NCBI GenBank assembly: GCA_002952755.1
Contig: CP025011.1
Location: forward strand, 750,001 to 782,000
DNA length: 32,000 bases
Source of the DNA: Candidatus Saccharimonadota bacterium
GTDB taxonomy: Bacteria > Patescibacteriota > Saccharimonadia > Saccharimonadales > UBA4665
Direction of reading: 5' to 3'
Part shown: one piece after another, positions 1 through 32,000 of the stretch
How positions within the stretch are numbered: position 1 is the stretch's first letter
Layout: the number at the start of each line of letters is the position of its first letter
Made by a program: the position numbers and the translations under genes
Notes under the pieces: model-generated
Databases searched by the model: none
The model's input: only the letters and a program-made list of their open reading frames with translations
What the model was told of the DNA's origin: nothing

Positions 1-765
1 GTGCAGGCGCACACTGTCGCTAAGCTCATCGACCGCATGCATAAAATGCCTCCGGCGGCATTTGCGGCAGAAGTGGATGCTGTATTTACGCCCACACAGC
101 GGGACGAAGGTGCGAGCGACAAGCTCATTGATCTACTACAGACCAAGAGTATTGCACGCTTACCGGAAGTTGTACGTCAGGATAGTTCGGCGCTTGAGTT
201 GCAACAGTTGCTTCAGGTGCTGAGCAATGCTCGCATTACAAATGTCATGTTCGACCTCACGGTGATGCGTGGGTTTGACTACTATACGGGCATCGTCTTC
301 GAAATCTTCGATGAGAATCCTGATAATAACCGTTCGATGCTGGGTGGTGGTCGCTATGATGGATTGGTGGGACTGTTTGGTGTAGAGCCTGTGCCGACAG
401 TAGGTTTTGGTTTTGGTGACGTCACTTTACAGAATTTTATCGAAGGGCACAAACTCTTGCCGCCACCGCGTCCTGATACCGACTTATATGTGGTGCTCAT
501 TGGCAACGTCTTTACCGAAGCACAGAAAATTGTCGCTGATATGCGCGAAGCTGGTGTGAATGTGGCTATCGATATCAGCGGTGCCAAACCGGATAAGCAG
601 CTGAAGACTGCTGTCAAGAAAGCTATTCACTACGTGATGTTTGTCGGGGAAAAAGATTTACGCGACGAACAGTATGAAATCAAAAATCTCACGACCGGCA
701 TCTCCGAGCGTCACAGCGCTGCCCGTATTGTGAGTATCGTCAAAGATTACCGCGGCGACGAGTAG
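1..765 (+). CDS. hisS: histidyl-tRNA synthetase, C-terminal part (5'-truncated by window edge)
   Basis: ORF is open from base 1. It has the class II aaRS motif 3 context GGGRYDGLVGLFG, followed by an anticodon-binding-domain-like C-terminus (LYVVLIG...HYVMFVGEKDL). The GTG at base 1 is not a real start. Confidence 0.85.
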   Translation: MQAHTVAKLIDRMHKMPPAAFAAEVDAVFTPTQRDEGASDKLIDLLQTKSIARLPEVVRQDSSALELQQLLQVLSNARITNVMFDLTVMRGFDYYTGIVFEIFDENPDNNRSMLGGGRYDGLVGLFGVEPVPTVGFGFGDVTLQNFIEGHKLLPPPRPDTDLYVVLIGNVFTEAQKIVADMREAGVNVAIDISGAKPDKQLKTAVKKAIHYVMFVGEKDLRDEQYEIKNLTTGISERHSAARIVSIVKDYRGDE

Positions 766-786
766 CTCTTATTAGCCAGCTGCTCC

Positions 787-815
787 TTACTGAGTCTGGC
801 CAAACCGCTTCTAAT
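787..815 (+). promoter_or_regulatory. candidate sigma70-type promoter for tig (TTACTG-17 nt-TCTAAT)
   Basis: Hexamers at 787-792 and 810-815 with a 17-nt spacer, 18 nt upstream of the tig ATG. No clear SD follows. Confidence 0.3.
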
Positions 816-833
816 CTGTTACAGTCAGTCACT

Positions 834-2123
834 ATGCAAGTCACTAAAAAGAATTTATCTGATACTAAAGTACAACTAATCTTGGCAGCCGATGCCGAGT
901 TACTCCAAAGCGCGAAAGAAGAAACATTAAAAGAGTTTGCTAAAAACGCCAAGGTACAGGGCTTCCGCGAAGGCAAAGCGCCCCTGGCCATGGTCGAAAA
1001 GCAGGTCGACCCGGCGCGCCTGCAGACTGAGTTTATCGAGCATGCTATGAACCGGCTTTACGCCGCAGCACTCGATCAAGAGCGCCTGCGTCCCGTGGAG
1101 CAGCCTAAGGTCAAGGTGACTAAGTTTGTACCTTTCGACACCCTAGAGATAGAAGCTGAGGTGTCGATCGTGGGCGATATCTCACTGCCCGATTACAAAA
1201 AGGTGAAGATCGCAAAAGAGAAGGTGGCCGTTACCGCAAAGGATGTCGACGCTGTTATTGCCGACTTGCGGGCTCGTGAAGCCGACAAAAAAGATGTAGA
1301 CCGTGCGAGCAAAAACGGCGACATGGTGGTTATCGATTTTAAGGGCACCGATGCCAAAACCAACGAAGCGATCGCTGGTGCCGATGGTAAAAACTACCCG
1401 CTTAGCCTTGGCAGCAACACTTTTATCCCCGGCTTCGAACCAGAACTGCTGGGCCTGAAGGCCGGCGAAGAGAAGACCTTTACGGTCACGTTCCCGAAAG
1501 ATTACGGCACCACTTCACTCCAAAACCGCAAGGTAACTTTTGCAGTAAGTGTCAAGAAAGTTCAAGAGGCAACCGAGCCTAAACTCGACGACGCCTTTGC
1601 CACCAAAGTCGGCCCCTTTAAAACGGTCGCTGAGCTGAAGGATGATATTAAAAAAGAGCTTGCGAGCCGCAAAGAGCAGCAAAACGAGCAAGCGTATGCC
1701 GACGAAGTAATTACTAAGATTACCGAAAAGGCTAAGGTAGCTATTCCTGACGTGCTCATCGACGAGCAGGTTGAGCGTATCGAGCGTGATCTGCGCCAGG
1801 ACCTTATGTACCGGGGCCAAACCTGGCAGGAGTATCTCAAGGCAGAGGATCTTACCGAGGAAGCCTACCGCAAGAAGCAGCGGCCTACTGCCGAGATGCG
1901 CGTCAAGGCCGGCCTGGTCTTAAGCGAAATCTCCGAAAAAGAAAAGATCGACCTTAGCGCTGAAGAGTTGGATGCTCAGATAGCTCAACTCAAGGCACAA
2001 TACCCTGACGCTGCTATGCAGGCCGAACTTGCTAAGCCAGAAACGCGCCGTACCATCGCTTCGCGCATGCTTACCGACAAAACTATTGCTAAGCTCACCG
2101 CTTACGCTAGTGCCGCCAAATAA
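834..2123 (+). CDS. tig: trigger factor
   Basis: 429 aa. N-terminal ribosome-binding signature GFREGKAP and a central FKBP-type PPIase region (FIPGFEPELLGLKAGEEKTF). The classic tig-clpP linkage is present. Confidence 0.95.
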   Translation: MQVTKKNLSDTKVQLILAADAELLQSAKEETLKEFAKNAKVQGFREGKAPLAMVEKQVDPARLQTEFIEHAMNRLYAAALDQERLRPVEQPKVKVTKFVPFDTLEIEAEVSIVGDISLPDYKKVKIAKEKVAVTAKDVDAVIADLRAREADKKDVDRASKNGDMVVIDFKGTDAKTNEAIAGADGKNYPLSLGSNTFIPGFEPELLGLKAGEEKTFTVTFPKDYGTTSLQNRKVTFAVSVKKVQEATEPKLDDAFATKVGPFKTVAELKDDIKKELASRKEQQNEQAYADEVITKITEKAKVAIPDVLIDEQVERIERDLRQDLMYRGQTWQEYLKAEDLTEEAYRKKQRPTAEMRVKAGLVLSEISEKEKIDLSAEELDAQIAQLKAQYPDAAMQAELAKPETRRTIASRMLTDKTIAKLTAYASAAK

Positions 2124-2245
2124 TCACGTACAGTCAATCAGGTGGCCTCTCTTCAGTACGTTGAGTCGCAATCACCAGGCACATGGCTAGATCACGCGCT
2201 TCACCTCCTCATGCCATACCGGATTAGCAAGGTGGGAGAAGATAG

Positions 2246-2278
2246 AAACTAGCACTCTTGACTCATGAGTGCTAGTTT
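2246..2278 (+). promoter_or_regulatory. CIRCE-like inverted repeat (HrcA operator)
   Basis: AAACTAGCACTC-N9-GAGTGCTAGTTT is a perfect 12-bp inverted repeat. The core CTAGCACTC-N9-GAGTGCTAG matches the CIRCE consensus TTAGCACTC-N9-GAGTGCTAA at 16 of 18 positions. Confidence 0.7.
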
Positions 2279-2286
2279 CCTATACT
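2258..2286 (+). promoter_or_regulatory. clpP promoter TTGACT-17 nt-TATACT, overlapping the CIRCE element
   Basis: The -35 (2258-2263) lies inside the CIRCE spacer and the -10 is at 2281-2286. Only 7 nt separate the -10 from ATG 2294, which is leaderless geometry. Confidence 0.55.
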
Positions 2287-2293
2287 AAATAAT

Positions 2294-2905
2294 ATGAACA
2301 CACCACGAAGTATGCTAGTCCCAACCGTTATCGAGAGCGATGGCCGCATGGAGCGCGCCTACGACATTTTTTCACGCCTTCTAAAAGACCGCATTATTCT
2401 GCTCGGTAGTGAAGTGAACGAGACCACTGCCAACCTTATCGTTGCCCAACTGCTCTTCCTGCAGGCTGAAGACGCCAAAAAGGACATCTATTTTTACATT
2501 AACAGCCCGGGCGGCAGTGTGTATGACGCCATGGCTATTTACGACACAATGCAGTACGTAACTAACGATATACAAACTGTAGGTATCGGCATGCAAGCAT
2601 CCGCCGCAGCATTCTTGTTGAGCAGTGGTACTAAGGGGAAGCGTTTTGCACTCCCGAACGCTACCATCATGATTCATCAGCCATCGAGCGGCACCAGAGG
2701 CAAGGTGACCGACATGGAGATTGACCTCAAAGAGGGTTTGCGCTTGAAACGCCGACTTAACGAAATTATGGCAGCCAGCACCGGCCAAAAGATTGAAAAG
2801 ATCACCACAGATATGGAGCGTGATTACTGGATGAGCGCGGACGAAGCTCATAAGTACGGCATCATTGACAAAGTTATCACCACACCGCCAAAACAGGCTA
2901 AATAA
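2294..2905 (+). CDS. clpP: ATP-dependent Clp protease proteolytic subunit
   Basis: 203 aa. The N-terminus aligns with ClpP (VPTVIE...[16 protein letters not shown]). Catalytic contexts QASAAAF (Ser), IMIHQP (His) and ERDYWMS (Asp) are present. The start could be ATG 2294 or ATG 2312. Confidence 0.95.
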
Positions 2906-2917
2906 GAAGCTAAAGTA

Positions 2918-3526
2918 GTGATAGAACTGTTAGATGCCGCCACTGATCTTGTTGCCTTAAAGGCGCTCGATTACGACACGTGGCGTGCGACAATCTGGCA
3001 GCTAGTTGTTGCACAAAAGACGAGTACTGGCCTCAGCAGAGAATTGCCTATTCCCGCCGATGGATATCGTCATATGGATTCAGCCAAGGGGCGGCTGGAA
3101 AGAATTGCTCGAAATGCGACGAGACATCATTTGGCGGCCTACATCATAAAGTCATTAGAGAGCCAGGATGCCATCGGAATGGCAACCGCAATGCTGAGCG
3201 GAGTTCCTACTTCCGATGAATACAAAGGAGGGGTTGAGCTTTCATACTGGACCAGTGACTCCTATAAAAATACAGAGACCGGTCAAGCTATCGGAAGCGC
3301 CCTGGTGGGGCGCTTGGCCGAGGTGCCAGGCGCTGCACGATCCCACGGAGGTCTTTGGACGGTTACTCTGCCCGATGATCAAGTTAAAGCCGACGTATGG
3401 GGAGCGCTTGACTTTCAAACCCTTGGGCCTGCGCAGCGCTATGACATTGATGACAAAGTAGAGGAACCACGCCAACTCTGGGTGAGACCTTACGACTTAC
3501 GCCTCCAGCCCGAAATACGTGCTTGA
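2918..3526 (+). CDS. hypothetical protein, weak GNAT acetyltransferase-like motif
   Basis: 202-aa ORF with a GTG start 12 nt after the clpP stop. The segment VELSYWTSDSYKNTETGQAIGSALVGRLAE resembles GNAT motif A (Q-x-x-G-x-A). I recognise no other domain. Confidence 0.5.
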   Translation: MIELLDAATDLVALKALDYDTWRATIWQLVVAQKTSTGLSRELPIPADGYRHMDSAKGRLERIARNATRHHLAAYIIKSLESQDAIGMATAMLSGVPTSDEYKGGVELSYWTSDSYKNTETGQAIGSALVGRLAEVPGAARSHGGLWTVTLPDDQVKADVWGALDFQTLGPAQRYDIDDKVEEPRQLWVRPYDLRLQPEIRA

Positions 3527-3551
3527 CATTTGCGGAAGTACGCTCCATAAT
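3523..3551 (+). promoter_or_regulatory. rpoBC promoter TTGACA-17 nt-CATAAT
   Basis: Consensus -35 at 3523-3528 (overlapping the upstream stop codon), a 17-nt spacer, and -10 at 3546-3551. This implies a leader of roughly 195 nt before rpoB. Confidence 0.55.
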
Positions 3552-3752
3552 CCCAAGCTAAGAAGTAGTGTAAGCATGGGTAGTGCTATAGTCGTGATTC
3601 GCTTTCGACATAATATTGCGCCAAAAACGCCTAGCTTAGTTACCTTCGCGCGATAAAAACTTAACACACTAAGTATCAACTATCCTTGGCCCTAAAGTAC
3701 GTCAAGGTCTCTGCAAGTCGTGCTGGACTGCAGTGTAAGCACTAGGGGAATT

Positions 3753-6700
3753 ATGGCGAAAAGTACACTCAAGGACGCGGCTAACAAGAAGAGCGCGCGC
3801 GTATACTACACTCGTCAAGACGACGCGATCGACCTGGCCAATCTGGTCGACCATCAGAACAAGTCCTTCCAATGGTTTGTGGAAGAAGGCTTGGGTGAAC
3901 TGTTGGCTGAGATTAGTCCAATTGACGACTATACAAGCACCAAGCTTAGTCTCGTCTTTAAGGACTATCATTTCGAAGAACCTATAATGAGCGAGGCCGA
4001 GGCGCGCGAAAACAACGTCAGTTATGAAGCGCCACTCAAGGCCAAAGTAGAACTTACCAACAAAATCACCGGCGAAGTCAAAGAGCAGGAAATTTACCTG
4101 GGCAACTACCCTTGGATGACCAAGCGCGGCACGTTTGTGATTAACGGCGCCGAACGCGTGGTTGTATCACAACTTATCCGTTCAGCGGGTGTATTCTTTA
4201 CTGCCGATCAGCACGGTGCAACCAGTCTGTACGGTGCCAAGGTTATTCCTGGCCGCGGTGCGTGGCTTGAGTTTGAGACCGCTGCCGCCAGTGGTCTTTT
4301 TGTAAAAATTGATCGCAAGCGCAAAATTGCCGTTACCACCTTACTCCGCGCACTAGGTATGACCGAAGCGCAGATGAAGGATGCTTTCAAGCATGTTGAC
4401 ACAGGTAAGGTGAGTTACCTAGATGCCACTCTCGACAAAGACCCAACTCGCGGCCAAAGCGACGCCCTTATCGAGGTCTATCGCCGCTTGCGCCCTGGCG
4501 ATCTTGCTACCGTTGATAACGCCAAAGCGCTTATCGAAAATATGTTCTACAATTTTAAGCGTTTCGACTTTAGCCGCGTAGGCCGCTACAAAATCAACAA
4601 GCGCCTGAATCTGGACGTGCCGAACACTGCCGAAAATCGCGTCATGCGTCTCGACGACCTCGTCGCTATTGTTGCTGAGCTGATCCGCATGAACGTCAAT
4701 CAAGATCCTGCCGACGACATCGACTCGCTGGCTAACCGTCGCGTCAAACTCGTTGGCGAGTTAGTGCAGCGCCAGTTCCGTATCGGACTCCTGCGCATGG
4801 AACGCAACACCAAAGACCGTATGTCAATGTCCGAAATAGAGACCGTTACTCCCGGGCAGCTGATTAACGCCCGTCCGGTTGTTGCGGCGGTGCGCGAATT
4901 CTTCGCTTCCAGCCAATTGTCACAATTTATGGACCAGATCAACCCTCTGTCTGAGCTGGCCCACAAGCGTCGCCTGAGTTCCATGGGTCCAGGTGGTTTA
5001 TCGCGTGAGCGCGCCGGCTTTGAAGTTCGCGACGCCCACGCTACGCACTACGGCCGTATCTGCGCCGTCGAGACGCCGGAAGGTGCCAACATTGGTCTAG
5101 TCTCTAATCTCGCTAACTATGCACGTATTAACGAGTATGGCTTTATCGAAACTCCATACCGCAAGGTTATCAACGCGGTTACTCCTAAAGATGCTGTTGG
5201 CCACATTGCCCGGGAAGATCTGAAGGATGCCGACGGCAAGGTTGTTGTCAAAGCAGGCAAAACGATCACCAAAGACGATGCTGACAAGCTTGCCAAAATA
5301 GAAGGCCGCGCTACCTGGCCGGTTAAGGCTAAGGTAACTGACACTGTTGTATATCTCGATGCCGCCGCCGAAGAAGCCGCTGTTATCGCCGGCATCGGTA
5401 ACGAAGTCGACGAAAACGGTTACTTTGTAGAATCCCGCATCGGTGCTCGCACCGAACTGAAGCCGGGTGAAGCAGATGCCGACGATGTCACACACATGGA
5501 CGCTGCCCGCAATCAGATTATTGGCTCCAGCGCCGGTTTGATTCCATTTATCGAAAAGAATTACGTATATCGTTCCTTGATGGGTAGCAACCAGCAGCGT
5601 CAGGCAGTCCCGCTTATTCAGCCATCCGCTCCAATTGTTGGTACTGGTTTGGAAGGCGCCGCCGCCCGCAACACTGGTCAGATGATTTTGGCCGAAGACA
5701 ACGGTGAAGTTATCAAAGCTACCGCTCAACAAGTAGTTGTAAAGTACGCTGACGGCAATGTTACCTACGAGCCACAGCACTTCATTCGTTCCAACGAGGG
5801 CACCAGCATCAACCAAAAAGTTGTTGTAAATACCGGTGATAAAGTTGCCAAGGGCGATGTCCTTATCGAAGGTATGTCGATCCAAAATGGCGAATTGGCA
5901 CTCGGCAAAGACCTCTTAGCGGCATTTATGCCTTGGAATGGTTACAACTTTGAAGACGCCATCATCATCAGCCGCAAACTGGTCGAGGACGATACGCTCA
6001 CCTCTATTCATATCGTTGACTTCATGATCGAAGTCCGCGAGACCAAACTGGGGCCAGAAATTGTTACCCGCGATATTCCAAATGTTTCTGAAGACGCCCT
6101 GCGTCACCTCGATGACGACGGCATCGTACGCATTGGTGCGGAAGTACACCCCGGCGATATCTTGGTTGGGAAGATTACGCCAAAGGGTGAGCAAGAATTA
6201 AGCAGCGAAGAACGCCTGCTGCGCGCTATTTTCGGTGAAAAAGCCAAGGAAGTTCGCGATACCTCACAGCGCATGAGTAATGGCAAGCACGGGAAAGTGG
6301 TTGGCGTGAAGGTGTTTAGCCGCGAGAACGGTCACGAACTGAAGGCTGGCGTGCTGATGCAAATTCAGGTTTTTGTAGCCCAAATGCGCAAAATTAGCGT
6401 CGGCGACAAGCTTGGTGGACGCCACGGAAACAAGGGTGTTATTGCCCGCATTCTGCCTGTCGAAGACATGCCGTTCATGGGAGACGGCCGGCCGGTAGAC
6501 ATTATCCTAAACCCGCTCGGTGTACCGGCTCGTATGAACCTTGGCCAGATTTTTGAAACACACCTTGGTATGGCCGCCCAGGCACTTGGCATCAAAGTGG
6601 CAAGTCCATCGTTCAATGGTGTGCCAATTGCGAAGATTCAGTCTCTGCTTCAAGAAGCTGGTTTGCCAGAAGATGGGCGCCAGCAGCTGTACGATGGCCG

Positions 6701-7336
6701 TACTGGTGAAGCCTTTAGCGAGCGCGCGACCGTAGGAAGCATGTACATGATTAAGCTTAACCACATGGTGGCCGATAAGATTCACGCTCGCTCCACTGGT
6801 CCGTACACCATGGTTACCCAGCAGCCACTCGGCGGTAAGGCTCAGAATGGTGGTCAGCGCTTTGGAGAAATGGAAGTATGGGCACTTGAAGCCTACGGTG
6901 CCGCAACTACGCTGCAAGAAATGTTGACCATCAAATCCGACGACGTTTATGGACGCTCCAAGAGTTATGAATCGATCATCAAAAAGACACCAATTGTCGG
7001 TCCAAAAGTACCAGAAAGCTTTAATGTGCTCGTGAAAGAACTGCAAGGCCTCGGCCTCAAGGTTGACCTTGTAGCTTCCGACACCGTTGTTGATGCTGAA
7101 CAGGTCTTAGCGACTAATGTTCGTGATGAAGCCGAGCATATTTCCGATGTAGAGGTCCCTGCTCCCACTATCTCCGATGTAGATGTTACAGAGGAATCAG
7201 CCGTTGACGAATTTATGACTGTTGGCGACGTGACCGAAGACGGAAGCGTCGTGCCAACCGACTCAGACGACGATGACCTGGGGGATGACGATTTCGCCGT
7301 CACCGAAGAAGACACTAACGAAGAGGAGATTGCCTA

Positions 7337-7337
<1 letters not shown>
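3753..7337 (+). CDS. rpoB: DNA-directed RNA polymerase subunit beta
   Basis: Conserved beta blocks are present (GRHGNKGVIARI, NPLGVPARMNLGQIFETHLG, HARSTGPYTMVTQQPLGGKAQNGGQRFGEMEVWALEAYGA). I prefer ATG 3753, preceded by AGGGGAA, over the track start GTG 3720. There is an 84-aa acidic C-terminal tail. Confidence 0.95.
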
Positions 7338-11164
<3,827 letters not shown>

Positions 11165-11285
11165 TCCTGTTAGAATAGTACCTACATAGTAACATGCAGT
11201 CCGAGCCAGGGAAGTAAGGGTAGACAGAGTTGGCACTCGTTAACCCTCCCTGATTGCGCGTAGACCTGCAGAATAAGGAGCAATA

Positions 11286-11699
11286 ATGCCAACAATCAAT
11301 CAATTGATTCGCAAACCGCGGACCAAGGTGACTACCAAAAGCAAGTCACCAGCCATGCAGCGCGTGGTCAACAACCTCAAAACCAAGAACTACGAAAAGG
11401 CTTCACCGCTCAAACGCGGTGTCTGTGTCAAGGTAACTACCAAGACTCCTAAGAAGCCAAACTCAGCTCTCCGTAAAGTGGCGCGTGTTCGCCTCACCAA
11501 CGGCTACGAAGTCTGGGCATATATTGGCGGCGAAGGCCATAACCTGCAAGAGCATGCTGTCGTCCTGGTACGCGGTGGCCGTGTGAAAGATCTTCCGGGT
11601 GTACGCTACCACATCGTACGCGGTGCGCTTGACCTTCAAGGTGTCCAAAATCGCAAGAAGGGCCGTTCCAAGTACGGCGCAAAGAAGGAGTCTAAATAA
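11286..11699 (+). CDS. rpsL: 30S ribosomal protein S12
   Basis: 137 aa with [26 protein letters not shown] lies upstream. Confidence 0.97.
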
Positions 11700-12178
11700 T
11701 GCCTCGCCACAAGACTAAGGCTTTGGTTCGTGACGTTCAGCCAGATCGCCTTTATAACAGCGTCCAGATTGCCCGCTTGATCAACCGCGTCATGCGTGAC
11801 GGCAAGAAACAAGTTGCCGAACGCCTGGTATACACCGGCATGCAAAAGGCTGCCGACAAACTCAAAGTTGAGAATCCACTGGAAGTCTTCGACCAAGCTT
11901 TCAAGAATGTGCAGCCCCACATGGAAACTCGCTCCCGCCGGGTTGGTGGTGCTAACTACCAGATCCCATTCGAGGTAAAAGGCCAGCGTCAGAACCACCT
12001 CACCACGATGTGGTTCGTCGCCGCCGCCCGTTCCCGCAAGGGCATGAGCATGGCTGATCGTATCGCCCTTGAGCTCGTCGACGCATATAACAGCCAAGGT
12101 GCTGCCGTCAAGAAGAAGGAAGACACGCACAAGATGGCCGAAGCTAACCGTGCCTTCGCACACTTCGCCAGAGGGTAG
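11699..12178 (+). CDS. rpsG: 30S ribosomal protein S7
   Basis: 159 aa with an S7-like sequence (VGGANYQIPFEV). TAATG overlap with rpsL. Confidence 0.97.
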   Translation: MPRHKTKALVRDVQPDRLYNSVQIARLINRVMRDGKKQVAERLVYTGMQKAADKLKVENPLEVFDQAFKNVQPHMETRSRRVGGANYQIPFEVKGQRQNHLTTMWFVAAARSRKGMSMADRIALELVDAYNSQGAAVKKKEDTHKMAEANRAFAHFARG

Positions 12179-12179
12179 T

Positions 12180-12383
12180 ATGACTGAAAGAATCTGCTCC
12201 GACTTTCCCGCTAATTATTGGGAAGCGATCGAGGCTGACGTTCAGCCTAAACCGCCTATTGACCCAGGAAGTGATGATCTGACAATTCAACAGATAGCTA
12301 CTCTAAACCCTGTGACACCTGACCAAATAGCGGCTACGGGGCGGTGGATGGCTGAAGAAATGCGACGAATACGGGGTTTTTGA
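12180..12383 (+). CDS. small hypothetical protein (67 aa) inserted between rpsG and fusA
   Basis: ATG lies 1 nt after the rpsG stop, with GAGGG 5-9 nt upstream. Peptide: MTERICSDFPANYWEAIEADVQPKPPIDPGSDDLTIQQIATLNPVTPDQIAATGRWMAEEMRRIRGF. I recognise no family. The track ORF start at 12069 overlaps rpsG and was rejected. Confidence 0.45.
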   Translation: MTERICSDFPANYWEAIEADVQPKPPIDPGSDDLTIQQIATLNPVTPDQIAATGRWMAEEMRRIRGF

Positions 12384-12405
12384 CCTCTCAACATAAGGAG
12401 AACAT

Positions 12406-14493
12406 GTGGCAGACAAAAAATATACAATTCAAGACCTAAGGAACATTGGTATTATCGCGCACATCGATGCCGGTAAAACCACCACCACTGAAGGTATTTT
12501 GTATCGCACGGGCTTAAAGCATAAAATCGGTGCCGTACACGAAGGTGAAACGACTACCGACTGGATGGCCCAGGAGCGTGAACGCGGTATCACTATTGTG
12601 TCTGCTGCTGTTACTTGCTATTGGAAGGGCAAACAGATCAACATTATCGACACCCCAGGGCACATCGACTTTACGGTTGAAGTAGAGCGTAGCTTACGTG
12701 TGCTTGATGGTGCTGTAGTGGTCTTCGACGGCAAAATGGGCGTGGAATCACAGTCCGAAACCGTTTGGCGCCAAGCTGACAAATATGGTGTGCCGCGTAT
12801 CTGTTTCATTAACAAGATCAACCAAACCGGCGGTGATTTCTACAAATCATTAGAGAGTATTCATAACCGCTTAAGCAAGCGCGCATTCCCCATCCACCTG
12901 CCCATCGGCTTCGAACAGAGCATCAACGGTATTGTCGACCTCATTCGCATGAAGGCCTACACCTACAAAGAATTCACCGATCATGAACTGGTGGAGGGTG
13001 ACATTCCTGCCGATATGATGGATCAGGTCAACCGCTACCGTAGCCTCCTGATCGAGAACGCTGTAGCCGAAGACGAAGTCATGCTCGAGAAATATCTTGA
13101 AGTAGGCGAAGAAGGTCTCACCGAAGAAGAAATTATGCACGCTATCCGCAGCGCCGTGCTCAGCGGTAAGTTCTATGCTGTTACGGGTGGTGACGGCCGC
13201 GGTGTGATTGTTGAGAAATTGCTTGACCTGGTTGTCGACCTGCTGCCCGCTCCAACCGACCGCCCAACCAACTGGGGTACCCACCCAAAGACTGGCGATG
13301 AAATCGAGCGCAAACATTCCGATGCCGAGCCATTCAGCGCACTGGCCTTTAAGATTACCACCGACCCATTCGTGGGTAAGCTGGCTTATTTCCGAGTGTA
13401 TTCCGGCAAGATCGTTGCTGGTTCCTACGTTTTGAACAGCTCAACGGGCGAGAAAGAACGTGTGGGCCGTATCGTCCGTCTGCAAGCCGACAAGCGCGAA
13501 GATGTTACTGAAGTGACTGCTGGCGACATCGCTGCCATTGTTGGCCTTAAAGGTACTACCACTGGTAACACCCTTTGCGACCCGAACAATCCTATCGTGC
13601 TGGAGAGCATTACCTTCCCAGAACCCCCTGTTTCGATCGCCATCGAGCCCAAGACCAAGGCCGACCAGGAAAAAATGGGCATTGCCCTGCAGCGTCTAGC
13701 CGAAGAGGACCCAACCTTCCGCATCCGCGTTGATGACGAGACCGGCCAGACCATCATCTCTGGTATGGGCGAATTGCACCTCGAGATTCTTGTAGACCGC
13801 ATGAAGCGCGAATTTAACGTCGAAGCTAACATCGGTCAGCCGCAGGTCGCTTACCGCGAAACCATTCGCAAGGACGCCGTGGAAGTGCAAGGCAAGTTCA
13901 TCCGTCAATCCGGTGGTCGCGGTCAATATGGTGACGTCTGGCTTCGCCTGTCACAGAACGAGATGGGCAAGGGCTTTGAGTTTATCAACCTCATCAAGGG
14001 CGGTGTTGTTCCTGGTGAATACATCAAGCCCATTGAGCAGGGTATCGTCGAAGCTATGGCTAACGGTGTTATCGCCGGCTACCCGGTAGTAGATATCCGT
14101 GTTGAACTGTACGACGGTAGCTATCACGAGGTTGACTCCTCGGAAATGGCTTTCAAGATTGCCGGTAGTATGGCGCTCCAAGAGGGCGTTAAAAAAGCCA
14201 GCCCGGTGCTGCTCGAACCTATCATGAAAGTGGTCGTCGTCACCCCCGAAGAATTCATGGGCGACGTTATCGGCGACCTCAATAGCAAGCGCGGCCGCAT
14301 CGAATCTATCGAAGACCTCAGCCAAGGCGTCAAAGAAATAACCGCTTTTGTACCATTAGGTGAAATGTTCGGCTACACTACCAATTTGCGCAGCGCCACC
14401 CAGGGCCGTGCCAGCTCCAGTATGGAGTTGCACCACTACGAAGACGTGCCAAACAACGTGGCTACTGCCATCATCGCCAAAAACGCTAAGTAA
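12406..14493 (+). CDS. fusA: elongation factor G
   Basis: 695 aa with G-domain motifs [12 protein letters not shown] and [11 protein letters not shown] start preceded by AGGAG (12396-12400). Confidence 0.97.
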
Positions 14494-14555
14494 TCCGTAA
14501 AAAAATAAGAGGGTGGGACGGGTTAGTCAAATCGACTAATAGCCCATTATGGTAT

Positions 14556-14831
14556 TTGTATCGCATGCAAGACGAGAATAGGCTCGCGGAACTCCGCGCT
14601 CAGATCGATGAAGTAGACGAAAAAATTGTTGCCCTGGTAAATGAACGAGCTCGACTCGCATTGCTAGCCGGCATCGCCAAGGGCAGTCGGGAGATTCGCC
14701 GTCCCGAACGTGAGACCGAGGTGTTGAAACGCATCAGCAAGATGAGCAAAGGGCCGCTATCTGATGAAGGTATACGCGAAATATTCCACACCATAATCGG
14801 TATTTGTCGAGCCATTCAATACAATAAGTAG
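14556..14831 (+). CDS. AroQ-class (type II) chorismate mutase, monofunctional
   Basis: 88-91 aa (TTG 14556 or ATG 14565). It aligns by eye with the E. coli PheA CM domain: LAELRAQIDEVDEKIVALVNERARLA, GIAKG, RPERETEVLKR, IFHTIIGICRAIQ. Counterparts of catalytic Arg11, Arg28, Lys39, Glu52 and Gln88 are all present. Confidence 0.75.
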   Translation: MYRMQDENRLAELRAQIDEVDEKIVALVNERARLALLAGIAKGSREIRRPERETEVLKRISKMSKGPLSDEGIREIFHTIIGICRAIQYNK

Positions 14832-14906
14832 CATGGGACATAAGACCTGATACGGGTACCTGCTATTGAAATAGTTTGTAATCTATTCAAAAATAGGTCT
14901 TAACCC

Positions 14907-14935
14907 TTTACACCGCTATTCGTTTTCGGTACAAT
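14907..14935 (+). promoter_or_regulatory. tuf promoter TTTACA-17 nt-TACAAT
   Basis: Hexamers at 14907-14912 and 14930-14935, with an AT-rich region upstream. SD AGGAG at 14990-14994. Confidence 0.5.
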
Positions 14936-15001
14936 GAACGGGTTACTCGTGCGAGGTCTTCTAGCGCGACATTAAACAGATAATTAATTAGGAGTCATCT
15001 A

Positions 15002-16186
15002 ATGGCAGATTCTTTTGATCGTAGCAAGCCCCACGTCAACGTTGGTACTATGGGCCACGTCGACCACGGCAAAACTACGCTAACCGCCGCGATTACCCAC
15101 GTACTCGCCAAGCGCCTTCCTAGCAAAATTAACGTTCCTAAGAACTACGACGAAATCGACAACGCGCCAGAAGAAAAGGCTCGCGGCATCACCATCGCTA
15201 CTGCTCACATGGAGTACGAGAGTGAGAAGCGCCACTACGCACACGTCGATATGCCCGGCCACGCCGACTACGTTAAGAACATGATCACCGGTGCTGCCCA
15301 GGTTGACGGTGCTATCTTGGTTGTATCTGCCGCCGATGGTCCTATGCCTCAGACCCGCGAGCACGTACTGCTTGCCAAGCAAGTGGGCGTCCCTTACATC
15401 TTGGTGTTCCTCAACAAGATGGACCTCGCCGACAAAGACCTCGTCGAACTCGTCGAGGAAGAAATCCGCGAGCTGCTCGAAAAGAACGGCTTCGACAAGA
15501 ACTGTCCAATCATTCGCGGTTCTGCCACCAAGGCCCTCGAGGGCGACAAGGAAAGCGAAGACGCCATTATGGAACTCGTCGCTGCACTTGACTCACACGT
15601 TCCAGAACCAAAGCGCGACCTCGACAAGCCATTCCTGATGCCTATCGAAGATGTCTTCAGCATTAAGGGTCGCGGCACCGTTGCTACCGGCCGTATCGAA
15701 CAAGGTATTGTTAAGGTCAACGAAGAAGTAGAGATCGTCGGCGTCCGCGACACCCGCAAGAGTGTTGTCACCGGGGTTGAGATGTTCAAGAAAAACCTCG
15801 ACCAAGGTCAGGCTGGCGATAACGTCGGTATCCTGCTCCGCGGTATCGAGCGCGACGACATCGAGCGCGGCCAAGTCTTGGCCAAGCCAGGTAGCGTTAC
15901 CCCTCACACCGAGTTCGAGTCAGAAGTCTACATCCTTTCCAAGGAAGAAGGCGGCCGCCACACTCCCTTCTTCAAGGGTTACAAGCCTCAGTTCTACTTC
16001 CGCACCACGGACGTAACCGGTGAGGTTGAGCTCCCTGCAGACAAAGAAATGGTTATGCCAGGCGACACCGTAACCTTTAAGGTTAAGCTGCTCCAGCCTA
16101 TCGCTATGGAACAGGGACTACGCTTCGCTATCCGCGAAGGTGGCCGTACCGTTGGCGCCGGTGTTGTAACCAAGGTCATCAAATAA
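15002..16186 (+). CDS. tuf: elongation factor Tu
   Basis: 394 aa with [21 protein letters not shown] and NKMD motifs. Confidence 0.98.
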
Positions 16187-16231
16187 TCTAGTCGTCTAAA
16201 CGACTCGCACATTAAGAAGGAATAAACAGCA

Positions 16232-16561
16232 ATGGTAGCAGAAGTAAAAAAAGATCAAAAACAGCGTATTCGTATCCGCCTCAAGGCCTACGACCACAAA
16301 GTAATAGATCAAGCCGCAAAACAGATCGTTGATACTGCGCTGCGCACCGGCGCTACCATTGCTGGCCCTATTCCACTGCCTACCGACCGTAGCACTTTTA
16401 CGGTTATCAAGTCCCCCCACGTATTCAAGAAGGGGCGTGAGCAATTCGAGATGCGCGTACACAAGCGTTTGATTGACGTGACTGATCCAACGCCAAAGAC
16501 CATCGACTCACTCATGAACTTGAGCCTGCCCGCTGGTTGCGACGTCGAAATCAAGATGTAA
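16232..16561 (+). CDS. rpsJ: 30S ribosomal protein S10
   Basis: 109 aa with an S10-like sequence ([24 protein letters not shown]...[23 protein letters not shown]). Confidence 0.97.
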
Positions 16562-16575
16562 ATCTTCTGTCCTAT

Positions 16576-16613
16576 AAAAAATAAACCGCCTATAAAGAAG
16601 CGGTTTATTTTTT
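16576..16613. terminator. intrinsic (bidirectional-type) terminator directly after rpsJ
   Basis: AAAAAATAAACCGC - 10-nt loop - GCGGTTTATTTTTT. This is a perfect 14-bp stem with an A-tract on one side and a T-tract on the other. Confidence 0.75.
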
Positions 16614-16678
16614 ATATTAGGCCAACGCATTTAGTTGAACGATTAGAATCGTAGCGAGTGTAGTGATATCATCTAAGG

Positions 16679-17461
16679 ATGTCAGAATTCGATTCGAATG
16701 TCCCAGATGCGGCAAGAAGCGCTTTTCGCACAACCTTACACCGAGAGCGGGGTAAGCGAAGAGCGGCAGGATTTATGATAGGTTCGGTGGCGTTTGCCGG
16801 AGAAGGGGACGCACTCATATGCGTGGATGAATGTACTCCGAAAAATCCACCCCGCCTACGTTTTCCACGTTACATGGTAACCATAGGTGCCATAGGAGAC
16901 TTTGGAAAGGAAAACATTGAAGGGGCGGTCATCACCCATGTAACGCCTAATCATACGCTGGACGGCTGGAGCAAATACAGCCTACCCCTGCCATACGCTC
17001 TACCGTGGTCCAAGATAGCTCGAGCGCAAGGATTGTATAGAGAAGTTGCTTTATCGGCGAAGTATAAGTACGGCGAGATGGCGTCTCCTGCCTTACACGG
17101 CATAGCGTCAGAGTATTATAAGCTCTATGAGCGGGGCGGTCTGCTGTACGACCTAGGGGAGCAGCCTTATAGAGAAGAGTTGTGCGAAGGCATGTCGCCG
17201 CATATGGCATCCGCCTTAGGGCCAGCGCAAGACAACCTGGCGAGCACATTAGAAGAAGTTGCCGCCCAGCTGCGCAGATCACCGGAAGCCATACTAGACG
17301 CATGGCCACTTAGTGAGGGCCCGCTTTTTCGTAAGGGAAAGCCGAGCTATGACGGCGTAAGACTCGAGTGGACGACCGACTTTTCGGGAGCGACCTTGGC
17401 TGGCTTAGGGGTGCAGCCGATAGACCCTCAGCCGTGGTTCCGTCCTAATGCACGTTCATAA
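16679..17461 (+). CDS. hypothetical protein (260 aa), no recognisable domain
   Basis: Long ORF in the rpsJ|rplC island. AAGG sits immediately upstream of the ATG. I recognise no motif. Confidence 0.55.
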   Translation: MSEFDSNVPDAARSAFRTTLHRERGKRRAAGFMIGSVAFAGEGDALICVDECTPKNPPRLRFPRYMVTIGAIGDFGKENIEGAVITHVTPNHTLDGWSKYSLPLPYALPWSKIARAQGLYREVALSAKYKYGEMASPALHGIASEYYKLYERGGLLYDLGEQPYREELCEGMSPHMASALGPAQDNLASTLEEVAAQLRRSPEAILDAWPLSEGPLFRKGKPSYDGVRLEWTTDFSGATLAGLGVQPIDPQPWFRPNARS

Positions 17462-17535
17462 TGTGGAGCGATTTTAATTGTCTCGCTCGTATTCAACACT
17501 GCCCAGGAAGCGGATAACTAGATTGGAGATGATGT

Positions 17536-18087
17536 ATGATGAAGTCGCCAGAATTAATCGTGTTTGTTAACGAAGACGGAGTTCCCACCGGTGAGACCGG
17601 ACCAAAGCTCGAGAGTCATACCGCATACACAAGGCTACATCTCGCTTTTTCGTGTTACATTTTCAGGCGCAGCGATAAAAAATTCCTACTGACACAGCGG
17701 GCCCTTAGTAAGAAAGTCTGGCCTGGGGTTTGGACAAATAGTGTCTGCGGACACCCGCAGCCTGGCGAAGCCACCGTGGATGCAATTCGTCGACGCGCCG
17801 CTTTCGAGCTCGGCATGCACGATTTCCAGGACATTACGCCGATATTGCCGAAGTATCGCTACACAACTCCGGAATATAACGGCATTATTGAAAACGAATT
17901 CTGTCCTGTTTACCTAGCCTACACGAACGCAGAGCCAGAGCCGAATCCCGATGAGGTCGAAGCGTACCAATGGGTTAGCTGGCAAGATTACAAGCACCTT
18001 TTAGCATCTAAGCCAGACATTATGAGTTACTGGGCCAAGGATCAATATGTACAGCTCAAAGACCTTGCACCATTTGATACGCTCTAG
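17536..18087 (+). CDS. idi: isopentenyl-diphosphate delta-isomerase, type 1 (Nudix fold)
   Basis: 183 aa, collinear with E. coli Idi. Shared blocks: HTAYTRLHLAFS (His25/His32 equivalents), RALSKKVWPGVWTNSVCGHPQ (Cys67/His69), IENEFCPVY (Glu114/Glu116). SD GGAG lies upstream. Confidence 0.9.
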   Translation: MMKSPELIVFVNEDGVPTGETGPKLESHTAYTRLHLAFSCYIFRRSDKKFLLTQRALSKKVWPGVWTNSVCGHPQPGEATVDAIRRRAAFELGMHDFQDITPILPKYRYTTPEYNGIIENEFCPVYLAYTNAEPEPNPDEVEAYQWVSWQDYKHLLASKPDIMSYWAKDQYVQLKDLAPFDTL

Positions 18088-18111
18088 ACGCACTGCCGAA
18101 ATGTGCATTGC

Positions 18112-18140
18112 TTGTGGTGAGATAACACGCAAGGTATACT
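18112..18140 (+). promoter_or_regulatory. candidate promoter TTGTGG-17 nt-TATACT
   Basis: The -10 ends 8 nt before ATG 18149, which is leaderless geometry. Confidence 0.35.
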
Positions 18141-18148
18141 AAGCGCTA

Positions 18149-18427
18149 ATGACAAAAACAAAAAAGAAAAACAGCCCAAGGCGGCGAGAGCTGGATGGTG
18201 TTTTCTTATTAAAGTTGGTGTTGTATGTGCTGCTAGGGTCGATGTGGCTCAAAATCAGCCATGGAGACATGGTTCGCCTACCGATCCCCATCGGATTGGC
18301 CATGGGCTTGGTTTTTACGAGTCATGAACATTTCCAAATCGACCGTAAAATTGAATACGCCGTGCTGCTTATAGCTATGCTCATAGGCTATCTTGCCCCA
18401 TACGGCCTGTACATATATCTAAACTAG
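18149..18427 (+). CDS. small membrane protein (92 aa)
   Basis: K/R-rich N-terminus followed by hydrophobic helices (VFLLKLVLYVLLGSMWL, IPIGLAMGLVFT, YAVLLIAMLIGYLAPYGLYIYL). Confidence 0.55.
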   Translation: MTKTKKKNSPRRRELDGVFLLKLVLYVLLGSMWLKISHGDMVRLPIPIGLAMGLVFTSHEHFQIDRKIEYAVLLIAMLIGYLAPYGLYIYLN

Positions 18428-19018
18428 CTACATATCCGGCATTTCGTCTGAGATCATCTCCTGGACAGTTTTCTTAAACTCGGCTAGTACTGCCGAAGGG
18501 CGAAGTATTGACGGGTACCACAAGTGCACTATTGTTTCGCCGATTGGAGCTACTTTGCTTTCGACTACAGTACTAAATTGACAAACGGCTAGCGGCAGAG
18601 GGGGTCTTTCCCGTTTTGCGTCTGCGATGGCGAGACGGACTGGCTTTACTGGGGAAAGCATACGTTCGTACGCTTCCCAAGCATTTTTGGTCGCTGGTGA
18701 GACTCTGTCTAATGCTGCTCGACCAATACTTGCACCCAAGATCATCTTTCTCATCCTTGCCGCTTCTTGCGCAACGACCTCTGGATTATCTTCCTGCGTA
18801 ATAGTAATTGCAGTGTAGTATCTATCAAATTCAGGATCTGCTCCTGGCCAATAAAATGCCGCTGAGCAGTGGTCTAATTGAATATCTGGATCATAAGCGT
18901 CTGTTACCCCAGGCTCGCTGTTACTGAGCGCGATATTTGAGTAATCGGAGTCATGAGACAAGCCTTCTAATATATAAAGACTACGCTCGCTCTGGTAGGG
19001 ATATTCTGAATTGGCCAT
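18428..19018 (-). CDS. hypothetical protein (196 aa), the only minus-strand gene in the window
   Basis: I prefer ATG 19018 (MANSEYPYQ...) over the track TTG 19093. A perfect TATAAT on the minus strand at 19037-19032 lies 13 nt upstream. No recognisable domain. Confidence 0.5.
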   Translation of the reverse strand: MANSEYPYQSERSLYILEGLSHDSDYSNIALSNSEPGVTDAYDPDIQLDHCSAAFYWPGADPEFDRYYTAITITQEDNPEVVAQEAARMRKMILGASIGRAALDRVSPATKNAWEAYERMLSPVKPVRLAIADAKRERPPLPLAVCQFSTVVESKVAPIGETIVHLWYPSILRPSAVLAEFKKTVQEMISDEMPDM

Positions 19019-19086
19019 GAAAAACCTTATTATTATACGTTCGCAAAGAAAAATCACTCTAACGTCAGTGTAGAATTGTCTACACA

Positions 19087-19115
19087 TTGACAAGGGAAGA
19101 TATCTCTGTTACGAT
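19087..19115 (+). promoter_or_regulatory. rplC-operon promoter TTGACA-17 nt-TACGAT with extended -10 TG
   Basis: Consensus -35 at 19087-19092 and TGTTACGAT at 19107-19115. A ~150-nt leader precedes rplC. Confidence 0.55.
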
Positions 19116-19273
19116 GTATTGGTATATCAAATACCTGTACTTGGTGATTTGAGCAGGTCGCTCTTAACAGAGGCGAAACCACTCGGAGCCGAGCGTTTTT
19201 ATACTCGTGAAGTTATAAAAGGTGAGGCGGCAGGATAAGGATGCGGACTACCATGTGTCCGTATGGAGTCACT

Positions 19274-19894
19274 ATGAAAGCACTCATTACCCGAAAGGTA
19301 GGCATGACCAGCACCATCGCAGAAGATGGCGTTGTTACTGCTATTACCTTGCTTTCCGCTAGTCCCTGCGTTATTACGCAGGTCAAAACCGCAGATCCAG
19401 ACGGCTACACCGCCGTGCAGATCGGTTTTGAAGAAGCAAAAAAGCAAAACGTTAACAAGGCGCAAGCTGGTCATTTCGCGAAGGCCGGCGAGATTATGCC
19501 AAAAATTATTCGCGAGTTCCGCGTCGACGAAATCACTGAAGACCTCAAGGTTGGAGAAACGATCAACCCCGAGGTCTTTTCAATTGGTGACGAAATCGAC
19601 GTAACGGGCACCAGCAAAGGTAAAGGTTGGGCCGGCACTATTAAGCGTCACAACTTCCACCGCGGCCGCAAGACCCACGGTGGCCGGTCGTACCGCCGTC
19701 CTGGTTCTATTGGCTCTATGTACCCTCAGAAGATTTTCAAGGGTAAGAAGATGGCTGGCCACATGGGCGCTGAGCAAGTCACCGTCAAGAATTTGAAGGT
19801 TGCACTCGTCGATACTGAGCTGGGTGTCATCGGCGTTACCGGTGCAGTGCCTGGCCCACGCAACGGCATTGTCATCATTAAGGAGGCCAAGTAA
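19274..19894 (+). CDS. rplC: 50S ribosomal protein L3
   Basis: MKALITRKVGMTS matches the usual L3 N-terminus. GGAG lies 7 nt upstream. The track start at 19241 was rejected. Confidence 0.95.
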   Translation: MKALITRKVGMTSTIAEDGVVTAITLLSASPCVITQVKTADPDGYTAVQIGFEEAKKQNVNKAQAGHFAKAGEIMPKIIREFRVDEITEDLKVGETINPEVFSIGDEIDVTGTSKGKGWAGTIKRHNFHRGRKTHGGRSYRRPGSIGSMYPQKIFKGKKMAGHMGAEQVTVKNLKVALVDTELGVIGVTGAVPGPRNGIVIIKEAK

Positions 19895-19896
19895 TG
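19876..19896 (+). repeat. 21-bp direct repeat, left copy (rplC 3' end / SD / TAATG)
   Basis: CATTAAGGAGGCCAAGTAATG is identical to 19992-20012. Confidence 0.95.
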
Positions 19897-20010
19897 TTTG
19901 CCGCAGCTATAAGGGAAAAGAGCAGCCAGAGCAACCGAATTTACTTCGGTTCCCTGCGCGATGAGAAAAACCGTAGGTTTGTCTTATGTGCCATTAAGGA
20001 GGCCAAGTAA
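19894..20010 (+). repeat. junction insert element copy 1 (~116 bp) carrying a 38-codon mini-ORF
   Basis: ATG overlaps the rplC stop and TAA overlaps the rplD ATG. Peptide: MFAAAIREKSSQSNRIYFGSLRDEKNRRFVLCAIKEAK. Shares conserved blocks with 25005-25121. Internal hairpins at 19933-19951 and 19963-19985. Confidence 0.7.
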
Positions 20011-20012
20011 TG
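19992..20012 (+). repeat. 21-bp direct repeat, right copy
   Basis: CATTAAGGAGGCCAAGTAATG is identical to 19876-19896. Confidence 0.95.
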
Positions 20013-20660
20013 GCTGCTACAACTACCGTGCCGACCTTCACGAAGAGCGGTGCTAAAGCAACAACCGCTGCCAAGCTCGACGCCGGCGTCTTTGCGATTA
20101 TGCCAGAAAACCACGAGCTTCTGAAGCTCGCCTACACCGCATACCTCGCAAACGGCCGCGACAACTTGGCGCAAACCAAAACCCGCGGCCTGGTGAGTGG
20201 TGGCGGCAAGAAACCCTGGAAGCAAAAGGGCACTGGCCGCGCACGCTTCGGCTCTACCCGTAACCCTATTTGGCGTGGCGGCGGTGTCGCCTTTGGGCCC
20301 ACCGGCAACGAAAATTACTCCGTTAAGGTAAACGTCAACGCCAAGCGCCAAGCATTGCGCCAAGCGCTCAGTCTCTCGGCCAGCGAAAGCCGAGTGTGCG
20401 TTATCGAAACTTTCGAATGCAAAGAAGGTAAGATTTCCCAAACCGCCAAGCTGCTCGACAAGGTCGGCGCCAAAGGCAGCGTGCTCATCGTCGTAGATCA
20501 CAAAGATGATCTAGCCGTACGTGCTACCAACAACCTGCCTAAGGTAAAGGTAGTACAAGCCAATTACCTCAATGTGTATGATGTCTTAAATGCCGATACT
20601 GTCCTGATCAGCGAAAAGTCACTAGCCATCATTAGCGAGTGGCTCGGAGGTACTAAGTAA
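20010..20660 (+). CDS. rplD: 50S ribosomal protein L4
   Basis: 216 aa with KKPWKQKGTGRARFGSTRNPIWRGGGVAFGP. Confidence 0.97.
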   Translation: MAATTTVPTFTKSGAKATTAAKLDAGVFAIMPENHELLKLAYTAYLANGRDNLAQTKTRGLVSGGGKKPWKQKGTGRARFGSTRNPIWRGGGVAFGPTGNENYSVKVNVNAKRQALRQALSLSASESRVCVIETFECKEGKISQTAKLLDKVGAKGSVLIVVDHKDDLAVRATNNLPKVKVVQANYLNVYDVLNADTVLISEKSLAIISEWLGGTK

Positions 20661-21010
20661 TGGACAAGACTACTGTATTGAAGCCACGGCTGAGCGAAAA
20701 GACCTTTGGTCTTGCCCAATCGCGCACCGTATACGTCTTTGACGTGCCTACCGATGTTAACAAGCACACCGTTGCGGCAGCTGTTGCAACTCAATTTGAT
20801 GTCACGGTTATGGCCGTCAACATCGTGAACAGCAAGGGTAAGAAGACTCGTCTGGCTCGCAAGAACGGCCGCGCCATCACAGGACGACGTTCTGACACCA
20901 AGAAAGCCTACGTTACCCTTAAGGAAGGCCAAAAACTTCCATTCTTCGATGAGCCTGAAACCGACAAGAAAGCCGACAAAAAGGCTGCGAAGAAAGAGGA
21001 GAAGAAGTAA
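20660..21010 (+). CDS. rplW: 50S ribosomal protein L23 (with Lys-rich C-terminal tail)
   Basis: L23-like core (VLKPRLSEKT...YVFDV) plus the tail DEPETDKKADKKAAKKEEKK. TAATG overlaps on both sides. Confidence 0.93.
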   Translation: MDKTTVLKPRLSEKTFGLAQSRTVYVFDVPTDVNKHTVAAAVATQFDVTVMAVNIVNSKGKKTRLARKNGRAITGRRSDTKKAYVTLKEGQKLPFFDEPETDKKADKKAAKKEEKK

Positions 21011-21846
21011 TGGCTCTCAAACAATATAACCCCACGACCCCCGGTCGTCGTGGCATGACCAGCCAGGACACCAGCGAAATCACAACCAAGAAACCGCTGC
21101 GCTCCTTGCTCGTCCACAAGCGCGTCCAGAACGGCCGCAACAACCAAGGCCGCATTACCACCAGGCACAAGGGTGGCGGTGTCCGCCGCTTCTATCGTAT
21201 TATGAACTTTAACCTCGCTGAAGGCGTCACCGCCGTCATCGAGCACATCGAATACGACCCAAATCGCAGTGCCCGCATTGCTCGCATTAAAGAAAACAAC
21301 GGCACGTACCACTACATCCTCGCTGCCAAAGATATGAAGGTTGGCCAGACCATTACGAGCGGCGAAGAAGCACCTATCGAGAATGGTAATCGTTTGCCAA
21401 TCAAGAATATCCCTATCGGCAGTACCATCCACGCCATCGAGATGAAGCCTGGCCGCGGTGCCCAAATGGTACGCAGCGCCGGTAACGGTGCTCAGTTGAT
21501 GGCCAAAGAGGGCGACTACGCCCAAGTGCGTCTGCCGAGCGGCGAAGTTCGCTTGGTGCGCCTGGAATGCACCGCCAGTATTGGCGTTGTTGGCAACGAG
21601 CAGCACCAAAACATCAAGATCGGTAAGGCCGGCCGCAAGCGCCACATGGGCGTTCGTCCAACCGTTCGTGGTGTGGTTATGAATGCTGTTGACCACCCCC
21701 ACGGTGGTGGTGACGGTGGCCGTCACCGCATGGCAAAAGCGCCCCGTACGCCTTGGGGCCAAAAGACTCTGGGTTACAAAACGCGCCGCCGCAAGTCTAC
21801 ATCGCAGTTCATTGTTAAAAGCCGTCATGCGGCGAAGAGGAAGTAG
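21010..21846 (+). CDS. rplB: 50S ribosomal protein L2
   Basis: 278 aa with RGVVMNAVDHPHGGGDG. Confidence 0.97.
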   Translation: MALKQYNPTTPGRRGMTSQDTSEITTKKPLRSLLVHKRVQNGRNNQGRITTRHKGGGVRRFYRIMNFNLAEGVTAVIEHIEYDPNRSARIARIKENNGTYHYILAAKDMKVGQTITSGEEAPIENGNRLPIKNIPIGSTIHAIEMKPGRGAQMVRSAGNGAQLMAKEGDYAQVRLPSGEVRLVRLECTASIGVVGNEQHQNIKIGKAGRKRHMGVRPTVRGVVMNAVDHPHGGGDGGRHRMAKAPRTPWGQKTLGYKTRRRKSTSQFIVKSRHAAKRK

Positions 21847-21850
21847 CGAT

Positions 21851-22081
21851 ATGACGAATCCTACAGAATTACCCAATAAACACGTCGATAGGGAATTTGT
21901 AACCGGGCTCGTCGGACAGCAAGTGGCTGCTAACTTAGCAGAGCTTGCTCGTCCGCCCCACGACCCGGTGCAGGGTTTTCGAGATCGGGGTTTACCTGAA
22001 ATTGCGCCGAATGTTTTTTCCGGTTTTGGTGGTTTAGTAATAATAGATTTTAATACCAGGACAGCAGGAGAATCCCTATGA
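21851..22081 (+). CDS. small hypothetical protein (76 aa) inserted between rplB and rpsS
   Basis: ATG lies 4 nt after the rplB stop. Its TGA overlaps the rpsS ATG (ATGA at 22078-22081). Peptide: [77 protein letters not shown] recognise no family. Confidence 0.45.
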
Positions 22082-22353
22082 GTCGTTCGCTGAAGAAGGG
22101 ACCATTCATCGACCCCAAGCTTGCCAAAAAAGCAGCCGCATTGGGGCCAGATGATCGTACCATTATCAAAACGTGGGCTCGGGCCTGCACCATCGCACCG
22201 GAATTCGTTGGCCGCACCTTTGCAGTCCACAATGGCAAAGTCCACGTGCCGGTATTTGTTACCGAAAACATGGTCGGCCACAAGCTGGGTGAATTCGCCC
22301 CGACCCGCAAGTTCCGCTCGCACGGCGGTAAATTAGCAAAGGGTGGTAAGTAG
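22078..22353 (+). CDS. rpsS: 30S ribosomal protein S19
   Basis: 91 aa with [11 protein letters not shown]...FAVHNGK...[13 protein letters not shown]. Confidence 0.97.
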
Positions 22354-22354
22354 T

Positions 22355-22732
22355 ATGAGCGTACAAGCAATTGCCAAAGGCGTTCGTATGAGCCCGCGCA
22401 AGGTTGGCGTCGTTGCTAGCCTGGTCCGCGGCCGCACCGTTGCCGACGCTTTGACTATTCTGGAACACACGCCCCGCCGTACGGCACTGCCTGTTTCCAA
22501 GACGATTAAAAGCGCACAGGCCAATGCCGACCACAATCACAATCTCAAGCCAGATACGCTTCGAATTGTAGAAATCAGCGTCACTCCAGGGCCACGCCTG
22601 AAGCGCTATCGCCCAGCCGCCCACGGCCGTGCGCTGCCATTTATGCGCCGCACCAGCCACATTCGCGTAGTCGTTGATGGCGAGGCGCGCGTTGCCAAGA
22701 AACCAGTCAAGACCGAAGAGGAGAAGAAGTAA
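22355..22732 (+). CDS. rplV: 50S ribosomal protein L22
   Basis: MSVQAIAKGVRMSPRKV is a typical L22 N-terminus. I prefer ATG 22355 over GTG 22343. C-terminal tail KKPVKTEEEKK. Confidence 0.93.
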   Translation: MSVQAIAKGVRMSPRKVGVVASLVRGRTVADALTILEHTPRRTALPVSKTIKSAQANADHNHNLKPDTLRIVEISVTPGPRLKRYRPAAHGRALPFMRRTSHIRVVVDGEARVAKKPVKTEEEKK

Positions 22733-23361
22733 TGGGCCAGAAAGTTAACCCTATTAGCATGCGCCTCCAAGTCAATAAGAACTGGCGCAGCAAATGGTTT
22801 GTCAATAAGCGTGAATATGCCTCTTATTTGGCGCAAGATCTCGCTGTTCGCCGCATGATCAAGAATAAGTTGGGCTCCCGGGCCGCCATTAACAAAGTAG
22901 ATATTGAGCGTTCGCCAAATCTCGTCACCGTCACCATTACTACGGCAAAGGCAGGTGTCGTGATCGGTCGTGGCGGTTCTGGCGCAACTGAGCTAAAGCA
23001 AACTATTGAAAAGATCTACGGCGTTCCCGCTCGCGTGAACATCGAAGAGATCAAGAAGCCGGAACTCTTTGCTAAATTAGTCGCCGAGAATATTGCCCAC
23101 CAAATCGAACGCCGCATGAGCTTCCGCCGTGCCATTAAAGCGGGCGCTGCCAATACCATGCGTGCCGGTGCCAAGGGCATTCGTATCGAAGTATCCGGCC
23201 GGTTAAACGGTGCCGAGATGAGCCGCCGCGAGAAGGAAGTGCAGGGCTCTGTGCCACTTCACACTATTCGTGCTGATATCGACTACGCGCAAGTAGACGC
23301 CCGATTCCCAGGTTCCGGCATCATCGGCGTTAAGGTGTGGATTTACAAGGGAGAAGCATAA
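22732..23361 (+). CDS. rpsC: 30S ribosomal protein S3
   Basis: 209 aa with [12 protein letters not shown] and a KH domain GVVIGRGG. Confidence 0.97.
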
Positions 23362-23362
23362 T

Positions 23363-23779
23363 ATGTTAGTCCCAAATCGCACCAAATTCCGTAAGGTTCG
23401 CAAAGGTCGCATCAAGGGCCCTGCCACCTCTGGTAATTATATTGCCTACGGCGAATTCGCGCTTCAGGCCCAAGGCCACGAGCGTGTTACCAGTCGACAG
23501 ATCGAATCTGCCCGTCAAGCCATGACCCGCTACATCAAGCGTGGCGGCAAAATCTGGATTCGCATCTTCCCACATACCCCTGTCACCAAAAAGCCATTGG
23601 ATGTAAAGATGGGCTCTGGTAAGGGTAGCCCAGAATACTTCGCTGCTAAGGTTCGCCCCGGTACAATTCTGTTTGAAATGCAGGGCGTGAGCGAAGAAAT
23701 TGCTCGCGAAGCAATGCGTCTCGCCGCTCACAAGTTGCCGGTCAAGACCAAATTTGTGGCCAAGGAGGAACAGGCATGA
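23363..23779 (+). CDS. rplP: 50S ribosomal protein L16
   Basis: 138 aa with [16 protein letters not shown]. Confidence 0.97.
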
Positions 23780-23976
23780 AAGTAGCTGATATCCGTAAAT
23801 TGTCGACAAGCGAATTGGCTACTCAAAGTACCAAGCTTCGCGAAGAAATTGTCGAGTTAAAGCGCCGTTTGAGTATGGGTGAAGTCCAAAACGTCCGCGT
23901 AATCCGCGGCAAGCGTAAAGACCTCGCCCGTATGCTGACTGTATTAAGCGAACAATTATCAAAGGAGACTAAGTAA
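23776..23976 (+). CDS. rpmC: 50S ribosomal protein L29
   Basis: 66 aa, L29-like ([19 protein letters not shown]). ATGA overlap with rplP. Confidence 0.93.
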
Positions 23977-24284
23977 TGGCAAAAACTATTACCGGCATCG
24001 TCTCTTCGAAGAAGACCGACAAAACCATTGTCGTGACTGAGCACGAGCGCATGACTCATCCGCTGTATCGCAAGCAGTACACGGTGACCAAAAAGTTCAT
24101 GGCTCACGATGAGAAGAACGAGGCCCAAGAAGGCGACCGTGTGATGATTGGCGAAACTCGTCCACTCAGCACTCGCAAGCACCACACTCTCATCCGCGTA
24201 CTAGAGAAGGCAGGCGTAAAGCATGTTGAACCTGAAGTCGCTAAACCTGCGAAGGCAGACAAGGAAGTAGGGGAGACGGCGTAA
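23976..24284 (+). CDS. rpsQ: 30S ribosomal protein S17
   Basis: 102 aa. [14 protein letters not shown]...[16 protein letters not shown], plus a C-terminal extension. Confidence 0.95.
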
Positions 24285-24652
24285 TGATTCAGCAAGAAAC
24301 GCGCCTGAACGTCTGCGACAACTCGGGTGCCAAAGAAATCTTGTGCATTCGCGTTCTGGGCGGCACTCGTCGCCGCTACGCCCGCGTTGGCGACGTGATT
24401 GTGGCGACCGTTAAGGAAGCAAGCGCACAAGGTAATGTGAAGAAGAAATCGGTGGTACGTGCTGTTGTGGTTCGCACCAGCGAAAAAATTCGCCGCAAGG
24501 ATGGCTCAACCATCAAGTTTGATGACAATGCTGCCGTTATTATCGGCGAAGACAAAATGCCTAAGGCTACCCGCATCTTCGGGCCTGTACCGCGCGAGCT
24601 GCGTGACCTCGGCTACTCCAAGATCATTAGCCTTGCGCCGGAGGTACTATAG
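24284..24652 (+). CDS. rplN: 50S ribosomal protein L14
   Basis: 122 aa with [18 protein letters not shown]. Confidence 0.97.
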
Positions 24653-24654
24653 GT

Positions 24655-25005
24655 ATGAGCACTAAGAATAAAATCGAAGACAAGATTTATAAAATCCGTC
24701 TCAATAAAGGCGATACCGTCGTAGTGACCGCCGGCAAATATAAAGGCAAAACCGGCACTATTACCGCTACTCATCCACGCGAGAACAAGGTGACTGTCGA
24801 AGGTATTAACATCGTCAAAAAGGCCGTGAAGCCCACACGGACTAACCCCCAAGGCGGTATTATCGAAATCACCAAGCCGATGTGGGTAAGCAAGGTAGCG
24901 ATTGTAGAGCCGACGAGCAAGAAGCCAAGCCGTATCGGCTATTCGATTGCTGCAGATGGCACGAAGACGCGCGTCTTTAAGAAAACCGGAAAGGCGATTA
25001 AATGA
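24655..25005 (+). CDS. rplX: 50S ribosomal protein L24
   Basis: 116 aa with a KOW motif (KGDTVVVTAGKYKGKTG). Confidence 0.95.
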   Translation: MSTKNKIEDKIYKIRLNKGDTVVVTAGKYKGKTGTITATHPRENKVTVEGINIVKKAVKPTRTNPQGGIIEITKPMWVSKVAIVEPTSKKPSRIGYSIAADGTKTRVFKKTGKAIK

Positions 25006-25121
25006 TGATTACGATGCTGAGGGAAAAAGAGCAGCGCCGGTTCGCCGTAGGCGAATGCAGCTTAGCTGCAAGGCGCAATGAGAAAAAACCGCTAGGTTTT
25101 GTCTCATGGGAGGTTAAGTAA
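25005..25121 (+). repeat. junction insert element copy 2 (~116 bp) carrying a 38-codon mini-ORF
   Basis: ATG (25005, or in-frame ATG 25002) overlaps the rplX TGA and TAA overlaps the rplE ATG. Peptide: MITMLREKEQRRFAVGECSLAARRNEKKPLGFVSWEVK. Shares conserved blocks with copy 1. Hairpins at 25041-25055, 25057-25069 and 25080-25105. Confidence 0.7.
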
Positions 25122-25693
25122 TGGCTACTGCAACAATCAAACCAACGGTGCGCCTGCGCGACCAGTACAACAAGGTTATCGCCGGCGAACTCAAAAAGGA
25201 GCTGGAGATTGCTAATCCGCACGAGGTTCCCCGTCTATTGAAGATCACCATTAACGTTGGACTTGGCAAGGCTAAGGACGACAAAAAGATGCTTGAAGCG
25301 GCTACAAACACACTGCGCAAGATTACTGGACAGCAGCCTGTTGAGACCATTGCCAAGAAGTCTATCGCCGCCTTTAAGTTGCGCGAAGGCAACAAAATCG
25401 GCCTCAAAGTCACCCTCCGCGGCGACAAGATGTACGAATTTTTGGATCGTTTGATCACTCTCGTGCTGCCGCGCTTACGCGACTTCCACGGCGTCAGCGC
25501 CAAAGCCTTCGACCGCCAGGGCAATTTCAGCCTCGGTCTCATCGACCAGTCAGTCTTCCCAGAACTAACCTTCGAAGAGACAACGACCGCACATGGTCTA
25601 CAGGCTGTCTTCACCATTAACAGCAAGAGTCCGGCACACTCACGACGACTTCTCGAGAGTTTCGGTATGCCGTTCGAAAAGGAGAGCAAGTAA
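25121..25693 (+). CDS. rplE: 50S ribosomal protein L5
   Basis: 190 aa with an L5-like sequence ([12 protein letters not shown]...[10 protein letters not shown]-like [17 protein letters not shown]). Confidence 0.97.
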
Positions 25694-25962
25694 TGGCTCG
25701 TAAGTCAAACATCGCTCGTGATAAAAAACGCGAGAAACTATATGCCAAGTATGCCGTCAAGCGTGCCGAGTTGAAGGAGCTGGGTGACCTCGAAGGTCTC
25801 GCCAAGCTACCACGCAACTCCTCGCCGACGCGCCGCAAGAACCGCTGTATCGAAACTGGCCGCCCCCGTGGCTACATGCGCCAATTCGGTCTCTCACGTT
25901 TGTCGTTCCGTGAGCAAGCAGTCCAGGGTAACATTCCGGGCGTAACAAAGGCCAGCTGGTAG
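25693..25962 (+). CDS. rpsN: 30S ribosomal protein S14 (long, non-zinc form)
   Basis: 89 aa. [12 protein letters not shown]...[13 protein letters not shown]...IPGVTKASW. It has a single Cys, so no CxxC zinc ribbon. Confidence 0.95.
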
Positions 25963-25976
25963 AAAGGAAGAATGAC

Positions 25977-26381
25977 ATGAGTAATATGACTTCTACTGAT
26001 CCTATCGCCGACATGCTCACCCGCATTCGTAACGCCGTCAGCGTGCGTAAGAGCGAAGTAGTTATGCCGCATTCGAAAGTAAAGCAGGGCATCGCCGAAC
26101 TGCTTAAAAAGAGCGGTTTTATCACCGACGTTGTTGTCACCGACGCAACCATCGGTAAGACGCTCAAGATCGTCATTAACGACGAGAACGAGAACGCCCG
26201 TATCAGCGAAATTGTCCGCATCAGCAAGCCCGGCCGCCGTGAGTATGCTGCTGCTACCGAGATTCCAACCGTCAAACGCGGTCGCGGTGTGGTTATCGTT
26301 TCAACTTCCAAGGGCCTGCTCACTGGCCAACAAGCCAAAAAGCAGGGCGTTGGTGGCGAGTTAATTTGCAAAGTATATTAA
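25977..26381 (+). CDS. rpsH: 30S ribosomal protein S8
   Basis: 134 aa with DPIADMLTRIRNA. Confidence 0.97.
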   Translation: MSNMTSTDPIADMLTRIRNAVSVRKSEVVMPHSKVKQGIAELLKKSGFITDVVVTDATIGKTLKIVINDENENARISEIVRISKPGRREYAAATEIPTVKRGRGVVIVSTSKGLLTGQQAKKQGVGGELICKVY

Positions 26382-26391
26382 GGAGAAATCG

Positions 26392-26931
26392 ATGAGTCGT
26401 ATAGGAAAACAGCCCATCCCCATCCCGAGCGGTGTGACAATCACTGTCGACCCTGATTTCGTAACTGTCGTTGGCCCCAAGGGTACGCTCAAGCAGTTTA
26501 CGATGCCGGGTGTTATCGTAGAGGTGCAGGACGGCCAAGCAGTCGTTACACGTATAAACGACGAAGCTACAAATCGTGCCAAGCATGGTCTGATGCGCTC
26601 GCTGGTCAACAACATGGTGGTAGGCGTGAGCAAGGGCTTCGAAAAGAAGCTTGAGATCAATGGTGTCGGCTATCGGGTGAATCTGCAAGGGACCGACCTC
26701 AAATTTAACCTTGGCTTTAGCCACGATGTTATCTACAAACTGCCGCAAGGGATTACAGCCATTACAGAGCAAAACACCATTACGGTGAATGGCATCGACA
26801 AACAGCAAGTAGGCCAGGTGGCTGCCGAAATCCGCGCTCTCAAAAAGCCTGAACCATACAAGGGCAAGGGCATTAAGTATGTAGGCGAACGTATCCTCCG
26901 CAAGAGCGGTAAGTCAGGAAAGGAGAAGTAG
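26392..26931 (+). CDS. rplF: 50S ribosomal protein L6
   Basis: 179 aa with [15 protein letters not shown]. Confidence 0.97.
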
Positions 26932-26932
26932 C

Positions 26933-27289
26933 ATGAGCACCCTGACGCAAAAACTACACAGTAAGTGGCAGCGCAAGCACCGCGTTCGTGCTACTGTTTC
27001 TGGTACCGCCGAGCGCCCACGCCTCAGCGTGCACATCAGCAACAAGCATATAACTGCCCAGGTTATTGATGACACCACCGGCAAAACGCTGGCATATGCA
27101 TCTACCGTTAGCGCCAAAGCGGCAAAAGGCTCGATGAGCGAGCGTGCCGCCTGGGTTGGTGAAGAAGTTGCCAAGAAGGCAAAAACCGCAAAGGTGAGCG
27201 CCGTGGTCTTCGACCGTGGCGGACACATCTACCATGGCCGCGTTGCCGCTTTGGCTGACGCTGCTCGTAAAGCAGGATTGGAGTTCTAA
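26933..27289 (+). CDS. rplR: 50S ribosomal protein L18
   Basis: 118 aa. [21 protein letters not shown]...[28 protein letters not shown]. Confidence 0.96.
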
Positions 27290-27291
27290 AT

Positions 27292-27942
27292 ATGGCTGAA
27301 AATACAGCGCCTGCACAAGCCGCAGCCGAACAACAAGCACAAGCACAGACACAAAACCGACAGCCCTTCGGCGGTCGTCAAGGTGGTGGTCGTGGCCAAG
27401 GCCCTCGCGGTCGCCGCCCCGAATTACCTCCAGAGGAGAAACAATTTGACGAGCGTGTCGTACATATCGACCGCGTCGCTCGCGTTGTAAAGGGCGGCCG
27501 TCGCTTCCGTTTCCGCGCACTCGTGGTTGTGGGTGACCGCAGAAACCGTGTTGGCGTCGGAAGCGCTAAAGGTGCAGATGTTACTGCCGCCGTTACCAAA
27601 GCTACTGAAATCGCCAAAAAACACTTTATTTCGGTCCCGGTACATAACGGCACCATCCCACACGAAGTACAGTCCAAAGTAAGTGGCGCACGTATTCTGA
27701 TCATTCCAGCCGCTCCTGGTACTGGTCTGATCGCCGGTGGCACCGTCCGCACTGTTCTCGAAGTTGCCGGTGTTAGCAACGTGCTTTCCAAGTCGCTGGG
27801 CTCTTCCAACAAGACTAACGCCGCGTACGCAACCATTGCCGCACTGGAGTCGCTTGTTCCAGCCAGCAAGTGGGTTACTAAGCAGGACGCCAAAGAAAAG
27901 CCGGCAGCACAAAAAGCCCCTGCCAAGAAAGCGAAGGCGTAA
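27292..27942 (+). CDS. rpsE: 30S ribosomal protein S5 with N- and C-terminal extensions
   Basis: 216 aa. S5 core (RVARVVKGGRRFRFRALVVVGD) preceded by a ~54-aa Q/A-rich and RGG-like extension, and followed by a Lys/Ala-rich tail. Confidence 0.95.
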   Translation: MAENTAPAQAAAEQQAQAQTQNRQPFGGRQGGGRGQGPRGRRPELPPEEKQFDERVVHIDRVARVVKGGRRFRFRALVVVGDRRNRVGVGSAKGADVTAAVTKATEIAKKHFISVPVHNGTIPHEVQSKVSGARILIIPAAPGTGLIAGGTVRTVLEVAGVSNVLSKSLGSSNKTNAAYATIAALESLVPASKWVTKQDAKEKPAAQKAPAKKAKA

Positions 27943-27947
27943 AGAGT

Positions 27948-28472
27948 ATGAAATTTAACGAACTTTCCGTATCCAAAAACAAGGGCGGCAAACGCGTTGG
28001 GCGTGGTATTGCTGCCGGCCAGGGAAAAACTGCTGGCCGTGGCACCAAAGGGCAGTTGGCACGTACCGGCTCTCACAAGAAGCCAGGTTTCGAAGGTGGC
28101 CAAACGCCGCTTATGCAGCGCTTGCCCAAATTGAGCGGCTTCCGCTCACTGAAGGCCCGGGCCGAGGTAGTCTACACCGGCCAACTCGAGGCTTTCAGCG
28201 GCAAAACCGTTGATTCCGCGCTGCTCGCCGAAGCAGGGCTTATCAGCAATCCGTTTGTTCGCGTGAAGGTTATTACCAAGGGTGAACTAACGAAGAAAGT
28301 CGTGGTAAAAGCAGACGCAATTAGCGCCAGCGCCCTCGAAGCTGTACAAAAGGCTGGCGGCAGCTTTGAAAAAACTGAACGACTCGCTCGTCCAACCTCT
28401 GTTAAAAAAACAGAAAAGATCGAAAAAATTGCTGCAACCAAGGCAGCGCGCAAGGCCAAAAAAGAAGCTTAA
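27948..28472 (+). CDS. rplO: 50S ribosomal protein L15
   Basis: 174 aa. GRGIAAGQGKTAGRGTKGQ, plus a Lys-rich C-terminal extension. It starts 5 nt after rpsE, and no rpmD lies between them. Confidence 0.95.
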   Translation: MKFNELSVSKNKGGKRVGRGIAAGQGKTAGRGTKGQLARTGSHKKPGFEGGQTPLMQRLPKLSGFRSLKARAEVVYTGQLEAFSGKTVDSALLAEAGLISNPFVRVKVITKGELTKKVVVKADAISASALEAVQKAGGSFEKTERLARPTSVKKTEKIEKIAATKAARKAKKEA

Positions 28473-28483
28473 AAAAGAAGCTT
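28458..28483 (+). repeat. perfect 13-bp tandem duplication AAAAAAGAAGCTT x2 spanning the rplO stop
   Basis: Copies at 28458-28470 and 28471-28483. The rplO TAA (28470-28472) is formed at the junction of the two copies. Confidence 0.9.
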
Positions 28484-28532
28484 CTACACTAAAAAATGCG
28501 CTCGCTTATCGGGTGCATTTTTTAGTGTAGAA
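28482..28532. terminator. intrinsic terminator / long hairpin after rplO
   Basis: Outer perfect 18-bp arms TTCTACACTAAAAAATGC (28482-28499) and GCATTTTTTAGTGTAGAA (28515-28532). The inner stem TGCGCTCG / CGGGTGCA (28497-28517, two G-U pairs) is followed by TTTTTT (28518-28523). Confidence 0.7.
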
Positions 28533-28569
28533 ACATCACCGATAATATATTTGCTATGATTAAGGTAGC

Positions 28570-29613
28570 ATGAACCACTTTACTTTAATTCTAGAGTTTA
28601 TCGCGTTCGGCCTGGTAACCTGGACCGCAGGCGTCTGGCTCACCAGGGTAACGGACGCCTTGGATGCAAAGTACAAGCTCGGAAGCGCCTTTGGCGGCCT
28701 GCTTATTCTCGGCATTGTTACCAGCCTCCCAGAGATCGCTGTCGTCGTTACCGCTGCATTACATCACTATTACGGTATTATTATCGGCACTCTGCTGGGT
28801 GGCATCGCTATTCAAACCGTAGTTATTGCTATATTCGACTTCAAAAGTAGCGCCAAACATGCGCTCACATTTTCTGCCGCCTCACTCACGCTGGTTTTAG
28901 AAGCGAGCATTGTCATACTGGTTGCGGTATCTTCTGTTACGGCTATTAAGACACCCATCCTCATTCCGCATACTGCCGTTAGCCTCACCTCTATATTTAT
29001 AGTTGTCCTATGGCTAATTGGTTTATGGATAGTGTTTCAGGCAAGGAATGAATTACCTTGGAAGGCTGAGGCTATTGCAGCAACCCCAGGCCGCAAACAT
29101 CGCGAGCGAAGCTCAATCATTAATCACCCTGCATTCCGCAGCGCCACCCTGGCTAAAATTTGGGGCGTACTGATAATTACAAGTATCGCTACCTTGGCCG
29201 CAGGTTACGGCCTGGCTACAACGGGCAACGAGCTTGCCGGTGCTTACCACATGAGTGGCGGCCTATTTGCAGCAACATTCATAGCATTGGCCGGCGCGTT
29301 ACCTAATATTAGCACTGGCCTGGCTTCCATTGCGCTCGGTGACTACAGCCTAGCTATGAGCGATATTTTTGGAGGCAATGCTTTTATGCCTGCTCTATTC
29401 GTTATCTGCGACCTGATAAGCGGCAATGCCGTACTGCGCAACGCATCGAGCAATGATGTGTGGTTTGCTGCTCTTGGTGTATTTCTCACGACCATCTATG
29501 TAATCGGCCTCATCGTCCGGCCTCGTAAGGTTTATTTCCGGCTAGGTATCGACTCACTCACCGTAGTCCTTCTATACTTCCTTGGAATAACATTTCTCAC
29601 GTTGGCACATTAG
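28570..29613 (+). CDS. Ca2+/cation antiporter (CaCA, sodium/calcium exchanger-like) family membrane protein
   Basis: 347 aa and polytopic. Two alpha-repeat-like segments are present: GLLILGIVTSLPEIAVVVTAAL and ALPNISTGLASIALGDYSLAMSDIFGGNAF. Confidence 0.6.
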   Translation: MNHFTLILEFIAFGLVTWTAGVWLTRVTDALDAKYKLGSAFGGLLILGIVTSLPEIAVVVTAALHHYYGIIIGTLLGGIAIQTVVIAIFDFKSSAKHALTFSAASLTLVLEASIVILVAVSSVTAIKTPILIPHTAVSLTSIFIVVLWLIGLWIVFQARNELPWKAEAIAATPGRKHRERSSIINHPAFRSATLAKIWGVLIITSIATLAAGYGLATTGNELAGAYHMSGGLFAATFIALAGALPNISTGLASIALGDYSLAMSDIFGGNAFMPALFVICDLISGNAVLRNASSNDVWFAALGVFLTTIYVIGLIVRPRKVYFRLGIDSLTVVLLYFLGITFLTLAH

Positions 29614-29673
29614 TTTTTGGAAGACCATACAGGCTGGTACACGAGACATCTCTATCCTTACTACTGAAAAATT

Positions 29674-30054
29674 ATGGCCTCAGGCGCGGGATTCGCCCTG
29701 CGTAAAGACCGAAGCACGCAGGCAAACATTTGTGCTATCGCTCCAATATGTTATGGTTGTTCCATGTCTGAATGGCCAGCTGCCGAAACGTCGACAGCCG
29801 AATACGACTACGCTCAGCCACTCCGTACGCTGCACGATACGATGCAGTGTACTTTTCTCAGTGCTACCGATCCGGAGGCTTCGATCATCAGACAACGCAC
29901 TATGCTGCGTGCCGCTATAGCTGAAGGGCACAAGACGGATTTAGATGCTTACGGGCATTCTGTGCTCGATCACTATGAAACTGTTGTAGGGACTACCTGT
30001 GGTTTGGCGGACATCAAGATGAACCGCCAGCCGCTGTCGGATACTATTCCATAG
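29674..30054 (+). CDS. hypothetical protein (start uncertain: ATG 29674 or ATG 29764)
   Basis: ORF only. No SD and no recognisable motif, and ORFs in other frames overlap it. Confidence 0.3.
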   Translation: MASGAGFALRKDRSTQANICAIAPICYGCSMSEWPAAETSTAEYDYAQPLRTLHDTMQCTFLSATDPEASIIRQRTMLRAAIAEGHKTDLDAYGHSVLDHYETVVGTTCGLADIKMNRQPLSDTIP

Positions 30055-30104
30055 GATATAGCGATCACCGGGAAAATTGGGGTAGTCTTAAGCTCAGGTC
30101 AGAG

Positions 30105-30749
30105 GTGATATCACGCGACGCATTTGCCGCCGCCACAGCGCTTCTTCTTCCTAAAGGGCTCGGCGACGTGCTCAAAGAACGGCACATGTATGCCGAAGCA
30201 AATAAACAAGCTTTGTACGATATATTCACCAAAGTAGTCGATGCCACGCCTGGCGGTAGTCGGTTTGCTGCATTTGCTATTGCAGACCCTTATAAACTTG
30301 CGCCTCCGACGATGACGGATAGACTCGTTCGGCGTACTAGCCTGACCGATTTTGCACTTCGTACCTATGGCCCCGATCAGCAGAATCATCGTATACCAAA
30401 TATAATGGGTCGGCGATATGTCGAAAGGCACATGCGATCGTTTGAAGACGAGCAGGTGTTGCGCAGAGAGATCGACAGCGGCAGCACTGCGCTGCGTGGG
30501 CTTCAGCAATATAGCGATATGGTGCTAGCGGAAAACTGGCGCCCTGAGGGTGTAGCCGTCGTCGAACAATTTCCCAATGGTGAGCGGGGCGAGATCACCG
30601 AAATCTACAGCGACCAAAGTGTGCATAGGTACGATACGTTTCAGGTAGCATTCAATGATATTGACAACTCGCAGCTACCCCGGCGAACAACCAGTCGCTT
30701 GATCAACTTTCGCGAGATACCTATATGGAGGCGGTCGCGGGAGGCTTAG
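30105..30749 (+). CDS. hypothetical protein (214 aa; GTG 30105 or ATG 30186)
   Basis: ORF only. Its 3' end overlaps the next ORF by 25 nt in a different frame. Confidence 0.4.
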   Translation: MISRDAFAAATALLLPKGLGDVLKERHMYAEANKQALYDIFTKVVDATPGGSRFAAFAIADPYKLAPPTMTDRLVRRTSLTDFALRTYGPDQQNHRIPNIMGRRYVERHMRSFEDEQVLRREIDSGSTALRGLQQYSDMVLAENWRPEGVAVVEQFPNGERGEITEIYSDQSVHRYDTFQVAFNDIDNSQLPRRTTSRLINFREIPIWRRSREA

Positions 30750-32000
30750 ATGAAAGGGCTCGGTCCTATCCTGAGCTGCGCAGTAAGGTCATTGACTCTC
30801 TACGGGATACATTCTTGCACTCATCTATTGAAGGAATGAATCTGGTGAGTGGCGGTGGAGTAAACGCGTTCCTTGAGTTTTGTAAGATTGTTGACGACGG
30901 TCGCAACTTTGATGATGATCTTACAGGGGGATATTCCGAAAGGGTACCCTACCCATTCCAAGAAGCTGGACTCCCGACGCACGGTTCGGAGCAAAAAGAA
31001 AACGCTGCAAGCAAACGGCTTATTGGCACAATAGAGAAATATGATCAGCCCATACCTGGCGCAGTAAGAATATTACAAGCAGAGCACTCAACAGGACCAG
31101 AGACGAAAATTGGCCGGGGTATGCCGGATGAGATAGAGGTTGACCTCATTCTTAAGCTTATCCATTTTAAAGGCTACCCTTCCGTACCAGGCTATAAGCT
31201 GGTGGCAATTGACCCACTGAAGAAACGTTACTATTTTAATTACGATGCCGATAATGATCCTTATCTGCCAGATGAAACACCTCTAAGACCAGAAGCCATC
31301 TCCCGCCTCATACAAAACTATGTTCAGGCAGAACACTACGAGCTCATGCAGGCTATAGCCGAACAAGAAGGGCTAACCCTTTCGCAGTGCATTCGACTAT
31401 CGCAACAGCATAGCGCCCACAGGTATCGGAAGATCTTTGAGCCAGACCTAGGCCCCACCCTTACGAACATGGCGGCCTTCCGTTCTTTTATTCACGACGG
31501 TCAGCTACGGGGTACATGTCATATCTTCAATCAGTTCGGCGCTTTTTCGGAAGGTGTATTATGGCCAGAAGATCGCGCTTTTGTAACAGGTGGCTTTGTG
31601 CTTGACGCGGACGCTAAGGCAATCAGTGCTGTCGGCCACGCGCAGGTAGCAAGAATCAGCAATTCGGGCAAAGCGACCTTAACTGACTGGTCGCCAATCG
31701 AAGAGGGAGATCCGGAGTATCGTTATAAAGGGAGCCTGGATAGCAACCAAGAAAAACCACCACTAGAATCTCGATGGTCCACTCCTGCAGGCGAGGCCTC
31801 GCCTGTTACACTCAAAGACCAGGTAAATACAACTGTTCGTAGCCTACTGGGACAATTAAGCATCTTATTCATGCCCGAGCTTGGCGCCACGGCTCCCAAA
31901 GATCTTATATTCCAAAAGATCAAAGGGCTTGGGTACGGGCATCCAATAACCGAAACTATAGGCGCACTTCTAAGAGCCAAAGATGCGCTAGAACAGCACG
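30725..32000 (+). CDS. large hypothetical protein with transglutaminase-like cysteine-protease core (3'-truncated by window edge)
   Basis: Not in the supplied track because it has no stop. It is open from 30665 to the window end, and the first ATG is at 30725. RGTCHIFNQFGAF...AFVTGGFV...VGHAQVARISNSGKATLTDWSP fits the G-x-C ... H ... D pattern and spacing (40 and 16 residues) of the transglutaminase-like core. Confidence 0.55.
   Translation, partial: MEAVAGGLDERARSYPELRSKVIDSLRDTFLHSSIEGMNLVSGGGVNAFLEFCKIVDDGRNFDDDLTGGYSERVPYPFQEAGLPTHGSEQKENAASKRLIGTIEKYDQPIPGAVRILQAEHSTGPETKIGRGMPDEIEVDLILKLIHFKGYPSVPGYKLVAIDPLKKRYYFNYDADNDPYLPDETPLRPEAISRLIQNYVQAEHYELMQAIAEQEGLTLSQCIRLSQQHSAHRYRKIFEPDLGPTLTNMAAFRSFIHDGQLRGTCHIFNQFGAFSEGVLWPEDRAFVTGGFVLDADAKAISAVGHAQVARISNSGKATLTDWSPIEEGDPEYRYKGSLDSNQEKPPLESRWSTPAGEASPVTLKDQVNTTVRSLLGQLSILFMPELGATAPKDLIFQKIKGLGYGHPITETIGALLRAKDALEQH

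Follow-up and report, generated by a model that had tools for sequence, protein, structure and literature searches.

The 116-bp insert between rplC and rplD in the analysed stretch of Saccharimonadales DNA (32,000 nucleotides, hereafter the window) is probably a copy of a mobile, non-autonomous element of this order, similar to the intervening sequences (IVSs) of rRNA and tolerated in operons as the coupling between the interrupted genes is rebuilt. In its behaviour, the family to which it belongs resembles 23S rRNA intervening sequences, without being restricted to rRNA. It apparently constitutes an undescribed folded and mobile element of ~80 nt that is widespread in Saccharibacteria.

Layout of the insert

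All window features described here lie on the + strand. The rplC stop codon TAA (19892-19894) overlaps an ATG (19894-19896), from which a frame of 38 codons (MFAAAIREKSSQSNRIYFGSLRDEKNRRFVLCAIKEAK, 19894-20010) bridges the 116-bp insert. This mini-ORF begins on the rplC stop and ends on the rplD start, its own stop TAA (20008-20010) overlapping the rplD ATG (20010-20012). The 21-mer CATTAAGGAGGCCAAGTAATG was found exactly twice in the window, at 19876-19896 and, as an exact repeat, at 19992-20012, with an offset of 116 bp. With up to three mismatches allowed, two matches were obtained in 0 of 100 shuffles (expected mean 0.00). Beyond the 21-mer, weak similarity extends to 34 nt at 85% identity. 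The left copy contains the last rplC codons (I-K-E-A-K), the embedded Shine-Dalgarno (SD) sequence AAGGAGG and the TAATG in which rplC stops and the mini-ORF starts; the right copy provides the SD together with the TAATG in which the mini-ORF stops and rplD starts. The initiation region of the mini-ORF is an exact copy of the original one of rplD. Both TAATG overlaps, the 38-codon frame, the duplicated 21-mer and a hairpin, AACCGAA-TTTAC-TTCGGTT at 19933-19951, had been described in a first-pass annotation and are all present where it had located them; the hairpin proved to be the apical stem of P1, which is a conserved helix.

By comparison with empty junctions, which also define the right copy of the duplication, and with the inserted units of other duplication-flanked copies, the inserted segment comprises 95 nt (19897-19991), made up of a variable 5' extension of 14 nt, a 77-nt core and a 3' extension of 4 nt. 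The core (19911-19987) was recognized by the covariance model R1 with 98.7 bits (E = 1.6e-26) and aligned with 131 other copies. It starts with the purine-rich 5' block AAGGGAAAAGAGCAGC (19911-19926), invariant in the conservation profile, and continues with P1 (19927-19956), a GCGC linker and the conserved hairpin P2, AUGAGA-A-AAACC GUA GGUUU-G-UCUUAU (19961-19987), which is backed by covarying pairs. In P1 of the insert, a closing stem of 3 bp (CAG/CUG) is followed by an internal loop and by an apical stem, AACCGAA/UUCGGUU, that is capped by the loop UUUAC. A derivation of the insert from the 5' end of rplD or the 3' end of rplC by tandem duplication and divergence was considered and rejected, as no similarity past the 21-mer was seen.

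The insert is real and not an assembly artefact, because the identical sequence was present in independent assemblies of SRR34954208, SRR9952761 and SRR9952756. In SRR34954209 the identical insert was found at the beginning of a contig, and two other species (L040 and L190) carry homologous inserts at the same rplC-rplD junction. Mis-joined reads could admittedly lead to a perfect 21-mer repeated 116 bp apart. Nevertheless, both an assembly artefact and a local tandem duplication that arose by chance and has no wider meaning can be regarded as virtually ruled out in view of the agreement between several independent read sets, of homologues in more than 119 unrelated contigs (among the matches listed) and of the lack of similarity between the insert and the flanking rplC or rplD sequence.

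Structure and conservation

Across the family, the inserted unit measures 83-119 nt and the core about 77 nt, and the architecture is fixed: purine-rich 5' block, P1 with conserved shape and free sequence, GCGC linker and conserved P2. In the alignment of 132 unique copies, about 40 positions were nearly invariant across deeply diverged hosts. The positions AAAAGAGCAGC of the 5' block were fixed by the search pattern; neighbouring G, C and G positions were conserved independently of it. P1 showed a single architecture in all 132 copies despite 126 different sequences, with compensatory changes in seven of nine modelled pairs. In P2, the covarying pairs were AU:99/UA:14, UA:103/CG:14 and CG:91/AU:33 (132 copies). 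Covariation analysis A5 found 99% of the cells in P2 paired and 95.7% overall, compared with 82.7% in shuffles, and double-sided changes in 12 of 20 pairs. The covariation score amounted to 0.373 versus 0.127 in shuffles, none of 500 shuffles scored as high and slid controls remained at or below 0.09. In the aligned copies, the fold is thus kept by compensatory changes, with strong covariation support. Since G-U wobbles in P2 exceeded A-C mismatches (19 vs 5), the given strand is inferred to be the one that folds. Folded alone, the window insert was unexceptional (z = -1.5).

The 127 copies that could be inspected with their flanks had sharp ends, running from AAGGG... to ...GTCTCAT, and these ends are not mutually inverted. 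Closing stems could be seen in single cases, for example CUGGAU/AUCCAG in helix 25 (H25) of L092 and GCCCAU/AUGGGU in H45 of L194, and a general 5' pairing partner P0, formed by the upstream extension and the 5' block, was only weakly enriched (38% vs 23%).

Rfam gave no match in window positions 19000-20200 up to E = 10 and returned only rRNA and tRNA models on eight loci. No described repeat or tRNA-leader motif of Saccharibacteria or CPR was found in the literature. Several resemblances noted by eye, to a hammerhead-like GAUGAG/GAAA, an antisense boxA-like motif, a Bacteroidetes-type TAnnTTTG promoter box and a tRNA-minihelix mimic, were set aside because of wrong spacing or orientation, covariation that showed pairing instead and the absence of Rfam support.

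Genomic contexts

Copies were searched with blastn, a gapped pattern and the covariance model R1; genes in their context were predicted by a self-trained caller, and for the 23S assignments element copies within the 23S query were masked. The gapped pattern matched two sites in the window, three species genomes and more than 119 metagenome contigs (among the matches listed) and no viral contig, and blastn retrieved extra copies at junctions other than rplC|rplD. The absence of further copies, which the first-pass annotation had named as a refutation of its proposal, is excluded by these contigs and by the second copy in the window. Since the sample was chosen by an exact pattern, and from the matches listed only, the family proportions given here are not genome-wide frequencies.

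The second, diverged copy lies between rplX and rplE (25020-25107) and was detected by blastn, by the pattern, by R1 (37.8 bits, E = 1.8e-8) and by its fold, in which two hairpins replace P1. A 39-codon ORF (25002-25121) bridges it, with an ATGA that overlaps the rplX stop and a final TAATG that overlaps the rplE start at 25121.

The element occurred in four settings: inside 23S rRNA, in rRNA spacers, upstream of tRNAs and at operon junctions. Copies in 23S rRNA were located at E. coli nt 541 (H25), 1178 (H45), ~1720 (H63), 363 and 2212, positions that are empty in other organisms, and further copies were found 5' of 5S and 23S. Next to tRNAs, 37 of 38 copies had the orientation of the tRNA; they lay 6-21 nt upstream of it and concerned at least 14 kinds of tRNA. 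A promoter of the TGnTAnAAT type lies 25-45 nt upstream of the tRNA-leader element, which is therefore inferred to be transcribed. Within loci selected for the element, 37 of 82 tRNAs carried it; the occupancy rests on such loci only, the 80 unselected loci being without tRNAs. Near RNA genes, copies were mostly transcribed in sense; the antisense orientation was also observed, namely within 23S, in a spacer and at junctions between genes. Some sites, for example H63 and tRNA-Tyr, recurred across organisms. That the unit is conserved, folded and resident mostly in rRNA and pre-tRNA leaders was beyond the reach of the first-pass annotation.

At least 16 operon junctions were occupied, in either orientation. 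They included ten different junctions of the S10/spc region as well as rpsF|ssb, ssb|rpsR, dnaX|dnaB, uvrD|NUDIX, nusG|rplK and recX, and the element preceded rpsJ, rplW, rplB, rpsC, rplP, rpsQ, rplN, rplE, rpsN, ssb, rpsR, dnaB and rplK. In the S10/spc region, 5 of 81 species carried it, at differing junctions. An L4-specific autoregulatory leader, inserted upstream of rplD and imitating the rRNA site to which L4 binds, is already contradicted by this distribution. The insert is indeed structured and directly precedes rplD, and the homologous inserts of L040 and L190 occupy the same junction, but the element also precedes many unrelated genes and tRNAs and resides inside 23S rRNA, and most relatives have no element between rplC and rplD. 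We consider such a leader hardly tenable.

Evidence for mobility

In the closest relative, an empty TAATG links rplC and rplD. L007, whose L3 is 94% identical, has an empty junction with a single copy, ATCATTAAGGAGACTAAGTAATG|GCTGCT, and the junction was likewise without insert in L009, L010 and most of 80 sampled species. The lack of empty sites in relatives, the other refuting condition named in the first-pass annotation, is thereby excluded as well. Significant locus-specific flanking duplications of 10-43 bp were detected for 22 of 128 copies, where ~1.3 would be expected, and exact flanking repeats reached up to 33 bp. For this reason we interpret the 21-mer in the window as a target duplication. 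The copies flanked by duplications, which are presumably new insertions, are those at gene junctions, at terminators and at the 5' ends of genes; the 3' end of their inserted units is constant, whereas the 5' end varies. For tRNA- and rRNA-associated copies, the same 128-copy test detected no duplications. P1 subfamilies span unrelated sites, and single sites host different subfamilies. With the exception of a partial tandem in L103, copies are single per site. The earlier proposal of a discrete unit that entered an ancestral rplC-TAATG-rplD junction with duplication and rebuilt a working junction is thus supported by the copies elsewhere, the empty relatives, the duplications throughout the family and a favoured bridging ORF.

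Neither a transposase nor a reverse transcriptase nor a longer parent element was found in the loci examined; a search for an ORF-carrying parent yielded further complete copies only, and orphan ends with an ORF between them were not encountered. Mobility is therefore inferred from the pattern alone. Strains with identical L3 showed no filled/empty polymorphism. The observed features point to a strand-specific integration at staggered breaks, which is possibly mediated by RNA. A 9-mer, GCAGCTATA, common to the 5' extension in the window and a tRNA-Trp leader (L098), was too weak to name a donor.

A counterweight to the mobile reading should be mentioned here: the invariance, the recurring sites and the lack of duplications at tRNAs and rRNAs fit an RNA of benefit to the host at least as well. 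The element might then mainly be a cis-acting RNA, and the copy at rplC|rplD would add such a signal before rplD. One option is a processing or stability signal for a ribonuclease, as for RNase III in classical IVSs; others are a ribozyme that cleaves itself and so trims precursors shortly before the 5' ends of tRNA, 5S and 23S, and a handle through which rRNA, tRNA and ribosomal-protein transcripts are regulated in common. The nearly invariant positions (about 40) and covarying helices are in line with such a role, as are the fixed place and orientation just 5' of mature tRNA ends (37/38 sense) and also 5' of 5S and 23S, the location downstream of promoters with the transcription this implies, the recurrence in different organisms at identical rRNA helices and tRNAs and the excess of G-U wobbles, which indicates that the given strand folds. 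The occurrence of the element is sporadic, however, in the S10/spc region (5/81 species, at differing junctions) and at tRNAs even in element-selected loci (37/82). Antisense copies in 23S, in a spacer and at gene junctions do not fit either, target duplications and cross-site subfamilies indicate insertion events and no Rfam ribozyme, riboswitch or leader was matched. Furthermore, the selection for a frame open to the downstream start, described below, argues that the mRNA stays intact across the element, against an obligatory cleavage of the mRNA. On balance we consider a mainly host-beneficial RNA unlikely, without discarding it, and favour the mobile, IVS-like element.

Bridging frames and translational coupling

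In 16 of 20 sense copies at junctions, the element was traversed by an ORF that has a start codon, and ten of these ORFs ended in TAATG. The frame was open in 18/20 copies at cistron junctions versus 24/53 in untranslated contexts (p = 5e-4), and the stop-containing length class was represented by 0/20 and 20/53 copies, respectively (p = 8e-4); cistron junctions held only length variants with a frame free of the conserved TGA and TAG of the element. For antisense junction copies, a bridging ORF on the gene strand was present in 10 of 12. The test of openness ignores shared ancestry, and since the junction copies belong mainly to few P1 subfamilies, these p-values overstate independence.

One may ask whether the 38-codon ORF is a true gene for a small protein, such as a basic ribosome-associated peptide, that was duplicated into several operon junctions. 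It is open, has a perfect SD and start context and was predicted as a gene by callers in Logan assemblies, and similar peptides (...REKSSQS.RI.F..LRDEKNRRFV...) occur at many junctions. The same nucleotides are however found in rRNA and pre-tRNA leaders, where 55% of the copies contain in-frame stops. The conserved 3' block is read in a different frame in L040 and in the second window copy, antisense copies bridge genes yet encode unrelated peptides, conservation tracks base pairing and not codons and Pfam gave no match for the 38-codon product. A small-protein gene is thus very improbable. We take the mini-ORF to be a consequence of the landing place and not the purpose of the element, since the folded element resides mostly in rRNA and pre-tRNA leaders.

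For the mobile element, survival inside operons is explained by the duplication of the gene junction together with a frame that stays translatable. The 21-bp duplication copied the end of rplC, the embedded Shine-Dalgarno sequence and the TAATG stop/start overlap. As inferred from this layout, a ribosome ending rplC would restart at the first TAATG, the original initiation region of rplD, translate the 38 codons through the element, whereby P1 and P2 would be melted, stop at the second TAATG and restart on rplD. The L3-L4 coupling would therefore be preserved and the bridging peptide would be a by-product.

Relation to known elements

The first-pass annotation knew of no described element that behaves in this way; the mycobacterial MIRUs, however, are a precedent for intercistronic repeats that preserve coupling (PMC12548453, PMC3184786). 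MIRUs (Supply et al. 1997) are small dispersed intra-operon repeats thought to be mobile, with an internal ORF that overlaps the flanking stop and start codons and a translational coupling that results in a minimal effect on expression (PMC12548453, PMC3184786). The likeness lies in the bridging ORF, the ends of which overlap the flanking stop and start codons as TAATG/TAATG and ATGA/TAATG in the two window copies. Apart from the host phylum, mycobacterial versus Saccharimonadales, differences concern the direct repeats, which for MIRUs are reported as 4 nt and the copies as often tandem (VNTR), compared with 10-43 bp and mostly single copies here. The Saccharimonadales element further differs by its strongly covarying fold and by residing mainly in rRNA and pre-tRNA leaders, for which there is no report in MIRUs.

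Intervening sequences of 23S rRNA are found in Salmonella, Campylobacter, Leptospira and Coxiella (PMC4990558, PMC2801512). With them the family shares the form of additional stem-loops on the tips of helices 25 and 45, co-transcription with rRNA, a sporadic occurrence and the suspicion of being selfish or mobile. Location in a 23S surface helix (H9, H25 or H45), which characterises IVSs, applies to the family and not to the two window copies, which are at mRNA junctions. Classical IVSs are known only in rRNA genes and are defined by long terminal complementarity, with a closing stem in place of the native hairpin tip, and by an RNase III excision that is not followed by religation and leaves the 23S rRNA in fragments, whereas the present family also occupies helix 63, nt 363, nt 2212, spacers, pre-tRNA leaders and mRNA junctions and, as a further difference, has target duplications. 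Short insertions (250 bp or less) without introns and ORFs have been reported in Saccharibacteria rRNA (PMC11270868); they probably represent, at least in part, the element family described here.

Like MITE, ERIC and Correia elements, the Saccharimonadales element is small, non-autonomous, dispersed, structured and often co-transcribed with its neighbours. In contrast to them, it has no terminal inverted repeats, its duplications are long and variable instead of short and fixed, no related insertion sequence or longer parent was found and its strand is biased toward the transcription of RNA genes. REP/REPIN or IS200/IS605-derived palindromic elements are marked by hairpin ends, by a lack of target duplications and by an associated Y1 (RAYT/TnpA) transposase, whereas the present family does have target duplications. 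Rickettsia palindromic elements (RPE) are small palindromic repeats of reduced genomes whose frame-keeping insertion lets them survive in genes. RPE insert in-frame and join the host protein, whereas the Saccharimonadales element forms a separate mini-cistron or resides in RNA genes.

The footprint also resembles that of eukaryotic SINEs and non-LTR retroposons: the duplications vary in length, the termini are not inverted, the 3' end is defined and the 5' end variable, the 3' region is structured, and there are a sense bias, a preference for highly transcribed units and subfamilies. The resemblance does not go beyond the footprint; neither a reverse transcriptase partner nor a poly(A) tail nor a 3' repeat could be identified. 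That the element is a bacterial SINE-like retroposon is speculative and in our opinion doubtful. Processing would in this case free a structured RNA, either the 5' leader of a pre-tRNA cut by RNase P or an excised rRNA intervening sequence, which would be reverse-transcribed and integrated at staggered breaks. Such a route would account for target duplications that are long and differ in length, for 3' ends that are constant while the 5' ends are ragged, for the sense bias where transcription is high and for subfamilies derived from master copies. To our knowledge, no SINE-like retroposon is known in bacteria.

Conclusion

The origin and mobility of bacterial rRNA IVSs have been unclear since 1990 (PMC4990558). 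With one conserved element that is both an IVS and a genome-wide repeat with target duplications, IVS mobility becomes directly testable. In annotation, the element gives rise to spurious 'hypothetical proteins' of 28-49 codons within operons for ribosomal proteins. It also provides a strongly covarying, uncatalogued candidate RNA motif in the leaders of many Saccharibacteria tRNAs, organisms in which RNA processing is, as far as we know, essentially unstudied. If the retroposon reading holds true, the element would be the first such retroposon in bacteria and would offer a mechanism by which the long-unexplained IVSs spread. As regards the persistence of the element in a very compact genome, it either sits in removed or exposed RNA segments or rebuilds the SD, stop and start and stays translatable.

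The insert between rplC and rplD

The window comes from a Saccharimonadales (TM7) bacterium and covers its rpoBC-str-S10-spc region. Here, rplC ends at 19894, rplD starts at 20010, and a 38-codon mini-ORF (19894-20010) lies between them with a TAATG stop/start overlap at each end. The 21-mer CATTAAGGAGGCCAAGTAATG begins at 19876 and is repeated exactly from 19992; no third site was found in the window with three mismatches allowed (chance expectation 0). The first-pass annotation had described the insert, the mini-ORF, both overlaps and the repeat, and all were found where it placed them. Its hairpin also exists and is the top of hairpin P1 (19927-19956), which together with hairpin P2 (19961-19987) makes up most of a folded core of about 77 nt (19911-19987), hereafter the element. 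At this locus, the mini-ORF start carries an exact copy of the rplD initiation region, the duplicate going to rplD. The annotation had named an assembly artefact as a possible refutation; this is ruled out since the identical insert sequence is present in contigs from four sequencing runs that were assembled independently. One Logan contig (L003:1-55; L-numbers denote loci or contigs of related organisms) opens inside the element, 55 nt ahead of rplD, which is the expected result if the assembly graph was broken by a repeat present in several copies.

Empty junctions and additional copies

The rplD locus was compared across 80 related species. In most of them, rplC and rplD overlap directly (TAATG or ATGA) without insert, and this holds for the closest relative, L007 (L3 94% and L4 85% identical to the window), where the junction is element-free. 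L040 (L4 68% identical) carries a homologous insert of 112 nt at the same junction, where L008 has a different insert, of 61 nt. Local blastn with the window insert detected copies at other junctions: a diverged second copy in the window between rplX and rplE (25020-25107), one in L008 at rplD/rplW, 94% identical to the window insert, and one in L031 upstream of rpsJ. In the loci compared, neither finding that the annotation had named as refuting (no further copies, no empty sites) occurred: empty junctions exist, and the insert is not unique by blastn. With a covariance model, the element was present in the S10/spc region of only 5 of 81 species.

A gapped pattern made from the invariant parts of the element was used to search metagenome and viral contigs; more than 119 metagenome contigs were among the matches listed, and no viral contig was matched. 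The copies outside the window are thus a pattern-selected sample from the matches listed, and because it is incomplete, proportions within it are not genome-wide frequencies.

Anatomy and fold

When 127 copies were aligned together with flanking sequence, the unit had sharp boundaries, conservation did not extend into the flanks, and terminal inverted repeats were absent. Its order is AAGGGAAAAGAGCAGC, P1, GCGC and GAUGAGAAAAACC-GUA-GGUUUGUCUCAU. The architecture of P1 (a closing stem of 3 bp, CxG/Cx'G, a 1x1 internal loop, a 7-8-bp stem and a loop of 5 nt) is common to all 132 unique copies, yet these have 126 different P1 sequences. The sequence of P2 is conserved, with covariation at those positions that are free to vary (AU:99/UA:14, UA:103/CG:14, CG:91/AU:33). 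In a gap-poor alignment of 20 sequences, 95.7% of the cells pair, against 82.7% in shuffles, double-sided changes occurred in 12 of 20 pairs, and the covariation score was 0.373 against 0.127, a value reached by none of 500 shuffles; slid controls stayed at or below 0.09. G-U wobbles outnumber A-C mismatches in P2 (19 vs 5), which identifies the given strand as the folding one. In many copies, P2 is followed by a third, small hairpin, P3. An Rfam search gave no match for the element.

Signs of insertion

Exact, locus-specific flanking repeats of 12-33 bp were found at ten copies besides the window's, and with mismatches allowed, significant duplications of 10-43 bp at 22 of 128 copies, where about 1.3 were expected. 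The 21-bp repeat of the window is typical of the family and no exception. Duplications are concentrated at gene junctions, gene 5' ends and terminators; in seven loci they comprise the first codons of an msrA-like gene, named by eye from its FAAGCFWG motif. The enclosed segments measure 83-119 nt and consist of the core with an extension on either side: 1-22 nt at the 5' end, without homology among copies, and 4-22 nt at the 3' end, where homology persists throughout. At uvrD/NUDIX in L103 (1088-1270), the duplicated stretch takes in 26 nt of the element, and the result is a partial tandem repeat of period 119; the first ten NUDIX codons (MSSEKSSQTK) are consequently encoded by the element's 5' block.

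The same P1 subfamily is found at different sites and, conversely, several subfamilies occur at single sites. The largest (27 copies at 26 loci) is represented at three sites in 23S, in a spacer, in the leaders of eight kinds of tRNA and at uvrD/NUDIX; nearly all six copies of the window's subfamily are at ribosomal-protein junctions. A longer, ORF-carrying parent of the element was looked for and none was seen.

Operon junctions and the open frame

Within S10/spc, the element was found at tuf/rpsJ, rplC/rplD (window, L040 and L190), rplD/rplW, rplW/rplB, rplV/rpsC, rpsC/rplP, rpmC/rpsQ, rpsQ/rplN, rplX/rplE and rplE/rpsN, and outside it at rpsF/ssb, ssb/rpsR, dnaX/dnaB, uvrD/NUDIX, nusG/rplK and a recX junction. 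A start-codon ORF runs through the element in 16 of 20 sense copies at cistron junctions, and 10 of these 16 terminate in TAATG on the downstream start codon. Of the 20 junction copies, 18 keep the "REKSS..." frame open, against 24 of 53 copies in tRNA/rRNA contexts (p = 5e-4). None of the 20, but 20 of the 53, belong to the P1 length class in which the conserved TGA and TAG would fall in frame (p = 8e-4); neither p-value is corrected for shared ancestry. The conserved 3' block is read in differing frames between copies (e.g. L040 and the second window copy), so the constraint is on openness and not on a peptide. Antisense junction copies reach the same outcome, a bridging ORF on the gene strand: the reverse complement of the element starts with ATGAGAC, so that it overlaps the upstream stop codon as TAATG or ATGA. 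At the msrA-like loci, the duplicated gene start opens an ORF across the element that stops at or beside the true start codon.

Other junctions hold material of their own. The 231-nt rplB-rpsS gap (21847-22081) contains a 76-codon ORF (21851-22081) that starts 4 nt past the rplB stop and whose end overlaps the rpsS start as ATGA; it had no Pfam match and no homologue among the loci compared except in the same organism's own contigs. This gap is 265-392 nt in L019, L021, L022 and L028 and 3-24 nt in most species. In the 227-nt rpsG-fusA gap (12179-12405), possibly another junction insertion, a 67-codon ORF (12180-12383) starts 1 nt past the rpsG stop. A 91-codon ORF (14556-14831) in the 508-nt fusA-tuf spacer resembles, by eye only, chorismate mutase (…ELRAQIDEVDEKIVALVNERARL…). 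The genes rpsJ and rplC, normally adjacent, are about 2.7 kb apart (16562-19240), with a terminator-like hairpin 3' of rpsJ and four ORFs between them: 16679-17461 (no Pfam match), 17536-18087 (NUDIX), 18149-18427 (by eye a small membrane protein; L031 has a similar ORF between the same two genes) and, on the minus strand, 18428-19093 (no Pfam match). L008 carries another kind of junction cassette, 62 nt long and not related to the element, which is present at both rplC/rplD and rplW/rplB of a single operon (L008:3942-4004 and L008:5090-5152). It comprises a hairpin, GCATGCC-ACT-GGCATGC, and a 20-codon ORF, MQGQ..SAYSHATGMLRRAK; both cassettes have TAATG overlaps at their borders and a near-copy of the junction at their end.

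tRNA leaders and rRNA

By ARAGORN, 37 of 38 tRNA-adjacent copies share the orientation of the tRNA and lie 6-21 nt upstream of it; at least 14 kinds of tRNA are concerned. A TGnTAnAAT-type promoter is found 25-45 nt upstream of the element in tRNA loci, which makes the element part of the pre-tRNA 5' leader. In L191 (about 687-760), ARAGORN called a 'tRNA-Stop' (anticodon TTA) 21 nt downstream of a copy and adjoining tRNA-Thr, which could be either a suppressor tRNA or a false call.

rRNA copies were placed by Rfam, masked blastn and E. coli-anchored alignment. Within 23S rRNA there are thirteen sense copies, at nt 541/542 (helix 25), nt 1178/1179 (helix 45), about nt 1720 (helix 63) and nt 363/364, the helix names being those that we take to apply from the E. 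coli secondary structure. Further sense copies lie in the 23S-5S spacer and directly upstream of 23S; antisense copies are at nt 2212 and in one spacer. Each of these spots is occupied by a short native hairpin in other organisms. In L147 (about 2100-2290), the helix 25 site is filled instead by an insertion of about 170 nt that has no relation to the element.

The fixed position just 5' of mature RNA ends, and a sequence near-invariant among deeply diverged hosts, keep alive the hypothesis that the fold serves the host in processing or regulation, either instead of mobility or in addition to it. Selection for read-through is, however, evidence that cleavage in mRNA is not obligatory.

Relation to known systems

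The best-supported reading remains that of a mobile, non-autonomous, folded element resembling the 23S rRNA intervening sequences (IVS), its mobility being inferred from the pattern. With retroposition it shares long variable duplications, ragged 5' and constant 3' ends, a sense bias in highly transcribed units, and subfamilies; by analogy, its movement resembles this process, but no enzyme was identified. The further copies, empty sites and duplications support and generalize the annotation's inference that a discrete unit entered a TAATG junction and regenerated a working one. The annotation knew of no described element that behaves in this way, but mycobacterial interspersed repetitive units (MIRUs) were previously described to preserve coupling (PMC12548453, PMC3184786). 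Despite this likeness, the family fails the membership tests for MIRUs, as it does for MITEs and REP/IS200-type elements. Canonical bacterial IVS sites are helices 25 and 45, with excision by RNase III and an unresolved origin (PMC4990558). In a survey of Saccharibacteria, 64 of 66 rRNA insertions were short, without introns or endonuclease genes, and were not characterized there (PMC11270868). IVS are a precedent for the behavior of the element in rRNA, and the element extends the IVS concept outside rRNA. In a compact genome, it would have two niches: RNA that is removed or surface-exposed, such as pre-tRNA leaders, rRNA spacers and rRNA surface helices, and operon junctions, where a long target duplication and an open frame would rebuild translational coupling.

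Follow-up and report, generated by a model that had tools for sequence, protein, structure and literature searches.

A mobile, structure-constrained element in transcribed spacers of Saccharibacteria whose covariation points to an intramolecular triple helix

Two inserts at ribosomal-protein gene junctions

The window, i.e., the whole stretch of 32,000 nucleotides that was analysed, holds the rpoBC/S10/spc ribosomal-protein operon of a member of the Saccharibacteria (TM7). Two of its gene junctions carry an insert, copy 1 between rplC and rplD and copy 2 between rplX and rplE (Table 1), and the spacers at these junctions are the longest among 80 (rplC-rplD) and 47 (rplX-rplE) Saccharibacteria loci. 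The 5' motif AGGGAAAAGAGCAGC is common to both inserts and, within the window, occurs only there, while a 22-mer of copy 1 has a single occurrence in the window, with 0 chance matches expected. Copy 1 is bordered on both sides by a perfect direct repeat of 21 bp (CATTAAGGAGGCCAAGTAATG), which was overlooked in the initial annotation of this DNA.

That annotation had described a pair of 3' hairpins related by compensatory changes. Direct reading of the sequence gives GAGAAAAACC-GTA-GGTTTGTCTT at 19963-19985 in copy 1 and GAGAAAAAACC-GCTA-GGTTTTGTCTC at 25080-25105 in copy 2, exactly as described, with one additional A in the left arm, one additional T in the right arm and one additional loop base in copy 2, and with the single A.G mismatch kept in both hairpins. 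Both stems, here designated P3, are two pairs longer than had been noted (AT...AT) and extend to 19961-19987 and 25078-25107. The central stems, at 19933-19951 in copy 1 and bounded by GCGCC/GGCGC at 25034-25076 in copy 2, likewise match their description, and the 38-codon frame is open through both inserts (19894-20010 and 25005-25121). In isolation, the hairpin of copy 1 has a z of -3.3 relative to shuffled sequences (0 of 200 shuffles equally stable), and that of copy 2 a z of -4.1 (1 of 200).

Table 1. Features at the two insert-bearing junctions (positions within the window)
Feature	Position	Strand	Remarks
rplC (L3), gene 5' of copy 1	19241..19894	+	NCBIfam TIGR03625, E = 8.7e-75
21-bp direct repeat CATTAAGGAGGCCAAGTAATG, left copy	19876..19896	+	contains Shine-Dalgarno, rplC stop and mini-ORF ATG
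Mini-ORF 1, 38 codons (MFAAAIREKSSQSNRIYFGSLRDEKNRRFVLCAIKEAK)	19894..20010	+	TAATG overlap at each end
Element copy 1, full covariance-model match	19908..19991	+	CM R1 89.9 bits, E = 6e-26; nhmmer E = 2e-21
Copy 1, 5' purine segment AAGGGAAAAGAG	19911..19922	+	candidate third strand, mirrors the P3 purine arm
Copy 1, variable central hairpin	19927..19956	+	CAGAG/CCCTG with A.C mismatch, then AACCGAA-TTTAC-TTCGGTT
Copy 1, 3' hairpin P3 ATGAGAAAAACC-GTA-GGTTTGTCTTAT	19961..19987	+	A.G mismatch and one G.T pair; includes 19963-19985
21-bp direct repeat, right copy	19992..20012	+	contains rplD Shine-Dalgarno, mini-ORF stop and rplD ATG
rplD (L4), gene 3' of copy 1	20010..20660	+	NCBIfam TIGR03953, E = 1.8e-59
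rplX (L24), gene 5' of copy 2	24655..25005	+	NCBIfam TIGR01079
Mini-ORF 2, 39 codons from ATG 25002 or 38 from ATG 25005	25002..25121	+	overlaps rplX stop; TAATG at rplE start
Element copy 2, variant with two-hairpin central domain	25017..25111	+	CM R1 43.7 bits, E = 6e-12; nhmmer E = 4e-15
Copy 2, 5' purine segment AGGGAAAAAGAG	25020..25031	+	one A more than copy 1, in step with the longer P3
Copy 2, central domain, GCGCC...GGCGC around two hairpins	25034..25076	+	MFE -43 kcal/mol, z = -3.8
Copy 2, 3' hairpin P3 ATGAGAAAAAACC-GCTA-GGTTTTGTCTCAT	25078..25107	+	includes 25080-25105
rplE (L5), gene 3' of copy 2	25121..25693	+	NCBIfam NF000585, E = 2.1e-68

An interspersed element of transcribed spacers

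Both inserts are copies of an interspersed, mobile, structure-constrained element of about 76-90 nt which is common in Saccharibacteria. Their membership in a family of more than 130 copies had escaped the initial annotation, which had proposed the collection of further copies as a check; more than 130 distinct copies were in fact recovered. The nhmmer search returned 141 matches, corresponding to 134 distinct copies, and the covariance model (CM) returned 127. A pattern scan of metagenomes yielded at least 119 stretches, among which the apparent conservation is inflated because the pattern itself demanded the conserved motifs.

Read 5' to 3' in the sense of the neighbouring genes, the element has four parts: a purine segment, (A)AGGGAAAAGAG, followed by CAGC; one or two central hairpins, free in sequence but with compensatory changes and mostly with an A.C mismatch; a CGCG linker; and the hairpin P3, AUGAGAAAAACC-loop-GGUUUGUCUCAU, whose conserved A.G mismatch is present in 117 copies. 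The first connector comprises CAGC, a hairpin of 30-45 nt and CGCGAU, and is shortened, to CAGCGAAGCGAU, in two minimal copies alone (L146:1088-1143 and L162:1435-1490). These two, both located before the 23S 5' end, and a truncated copy (L101:1237-1297) are the partial forms in 2 Mb of loci, where no autonomous version was found.

The family appears to be undescribed so far, and the literature searched contains no description of the motif. Rfam 15, whose families include hammerhead, twister, twister-sister, pistol, hatchet and HDV-like RNAs as well as r-protein leaders, gave 0 matches in the window at the gathering threshold, and rRNA, tRNA and one group I intron only on 20 element-bearing loci; at E values up to 10, copy 1 produced nothing but chance-level matches, all of 14 bits or less. 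A phage origin was rejected, the lone match on a viral contig (L204) being a chance pattern without motif or hairpin. A sequence resembling the boxA of antitermination, GCTCTTTT, is found on the antisense strand only.

The element has colonised the transcribed spacers of highly expressed genes, namely tRNA and rRNA leaders, rRNA spacers, helices H25, H45 and H63 of 23S, 5' UTRs and operon junctions. Thirty-eight copies were located in 5' leaders of tRNAs (15 isotypes), with 3-18 nt between the end of the element and the tRNA, as compared with 0-1 copies in a trailer only. Others stand directly before the 23S 5' end (L146, L162) or about 13 nt before 5S (L142, L197). Based on mapping of element-masked queries against the E. 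coli 23S, copies internal to this gene are located at positions ~541/553 (H25; L116, L089) and ~1160/1186-1223 (H45; L197, L108, L150), with further sites in H63 and at ~345/370; within the block inserted there, the element lies on the 3' side, with 5-50 nt before 23S sequence resumes. Beside stable-RNA genes about 56 copies are sense and 5 antisense, while the orientation beside coding genes is mixed, with several copies antisense to the flanking genes. A promoter-like site was found no more than 70 nt upstream of 59% of the tRNA-leader copies, relative to a background of 10%; no -35/-10 pair is conserved at a fixed distance 5' of the element (information content at most 0.17 bit per position). 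Since these promoter-like sites lie upstream at variable distance, transcripts include the element, which is thus a leader rather than a promoter. The 5'-side bias next to functional RNAs is not predicted by a purely selfish DNA model.

Some family members occupy H25 and H45, the classical sites of the 23S intervening sequences (IVS). Classical IVS are confined to rRNA genes and have a long stem that RNase III cuts out with no religation, which leaves 23S in fragments, whereas the element has its own conserved fold and occurs also in tRNA leaders, 5' UTRs and operon junctions; the copies of the window lie between protein genes and not in helix 25 or 45 of 23S. Of the rRNA insertions previously catalogued in Saccharibacteria, 64 of 66 are short, non-intron and without an ORF, and have been suggested to be IVS-like (Tsurumaki et al. 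2024, PMC11270868).

With respect to mobility, the rplC-rplD junction is present once and without an insert in L004, L006 and L007, and L005 contains, at another junction (rplD-rplW), a copy with 95% identity to copy 1 and a compensatory replacement of A-T by G-C in its central stem. Host direct repeats of 12-42 bp, often beginning 5-25 nt outside the core, flank about 17-20 copies (~15%), while mismatched controls gave 2 of 268. No associated transposase or integrase was identified in the genome pieces of 5-20 kb. A MITE was rejected on two grounds: the two ends, AAGGGAAAAGAGCAGCC (5') and ...GGTTTGTCTCAT (3'), are not reverse complements of each other, all inverted repeats being internal, and the flanking repeats vary in length and accompany ~15% of copies only, at variance with a fixed short target-site duplication.

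ERIC, REP/BIME, RUP/BOX and Correia sequences are small non-autonomous structured repeats in transcribed intergenic regions of operons, and the element resembles them in being small, non-autonomous, structured and scattered in such regions. Unlike ERIC, REP, RUP and Correia, it has a three-strand mirror architecture in place of terminal inverted repeats or a simple palindrome, occurs within rRNA genes, and is tightly tied to the 5' side of tRNAs. The single-stranded DNA sites of HUH/tyrosine enzymes (IS200/IS605 ends, PATEs, REP-RAYT, integron attC) form hairpins that are imperfect, mismatched or extrahelical bases being conserved in them. The one conserved 3' hairpin of the element, with its A.G mismatch and few G.T pairs, is reminiscent of such sites, as are the conserved ends and the variable middle; a strand-specific orientation was seen beside stable-RNA genes but not beside coding genes, where it is mixed, and no 5' hairpin is conserved among the element copies. 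In contrast to these sites, for which long variable flanking duplications are atypical, the element targets transcribed leaders.

Covariation of P3 and the 5' purine segment

Selection on secondary structure, be it that of RNA or of single-stranded DNA, is strongly supported, as the initial annotation had suggested from two copies. In the CM alignment of 127 copies, which is itself fitted to the model, 97.6% of P3 cells are paired and 14 of 15 pairs have changed on both sides; these values were reached by 0 of 500 shuffles. Of 132 copies, 91 have P3 arms (A-run, T-run) of (5,3) and 34 of (6,4), the other 7 being discordant, and the difference between 10 and 11 bp that distinguishes copies 1 and 2 is a family-wide pair of length alleles. 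Moreover, the extra A-T pair in P3 goes with an extra A in the 5' purine segment, whose A-run is concordant in length in 125 of 132 copies. The length of this segment follows that of P3 because the segment mirrors the purine arm of the hairpin, a relation which had also been overlooked. The loop of P3, mostly of 3 nt and sometimes of 4, is independent of arm length; hence the proposal that three 1-nt indels sum to 3 and restore the frame does not extend beyond the two window copies to the family, in which the usual difference between the alleles is +2 nt. Both alleles were found in all six types of central hairpin. An alternative view is that the alleles could be ancient linked haplotypes between which only the central hairpins were swapped.

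The reversed 5' segment repeats the purine arm of P3, so that an intramolecular triple helix would place A over A-T pairs and G over G-C pairs; this fold may be the object under selection. As the mirror rule demands, the third-strand base opposite A-T pairs is A in 615 of 631 cells, and that opposite G-C pairs is G in 233 of 241, the support being drawn largely from conserved positions and from about 8-10 variant haplotypes. Opposite C-G pairs it is G in 201 of 210 cells, a non-canonical triplet, and in L012 one T lies over an A-T pair. All three strands change together in the divergent copies L140:1164-1238, L012:4699-4775, L192:172-281, L084:2593-2690, L119:1871-1952 and L183:1827-1905. Judged from sequence comparison, such joint change of three strands speaks for an intramolecular triple helix. 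A Watson-Crick switch between the 5' segment and the 3' arm of P3 was rejected because the segment mirrors the purine arm and is no direct repeat of it: the direct match amounts to 3/8 (L140), 3/9 (L012) and 4/11 (L192) positions, compared with a mirror match of 7/8, 8/9 and 10/11, respectively.

The order of the strands (reverse-Hoogsteen, purine, pyrimidine), with the third strand antiparallel to the purine strand, is that of a class I purine-motif triplex, and the complement strand would fit a pyrimidine-motif triplex (T·A-T / C+·G-C) equally well. The choice of strand was also approached through the distribution of G.U and A.C pairs. In the central stem, the conserved A.C renders the minus strand stabler in 102 of 119 copies, and G.U accounts for 18 of 1298 pairs; in P3, plus-strand G.U pairs occur in 12 copies and point in the opposite direction.

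Intrastrand triplex repeats are present in bacteria (BoxC / TM-ECO; Holder et al. 2015, PMC4666352). The element shares with these a short interspersed form with conserved stems and variable loops, and three segments of one strand able to form a purine-motif triplex (A·A-T, G·G-C); its order of third strand, purine arm and pyrimidine arm corresponds to 'class I' of that study (PMC4666352). The Holder repeats have been tied to local genome instability (PMC4666352), comparable to the flanking duplications of the Saccharibacteria element. TM-ECO, however, is of class II, G/C-rich and always intergenic, with loops of 3-6 nt and no strand bias (PMC4666352), whereas the element has an A-rich tract, a first 'loop' which is a covarying hairpin of 30-45 nt, a conserved A.G mismatch in the duplex, and a strong sense orientation in transcribed leaders, 23S genes and putatively translated mini-ORFs. 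There is no sequence similarity to BoxC / TM-ECO, and an ITxF search, which demands short loops (1-6 nt), would miss the element. A counterpoint to a triplex is that purine-motif triplexes do not form in RNA (PMC4666352), whereas the element is plainly transcribed and has a strong preference for positions 5' of functional RNAs.

A single strand docking along a Watson-Crick helix with base-specific covariation, as predicted for the element, is also what natural RNA triple helices display. The latter (ENE/MALAT1, telomerase and riboswitch pseudoknots) are U·A-U / C+·G-C major-groove triplexes, whereas the transcribed strand of the element would need A·A-U / G·G-C triples, for which isolated examples alone are known (e.g., in the tRNA core), and no helix of 8-10 layers. 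Tentatively, the element might represent a new class of natural intramolecular triple-helix nucleic acid, either an RNA 5'-leader device or a single-stranded-DNA recognition structure for transposition, although we regard this as somewhat less than an even prospect. The RNA version would be an extended purine·purine-pyrimidine triplex acting as a self-cleaving or processing signal or as an exonuclease block, and would serve tRNAs, rRNA fragments and ribosomal-protein cistrons of Saccharibacteria. In the DNA version, triplex and hairpin would be recognised by a novel transposition mechanism aimed at transcribed leaders.

Reading frames, alternative explanations and significance

At operon junctions between tightly coupled genes, 14 of 14 copies contain an ATG mini-ORF, in comparison with 0 of 4 copies upstream of a tRNA; by chance, the mean fraction of reading frames that stay open through the core is 0.53. 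The junction mini-ORFs overlap the upstream stop and end at or beside the downstream ATG, through TAATG on both sides in mini-ORF 1 and through ATGA/TGATG upstream and TAATG downstream in mini-ORF 2. Mini-ORF 1 has been called as a gene of 38 aa in same-species contigs (L001, L002). Taken literally, the initial annotation would combine an RNA hairpin with a conserved 38-codon frame, perhaps encoding a peptide, the indels being selected as a sum of three. We consider this very unlikely, even though both ORFs of the window have 38 codons and 11 of the 14 junction mini-ORFs share a frame that gives ...REKSS...RDEKNR.... The nucleotides behind these residues are conserved to the same degree in over 100 copies without any ORF (tRNA leaders, 23S), other frames are used for parts of the element in L037, L190 and copy 2, lengths range from 28 to 41 aa, the loop varies independently of the arms, and the peptides have no NCBIfam match. 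The peptide part of that reading is largely refuted, and a functional small protein, considered also as a candidate in its own right, is unlikely and was rejected, the ORF being found at operon junctions only. What stands of the claimed frame preservation is a coupling constraint that depends on context: as the peptides are unconserved and the frames differ, the constraint is one of translational coupling.

A small reading frame through the element would explain why it is tolerated at junctions of ribosomal-protein genes. In a tight operon, an insertion may survive where a translated mini-ORF bridges the upstream stop to the downstream start, which would keep the translational coupling of rplD and rplE; at copy 1, the bridge would come with a duplicated SD/stop/start junction. 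Reading frames can accommodate Rickettsia palindromic elements because these stay in frame, which is analogous to this bridging, but the present element provides its own translationally coupled ORF and no extension of a host protein.

The location of the two copies directly upstream of rplD and rplE could also suggest a local operon regulator, i.e., a terminator or attenuator, an internal promoter, or an autoregulatory leader for L4 or L5, given that L4 is an autoregulator of the S10 operon in E. coli. However, no promoter- or terminator-like + strand site falls on either copy, no T-run comes after P3, and the sole terminator-like pattern is antisense to copy 2 (25047-25032, - strand), so that a promoter or intrinsic terminator was rejected for the window. 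As the same element precedes tRNAs of 15 isotypes and resides in 23S genes, while sister species have no element at these junctions, a regulatory role of this kind is extremely improbable.

More serious, though still rather doubtful in our estimation, is the proposal that the element is a cis-acting RNA module beneficial to the host, with mobility secondary. It might signal processing, cleave itself as a new ribozyme, or protect the 5' end from 5'-to-3' exonuclease. In sense transcripts it would then adopt a compact fold, capped by the triplex, immediately before tRNAs, rRNAs, rRNA fragments and cistrons. Such a role is favoured by the excess of tRNA leaders over trailers, the copies just before 23S and 5S, the position at the 3' side of the inserted blocks within 23S, the variable upstream promoter-like sites that place the element in the transcript, the sense orientation beside stable-RNA genes, and the sense-strand G.U pairs of P3. 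Conserved unpaired nucleotides and variable stems in many copies are also the typical anatomy of small ribozymes. In addition, the four copies within L089 keep the 5' segment and P3 while their central hairpins differ, a divergence that resembles per-copy purifying selection and hence hints at a host-level function. On the other hand, there is no match to an Rfam family or known ribozyme even at E values up to 10, the rarity of G.U in the central stems would be unusual under selection at the RNA level, and several copies are antisense to flanking coding genes. Stability in RNA is not known for a purine-motif triplex (PMC4666352), and 5' maturation of tRNAs is already served by RNase P. Finally, only 5 of 81 ribosomal-protein loci of Saccharibacteria carry a copy, and since most lack the element it cannot be essential there.

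The best overall explanation, which we hold to be probably correct, is a mobile triplex-hairpin element that is bridged by mini-ORFs in coupled operons. We lean slightly towards an element that is essentially selfish or neutral, in which case the fold would be kept because it is needed for spread and/or for harmlessness in host transcripts.

The genomes of Saccharibacteria and other CPR are tiny and gene-dense, and their short rRNA insertions have been catalogued but so far not explained. One structured element now links rRNA insertions, many tRNA leaders and odd 'hypothetical 38-aa genes' in ribosomal-protein operons, and the covariance model can be used to annotate it. For annotation practice, mini-ORFs of this type should not be called proteins, and the copies within 23S are relevant to rRNA-based detection of Saccharibacteria. 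The junction copies offer a clean natural case in which a read-through mini-ORF would rescue translational coupling. The three-strand covariation makes a natural intramolecular triplex a testable prediction; if true, the triplex would be either an unprecedented RNA fold or a structure in DNA that is linked with mobility and genome instability.

Two inserts in a ribosomal-protein operon

The window encodes rpoB, rpoC, rpsL, rpsG, fusA, tuf, rpsJ and the ribosomal-protein genes of the S10/spc region. A protein search with its L4 recovered relatives only from Candidatus Saccharibacteria/Saccharimonadales genomes (best identity 85%), and an L4 identical to that of the window is encoded on Logan metagenome contigs which also bear the first insert. 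Most gene junctions in this operon follow the form AAGGAG-N3-AAGTAATGGC, with the stop codon and the next start overlapping as TAATG; because this overlap is found at most junctions, the genes are tightly translationally coupled. Near-identical junctions are present at most r-protein gene boundaries, and such repeats could provide short homologies for the spread of an element that they flank. The canonical S10 operon is split in the window, since four non-ribosomal ORFs lie between rpsJ and rplC. A second, unrelated insert separates rplB from rpsS; its 76-codon ORF, the stop of which overlaps the rpsS ATG as ATGA, is a called 76-aa gene in a contig of the same species (L001), and has neither a Pfam match nor any likeness to the element.

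Features of the window (window coordinates), of three comparison loci and of the 23S rRNA gene (E. coli numbering)
Feature	Position	Remarks
Chorismate mutase type II gene	14556-14831	between fusA and tuf; Pfam CM_2, E = 1.7e-19
rpsJ (S10)	16232-16561
rpsJ-rplC gap	16562-19240	~2.7 kb
ORF, 260 aa		within the gap; unknown
NUDIX hydrolase	17536-18087	within the gap
ORF, 92 aa		within the gap; unknown
ORF, 221 aa		within the gap; opposite strand
Copy 1	19908-19991	rplC-rplD; P3 stem 19961-19987
Direct repeats around copy 1	19876-19896 and 19992-20012	21 bp, perfect
Copy 2	25017-25111	rplX-rplE; P3 stem 25078-25107
Junction motifs (examples)	20994-21016, 22716-22738, 23960-23994, 25677-25711
rplB-rpsS insert	21847-22081	231-nt spacer; rplB end 21846, ORF from ATG 21851, rpsS start 22078
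Minimal copies	L146:1048-1143 and L162:1435-1530 (- strand)	GAAG loop in place of the central hairpin
Group I intron	L121:1796-2054	in a 23S rRNA gene that likewise bears the element
23S, H63	~1704/1769	six loci
23S, H45	~1160/1186-1223	three loci
23S	~345/370	three loci
23S, H25	~541/553	two loci
23S	~2207-2223	one copy, antisense

The 3' hairpin sequences that the initial annotation had claimed at 19963-19985 and 25080-25105 are exact on direct reading. Copy 2 exceeds copy 1 by three bases, namely an A on the left arm, a T on the right arm and a base in the loop, and both preserve the A.G mismatch. Both stems of this hairpin (P3) are longer by two pairs than had been noted, and both are far more stable than shuffled sequence (z = -3.3 for copy 1 and -4.1 for copy 2). 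An ATG frame of 38 codons spans each insert, overlapping the upstream stop and ending in TAATG at the downstream start. The motifs of the element occur in the window only at the two inserts, and a filter-free covariance-model search of the window returned these two copies and no others.

Family, pairing and a candidate third strand

A pattern made from the conserved blocks (AAAGAGCAGC N25-55 AGAAAA N5-13 TTTGTCT) matched at least 119 stretches in JGI metagenome contigs, and an HMM (141 matches) followed by a covariance model (127) brought the family to at least 134 distinct copies at 118 loci. A single match in a viral contig was set aside as a chance match. Element loci with r-protein genes share 76-91% protein identity with named Saccharibacteria loci, so the family is at least Saccharibacteria-wide. 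Rfam 15 contains no family for the element, and no description of it was found in the literature searched.

The consensus reads (A)AGGGAAAAGAG-CAGC-(variable hairpin)-CGCG-AUGAGAAAAACC-GUA-GGUUUGUCUCAU, with a weak preference for UA.C after it, and many copies preceding a coding gene have a small GAAG-loop hairpin ahead of the start codon. In most copies the central domain is a single hairpin, but some, copy 2 among them, have two; at least six unrelated sequence types can be told apart, yet the domain is paired in every case. In its outer stem, C-N-G-A-G...C-C-N'-G, N and N' covary (CG 62, GC 37, AU 14), and the conserved A is usually opposite C (60 copies). The two minimal copies, directly before the 23S 5' end, have the usual CGAAUUUAYUUCG hairpin ~25 nt upstream instead, a rearrangement of modules.

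Selection on secondary structure, proposed from the paired indels, is borne out, and is much stronger than two copies alone could reveal. On an alignment of 127 copies fitted with the covariance model, a fitting which itself favours the structure, standard pairs make up 97.6% of cells and 14 of 15 pairs vary on both sides; none of 500 shuffles matched the observed pairing, and slid controls fell to 32-61% paired. The variation at the outermost P3 pairs (AU 94, UA 13, GC 3; and UA 96, CG 11, AU 4) and at the apical pair (CG 102, AU 16) cannot be an alignment artefact. The paired change in arm length likewise holds beyond the window: 125 of 132 copies carry either five A and three T, (5,3), or six and four, (6,4), in 91 and 34 copies respectively, with 7 discordant, and the window holds one copy of each allele. 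Under either allele, most loops have 3 nt and a minority have 4 nt, so the normal difference between alleles is +2 nt, not +3. The sum of three is a peculiarity of copy 2, and does not extend to the family.

The 5' purine segment (GAGAAAAGGG), read 3' to 5', reproduces the purine arm of P3 (GAGAAAAACC). Its A-run follows the arms, with 4 A beside (5,3) and 5 A beside (6,4) (concordant in 125/132 copies), and both states are found in all six central-hairpin types; the two common alleles might be linked haplotypes of ancient origin. When the A.G mismatch is left out of the register, this candidate third strand presents A to A-T pairs (615/631), G to G-C pairs (233/241) and G to C-G pairs (201/210), the last being a non-canonical combination. 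In divergent copies, found by the covariance model only, all three strands are altered together.

Joint changes in the three strands of divergent copies
Locus	5' segment	Purine arm	Pyrimidine arm
L140	GGGGAGAG	GAGAGAGG	CCCCUCUC
L012	AGGGGUGAG	GAGAGGGGA	UCCCAUCUC
L192 and L084	GGAAAGGAGAG	GAGAGGAAAACC	GGUUUGCCUCUC
L119	GGGAAGAG	GAGAAACCCC	GGGGUGUCUC
L183	GAG to AAG	GAG to AAG	CUC to CUU

The 5' segment mirrors the purine arm instead of repeating it directly (matches of 7/8, 8/9 and 10/11 in L140, L012 and L192, vs 3/8, 3/9 and 4/11), which excludes an alternative Watson-Crick helix with this segment. In sequence terms, a purine mirror repeat with its complementary pyrimidine strand alongside marks a putative intramolecular purine-motif triplex, and the order third strand, purine, pyrimidine corresponds to class I (Holder et al. 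2015, PMC4666352). We lean slightly towards the element forming such a triplex; the three-strand covariation is equally compatible with T*A-T / C+*G-C on the complementary strand. In about 15% of copies (e.g. L090, L185, L140, L200, L135, L162 and window 19903-19926) GCAGCUC or GUAGCUC lies upstream of the purine segment and is complementary to GAGCAGC; pairing of the two could form an optional P0 helix, with the purine segment as its hairpin loop, in competition with the triplex. Other bacterial intrastrand triplex repeats, BoxC and TM-ECO, have been linked to genome instability (PMC4666352).

Insertion sites and genomic context

Both window inserts are insertions. The rplC-rplD junction of related species (L004, L006, L007) is a single uninterrupted motif with no insert, the window's spacer there is the longest among 80 Saccharibacteria loci, its rplX-rplE spacer is the longest among 47, and both measure ~115 nt vs the usual ~0-20 nt. 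The repeat flanking copy 1 is one of the host junction, CATTAAGGAGGCCAAGTAATG. In L005, whose L4 is 77% identical to that of the window, a copy 95% identical to copy 1 lies at rplD-rplW, and its central stem shows a compensatory A-T to G-C replacement, while L037 has the element at rplC-rplD with another central hairpin; further copies are present in L028 and L012. Across the family, host direct repeats of 12-42 bp flank ~17-20 copies vs 2/268 mismatched controls. Six loci (L100, L129, L138, L143, L186, L198) have a long flanking repeat in common, CCCCAGAAGCACCCGGC..GCAAATATAGC..TTCCAT, the reverse complement of the 5' end of an opposite-strand gene to which the element is antisense; the start of that gene is apparently duplicated.

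Thirty-eight copies occupy the 5' leaders of tRNAs of 15 isotypes, on the same strand, with 3-18 nt (6-10 nt in most) between the end of the element and the tRNA. Beside a tRNA, the opposite orientation is seen in only 1-2 copies, and none in the collected family is located solely in a 3' trailer. A strong sigma-70-like site is found within 70 nt upstream of 59% of tRNA copies vs 10% of background windows; as its distance varies, the element belongs to the transcribed leader and is not the promoter. Copies also flank rRNA genes: in the 23S 5' leader, immediately ahead of the 23S 5' end (L146, L162), and ~13 nt ahead of 5S. Within 23S the element lies on the 3' side of the inserted block, at positions matching the short unexplained rRNA insertions of Saccharibacteria (Tsurumaki et al. 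2024, PMC11270868). One 5-kb contig (L089) has four copies in a single rRNA operon (two in the 23S leader, one in H25, one in H63), each with a different central hairpin. Beside coding genes the orientation is mixed.

Frame constraint and level of action

The chance expectation is that 0.53 of frames stay open across the element core. Among copies with an upstream ORF of at least 70 aa ending at most 27 nt away, each of the 14 located before a coding gene has an ATG that overlaps the upstream stop (as ATGA or TAATG) or abuts it (1-6 nt downstream), with a frame running through the element, and none of the 4 that precede a tRNA has a bridging ORF. At the downstream ATG, 10 of these mini-ORFs end as TAATG and 2 as ATGA; in 2 the stop falls just short of it (by 1 nt in L130 and by 5 nt in L190), and 1 (L086) runs past it. 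The peptides (28-41 aa) have residues in common only where the same conserved nucleotides are read in the same frame, and several of them are read in other frames, which argues strongly against the peptide as the object of constraint. The results thus indicate that what is constrained is an open coupled frame, i.e., translational coupling, and that this is a property of the insertion site and not of the element. The initial annotation, which had left coding and coupling as alternatives, is therefore supported in part: structural selection and the coupling constraint are real, a functional peptide is unlikely, and the three-indel arithmetic is incidental.

The structure might act in RNA or in DNA. 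The element is transcribed, in sense, on the 5' side of functional RNAs, and 12 copies have sense-strand G.U pairs in P3, both of which favour RNA. The antisense strand looks terminator-like in copy 2, and selection on this could also explain the orientation bias. The main rival reading, in which the element is an RNA leader module of use to the host or else a new ribozyme, seems to us rather unlikely. A role in DNA is favoured by the rarity of G.U in the central stems (18/1298), the flanking duplications and the copies antisense to coding genes, and by hairpins which, like single-stranded-DNA recombination sites, are otherwise perfect with conserved mismatches; moreover, RNA is reported not to form purine-motif triplexes (PMC4666352). 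The strand is ambiguous, in that the complementary strand folds better in 102/119 central domains because of the single A.C position. As a working view, we regard the element as mobile and largely selfish, with a fold that would be maintained as needed for its spread and/or for its harmlessness in transcripts. In toto, it is a new, widespread, structured and mobile element with an unusual three-strand covariation.

Follow-up and report, generated by a model that had tools for sequence, protein, structure and literature searches.

Saccharibacteria are regarded as a phylum of streamlined genomes with few repeats. In the window analysed here, a 32-kb stretch of DNA from a member of the Saccharimonadales, the ribosomal protein gene junctions rplC|rplD and rplX|rplE each hold an insert with a small open reading frame, which raises the question of what these inserts are and how they are tolerated between translationally coupled genes. 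An earlier note, made from the letters of the window, took them for two copies of one insert (copy 1 and copy 2) and left three readings side by side: a miniature mobile element specialised for coupled junctions and equipped with its own translation signals, a family of small basic peptides, and a structured cis-acting RNA. The analysis presented here points to a modified version of the first, in that copy 2 is probably a single insertion of a dispersed repeat, small, hairpin-forming and non-autonomous, that belongs to the Saccharimonadales, an order of the candidate phyla radiation. The repeat family is apparently previously undescribed, as no description was found in the literature on repeats of Saccharibacteria and the candidate phyla radiation or on small rRNA insertions.

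Architecture of the two inserts

The features of both copies are collected in Table 1. The overlaps of the copy 2 mini-ORF with its two neighbours are as the earlier note had described them: the rplX stop codon TGA occupies 25003-25005, with ATG codons in the mini-ORF frame at 25002 and 25005, and the mini-ORF stop codon TAA (25119-25121) shares its final A with the rplE ATG at 25121. The predicted peptide, MMITMLREKEQRRFAVGECSLAARRNEKKPLGFVSWEVK, does contain 9 basic and 5 acidic residues when counted from the second Met, and the same mini-ORF is likewise predicted by gene callers in near-identical contigs. A length of exactly 38 codons is true of both window copies, which have a 116-nt period, and not of the family, in which mini-ORFs that overlap both neighbours range from 33 to 41 codons, two looser ones having 30 and 39.

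Table 1. Coordinates of the features of the two inserts, numbered from the first nucleotide of the window
Feature	Position	Strand	Remarks
Copy 1, left copy of 21-nt target duplication CATTAAGGAGGCCAAGTAATG	19876..19896	+	
Copy 1, bridging mini-ORF, rplC/rplD	19894..20010	+	38 codons
Copy 1, conserved core, standard form	19912..19987	+	P2 19927-19956, P3 19961-19987
Copy 1, right copy of 21-nt target duplication	19992..20012	+	21/21 identical to left copy
Copy 2, left-hand, decayed junction copy AAGGCGATTAAATGATG	24991..25007	+	14/17 identical to L005 empty junction
Copy 2, bridging mini-ORF	25002..25121	+	39 codons from ATG 25002, 38 from ATG 25005
Copy 2, conserved core, branched-P2 subfamily	25020..25107	+	covariance model and independent profile
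Copy 2, 5' purine block AGGGAAAAAGAGCAGC	25020..25035	+	near-invariant in family
Copy 2, P2	25034..25076	+	closing helix 25034-25038/25072-25076, hairpins 25040-25056 and 25057-25069
Copy 2, P3 hairpin AUGAGA-A-AAAACC / GGUUUU-G-UCUCAU	25078..25107	+	conserved A.G mismatch
Copy 2, right-hand copy of duplicated junction	25108..25123	+	14/17 identical to L005 empty junction AAGGAGATTAAGTAATG

The earlier note had based the kinship of the two inserts on three blocks of similarity. The first (19912-19926 versus 25020-25035) and the second (19956-19988 versus 25073-25108) were recovered as claimed, and the likeness goes far beyond chance: a profile built from 92 copies on other contigs, with the window rows left out, matched only two places when searched against the 32 kb (E=4.7e-22 for copy 1 and E=4.5e-10 for copy 2, the third-best match having E>1), and a covariance model gave 89.2 bits for copy 1 and 45.7 bits for copy 2 (E=2.9e-10). 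The third block, GGAGG-NN-AAGTAATGGCT, is not a hallmark of the element but a generic motif of coupled junctions, present at at least five junctions of the operon, and at copy 2 it represents the duplicated target junction. The 231-nt rplB|rpsS spacer of the window was also considered as a tandem pair of elements and dismissed, as it has no similarity to the family.

The conserved core of about 75 nt consists of a purine block AGGGAAAAGAGCAGCC, a GC-rich hairpin (P2), the sequence GCGCG and a second hairpin (P3, AUGAGA...UCUCAU), and its edges are sharp, with information content at zero directly beyond both ends. The purine block is near-invariant even though it lay outside the search pattern, and it is mostly unpaired or pairs with a pyrimidine flank upstream. 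In L009 and L010, copies at other junctions match the core of copy 1 with about 94-95% identity. Copy 2 has a centre of two hairpins closed by GCGCC/GGCGC, a branched arrangement that recurs in L078 (15550-15638), L174 and L096, and its minimum-free-energy fold is -43 kcal/mol (z=-3.5); in its P3, an extra A relative to copy 1 is balanced by an extra U. The antisense strand of copy 2 resembles a terminator.

Comparison across the family shows that the fold is real and covaries. Pairing is retained in 95.7% of cells, a proportion that drops to 85.6% after shuffling and to 34-53% in slid controls, and cells with double changes number 199 versus 59.6 in shuffles. Among the matches listed, 89 copies have A-U at one base pair of P3, 5 have U-A and none has it broken, and at one P3 pair 17 copies have a G.U, which is consistent only with the sense strand. 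Covariation across the family is also seen in P2, and a diverged subfamily has a P3 of wholly different sequence in which pairing is kept. Several more specific identities were tried and rejected. A hammerhead-like reading of GCGAUGAG has a core without U4, lacks GAAA after the helix and has no Rfam hit; a boxA-like UGCUCUUUU on the antisense lies on the wrong strand for nearly every copy; a promoter within the element is contradicted by its TTGTCT, which would put the -10 box within the tRNA, and by the lack of conservation in the flanks upstream; and the purine block, on inspection, is not complementary to anti-SD sequences at the 16S 3' tail. Rfam models gave no hits in the whole window at the gathering score, and at E<=10 no hit overlapped any copy in window positions 19850-25200 or in L008 7050-11850, a region with four copies.

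Distribution of the family and traces of insertion

A pattern scan of metagenomes returned at least 141 hits on at least 119 contigs, with at least 102 unique cores, and at least 132 distinct family copies were counted in metagenomes; the family pattern had no match among viral contigs. Gene junctions hold only a minority of these copies, and the supposed specialisation for coupled junctions does not stand, since most copies occur in tRNA leaders, in or beside rRNA genes and in 5' untranslated regions. Many of the occupied sites belong to highly expressed transcription units, among them the 5' flanks of tRNA, 5S and 23S genes, variable regions of 23S, ribosomal protein operons, and the atp, ssb and rnc genes. 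Among the matches listed, about a third of the copies are in or beside stable-RNA genes, 20 copies, all of them sense, precede tRNA 5' ends by 2-11 nt, and no sense copy is found downstream of any tRNA; five copies stand directly before 5S and others adjoin 23S at its 5' end. Matches to LSU rRNA contain family copies, with at least six different occupied positions in or at the 23S gene, a few of the copies being antisense, and at one 23S site presence and absence vary among nine contigs. The proteins encoded downstream are ribosomal in 16 of 23 cases among the matches listed, as judged by reading the sequences. Orientation is strongly biased: all 17 hits in genome loci are sense, and in stable-RNA operons 42 copies are sense versus 3 antisense among the matches listed.

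The earlier note had proposed a search for the blocks within and across genomes, and both further copies and empty sites were found among relatives. Of 71 related loci, 63 have a tight rplX|rplE junction, and for rplC|rplD the figure is 62 of 68; filled and empty sites align base for base. Within the S10-spc region, family copies occupy nine different junctions and the secY leader in nine genomes, the occupied sites varying from genome to genome, and inserts of 60 nt or more, whatever their family, are missing in 53 of 80 related genomes from all 17 S10-spc junctions considered (rplB|rpsS excluded). The closest relative, L005, whose rpsC is 90% identical, has no copy in the locus examined, and there the 21-nt rplC/rplD target sequence that flanks copy 1 is present once. 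Even where two genomes share an occupied site, the occupants may differ: the copies at rplX|rplE in the window and in L020 are of different subfamilies.

Among the matches listed, 20 of 98 copies have significant direct repeats on their flanks, compared with 1% of controls. These target duplications are 10-43 nt long, variable, and offset by 2-25 nt from the core. Neither of two marks of a MITE was seen: terminal inverted repeats are absent on inspection, the 5' end AGGGAAAAGAGC and the reverse-complemented 3' end ATGAGACAAACC agreeing at 6 of 12 positions, and the 98 copies among the matches listed share no target duplication of fixed length. Both absences were counted against the mobile-element explanation, as were an enrichment at stable-RNA and ribosomal genes stronger than random insertion plus selection predict and the strikingly tight tRNA spacing of 2-11 nt. 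About 2 Mb of sequence yielded no mobilising enzyme and no autonomous parent in which an ORF parts the 5' block from the 3' block. Copies at the same junction differ by 8% in their conserved blocks, whereas their hosts differ by 60% at third codon positions; to account for this disparity, the element must have remained active or been transferred, or else resident copies must be under selection. The copies in L008 are not near-identical, and there is thus no sign of a very recent burst.

Bridging reading frames at coupled junctions

A bridging ORF is present in all 12 junction copies of the family, and when inserts of all families at the same junctions are considered it is present in 58 of 76, as compared with 11.6% after shuffling. 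Insert length, taken as the gap between the genes, equals 1 mod 3 for 11 of the 12 family copies (P=4.7e-5); when every insert family is included, 53 of 78 inserts follow this pattern (P=4.5e-10). With such a length, a single small ORF links the stop codon of the upstream gene to the start codon of the downstream one. Through the duplicated junction, a start codon comes to lie to the left of the insert, and an SD sequence with a stop/start overlap to its right. At copy 2, the left junction copy comprises the end of rplX and the start codon of the mini-ORF, and the right one holds the SD GGGAGG (25108-25113), the TAA and the rplE ATG (25121-25123). The suggestion that the element carries its own SD and stop/start signals is therefore not upheld, as in the clear cases these signals derive from duplication of the target junction and not from the element. 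What survives of the first reading is mobility and lack of polarity, which the empty sites, the many occupied junctions, the target duplications and the invariable bridging ORF all favour.

These arrangements suggest how such an insertion might be tolerated. A ribosome ending rplX would re-initiate at ATGA/ATG and read 38-39 codons, melting P2 and P3 on its way, before terminating at TAATG and re-initiating on rplE, so that the insertion would not be polar. Survival would then be limited to insertions with the right orientation, frame and length, and the peptide of the mini-ORF would be a by-product. The hairpins and the purine block would be what the mobilising machinery recognises, and the hairpins may secondarily act on mRNA stability. 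In-frame insertion inside proteins was also considered as a general mode of accommodation, and only C-terminal fusions to S17 were found (L008 11700-11775 and probably L070 4702-4771); an open 5' region before secA was also seen.

Alternative readings and comparison with known systems

Could the inserts instead be genes for small basic peptides (REKSSQS...LRDEKNRRFVS) made alongside the ribosomal proteins, as the earlier note had also considered? The ORF is predicted by gene callers, and 22 of 27 junction mini-ORFs read the core in the same frame and have common peptide motifs (the 27 come from 24 copies, three of which carry a second ORF in another frame). These motifs, however, are the conserved nucleotide blocks read in one frame, and the same nucleotides are conserved in contexts that cannot be translated, most copies being inside 23S or in tRNA leaders. 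Moreover, between the window copies, block 2 has three 1-nt indels and block 1 a further one, all of which shift the frame and keep the hairpin, junction copies read P3 in two different frames, and the residues encoded by P2 vary freely with stem covariation. Among the matches listed, only 69 of 103 copies have a core that is open in frame 0, the frame employed at junctions is closed in about 45% of the copies elsewhere, and the precomputed Pfam hits include none on the called ORF. A peptide family is, on this evidence, very improbable. The idea that the window blocks are alike only through generic SD and stop/start signals or by accident can be regarded as refuted: the third block is indeed generic to junctions, but the first two lie outside the junction motif, and neither the profile match of copy 2 at E=4.5e-10 nor the common architecture of more than 130 further copies would be expected from it.

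A weightier alternative, though still an unlikely one, is that the element is a host cis-acting RNA module of the transcripts of the translation apparatus (rRNA, tRNA precursors and ribosomal protein mRNAs), in which a common factor binds or cuts the single-stranded purine block and the hairpins and so co-ordinates processing, stability or expression, mobility being the route by which the module is recruited to new genes. The 20 sense copies close before tRNAs, those at the 5' flanks of 5S and 23S, and the ribosomal proteins downstream in 16 of 23 cases among the matches listed are what it would lead one to expect, as are the invariant 5' block, the compensatory changes that keep the hairpins, the 17 copies with a G.U suited to the sense strand only, and the low divergence of the blocks (8% against 60% at host third codon positions). 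Patchy presence argues against a required host function, since 53 of 80 genomes are without inserts of 60 nt or more at the S10-spc junctions counted and L005 is without a copy in the locus examined; occupied sites change between genomes, the two rplX|rplE copies compared above are from different subfamilies, the 23S gene has at least six occupied positions in or at it, some copies are antisense, and no Rfam family matches. The objection raised in the earlier note, that the element is not a classical leader controlled by a single ribosomal protein, was correct. A bolder and rather unlikely form of the idea holds that the element is not merely selfish and constitutes a shared module of the entire translation apparatus of these ultra-small bacteria, placed before or inside the transcripts of tRNAs, 5S, 23S and ribosomal protein cistrons in at least five operons and served by one factor that recognises the purine block. 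This factor would be a nuclease, chaperone or regulator that co-ordinates the processing or output of ribosome components, and the module would play, in bacteria, a part akin in spirit to that of the eukaryotic 5'TOP motif of ribosomal protein mRNAs. In another variant, the element may have spread through an RNA intermediate, which would explain the bias towards abundant sense transcripts, the long and variable target duplications, and extra nucleotides at the junctions.

Viewed as a dispersed mobile repeat, the element works like the MIRU (mycobacterial interspersed repetitive unit) and RPE (Rickettsia palindromic element) repeats and is a member of neither. MIRUs are seemingly mobile short repeats that are found at the start codons of genes in operons, contain a coupled internal ORF and do little harm (PMC12548453). 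The window copies at rplC|rplD and rplX|rplE bridge genes likewise; the host phylum differs, and no sequence relation is expected. MIRUs are direct repeats, often in tandem arrays, whereas the family element is always single, multi-hairpin, covarying and mostly off junctions; repeat, profile and model searches revealed no tandem arrays of it. In Rickettsia felis, 728 RPEs have been recorded, 85 of them in ORFs and 3 in RNA genes (PMC1166351). The resemblance consists in small palindromic repeats that invade coding, non-coding and RNA genes of a reduced genome without destroying them, but RPEs typically lie in-frame inside proteins, whereas at protein-coding operons the family element mostly uses a separate bridging mini-ORF.

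Other comparisons are instructive in part. Like the intervening sequences of 23S genes, which are extra stem-loops of about 100 nt with sporadic occurrence at variable helices, the element interrupts 23S at about six sites, presumably including the helix-25 and helix-45 regions (E. coli coordinates); unlike them, it is also found outside rRNA, in mRNAs and tRNA leaders. With REP/BIME, ERIC, Correia-type and MITE repeats it shares being dispersed, co-transcribed, hairpin-forming, multi-copy and without coding capacity of its own, and it differs from them in lacking terminal inverted repeats or a fixed short target duplication and in its strong bias towards the sense strand and towards genes of the translation apparatus. 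REP/BIME units in particular are imperfect palindromes of 20-40 nt, commonly in inverted pairs and extragenic at 3' ends, whereas the element has a 75-nt core with three different helices, is single and is found mainly 5' of genes; no cognate RAYT (Y1 HUH) gene was noticed in the flanks of the copies. The double-hairpin elements and GC clusters of mitochondria are two-hairpin mobile units found in compact genomes between genes, in rRNA variable regions and occasionally in coding sequence; they are organellar, and the likeness is one of architecture and sites.

The family thus adds an apparently undescribed repeat to a phylum in which few were expected, and the genes that it has invaded (23S rRNA, tRNA leaders and ribosomal protein operons) are the most conserved and the most highly expressed. 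It offers a natural example of non-polar insertion between translationally coupled genes, in which junction duplication gives rise to a relay mini-ORF and selection on insert length is visible as gaps of 1 mod 3, a rule that several unrelated insert families of the clade obey. The bias in targets and the long, variable duplications are signs of a mobilisation route that deserves to be traced. There are practical consequences as well: the mini-ORFs end up annotated as hypothetical proteins, the 23S genes and ribosomal protein operons that serve as phylogenetic markers are lengthened by the inserts, and the inserts can break assemblies.

The two window copies and their setting

What the earlier note had read from the sequence of the insert between rplX and rplE (copy 2) was correct throughout, except for the specificity ascribed to its terminal block. 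The TGA of rplX occupies 25003-25005, in-frame ATGs stand at 25002 and 25005, and the last base of the TAA at 25119-25121 is also the first of the rplE ATG; the mini-ORF encodes the peptide reported, with 9 basic and 5 acidic residues, and the centre is made of two GC-rich hairpins. Two blocks are present both here and in the insert between rplC and rplD (copy 1), a likeness that is not due to chance: a profile made from 92 copies outside the window (the two window rows were excluded) matched just two places in 32 kb, namely these copies (E=4.7e-22 and 4.5e-10), every other match having E>1, and a covariance model gave the two 89.2 and 45.7 bits against at most 12 bits for the rest of the window. 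The terminal block, GGAGG-NN-AAGTAATGGCT, is indeed shared, but it is not insert-specific, as a repeat search found the motif at at least five operon junctions. The length of 38 codons holds for both window copies but is simply (116-2)/3; across the family, mini-ORFs overlapping both flanking genes range from 33 to 41 codons.

Features of the window, and junctions occupied by the family in related genomes
Feature	Position	Strand	Basis or remark
rpoB, rpoC, fusA, tuf	from 3720		large ORFs, presumed from size, order and reading of sequence
rpsJ	16253-16558		tblastn
ORF in rpsJ-rplC gap	16679-17461	+
ORF in rpsJ-rplC gap	17536-18087	+
ORF in rpsJ-rplC gap	18149-18427	+
ORF in rpsJ-rplC gap	18428-19093	-
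rplC through rplO	after 2.7-kb interruption		named from translated termini
Copy 1, block 1	19912-19926
Copy 1, block 2	19956-19988
Copy 2, block 1	25020-25035
Copy 2, block 2	25073-25108
Occupied junctions	rplC-rplD, rplD-rplW, rplW-rplB, rplV-rpsC, rpsC-rplP, rpmC-rpsQ, rpsQ-rplN, rplX-rplE, rplE-rpsN	coding
Copy upstream of secY		coding	related genomes

The window belongs to a genome of Saccharibacteria (Saccharimonadales, candidate phyla radiation). Within the stretch from rpoB to rpsJ only rpsJ was confirmed by tblastn; rpsS (S19) through rplO were confirmed by Pfam matches on near-identical contigs. Nearly all r-protein genes in the window are joined by an overlapping stop/start of the type GGAG-N5-TAATG. 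The S10 operon is split here (16253-19240, rpsJ included), since about 2.7 kb bearing ORFs lie between rpsJ and rplC.

Distribution of the family

A search with the rpsC protein gave the 80 closest loci, which come from Saccharibacteria assemblies bar a few odd labels; nineteen r-protein genes were mapped in them. Three contigs (L010, L071 and L006) are labelled Nevskiaceae, Burkholderiaceae and Parcubacteria, and are probably mis-binned or mislabelled because their rpsC is 84-89% identical to that of the window. Most of these genomes have all junctions tight: the rplX-rplE gap is at most 5 nt in 63 of 71 loci and the rplC-rplD gap in 62 of 68, and in 53 of the 80 genomes inserts of at least 60 nt are absent from every junction besides rplB-rpsS. 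In the closest relative, locus L005, the junctions run uninterrupted (...ATTAAGGAGGCGAAGTAATGGCTGCT... and ...GGAAAGGAGATTAAGTAATGGCTACT...). Family copies occur in nine of the 80 genomes, all on the coding strand; in L008 (11700-11775), and probably also in L070 (4702-4771), the S17 gene is fused in frame at its 3' end with the element, so that the protein gains about 40 C-terminal residues in place of a separate mini-ORF.

The further copies that the earlier note had proposed to look for exist in relatives and metagenomes, and empty sites exist in relatives. When metagenomes were scanned with a degenerate 22-base pattern from P3, at least 119 contigs matched, and those listed yielded at least 141 profile matches and at least 102 distinct cores. 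Only about one in ten of the matches listed lies within the S10-spc cluster, which argues against the suggested specialisation for coupled junctions. Among the 132 distinct copies listed, 20 lie 2-11 nt upstream of tRNA genes, all in sense orientation, and no sense copy lies downstream of a tRNA; five are directly upstream of 5S rRNA; and at least 17 sense copies are inside or abut 23S rRNA at about six different places (confirmed by Rfam LSU matches), with three antisense copies there. Of nine contigs compared at one 23S site, six carry the element and three lack it. Antisense copies are rare (contigs L124 8969-9047 and L096 1987-2088, one inside a 23S gene and one in a 23S-5S spacer); that of L124 has a P3 base change to UCGAG/CUCGA that keeps the pairing. 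Copies with a downstream SD and start codon at 11-31 nt (one at 56 nt) precede genes that we take, from reading N-terminal sequences and not from profile matches, to encode ribosomal proteins S17, L4, L2 (four times), L23 (twice), S3, L11, L13, S13 (twice), S10 and L7/L12, and likewise SSB, ATP synthase beta and gamma, RNase III and Jag. From these contexts, the element is a repeat dispersed through the genome that strongly favours highly expressed, translation-related transcription units, and it is no junction specialist. No Rfam family matches it, a scan of viral contigs with the family pattern found none, and a literature search found no paper describing it.

One 23S gene carrying an element copy also contains a group I intron (L104 1796-2054; Rfam RF00028, 63 bits), and the 23S genes on these contigs exceed the model by up to about 900 nt (L096: 3845 versus 2925 nt).

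Structure of the core and footprint of insertion

Between copies 1 and 2, single-base indels shift the reading frame yet the helix is kept: P3 changes from GAGAAAAACC-GUA-GGUUUGUCUU to GAGAAAAAACC-GCUA-GGUUUUGUCUC, the extra A on the 5' arm of copy 2 being balanced by an extra U on the 3' arm, and a G.U pair of copy 1 being G-C in copy 2, whose predicted fold has -43 kcal/mol (z=-3.5). The family structure is well supported by an alignment of 94 distinct cores, in which standard pairs fill 95.7% of cells, against 85.6% in shuffles and 34-53% with slid partners, and double-change cells number 199 against 59.6 in shuffles. Individual pairs of P2 are of three or four kinds (for instance C-G 51, A-U 21, G-C 20). 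The P3 closing pair is A-U in 89 cores, U-A in 5 and broken in none; at another P3 pair 77 cores have G-C and 17 have G.U, a pattern compatible with the strand shown only. The apparent invariance of P3 in this set is due in part to the search pattern having lain within it; a diverged subfamily has a wholly different P3 that still pairs (AUGAGAGGGGA-AGC-UCCCUUCUCAU and CUGAGCGGGGG-UGU-CCCCCGCUCGAG). The 5' block AGGGAAAAGAGCAGCC is nearly invariant although outside the pattern, and in about a quarter of copies, notably in rRNA, it forms a further helix with a pyrimidine-rich flank upstream. Information content falls to zero directly beyond AGGG... and ...GUCUCAU, and the core is thus a discrete unit of 74-77 nt. 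The subfamily of copy 2 has a closing helix around two hairpins in place of P2, a branched form found also upstream of secY in contig L078, and in L174 and L096. The rplC-rplD copy of L078 (7360-7470) carries an extra 39-nt hairpin in its P3 loop, flanked by the partial repeat GATAG(A/T)A...CCG, which may have arisen by nested insertion or by internal duplication. Three copies (L112, L202 and L132) have in common a hairpin and, after it, the motif GGAAGCCTCACACTTCC, 30-60 nt downstream of their cores.

Flanking direct repeats above the 99th percentile of mismatched-flank controls were found for 20 of 98 copies; they are 10-43 nt long, with 2-25 non-conserved bases between repeat and core. Copy 1 is bounded by a perfect 21-nt duplication, CATTAAGGAGGCCAAGTAATG (19876-19896 and 19992-20012), of which L005 has one copy. 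The duplication at copy 2 is decayed (left flank AAGGCGATTAAATGATG, right flank TGGGAGGTTAAGTAATG), each flank being 14/17 identical to the single L005 junction AAGGAGATTAAGTAATG. Judged from these alignments, either mini-ORF takes its start codon from the duplicated start of the downstream gene, and its SD and stop from the duplicated end of the upstream gene; the proposal that the element brings its own signals therefore fails in the clear cases. A recurring tail in a subgroup of copies, AAGCCGGAGGCG, may carry an SD of its own. Neither terminal inverted repeats nor a target duplication of fixed length was found, and in about 2 Mb of sequence the two end blocks were nowhere seen to enclose a gene.

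Bridging reading frames and the nature of the element

With a TAATG junction duplicated on both sides, a relay ORF is open only at a period of 2 mod 3, that is, a gap of 1 mod 3. The family gaps are 100, 103, 109, 112, 115 (four times), 118, 120, 121 and 145, so 11 of 12 junction copies obey (P=4.7e-5), and all 12 have a bridging ORF, defined as starting -4 to +6 nt from the upstream stop and ending -4 to +12 nt from the downstream start. The length rule holds outside the family too: among inserts of 60-170 nt of any kind a bridging ORF is present in 58/76, against 11.6% after interior shuffling, and the gap is 1 mod 3 in 53/78 (P=4.5e-10). A ribosome finishing rplX would re-initiate at the overlapping ATG, read through P2 and P3, stop at TAATG and re-initiate on rplE, whose SD GGGAGG (25108-25113) is unpaired in the predicted fold. 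Antisense insertion would put a GC hairpin followed by CUCUUUUUCC into the mRNA, a combination that a terminator scan flags on the minus strand at copy 2; this may be why no antisense copies were seen inside operons.

The open frame had suggested a family of small basic peptides, and 22 of 27 mini-ORFs found at junctions do read the core in one frame (REKSSQS...LRDEKNRRFVS). Yet copies inside 23S and in tRNA leaders conserve the same DNA; of 103 copies overall only 69 have frame 0 open, so that it is closed in about 45% of non-junction copies; some junction copies use a second frame for P3; and the residues encoded by P2 vary freely with stem covariation. A peptide gene family was accordingly rejected, the motif being only conserved DNA read in an open frame. 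That the element is an RNA module used by the host, or that it spreads through an RNA intermediate, is rather unlikely but not negligible: among the matches listed, one copy in three belongs to a stable-RNA operon, most proteins identified from reading of sequence are ribosomal, and sense outnumbers antisense 42:3 even where the genes are those of rRNA and tRNA. The narrow range of distances to tRNA 5' ends, duplications that are long, variable and accompanied by extra bases, and a divergence of 8% in the conserved blocks of same-junction copies, against 60% at host third codon positions, likewise leave room for either; the main argument against a required function is the patchy, non-orthologous distribution.

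The element has several parallels. At junctions it behaves like MIRUs, whose insertions at start codons bring a coupled ORF (PMC12548453). It is not arranged in tandem, as MIRUs often are. In tolerating RNA genes within a reduced genome it is similar to RPEs (PMC1166351), and the 23S copies resemble 23S intervening sequences. It does not match the definition of MITEs (terminal inverted repeats, fixed-length target duplication) or that of REP/BIME. The element is thus filed with small dispersed structured repeats, newly seen in Saccharibacteria.

Unrelated insert families occupy S10-spc junctions of other relatives (L049, L083, L013, L055, L058, L059, L028 and L072) as 90-160-nt imperfect palindromes of 7-8-nt periodic units, e.g. 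GATTACAGAATTCAGATTATAG..., with bridging mini-ORFs in 46/64; in L049 and L083 long palindromes stand at almost every r-protein junction. Two nearly identical 61-nt inserts of L009, TGCAAGGCCAA...GCATGCCACTGGCATGC..., at rplC-rplD (7131-7191) and rplW-rplB (8279-8339), are a third small insert family. The rplB-rpsS junction seems to be a hot spot for small, variable ORFs: the window has a 231-nt spacer (21847-22077) with a 76-codon ORF (about 21850-22080) ending on the rpsS start, and sixteen related genomes have long spacers (79-352 nt), each with a bridging ORF of 25-117 codons, unlike in sequence.
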